Source: Octopus sinensis
Taxonomy: Eukaryota
DNA length: 9,751 bases
Direction: 5' to 3'
Assembly (NCBI RefSeq): GCF_006345805.1
Contig: NW_021827853.1
Span: 1 to 9,751 of the forward strand
Numbering within the stretch: the first letter of the stretch is position 1; every line of letters starts with the position of its first letter. The position numbers were made by a program, and so were the translations under genes. Below, one piece after another: positions 1 to 9,751 of this stretch. The notes below the pieces were generated by a model that was not told where the DNA came from, ran no database searches, and saw nothing but the letters and a program-made list of their open reading frames with translations.

Positions 1-194
1 TGGGGGAACAAACACAGACACATAAACATATACACACACACACACATATATATACATATATACGACGGGCTTCTTTCAGTTTCCGTCTACCAAATCCACT
101 CACAAGGCTTTGGTCGGCCCGAGGCTATAGCAGAAGACACTTGCCTAAGTTTCCACGTTGTGGGACTGAACCCGGAACCATGTGGTTGGTAAGC
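1..194 (-). mobile_element. tRNA-derived CORE-like SINE (family A), head truncated at the (TTA)n tract, continues off the left edge
   Basis: Minus strand: B-box-like GGTTCAGTCCC (162-172), then ACTTAGGCAAGTGTCTT resembling the CORE-SINE motif, internal (TA)/(CA) tract at ~21-62; 153-194 is nearly identical to 1793-1834. Confidence 0.8.

Positions 195-195
<1 letters not shown>

Positions 196-272
<77 letters not shown>
196..272. repeat. (TTA)n/(TAA)n microsatellite
   Basis: Nearly perfect trinucleotide array read directly. Confidence 0.97.
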
Positions 273-274
<2 letters not shown>

Positions 275-565
275 CCTTAAATTATCTACCTGTGTATTCG
301 CTTATCCGATTGTATGGTTGCTTTCTCATTTTTTTATGACTCTTTCTTGCGTGTGCATATACAATCTTATTTTTTTTGTTTGTTATTCCACAGTATTGGC
401 ATAACTTCCAATCTATATAGGTTCCAACTATGTCGTGTCTGCAAACATATTCCTTGTTAACCAGGACAGTGCATCCAGAGACAATATGATTTATTGTTGC
501 TTGTCCATCTCCACATGTTCTGCAGTTACTTGTATTTATTTTCATTGCATGCTTTTGTATTATTT
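273..565 (-). pseudogene. R4/Dong-like RLE non-LTR retrotransposon fragment (CCHC zinc knuckle + RHD motif)
   Basis: Within ORF 282..674: CRTCGDGQATINHIVSGC (C-x2-C-x8-H-x4-C) followed by EYVCRHD..G.YI.WKLC, typical of the region preceding the RLE; 273-320 aligns by eye with ~7951-8000; bounded by ATT repeats on both sides (196-272, ~568-582). Confidence 0.85.
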
Positions 566-804
566 TCATTATTATTATCATTTCGATTAAATCTCTGCTT
601 ATCTTGCTGGGTATGATGGAAAATTTCAGCTGCCCACAGCCAGCAGATTTAGGTGACATTTGTTTACTGATCATGCTTCAAGAACACTGCAGAGAATTCT
701 TACAGTTTCAAGCATTGGTGATTTTTGTAAGTGTTTTATCTTTATATTTGTAGCAATCTTAATGAGTCTCTAGTCCTATTCCTAGTAGAATTTATGTAAG
801 TAAT

Positions 805-866
805 AGATTCGATTTGTTCGATAAAACCGTTCAAATTGATGCTCCATTATGGCCGAAGAGTGAAAT
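805..866 (+). mobile_element. Highly decayed SINE 3' tail (family A-like)
   Basis: TCGATTTGTTCGAT...TGCTCCATTATGGCCG resembles the minus-strand tail of the SINE at 1720-1793 (TCGAGTTGCTCGAT...TGCTCCAGCATGGCCG). Confidence 0.4.
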
Positions 867-1096
867 CTCTTTCTCATTTCATGATAGCAACGTGTAATAT
901 GAGTTATCGTCACAATATGGATTTGGTTACTGTGTTAAAGTTACGATTTCTGTGCGGTTTAACTGCTTGCTTACATGTCCGCATTATGACTGGATACTGA
1001 GGAAAGACAGTACAATTGTTTTCTTTATGCATATATGATTTGTGGTCGTCAAGTTTTGTTGGGAAGAATAAACTTCTGTTTTATGTGTTATATTGT

Positions 1097-1342
1097 GGAG
1101 GCGCGTGGCTTAATGGTTAGAGTGTTGAACTCATGATCGTAAGGTTGTAGTTTCGATTCCTCGACTGGGCGATGCGTTGTGTTCTTGAGCAAAACACTTC
1201 ATTTCACGTGGCTGCAGTCCACTCAGCTGGCGAAAATGAGTAATCCTGCGACGGACAGGCGTCCCATCCAGCTGGGGAATTTCCCCGCCACTGAAACCGG
1301 GAAACCGGCCCTTATGAGCCTGGCATGGTTCGAGAAGGAACA
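1097..1342 (+). mobile_element. Full-length tRNA-derived SINE (family B) with 13-bp target-site duplication
   Basis: A box TGGCTTAATGG (1106-1116), B box GTTTCGATTCC (1150-1160), CORE-like TGTGTTCTTGAGCAAAACACTT, central CCTGCGACGGACAGGCGTCCCATCCAG recalled from widespread metazoan SINE domains; flanking direct repeat TTTATGTGTTATA at 1080-1092 and 1343-1355. Confidence 0.88.
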
Positions 1343-1719
1343 TTTATGTGTTATAATAGTGAGGTGACTGCTCAAAGGAATATTCTTTTGTTTTCTGATT
1401 AATTTTACATGTAGTAGCAGGGACTCATGTTTTCTACTGCGGCTTCATACTGTTAGACGCATTACTCACTGGTTTTTCAGCACCTATATACAAATGTGTA
1501 AGTGTTTTGCGTTTATATATTCTATATAGGCCTTCTTGAGTAACAATAGTGTGTTTATCGTTAGAGATTATTCAGACGATGGAAGTGAAGTGGTAGCGTT
1601 ACAAAATATAAGCATACATATTCACATGCATCGAAATACAAATTGTGATAATATAAGAAATTTTGATTGATTGCTTCAAAACTACTAGAGACTATTACAC
1701 ATGAATATATATATATACA

Positions 1720-1865
1720 CTTTACTCTTTTACTTGTTTCAGTCATTTGACTGCGGCCATGCTGGAGCACCACCTTTAATCGAGCAACTCGACCACGCAG
1801 TGGGACTGAACCCGGAGCCATATGGTTAGTAAGCAAGCTACTTACAACACATCCACTCCTACGCC
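1720..1865 (-). mobile_element. Family A SINE, internally deleted (tRNA head joined directly to 3' tail)
   Basis: Minus strand starts GGCGTAGGAGTGGATGTGTTG (degenerate A box), B box at 1802-1812; identity to copy 1-194 stops at ~1793 and is followed by tail TGCTCCAGCATGGCCGCAGTCAAATGACTGAAACAAGTAAAAGAGTAAAG. Confidence 0.8.
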
Positions 1866-1869
1866 CTGG

Positions 1870-1908
1870 ATATATATATATATATATATACATATAGAAT
1901 TTCATTTA

Positions 1909-1956
<48 letters not shown>

Positions 1957-1968
1957 GACATATATATA
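1870..1968. repeat. Compound (TA)n-(CT)n-(CA)n microsatellite
   Basis: Read directly. Confidence 0.9.
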
Positions 1969-2413
1969 AGAGAAAAATATATATAGGGTAGTAAAATTAG
2001 AGAAATTCTATACCAGTGGTCTGTAGATGAAATTTAACAATTTTTGTATTATTTTCGTGGTATTTTAGTACGCCCTTTTAATGTTTTATCATCTCAAATT
2101 TTTATTACAGAAATGTATGATAAAATTTAAATATGAAAATCACTGTGTTTTATGTATCACATCGATATTCATCTATTTATATGTATTCTTATATTTATAT
2201 ATTTGGAATTTTTATATCCGTATTATAAATGTAGAAGAATATATGTATATATTTGATTTTGAGTGTAGTTATTAATTATGTTCCTCTACTTTCCGCTTGC
2301 GTGCTTCCATTGAGATTATTAAGCAGAATATAGGTCACTTGGAGCACTACAACTCCAGTTTCTATTTTATTTGCGAGTACTGTTAACACTAGCAATCTCA
2401 AAATAAAGCAGTG

Positions 2414-2416
<3 letters not shown>

Positions 2417-2446
<30 letters not shown>
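2417..2446. repeat. (TA)n microsatellite
   Basis: Read directly. Confidence 0.95.
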
Positions 2447-2449
<3 letters not shown>

Positions 2450-2646
2450 AATCCAAACATGAACAAGCAAGAAAAAAACCACAACGTGAGGACGTGGAAT
2501 AAGTACAGTGTTATTGGACGCCCAGGAAAGGAAAGAAAACAAAAAGAGGATTTCACGTTCCGAGCGGAGCTCTTCATCAGAAATATAGAAAAGTTCCAGA
2601 GAAGTGAAGACGGAAAAAGAAAATCGTCAACGATACACGCGCGGTC
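2447..2646 (-). mobile_element. Short Penelope-like pLTR/retrozyme-like element in (TA)n, with degenerate hammerhead motif
   Basis: 200-bp non-repetitive island with TA arrays on both sides; hammerhead-like motif at 2550-2584; shares GAAGAGC-loop-GCTCG and TTCCTG(G/A)GCGT with 4619-4812. Confidence 0.6.
2550..2584 (-). ncRNA. Degenerate minimal type I hammerhead ribozyme motif
   Basis: Minus strand ATTT-CTGATGA-A-GAGC-TCC-GCTC-GGAA-CG-T-G-AAAT: stem I ATTT/AAAT, stem II GAGC/GCTC, palindromic ACGT stem III; GAAA->GGAA and G at position 17 depart from the core. Confidence 0.6.
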
Positions 2647-2743
2647 ATATATTGATATATATATAATATTATTATATATATATGTTTGTGTGTTGTATGT
2701 ATGTATATATATATAATATTTATATATATATATATTATATATA

Positions 2744-2793
<50 letters not shown>

Positions 2794-2810
2794 ATATGTA
2801 TGTATGTATT
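2647..2810. repeat. (TA)n/(TATG)n compound microsatellite
   Basis: Read directly. Confidence 0.95.
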
Positions 2811-3344
2811 AAACACATGCATATGTCGATTTGTGATGGTGGGGCCGGTACATGTGTCCTTGCATATATTCAGATAGATAAATAAATTGATAGGTGGTTA
2901 GATAAACAGTCAGACAAGCAGATACGATGTGTGAATTTGTGAATCGTGTACTTGTGTGTATATCTGAGCCACAATTAAGTTTTCTCTAGCCAGGAGAATC
3001 TTCATGTAGAATATTACAAAAGAATCTTGACGAACCAACTACTCTATTTCAGTGACCATTCTTGACAGTTGCAATTTCAGTATAGCAGTGTAGAAGTCTC
3101 ATATTTCCTGCTACTTGCAGAGATATCACGATATCCGTAGACGCCTATTCGTTTAAATTTCTAAGTTATTGTTCGATAGTAATAATAACATTTTATCAGG
3201 CATCACTGGTATTCGATGGCATTAAGATACTTCATATTATGCCGGAAATACGAGGAATATATTTCCATAGGTTGTGGATGTCAATATGATATATATAAAT
3301 ATATGACGTTAATATATTGTACATATTCTCAGATATTACATAAA

Positions 3345-3364
3345 TATATATGTATGTATGTGTG

Positions 3365-3398
<34 letters not shown>

Positions 3399-3887
3399 TG
3401 TATATGATGCATGCATGTATATATGTATGTATGTATGTACGTATGTATGTATGTATGTATCTATCTATCAACCTATATAGATGTAATATCGGAATACATA
3501 CACATATAGATATATGTATATACGTGTATGTATATGTGTTTTCCGGACTTGTTTATTGACACAATTTCTTTGTATGTATATATATATATATCTATATATA
3601 TATATAGATATATATATATATATATATGTCTATATATATAATATATATATACATATATACATATGCATATAGATATATACATACGTATTATGCACGTATA
3701 TGCATATATATGTATATATACACACATATATGTATGTATATCTATATATGCATGCACACACAGAGACACACGCACACACACACGCACGCGTACACACTCA
3801 CATGCACGCACACAACACACTCACACATACACACATACGCGCGCGCGCACACAACACACACACACACACATACACACACACGCGCGC
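3345..3887. repeat. Complex microsatellite: (TATG)n, (TA)n, (CA)n, short (CG)n
   Basis: Long alternating purine-pyrimidine tract, interrupted at ~3537-3570. Confidence 0.93.
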
Positions 3888-3888
3888 A

Positions 3889-4325
3889 AAGAAGCTTGAG
3901 TCGGTGAAACAGATGAGCTACTGGGAGACGCTACAGGAACTGAAGCTCTACTCCCTGGAAAGAAAGCGAAAAATGTATGTAGTGTTATACATATGGAATA
4001 TCCTGGAAGGTCAAGCTCCCAACTTTGGAATTAAAAACGATACCAGCCACCGAACTGTAGGGCACTGCATAACACCAACGATACTGCCTTCTTCATCACA
4101 GATATGGATCTATTATTGCAGCAGCTTGGCATTCAGTGGATGAAAGCTATTTAAAATCCTGCCAAGAAATTTACGTGGTCTGCAAGGTGTAGATGTGGAA
4201 ACGTTTAAAAAGCACATCACAGCAGCAGGCAGTTTCGTCCAACCCGTTTCTTCACCATGAGCAGTACCGAAAGGAGAACCTGAAACATTGAAAGGCGTTG
4301 CTCCAGCATGACTCCAGCCTCTTGT
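3889..4325 (+). pseudogene. 5'-truncated CR1/L2-group LINE 3' end (ORF2 C-terminus plus 3' tail)
   Basis: MSYWETLQELKLYSLERKRKMYVVLYIWNILEGQAPNFGI matches the SY.ERL..L.L.SLE.RR motif of CR1-group ORF2 C-termini; same frame continues past TGA (4141) as KLFKILPRNLRGLQGVDVETFKK (cf. LFN.LP...FK); tail at 4291-4319. Confidence 0.82.
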
Positions 4326-4385
4326 TTAAAAAAAAGTAAAATAATAAAAGAAAAAACTAAAAGTATATATATATATATATATATA

Positions 4386-4486
4386 CTTGATATATCGGTT
4401 CCATTCTAACAAAAACTGTCTGATGAACGGCAACGAGAAACTCAGAGTAACAGATTTTGTTGAATTTTCTGCTGCTTTAAATAAAG
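4386..4486 (+). mobile_element. Short Penelope-like pLTR/retrozyme-like fragment in (TA)n carrying a hammerhead ribozyme
   Basis: ~100-bp island between TA arrays; hammerhead at 4408-4461; AATAAA at 4480-4485. Confidence 0.62.
4408..4461 (+). ncRNA. Minimal type I hammerhead ribozyme motif, predicted cleavage 3' of GUA (after 4449)
   Basis: Stem I AACAAAAaCTGT (4408-4419)/ACAGaTTTTGTT (4450-4461), 11 of 12 pairs; CTGATGA 4420-4426; stem II a-CG-GCAA-CG-a; GAAA 4437-4440; quasi-palindromic stem III ACTC-A-GAGT; H17=A. Confidence 0.82.
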
Positions 4487-4561
4487 TATATATATATATA
4501 TATATATAAATACATACATACATATATATACATATATACATCTCTCTATCAATCTATCTAT

Positions 4562-4592
<31 letters not shown>

Positions 4593-4618
4593 CTATATAT
4601 ATATATATATATATATAT
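4487..4618. repeat. (TA)n/(TACA)n/(TCTA)n microsatellite
   Basis: Read directly; further TA tracts at ~4364-4385 and ~4813-4847. Confidence 0.95.
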
Positions 4619-4809
4619 GGGGGGAAGTTCACGAAAAAATAAAAGACGAAGACGGAGGAGTACAAAACAACCAGATGTATTAGTATAACGCTCAGGAATA
4701 GAGAAAGTCTTTTACATTTCGAGCCTACGCTCTTCTACAGAAAAGGACACAGAAAAAAACAAGGAGAGAAACAAGGAGAGAAAAAAATTTGTGTAGTGGC
4801 TACCGATCT

Positions 4810-4812
<3 letters not shown>
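4619..4812 (-). mobile_element. Short Penelope-like pLTR/retrozyme-like element in (TA)n, with variant hammerhead motif
   Basis: 194-bp island between TA arrays; motif at 4707-4748; internal tandem AAACAAGGAGAG x2 (~4757-4780); related by eye to 2447-2646. Confidence 0.6.
4707..4748 (-). ncRNA. Variant hammerhead-like motif (CUGUAGA core)
   Basis: Minus strand GTCCTTTT-CTGTAGA-A-GAGC-GTAG-GCTC-GAAA-TG-T-A-AAAGAC; stem II 4 bp, GAAA intact, GUA triplet, bulged stem I. Confidence 0.55.
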
Positions 4813-4849
<37 letters not shown>

Positions 4850-4879
4850 AGTAAATTCTCATACATTTTGCTCCATAGA

Positions 4880-6150
4880 AAGTACTGTACCCTCCAAATT
4901 TCATTTAAATGCTTTTGCAAAAACAATGGAGTTAAGCTTCGTCCTTACCATGGAGCTTGATACTATCCATAAATACTTGATGACTGATCTGTACCCCTTT
5001 TGCTTTAAATTCCATCCAGTTATCTATTTTCTCAAGAGCTACGTTAAATGAATCATGCATAAAACAAACAATAAATTAGCAACACTGTCTCCTAGAAAAA
5101 TCTTCATTCTTAGGTTCTTGCCTTATGATGTGAATTCTGTCTTCCTCATGCTTGTTCTCTAAATCTTCTGACGCTCTTAGAAATCGCAACATTTTGAAAC
5201 AGTCGATGATCCATGATTGTTATATAATGTCATAAGCCTGACGGTAATCTATCAAAGCCGTTGCTAAATTTGTCTTCATTTGTTTATAACCTTTCATCAC
5301 CATTTTATCTATGAACTGCTGGTCTTTATTCCCCCTGCAATACCGTTTACAATCCTGCTCAACAGAGGGATCATTCAGTTATTATCAAGAAATGTATATA
5401 TTTCATCATGTATTATTCCAAGGAGCAGCTACCAGATTAGTTAGAGACACGATATGGCTCTGCAGTCATCCACAGCATCTCTCTTGTGCTGCATTCTGTA
5501 AACACCGTGTCCTTCGTCCATTTATCCCTATGAGAGTATTTTCTGTTGACCTCTGCATTAAGCTATTCTCCTATTATTTTATAACACCCCGTAAGCTTCT
5601 TCATCCAATACCTCTGAACACAATCAGGTCCAGCTGCTTTCCAGTAACTGATCTTCATACTTGTCGCACATTTCTTTTCCCAATTCTAATTTCTTCCTGC
5701 TGTGTGCAAGAAATAATCTTCTACAAATTTTCTAGCCACTCACCTTATTATTCTGTTCTTCCTTACTCCATATTTCATTAAAAAAAACACAACTTTTCTC
5801 TGCATCTGATATAACCCTTTCTTATATGTTTTCCCGACATGTTTATTGACAGAATTTCTTCCGATCCAGTTGGAATAATCTATATTACCAATACTGCTTA
5901 TCTCTTTCATCATATCTTGTCATTTACTTTCTCTGTGCCAAAACACGCTATTTTAGTTCTTCTGTAACAACATTCAACCCTTTTCTGTCAATACCATACT
6001 TTTCTTCAGTCTGTCATATTTATAATCATTACTAAGTTCACGCTTTCTCTTTCTTTCCAATACCGATACATCAGCAACTAGCTTGACTCTATTAATATTC
6101 TTCTGTCATCGACGTTTACTCCCAAGTTTTCCGTAACTACTAGCGAACTT
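4880..6150 (-). pseudogene. Heavily decayed R4/Dong-like reverse transcriptase region
   Basis: Manual minus-strand translation, in order, with stops/frameshifts: KGLNVVTEELK*RVLA (~5985-5938), YWKAAGPDCVQRYWMKKL (~5647-5593), DDCRAISCL*LIW*LLLGII, CKRYCRGNKDQQFIDKMVMKGYKQMKTNLATALIDYRQAYDII (5351-5223), IFLGDSVANLLFVLCMIHL, ISHQVFMDSIKLHGK (catalytic FMDD decayed to FMDS, 4973-4962). Outer boundaries approximate. Confidence 0.9.
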
Positions 6151-6414
6151 GGTCTCTGTTATATTACTTGCTCATAATGCGTACCAGAATTTAATCAGCT
6201 CTCATTTTCTCTTGGTTCAGTTTTCTCTGAACCGTCATTTCAAATCACATACGTACATTATAAGCTTACAATTTACTTACTCCAATACCTTAATCATTAT
6301 TTTATTTTCATCCTAAGTCAACGCTCCACTGTATCTCTATTTATTTTATAAGCATATACATCAGTGTCACTAGAAATTCAATCGGCTCACAGTTCGAGTT
6401 AATTACTTTAAAAA

Positions 6415-6654
6415 AAGCGGTTCTCAACCGGGATCTTTCGGGGTTCACATAAAATTTTGTTAATATTTATGTGCAATAAATTGGTTACACTTCTACCATA
6501 CACGAAATAAACTGTTTTATACAATTCCTAATAATATTTAATAATAAAAATACAGTAATATCTTTATTAATATACATCGAATGGCTCTGGGGGTACATCG
6601 GAGTAAAACAGGAATCAAAGGGGTCCATAGGCAAAAATCAATTGTGAACTCCTG
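6415..6654. mobile_element. Decayed hAT (Charlie-like) non-autonomous element/MITE
   Basis: Ends AAGCGGTTCTCAACC and AATTGTGAACTCCTG both resemble the hAT terminus CAGTGGTTCTCAA (9/15 to each other); repeated GGGGT(C/T/A)CA subterminal motifs; AT-rich interior; no clean 8-bp TSD. Confidence 0.5.
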
Positions 6655-6699
6655 ATGTAAACATTTTTATCAATTTTCACCATTTCTCGATGAATTGGT

Positions 6700-6845
6700 T
6701 GACAATATTTCGTTCGTCATTATGAAGTTGGTTTTACATTTCATCCTTTCGCGATCGATGAAATAAATGGCAGTCGGGCACTGGGGTCGATGTAATCGAC
6801 TCCCAACTCCCTCCAAATTTAAGGTCTTGTGCCTATAGTAGAAAG

Positions 6846-6846
<1 letters not shown>
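6700..6846 (+). mobile_element. Decayed family C SINE (3' part) ending in (ATT)n
   Basis: TTTCATCCTTTCG..TCGAT..AATAA and GCACTGGGGTCGATGTAATC match 9022-9080; terminal CCTATAGTAGAAAG matches ~9278-9292. Confidence 0.75.

Positions 6847-6907
<61 letters not shown>
6847..6907. repeat. (ATT)n microsatellite, probable SINE tail
   Basis: Perfect array immediately after the SINE 3' end. Confidence 0.96.
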
Positions 6908-6911
<4 letters not shown>

Positions 6912-7469
6912 TGAGTGAGAGAGCAGTGCATGCCATCAAAGTGACACTGGGGTAAAATATACGAAGCCCAGTATACCCATCATGACTACACGTCTGATAA
7001 GGGAACACTAGACACATGCATCACAACCATATGTGCGCGACATGGTGATCTCATATCAAGATAAACAGCACATGACCTTGCAGGTGGGGCCCAGTTAGAA
7101 TTTTGTTCTGGTCAAGTAGCCAATCATGCACAAAAGGTCCCTGAATAAGGGTTGTTTTAAGGATGTTGAACGAAACACCCCTGTTTCCAAAGGTGTATTA
7201 TACAAACCCCAAAGAATTCCTCTCAACACATGGCTATGATGCTCCCTCACTACTACTGCTCGTGATCAGAGATGCACATATCGTCAGCCATTAAGGGACA
7301 TGCTCAACTGGTTAAGGTCAAACAACTGACAAGCAAATCTGTGGTATTGAGCAGAATATTTGCTGTAGCCCATCTTTTATACCAAGACAAAACAATGTAC
7401 ATGATAACACTTGCAATCAGTTAAGATCAGAAGCCATGAGAGCCACTAAGTGGTACTGCATCAGAGCAC
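6908..7469. mobile_element. Unclassified ~560-bp non-coding element inserted in (TAA)n
   Basis: Higher-GC, high-complexity island with sharp (ATT)n boundaries both sides; no ORF with recognisable motifs, no TIR, no clear A/B boxes. Confidence 0.55.
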
Positions 7470-7504
<35 letters not shown>

Positions 7505-7534
7505 TTTTATTATTATTATTATTATTATATTATT
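7470..7534. repeat. (TTA)n microsatellite
   Basis: Read directly. Confidence 0.96.
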
Positions 7535-8050
7535 CAGTAGTTTTATTTTTATAGCGTGGCTTTCACTTCACTACCGAGCGCAGCTCTGTGTGCCTTGGGT
7601 ATGTGCTGTGATTTGTTGTGATGCTCTGATGGTTATTGTATGGAAAGTGTTCTGCGTAGGATGTGTGCAGTGCCTAGTAGTGCAATTTTCTGTATGTTAT
7701 ATGTGTTGTAAGTCCTGGTGTTTTTGTTATGTATTTGTCTGAATATTTTTTTATCATGCCTAATGCACCTACTATGATAGGAATTGTTTCTGTTTTCAGG
7801 TTCCACATTCTAGTTACCTCTATTTCCAGGTCTTTGTATTTTGAGAGTTCTCCATTTCTTTTAGAGACACGTTGTCATCTGCCGGTATTGATACATCAAT
7901 TAAAAAGCATTTTTTTTCTTCATGATCTCTGACAACTATATCTGGTCTGTTGGCCTTAATTTCTCTATCTGTGTGTATCGGCATATCCCAGAGTATGGTT
8001 GTATCGGCATATCCCAGAGTATGGTTGTATCGGCAAATCCCAGAGTATGG

Positions 8051-8052
<2 letters not shown>
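7535..8052 (-). mobile_element. 5'-truncated R4/Dong-like retrotransposon 3' end: PD-(D/E)xK-type RLE domain plus ~100-nt 3' UTR
   Basis: Minus strand, bridging two 1-nt deletions (~7848, ~7706): TILWDMPIHTDREIKANRPDIVVRDHEEKKCFLIDVSIPADDNVSLKEME(K)LSKYKDLEIEVTRMWNLKTETIPIIVGALGMIKKYSDKYITKTPGLT(N)TYNIQKIALLGTAHILRRTLSIQ*; PD at 7945-7940, stop at 7635-7633; UTR runs into (TAA)n. Confidence 0.93.
7975..8052. repeat. Three tandem 26-bp copies GTATCGGCATATCCCAGAGTATGGTT
   Basis: 7975-8000, 8001-8026, 8027-8052 (one T>A in the third). Confidence 0.97.

Positions 8053-8123
<71 letters not shown>

Positions 8124-9751: not shown

What the first reader, a model, noticed from the sequence alone, without database searches (positions are those of the whole stretch)
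2447..4812. Three distinct hammerhead-bearing short elements, each inserted in (TA)n: a candidate microsatellite-targeted ribozyme retroelement system
Seen: 2447-2646 (-), 4386-4486 (+) and 4619-4812 (-) are 100-200-bp non-coding islands, each flanked both sides by TA arrays and each centred on a hammerhead-type motif; the last two lie convergently in one TA tract. No GIY-YIG or PLE RT sequence was recognised in the window. Inference: either 5'-truncated Penelope-like termini or non-autonomous retrozyme-like families mobilised by a TA-targeting PLE. Whether they are already catalogued cannot be determined here.
Basis: partly seen in the sequence, partly recalled or inferred. Interest (0 to 1): 0.75.

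Follow-up and report, generated by a model that had tools for sequence, protein, structure and literature searches.

The report
Penelope-like retroelement tails in TA repeats
The three islands are the short 3' end pieces of three families of Penelope-like retrotransposons that sit in TA microsatellites and carry hammerhead-type motifs, a kind of element already described in octopus and other invertebrates, so the finding is real but ordinary.

Summary
All three islands sit at the stated coordinates, between TA arrays, and each holds a hammerhead-type core.

They are not a new system. Each is the 3' terminus of a high-copy Penelope-like element (PLE).

- Island 2 (4386-4486, +) matches many other copies at 99-100%. 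Long copies encode a 709-aa reverse transcriptase plus C-terminal GIY-YIG protein. It shows the diagnostic motifs of the published Hydra clade, which is (TA)n-targeted, hammerhead-bearing and listed for Octopus bimaculoides.
- Islands 1 and 3 (both on the minus strand) are related to each other. They are the ends of older Neptune-like PLE families.

TA runs adjoin the 3' ends of 26 of 27, 17 of 29 and 19 of 28 sampled copies. At control positions the figure is about 5%.

Only island 2 has a complete hammerhead. Island 1's copy has lost GAAA. Island 3's family carries CUGUAGA in 4582 exact copies, against 40 with CUGAUGA. Rfam matches none of the three.

No retrozyme-like tandem arrays were seen. 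However, family 1 has a recurrent ~205-nt short form with a fixed 5' end.

Verdict: a known kind, possibly an uncatalogued family. Low interest.

The parts
2417..2446 (.). (TA)15 array next to the 3' end of island 1
   Evidence: period 2, 15 copies, 100% matches.
2447..2655 (-). Island 1: a ~205-nt short form (3' terminus) of an old Neptune-like PLE family ('family 1'). The 3' end is at 2447. The 5' end lies at about 2655, at the family's recurrent boundary.
   Evidence: 3585 first-look candidates; the 39 other scored matches are 88-92% identical; fixed 3' end, variable 5' end; long copies (L148/L110, L119, L124) hold endonuclease and linker remnants 43-56% identical to the family-3 protein; the boundary is shared by 57 of 100 sampled copies.
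2545..2597 (-). Hammerhead-like core of island 1. CUGAUGA is at 2574-2580, a 4-bp helix II follows, and GGAAC stands in place of GAAAC at 2557-2561 in this copy.
   Evidence: Of 30 sampled copies, 25 have CUGAUGA and 26 have GAAA; the window copy is the only one with GGAA. In this sample 25 of 30 have G at the cleavage-site position. Genome-wide, exact 27-mers ending in G number 111 and those ending in A/C/T number 200.
2647..2809 (.). Imperfect AT/TA array next to the 5' end of island 1
   Evidence: period 2, 78% matches.
4364..4385 (.). (TA)11 array next to the 5' end of island 2
4386..4486 (+). Island 2: a 5'-truncated 3' terminus, without the optional 72-nt tail, of a young, abundant Hydra-clade PLE
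   Evidence: 46 other matches, 45 of them near full length at 96-100% identity; most copies run on upstream into the element, and the 3' end is followed by (TA)n; long copies carry a 709-aa ORF; the motifs match the published Hydra clade.
4408..4461 (+). Type I hammerhead motif of island 2. Helix I is 4408-4419 with 4450-4461. CUGAUGA is at 4420-4426. Helix II plus a GCAA loop is at 4427-4436. GAA is at 4437-4439. A near-palindromic helix III is at 4440-4448. The predicted cleavage lies between 4449 and 4450.
   Evidence: sequence; the published Hydra-2_aMil row has the same helix III arms, the same cleavage-site A and the same first four helix I pairs; two copies co-fold with helix III formed between the molecules (-26.6 against 2 x -12.2 kcal/mol); 2397 exact copies of the 38-mer, control 0. 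Cleavage itself was not tested.
4487..4618 (.). TA-rich array shared by the 3' ends of islands 2 and 3
   Evidence: period 2, 66.5 copies, 78% matches.
4619..4812 (-). Island 3: 3' terminus of a Neptune-like PLE family ('family 3'). It is slightly shorter than the family's recurrent ~205-nt short form.
   Evidence: 2441 candidates; the 39 other near-full-length matches are 90-93% identical; long copy L129 has a 344-aa frame with YIDD, a CX4CxxC linker and a GIY-YIG region with two cysteines; full-length relatives of 600-1100 aa carry precomputed PF00078 and PF01541.
4705..4750 (-). Hammerhead-like core of island 3. CUGUAGA is at 4734-4740, followed by a 4-bp helix II, and GAAAU is at 4716-4720.
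   Evidence: 26 of 29 sampled copies read CUGUAGA and none reads CUGAUGA; 4582 exact genome copies of the CUGUAGA form against 40 of the CUGAUGA form.
4813..4847 (.). (AT)17.5 array next to the 5' end of island 3

Best explanation
The three islands are 3'-terminal pieces of three Penelope-like retrotransposon families that lie in TA microsatellites, and they were likely laid down by target-primed reverse transcription that stopped early. Shown: each island is a copy of a repeat with thousands of members, and its longer copies encode reverse transcriptase plus a C-terminal GIY-YIG endonuclease. Island 2 belongs to a young Hydra-clade family; islands 1 and 3 belong to two older, related Neptune-like families. 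The 3' ends are fixed and adjoin TA runs far more often than control sites do. Inferred from published PLE work: the endonuclease would nick (TA)n, and the cysteine linker upstream of it is the suspected guide. Reverse transcription would start at one of two internal sites near the RNA's 3' end, which would give copies with or without the 72-nt tail. It would often end early, or at a defined RNA 5' end, leaving 100-205-nt tails. Priming on both target strands would give the head-to-head inverted pairs. The hammerhead motif in this terminal region is predicted to cut only as a dimer. It is probably not needed for transposition.
For: Copy number and identity.

Continuity with coding copies:
- Island 2.
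- Island 3: (L129, 344-aa frame).
- Island 1.

[quoted passage not shown] These were compared by eye with PMC8557442 section 11 and its supplementary alignment.

GIY-YIG identity: a 43%-identical relative (P0003) passes Pfam PF01541 at residues 504-529. That stretch aligns to residues ~591-617 of our protein.

TA targeting: 26 of 27, 17 of 29 and 19 of 28 copies have a TA run next to the 3' end, against 32 of 580 and 27 of 560 control positions.

Two 3' end forms: 17 copies without and 10 with the 72-nt tail. This matches the two reverse-transcription start sites of PMC11167929 (passages read).

Inverted head-to-head partners: and 15 pairs among the first 100 places. PMC8557442 describes this arrangement.

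The hammerhead form matches published Hydra rows.
Against: - Our Pfam copy found no family in either PLE protein. Clade placement therefore rests on motifs read by eye and on relatives' domains, not on a tree.
- The element is about 3.3 kb, whereas the Hydra clade is described as generally under 3 kb.
- Helix II of island 2 has only two Watson-Crick pairs and an A-A at 10.1/11.1.
- Rfam hammerhead models did not match.
- Random 5' truncation does not explain why 57 of 100 sampled family-1 copies end at one site.
- No full-length family-1 or family-3 copy was recovered.
- No transcription, cleavage or transposition was observed.
Confidence: 0.9

Rival explanations
1. Islands 1 and 3 are members of a discrete ~205-nt non-autonomous element (solo-pLTR or SINE-like). 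It would have its own RNA 5' end and be copied in trans by the PLE enzyme, rather than being aborted copies of the long element.
For: -: among the first 100 of 408 places that keep the boundary 19-mer, 57 have foreign DNA directly upstream and 43 run on into the long element (my count). About 19 of the 57 upstream flanks are not TA-like, which argues against simple microhomology.
- family-3 copies cluster at a (CA)GTCGCCAT boundary. One search shows the same boundary in sister families.
- A 2026 preprint argues that animal retrozymes derive from PLE pLTRs (10.64898/2026.07.22.740005; abstract and section 14 read).
Against: - Short and long copies are interspersed on a tree: 12 label changes against a shuffled mean of 10.9, with 432 of 500 shuffles as low. 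The tree is star-like and the test is weak.
- Both subfamilies have long and short forms.
- The window's island 3 and 8-9 of 28 sampled family-3 copies are shorter than the fixed form.
- No promoter was identified.
Confidence: 0.25
2. The islands are non-LTR retrozymes: tandemly repeated hammerhead units expressed as small circular RNAs and mobilised by PLEs.
For: They carry type I hammerhead-like motifs, have low G+C, are 100-205 nt long and coexist with PLEs. These are traits listed for metazoan retrozymes in PMC7229834 (passages read).
Against: - There are no head-to-tail copies in the window.
- Among the 29 sampled loci of each family, second copies are mostly inverted. The few same-strand pairs are 590-1444 bp apart.
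- In the first 100 places there is no same-strand pair under 1 kb.
- The arrays found (566 bp x3, 522 bp x2, 305 bp x2, ~1.6 kb x3) repeat flanks and unrelated DNA along with the unit.
- The unit ends are not at the predicted ribozyme cut.
Confidence: 0.04
3. The hammerhead-like strings are chance matches in AT-rich repeat DNA and have no ribozyme ancestry.
For: No Rfam hammerhead hit. Two of the three window copies break the core consensus.
Against: - Island 2's motif agrees part by part with hammerheads published for other Hydra-clade elements, at the same place near the 3' end.
- Families 1 and 3 show the traits listed for PLE minimal hammerheads in PMC4209133: an extra base after A9, a G10.1-C11.1 pair and a palindromic 15.2-16.2.
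- Sister families keep the canonical core.
Confidence: 0.03

Closest known systems
Hydra-clade Penelope-like elements (Craig, Yushenova, Rodriguez, Arkhipova 2021, PMC8557442), including Hydra-1_Obim of Octopus bimaculoides and Hydra-2_Amil
   Same: [quoted passage not shown]
- RWK and DKT motifs, a CxCX5C linker, no CCHH, and CxxC/CxH motifs.
- Insertion into (TA)n.
- A hammerhead near the 3' end. Its helix III arms, cleavage-site A and helix I start are the same as in the Hydra-2_aMil row.
   Different: - It is a different family from Hydra-1_Obim. An 11-residue word of our protein is absent from the paper's supplement, and the N-termini differ by eye.
[quoted passage not shown]
- It is about 3.3 kb long, with a ~1.1-kb 3' UTR.
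- Helix II is reduced to two pairs with an A-A at its base.
- The tail is 72 nt, where 30-40 nt is quoted for PLEs.
Neptune/Nematis-type C-terminal EN+ PLEs (Arkhipova 2006, as summarised in PMC8557442)
   Same: Families 1 and 3 have YIDD, a CX4CxxC linker that fits CX2-5CxxC, and a GIY-YIG region with two cysteines. Their relatives carry RVT_1 plus GIY-YIG. They show a microsatellite bias and a hammerhead-type motif in the terminal region.
   Different: - The choice between Neptune and Nematis was not tested by a tree.
- Only 5'-truncated, decayed copies were seen.
- Family 3's core reads CUGUAGA.
Minimal type I hammerheads of PLEs (Cervera and de la Pena 2014, PMC4209133)
   Same: An extra base between A9 and 10.1, a G10.1-C11.1 pair, a palindromic 15.2-16.2 with little or no helix III so that a dimer is needed, and a location in the terminal repeat.
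   Different: Helix II is 4 bp here, against 6-8 bp in the Schistosoma and Drosophila examples quoted. Family 3 breaks the CUGANGA core. The window's family-1 subfamily has G at the cleavage-site position.
Metazoan non-LTR retrozymes (Cervera and de la Pena 2020, PMC7229834; Li, Clavereau, Pollet 2026 preprint)
   Same: Short non-coding units with type I hammerheads, coexisting with PLEs and related to PLE termini.
   Different: The copies here are dispersed and single, not seamless tandem arrays. The hammerheads are of the minimal PLE type. No circular RNA evidence could be obtained.

Membership tests
EN+ Penelope-like elements | One ORF with reverse transcriptase and a GIY-YIG endonuclease | tested here: met
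   - The 709-aa ORF has YRDDG and a GIY-YIG-like C-terminus.
- A relative passes Pfam PF01541, and the hit maps onto our residues ~591-617.
- The family-3 frame has YIDD plus GIY-YIG motifs, and its relatives carry PF00078 and PF01541.
- Our own Pfam scans of the two proteins found nothing.
EN+ Penelope-like elements | Partial tandem (pLTR) and inverted 5'-truncated partner copies | tested here: met
   Hydra-type family only.
- Direct upstream partial copies are seen in L099 and L100, and inverted ones in L095, L096, L101 and L103.
- 13 of 29 loci hold a second copy, nearly always inverted.
- There are 15 head-to-head pairs in the first 100 places.

Not established for families 1 and 3.
EN+ Penelope-like elements | Optional 'tail' extension at one end | tested here: met
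   Of the Hydra-type copies, 10 carry a 72-nt extension before the TA run and 17 do not. This is longer than the 30-40 bp quoted in PMC8557442.
EN+ Penelope-like elements | Insertion bias for microsatellites | tested here: met
   26/27, 17/29 and 19/28 copies against about 5% of control positions.
Hydra clade of PLEs | RWK present, DKG changed to DKT, no CCHH in the endonuclease, CxCX5C linker, CxxC and CxH near the conserved E and N | tested here: met
   Read by eye against the text and alignment of PMC8557442. The L095 copy has F in place of the second linker cysteine; L091 and L103 keep it. No phylogeny was run, because reference sequences could not be brought in.
Hydra clade of PLEs | Short element, generally under 3 kb | tested here: not met
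   About 3.3 kb from the start of the body to the 3' end in L095. The excess is a ~1.1-kb 3' UTR.
Hammerhead ribozyme, type I | Core CUGANGA ... GAAA with helices I, II and III and a non-G base at the cleavage site | tested here: inconclusive
   - Island 2 meets it, with a weak helix II.
- The island 1 copy does not: it has GGAA and G at the cleavage site. Family 1 at large does (200 exact copies with A/C/T).
- Island 3 and its family do not: they read CUGUAGA.
- No Rfam hammerhead model matched.
Hammerhead ribozyme, type I | Self-cleavage | not testable with these tools
   Only contigs of runs of unsure kind were on hand, so RNA ends cannot be read.
Metazoan non-LTR retrozymes | Seamless head-to-tail arrays of 150-450-bp units, each with a hammerhead | tested here: not met
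Metazoan non-LTR retrozymes | Unit-length circular RNAs | not testable with these tools
   No raw RNA reads were available.

The most novel reading that the evidence does not exclude
The Neptune-like family behind island 3 spread to at least 4582 copies while carrying CUGUAGA. That hammerhead core breaks the CUGANGA rule at an adenine that, from my recall of mutagenesis work, is essential. Only 40 copies, in sister families, keep the canonical core. This would be a natural knock-out showing that ribozyme catalysis is dispensable for Penelope-like retrotransposition in vivo.
Probability: 0.45. Interest if true: 0.4.

Novelty: new member of a known kind. Interest (0 to 1): 0.2.

Why it matters
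Mostly for annotation. These islands should be masked as PLE termini and not chased as a new ribozyme system.

Three smaller points could interest transposon specialists.
- A Hydra-clade PLE has been active recently and on a large scale in a cephalopod-like genome. The clade was described from few, low-copy families.
- A PLE family expanded with a broken hammerhead core. This agrees with in vitro work in which ribozyme mutants still inserted (PMC11167929).
- The Neptune-like families have a fixed-length ~205-nt short form. It may mark the RNA 5' end inside the terminal repeat and link PLE termini to retrozyme-like derivatives.

Tried and rejected
- **Rfam scans.** The whole window at E<=1 and 4370-4500 at E<=10 gave no hammerhead family, only microRNA-like hits on microsatellites.
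- **Pfam scans.** Nothing was found in the Hydra-type ORF, its C-terminal 404 aa, its last 123 aa, or the family-3 frame.
- **tblastn of the Hydra-type protein against family-1 and family-3 loci.** Only stray weak hits. The link to PLEs came from open frames in longer copies instead.
- **Full-length family-3 copy.** Four upstream stretches were fetched and all were 5'-truncated. The 5' pLTR question stays open.
- **RNA evidence.** No RNA holder is listed. All 22 runs are contigs of unsure kind, and the four I laid show only rising depth towards the 3' end, with no readable starts or ends.
- **Retrozyme reading.** Tandem arrays hinted at were fetched. They proved to be segmental duplications.
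- **Snap-back at helix I** as the origin of inverted pairs. I considered it and dropped it, because both arms keep the whole core.
- **Earlier notes of this scan.** None exist for this genome.
- **Repbase and Dfam.** They could not be consulted. Whether these exact families are catalogued is unknown.
- **One review (PMC6155905).** Searched for a statement on core positions; none specific was found.
Full report
**1. The observation**

The window is repeat-rich non-coding DNA with no long intact ORF. Tandem Repeats Finder places TA-type arrays at 2417-2446, 2647-2809, 4364-4385, 4487-4618 and 4813-4847. Islands 2 (+) and 3 (-) face each other 3' end to 3' end across one array.

Each island holds a hammerhead-type string.
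- Island 2 has CUGAUGA at 4420-4426 and GAA at 4437-4439. It sits between a 12-position helix I (4408-4419 with 4450-4461) that has one A-A mismatch.
- Island 1 has CUGAUGA on the minus strand (2574-2580), but GGAAC stands where GAAAC is expected.
- Island 3 reads CUGUAGA (4734-4740, minus strand), followed by GAAAU.

No Rfam hammerhead model matched, either at E<=1 on the whole window or at E<=10 on 4370-4500. Islands 1 and 3 align with each other at 73% column identity, so 'three distinct' overstates the case.

**2. What the islands are: island 2**

The window lies in a 2.72-Gb genome. Island 2 drew 1161 first-look candidates. Of the 46 other matches, 45 are near full length at 96-100% identity. 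Its 38-nt core string occurs exactly 2397 times, against 0 for the reversed control.

In most copies the sequence runs on upstream, so the window copy is cut off at its 5' end. Long copies carry an open frame of about 727 codons. L095 gives a 709-aa ORF.

Read by eye, that protein has the following motifs:
- RWK and DKT.
- YRDDG.
- A CxCX5C linker (in L091 and L103; L095 has F for the second cysteine).
- A GIY-YIG-like stretch with no cysteines inside it.
- CxxC and CxH motifs near the end.

These are the features by which Craig et al. 2021 define the Hydra clade of Penelope-like elements. That paper also reports insertion into (TA)n and readily detected hammerheads (PMC8557442, section 11 read in full; supplementary alignment seen in passages).

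Our Pfam copy found nothing in the protein. However, a 43%-identical relative passes PF01541, and the hit maps onto our residues ~591-617.

The paper's supplement lists Hydra-1_Obim from Octopus bimaculoides with a (TA)n preference. An 11-residue word of our protein is absent from that supplement. This is therefore another family of the same clade, as far as that one check goes.

**3. Islands 1 and 3**

These drew 3585 and 2441 candidates. The best other copies are 88-93% identical. Their 3' ends are fixed and their 5' ends vary.

Upstream of a family-3 terminus, copy L129 has a 344-aa frame with YIDD, a CX4CxxC linker and a GIY-YIG region with two cysteines. Full-length relatives of 600-1100 aa carry precomputed RVT_1 and GIY-YIG domains.

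Family-1 long copies hold linker and endonuclease remnants that are 43-56% identical to that frame. Both are thus Neptune-like PLEs (Neptune or Nematis; no tree was run), with 3' UTRs of about 1 kb or more.

No PLE protein is coded in the window itself.

**4. TA targeting**

I scored whether a perfect TA run of 8 nt or more lies within 20-25 nt of the 3' end.

| Family | Copies with TA run | Control positions in the same loci |
|---|---|---|
| Hydra-type | 26 of 27 scored | not run |
| Family 1 | 17 of 29 | 32 of 580 |
| Family 3 | 19 of 28 | 27 of 560 |

Two of the 29 Hydra-type loci were not scored. Most of the non-TA flanks still begin with TA, or are TA-derived repeats such as TATG or TACA.

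**5. Architecture**

The Hydra-type family has two 3' end forms. One ends directly at the TA run (17 copies). The other carries a 72-nt extension first (10 copies). This is the PLE 'tail'. Frangieh et al. 2024 traced it to two internal reverse-transcription start sites (PMC11167929, abstract and passages read).

Second copies near a terminus are nearly always inverted and head to head: 13 of 29 loci, and 15 pairs within 300 bp among the first 100 places (my count). Direct partial copies lie upstream of the body in L099 and L100. Both arrangements are the published PLE pattern (PMC8557442). Priming on both target strands would produce the inverted pairs; that step is inference.

**6. The hammerheads**

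Island 2's motif can be laid out in the columns of the paper's hammerhead table. Helix III arms (ACUC and GAGU around one base), the cleavage-site A and the first four helix I pairs are the same as in the Hydra-2_aMil row. Helix II differs: two pairs closing GCAA, with an A-A at its base.

Two copies co-fold with helix III formed between the molecules, at -26.6 against 2 x -12.2 kcal/mol. This fits the dimer model of Cervera and de la Pena 2014 (PMC4209133, passages read).

Families 1 and 3 show that paper's minimal-hammerhead traits: an extra base after A9, a G10.1-C11.1 pair and a palindromic ACGU.

Each has a defect, however.
- **Family 3.** 26 of 29 sampled copies read CUGUAGA and none reads CUGAUGA. 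Genome-wide there are 4582 exact copies of the 25-mer with CUGUAGA, against 40 with CUGAUGA. The six of those 40 that I looked at are sister families, 75-89% alike. CUGUAGA fails the CUGANGA descriptor used in the field. That the changed adenine is essential is my recall, not a call.
- **Family 1.** The window's subfamily has G at the cleavage-site position (25 of 30 copies). Across the genome the forms with A/C/T are commoner: 200 against 111 exact 27-mers.

Cleavage was not tested.

**7. The rival: separate short elements**

I found no seamless head-to-tail arrays. The arrays that the pattern lists hinted at are segmental duplications that repeat flanks and unrelated DNA. The retrozyme definition is therefore not met.

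Plain random truncation is not the whole story, though. Among the first 100 of 408 places that keep family 1's boundary 19-mer, 43 run on into the long element. The other 57 have foreign DNA right upstream, and in about 19 of those it is not TA-like (my count). Family 3 and its sisters cluster likewise at (CA)GTCGCCAT.

Island 1 is a member of this ~205-nt form. Island 3 is slightly shorter.

On a tree of 15 short and 17 long family-1 copies, the two labels are interspersed: 12 changes against a shuffled mean of 10.9. This gives no sign of a separate lineage, but the tree has no well-supported branches. Eight of the 40 fetched copies were left out because the script could not place their 3' ends.

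The cause of the fixed 5' end is unresolved. A transcript start inside the terminal repeat is my favoured guess.

**8. Verdict**

The finding is real and well described. It is a known kind of element: TA-targeted, hammerhead-bearing Penelope-like retrotransposons, here represented by truncated tails. At most these are uncatalogued families. Repbase and Dfam could not be checked.

Noticed in passing
Genome-wide; window 4734-4740 (-): The family-3 hammerhead-like core reads CUGUAGA in 4582 exact 25-mers, against 40 with CUGAUGA. The family expanded with a core that breaks the CUGANGA rule.
   Followed up: partly
Window ~2647-2655 (-) and family-1 copies; family-3 copies: There is a recurrent ~205-nt short form with a fixed 5' end. 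In family 1, 57 of 100 sampled copies end at one site. Family 3 and its sister families cluster at (CA)GTCGCCAT.
   Followed up: partly
L016/L017, L005/L006, L012, L027; first 100 places: Hydra-type termini often occur as head-to-head inverted pairs. Some junctions lie in a palindrome (CCGATATATCGG) just upstream of the hammerhead. Others lie only ~7-12 nt upstream of the core.
   Followed up: partly
L155:1364-3101: A 566-bp unit is repeated three times at 98.5-99% identity. It holds a family-1 short copy, TA tracts and ~290 bp of unrelated DNA with inverted ends (MITE-like).
   Followed up: partly
Window 3890-4320 (+): An open frame ending in ...LKLYSLERKRKMY... and an A-rich stretch looks like the 3' end of a LINE-type element. 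It abuts the TA array that received island 2.
   Followed up: no
Window 7820-8137 (-) and 282-677 (-): These frames have LINE-like C-terminal motifs (NRPDIVV...LIDVSIP, and a cysteine-histidine knuckle). They are probably decayed non-LTR elements.
   Followed up: no
Window 1088-1330 (+), 8905-9290 (+), 61-190 and 1727-1860: tRNA-like and other SINE-like repeats, some next to (ATT)n arrays. The same sequences recur in flanks of many fetched loci.
   Followed up: no
Window 7540-7770 and 8625-8835; 7975-8052: Two ~210-bp direct repeats flank a long (ATT)n-rich array (8050-8620). A 26-bp unit is repeated three times at 7975-8052.
   Followed up: no
L007:1568: In contigs of four public runs, most related copies read G where this family has the A that makes the helix I mismatch. 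This points to sister subfamilies of the Hydra-type terminus.
   Followed up: no

Follow-up and report, generated by a model that had tools for sequence, protein, structure and literature searches.

The window analyzed here, a 9,751-nt stretch of Octopus sinensis DNA (contig NW_021827853.1), is an entire small contig made up mostly of microsatellites and repeat fragments. Near its middle, between two (TA)n tracts, it carries a type I hammerhead ribozyme motif (positions 4408 to 4461) within a 100-nt segment (positions 4387 to 4486) that represents the 3′ end of an autonomous Penelope-like element (PLE), truncated on its 5′ side and lodged in (TA)n. The features of the locus are as follows.

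4364 to 4385, no strand: (TA)n target tract, left flank (from the sequence)
4387 to 4486, plus strand: 5′-truncated 3′ (pLTR) end of a Hydra-clade PLE, lacking the optional tail (identical copies; ends elements with RT-endonuclease frames)
4408 to 4419, plus strand: 5′ arm of stem I (own hammerhead descriptor; proximal four pairs kept in tail-selected copies)
4420 to 4426, plus strand: catalytic core C3 to A9, CTGATGA (U4 canonical in the subfamily of the window, C4 in older ones)
4427 to 4436, plus strand: stem II, with A10.1.A11.1 mismatch, two base pairs and GNRA loop (A11.1 being the subfamily state)
4437 to 4440, plus strand: core G12-A13-A14-A15.1, GAAA (descriptor)
4440 to 4448, plus strand: palindromic stem III with a free central base (predicted intermolecular helix of a dimer)
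4449 to 4450, plus strand: predicted cleavage site after N17, A4449 (hammerhead numbering applied to the descriptor match)
4450 to 4461, plus strand: 3′ arm of stem I (descriptor; copy alignment)
4480 to 4486, plus strand: last bases of the element (AATAAAG), forming the nearer of its two insertion end-points, 37 nt past the cut site
4487 to 4618, no strand: (TA)n-rich target tract, right flank (from the sequence)

Anatomy of the hammerhead motif

Our own hammerhead descriptor retrieved a single match when both strands of the window were scanned, and none of 1,000 dinucleotide shuffles of the window gave a match as good as that at positions 4408 to 4461, one giving a looser match. This confirms the hammerhead anatomy. 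The original prediction had described core elements in type I order with a GCAA-capped stem II, a stem I of 11 out of 12 bp extendable by ATTC/GAAT, and an AATAAA downstream, all between (TA)n tracts, and each of these was found where claimed. The core fits the pattern CUGANGA, GAAA, and UH in that order. Stem I pairs 11 of 12 positions of 4408 to 4419 with 4450 to 4461, leaving A4415 and A4454 unpaired, and is prolonged in the computed fold by pairing of 4403 to 4406 with 4462 to 4465. AATAAA lies at 4480 to 4485, and the flanking tracts occupy 4364 to 4385 and 4487 to 4618. A covariance-model search of the window against Rfam, a library of curated families only, returned no hammerhead family at an E value of ≤10, so that the hammerhead search proposed originally succeeded with the descriptor and failed with Rfam.

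Three helices surround the core, with stem I open. Stem II consists of the pairs 4428-4435 and 4429-4434 (C-G and G-C) below the GCAA loop, with A4427 and A4436 outside; a stem II of two pairs is mildly unusual. Stem III is a palindrome (4440 to 4448) centered on A4444, a base that is A, C, or T depending on the subfamily, and is predicted to be stable only between two copies. The pair at 10.1-11.1, which is typical of type I hammerheads (usually as G-C) but not universal, is replaced by A.A in the window copy and is present in 13 of 50 copies selected by their tail.

The parent element

A DNA search with positions 4386 to 4486 gave 1,161 candidates in the 2.72-Gb genome, and among the 40 of these that were scored, 14 other places were 100% identical over 100 nt of 4387 to 4486. 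The exact 30-nt hammerhead core occurs 2,705 times in the genome, and a 15-nt anchor taken from the beginning of the tail, common to the older subfamilies too, occurs 6,870 times. In longer copies, the hammerhead is preceded by a 3′ untranslated region (UTR) of ∼1.1 kb and, upstream of that, by an RT-endonuclease frame. The full-length layout comprises a hammerhead pLTR, a 727-codon RT-endonuclease frame, and a second hammerhead pLTR, about 3.35 kb in all. At 5 of 13 long loci (L086, L088, L089, L090, and L091), two direct hammerhead pLTRs lying 3,325 to 3,368 nt apart flank an open frame of 727 to 766 codons, and an inverted truncated copy precedes several of them. The first methionine lies 176 nt past the cut site (L086, 3784 to 3960). 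The partial tandems, the inverted 5′-truncated copy, and the optional tail of PLEs are all present, and insertion into (TA)n is seen in the element flanks. The proposed PLE origin is borne out, since intact RT-endonuclease frames have this motif on either side in their pLTRs; the description of the window copy as a solo cassette is not, because the segment does not form an independent unit and derives from an autonomous element of which it is the truncated 3′ end.

Copies have two end-points, stopping in (TA)n either directly past 4486 or past a tail. The tail measures ∼72 nt at L086 (3822 to 3893); PLE tails of 30 to 40 bp are given in PMC8557442. Copy ends thus lie 37 or about 109 nt beyond the cut site, reading through it. 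The AATAAA hexamer is the element end at one of the two end-points. A role for it as poly(A) signal is without support, because copies end in (TA)n rather than poly(A), and in 5′ pLTRs the hexamer continues into the tail and ORF. Assembled contigs of eight runs of unrecorded type cover the pLTR, although these contigs do not resolve ends, strand, or level. Young copies often adjoin older-subfamily copies in the same (TA)n tracts (L023, 1622 to 1723 and 2277; L086, 2283; L008, 812). The hammerhead copy of the window has no same-family partner within the window, and with no known promoter either, it is probably an inert by-product.

The element protein was modeled from an alignment (pLDDT of 89.7), and the best PDB match of the model is telomerase RT, with an E value of 4e-9; a single-sequence model was set aside (pLDDT of 35). 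The protein carries YRDD and a VY..YTG motif. It gave no Pfam match and nothing useful in the PDB by sequence, and P0002, which is 43% identical to it, passes the Pfam cutoff for GIY-YIG. A telomerase-like RT followed by a GIY-YIG-type endonuclease is thus encoded in one ORF, as in PLEs. Among the long frames, RWK is found in eight of eight and DKT in five of eight by regular expression, plus L092 by eye, with EKT in L086 and DMT in L087. CxxC and CxH are present in nine of nine frames, and CCHH is absent by eye. In the CxCX5C linker, the second cysteine is retained in 7 of 20 copies (L066 to L085; L086 to L093) and is phenylalanine in 13 of 20, including most intact long frames. RWK, DKT, CxxC, CxH, the absence of CCHH, CxCX5C, and (TA)n targets are marks of the Hydra clade according to section 11 of PMC8557442. 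The element is assigned to that clade by its RWK, DKT, CxxC, and CxH motifs and its (TA)n targets.

A series of subfamilies

Among cores that do not otherwise differ, 2,705 of 2,775 have A at position 4436, 49 have G, 16 have T, and 5 have C, and A is also present next to intact frames. The A.A mismatch is therefore the state of the subfamily and no defect of the window copy, contrary to the earlier suggestion that it weakens this copy in particular; the “repaired” T is carried by the 16. The mismatch may nevertheless lower activity across the whole family. U at 11.1 is found in 1,794 copies, of which 136 have U4 and 1,658 have C4, and C4 with A11.1 is found in 51.

To survey subfamilies without a choice based on the core, the first 90 tail-anchored places on contig C1 were taken, 57 of which reach back to 4416. 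Position 11.1 in these 57 rows is A in 29, U in 14, G in 11, and C in 2, with one gap. Within-class differences over 4420 to 4477 amount to 1.0% for A (28 rows), 1.7% for G (12 rows), 2.9% for U with A in loop III (6 rows), and 15% for U with C or U in loop III (11 rows, a mixed group). Dropped from this count were L213 (the partner of L212), the inversion-junction misalignments L241, L221, and L195, and rows beginning after 4420. The likely order of forms is C4/A-U, then C4/A.G, then U4/A.A. The U4/A.A subfamily of the window is thus likely the youngest, with a core more canonical than those of its forerunners.

Two simpler readings of these counts were discarded. The idea of a trade-off, in which each subfamily bears exactly one weakening change, C4 or A.A, had arisen from the core-based counts (U4/A, at least 2,705; C4/A, 51; U4/U, 136; C4/U, 1,658). 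It was rejected because the tail-selected copies show a subfamily with both C4 and the A.G mismatch (11 of 12 G11.1 rows have C4), which the earlier core-based patterns had left out. Nor do the 16 copies with a fully canonical core represent a source subfamily: 13 bear the 4454 marker of an older subfamily, and 3 are point variants of the young one. For 5 of the 16, the inverted partner is still C4.

Within 4416 to 4453, subfamilies are distinguished by changes at N7, at the free base of the stem II GNRA loop, at 11.1, at the center of stem III, and at position 4, with changes at 0 of 18 stem positions. A post hoc Fisher test on these few events, judged by eye, gives a P value of 0.004, or 0.02 with 10.1/11.1 classed as constrained. 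In tail-selected copies, the proximal four pairs of stem I are kept in 48 of 50, 50 of 50, 47 of 49, and 49 of 49, and those of stem III in 48 to 50 of 49 to 50. In the covariation test proposed originally, none of the stems in these copies shows two-sided covariation. Conservation of the 3′ flank is similar to that of the ribozyme.

In one older subfamily, all 10 nt of stem II match exactly the loop capping the long stem II of Penelope-2_NV, as given in File S2 of PMC8557442. This identity may be due to chance, or may hint that a formerly longer stem II has been reduced to its tip.

Predicted folding and cleavage

As a monomer, the 81-nt region folds no better than shuffles (z score of −0.73). 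The predicted minimum of the 54-nt monomer (−10.2 kcal/mol) is a misfold in which the core pairs with stem III, and the active fold lies 4.7 kcal/mol above it, with a predicted ensemble share of ∼7e-5. The original statement that stem III cannot close a 1-nt loop stands as regards the palindrome and its central A4444; three pairs with a CAG loop could close it, at that small monomer share. In the homodimer, the cofold minimum of the 54-nt motif is exactly a double hammerhead (−22.6 versus 2 × −10.2 kcal/mol, a gain of 2.2), and that of the 81-nt region is a double hammerhead too, in agreement with the earlier view that the palindromic stem III suits a dimer. The cofold minimum of the 100-nt cassette is not a double hammerhead; its 5′ ends pair, and both cores are misfolded. 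When the stem III bases were shuffled, 19 of 200 such sequences also passed a looser test for the double-hammerhead fold. For six of seven older-subfamily copies, the predicted dimer keeps the intermolecular stem III and traps C3-C4-G5.

These folds are consistent with a scheme in which the monomer would misfold and two pLTR copies would pair as a double hammerhead through the arms of stem III, so that a cut after A4449 would need two paired copies. Each of the two hammerheads in a pLTR-ORF-pLTR transcript could supply halves to the other. By analogy with other PLEs (PMC4209133 and PMC11167929), activity would be low and may require the protein that the element encodes, and the reverse-transcribed RNA would be mostly uncut at the downstream hammerhead. 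The latter agrees with copy ends that read through the site by 37 or about 109 nt, which suggest a template uncut there.

A fossil of cleavage, in the form of copies beginning at the cut site, was looked for as well. Eight of 90 alignments seemed to start at 4447 to 4452, but 6 of these 8 are fold-back inversion junctions that fall in the self-complementary stem I. In the genome, 4 copies start at the cut site versus 61 at one control site with the same junction letters. This is best read as no excess rather than as avoidance, as there was a single control and very short insertions may be disfavored. Together with the read-through ends, the few starts at the site suggest that the copied RNA was mostly intact or rejoined there.

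Other repeats in the window

A second hammerhead-like cassette lies at 2447 to 2646 on the minus strand, also between (TA)n tracts, and belongs to a different repeat family with 3,585 candidates. It shows CTGATGA, an extra A, a four-pair stem II closed by G-C, GAAA, and a two-base palindrome, and its N17 base is apparently G. The window copy has G instead of A13, a change absent from the other 11 loci, and a search of 12 loci with the Hydra protein did not reveal a parent ORF. A third cassette (4619 to 4812, minus strand; 2,441 candidates) lies 133 nt away from the 4387 to 4486 feature. Its core reads CTGTAGA in 12 of 12 loci, with U replacing A6, alongside a four-pair stem II and a short stem I; it is possibly a family-wide variant or a dead core of another PLE clade.

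An open frame at 3889 to 4140 on the plus strand, without a Pfam match, resembles the C terminus of a reverse transcriptase, presumably from a LINE of the CR1/L2 type. Broken frame pieces adjoining (TTA)n arrays at ∼4850 to 6280, 7529 to 8052, and 8620 to 8840 on the minus strand, with the end piece present twice, presumably derive from an R4/Dong-type retrotransposon with a restriction-like endonuclease. Fragments at ∼60 to 200, 1730 to 1860, 6765 to 6845, and 8916 to 9290 are, by eye, presumably SINE-like repeats.

Discussion

The reading that we favor, with moderate confidence, is that a young, high-copy-number Hydra-clade PLE carries the motif as the hammerhead of its pLTR and that this is a weak, dimer-dependent predicted ribozyme that would cut after A4449. 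Weak cleavage, only as multimers or dimers, is described for metazoan PLE hammerheads in PMC4209133, which also reports a highly conserved G10.1-C11.1 pair that is absent in the window motif. According to PMC3088659, U.U at 10.1-11.1 supports more activity than any other mismatch (section 8), so that A.A is expected to be worse than U.U. Nothing relevant on rates with mismatches at 10.1-11.1 was found in the literature. The same text reports that a C4 core lowers activity considerably in vitro, and it counts against a ribozyme that the C4-core older subfamilies were still amplified to at least 1,658 copies.

This last point bears on an alternative that we regard as possible but rather unlikely, namely, that the origin is the same and the motif is no longer catalytic in this lineage, serving as an RNA or DNA handle (for protein binding, the start of reverse transcription, or a promoter) or traveling as a passenger of the pLTR. 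Amplification of the family continued as positions 4 and 11.1 drifted via noncanonical states, copies read through the cut site, and the C-to-T changes seen at positions 4 and 7, being of the CpG type, need no selection. For the PLE hammerhead of the anole, PMC11167929 further reports that catalytic mutants leave insertion in vitro unaffected, cleavage being dispensable for it, and that RNA ends were not detected at its site. A mere handle or passenger is, however, at odds with C3, G5, A6, G8, A9, G12 to A15.1, U16.1, and the stem III arms being unchanged in every subfamily, with the two stem II CpGs being kept in all subfamilies though decaying in single copies (e.g., G4435A in 9 of 57), and with the core and stem III being common to coral and Hydra families.

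Cleavage by the monomer, with a three-pair stem III and CAG loop held by a chaperone such as the element protein or by the flanks and with the palindrome incidental, appears improbable. Although three pairs with a 3-nt loop are sterically possible and the anole ribozyme needs protein (PMC11167929), the active monomer lies far above the misfold in predicted energy. Moreover, 48 of 49 copies retain the fourth palindromic pair (4443/4445), which would not help a monomer, even though subfamilies differ in the central base. A stand-alone nonautonomous cassette or retrozyme unit, as the mere 100 nt of the window copy, alone between (TA)n tracts, and the many other short copies might suggest, is largely refuted and very improbable, since the 5′ ends of the 90 tail-selected copies are scattered, with longer ones reaching the 3′ UTR and ORF, and the window holds no short-unit tandem array, tandem units being what defines retrozymes in 10.64898/2026.07.22.740005. 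A non-LTR retrozyme would consist of short noncoding units in tandem, each bearing a hammerhead, whereas the segment in the window is one truncated end.

Within the favored reading of a dimer-dependent pLTR hammerhead, a further proposal is tentative and, on balance, doubtful: the U4/A.A form, that of the youngest and most successful subfamily, may have regained the canonical core and lost the predicted core-trapping misfold, so that the lineage would preserve a dated hammerhead series whose youngest form would cleave as a dimer better than its forerunners. If true, few natural hammerheads would have a stem II as small as this one, and the series would provide a direct test of selection on PLE hammerhead catalysis.

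Earlier publications already cover PLE pLTR hammerheads, their dimeric design, and (TA)n-inserted elements of the Hydra clade. This octopus family, or a study of octopus hammerheads beyond Hydra-1_Obim, was not found in the literature searched, although the family may already be recorded in Repbase/Dfam, the alignments of Lunse et al. 2017, or bioRxiv supplements. The practical value is modest and consists of a Hydra-clade family with thousands of copies, intact frames, and ∼1% divergence among young copies. For the question of the role of PLE hammerheads, the family offers matched natural ribozyme variants together with the cognate protein.

Comparison with known hammerheads and PLEs

The known pLTR hammerheads with a G10.1-C11.1 consensus share with the octopus motif the palindromic stem III, the predominance of solo truncated copies with some inverted pairs, and the dimer model. 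In their consensus, stem II is longer, A9 is followed by one more base, and the G10.1-C11.1 pair is present, whereas the window motif has a very short stem II without a G-C closing pair and a long stem I.

The PAc Poseidon element of the anole (Frangieh et al. 2024, PMC11167929) likewise carries its hammerhead near the pLTR-ORF junction and has two insertion end-points defining a tail and AT-rich targets. It belongs to another clade, and its ORF starts inside the hammerhead, unlike the octopus ORF with its first methionine well past the cut site. The activity of the PAc hammerhead has been shown, whereas cleavage by the octopus motif is predicted.

The closest likeness is to the Hydra-clade families of Craig et al. 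2021 (PMC8557442, File S2). These families share (TA)n targets and protein motifs with the octopus family, and their hammerheads (above all those of Hydra-2_aMil and Penelope-3_HM) are of type I, lie near the 3′ end, and have a four-pair palindromic stem III with one central base, as here. In Hydra-2_aMil, the proximal stem I, the stem III arms, and the cleavage triplet are the same as in the window motif. By our own count in File S2, 10.1-11.1 is unpaired in 15 of the 25 published Hydra-clade hammerheads (14 U.U and 1 U.C). The A.A closing mismatch of the window motif and the C4 core of the older octopus subfamilies are each found in 0 of these 25, all of which also have a longer stem II than the two pairs of the window motif. 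The octopus element is larger, with a unit of ∼3.35 kb versus <3 kb for most families listed and a tail roughly twice as long as is usual there. Hydra-1_Obim belongs to the same clade, with a (TA)n target and a protein that is, by eye and over the stretch compared, clearly homologous. It has another hammerhead sequence, with a seven-pair stem II, and a length of 2,507 bp, and no pLTR is reported for it in that paper. The different hammerhead and length indicate that the octopus element forms a family separate from Hydra-1_Obim.
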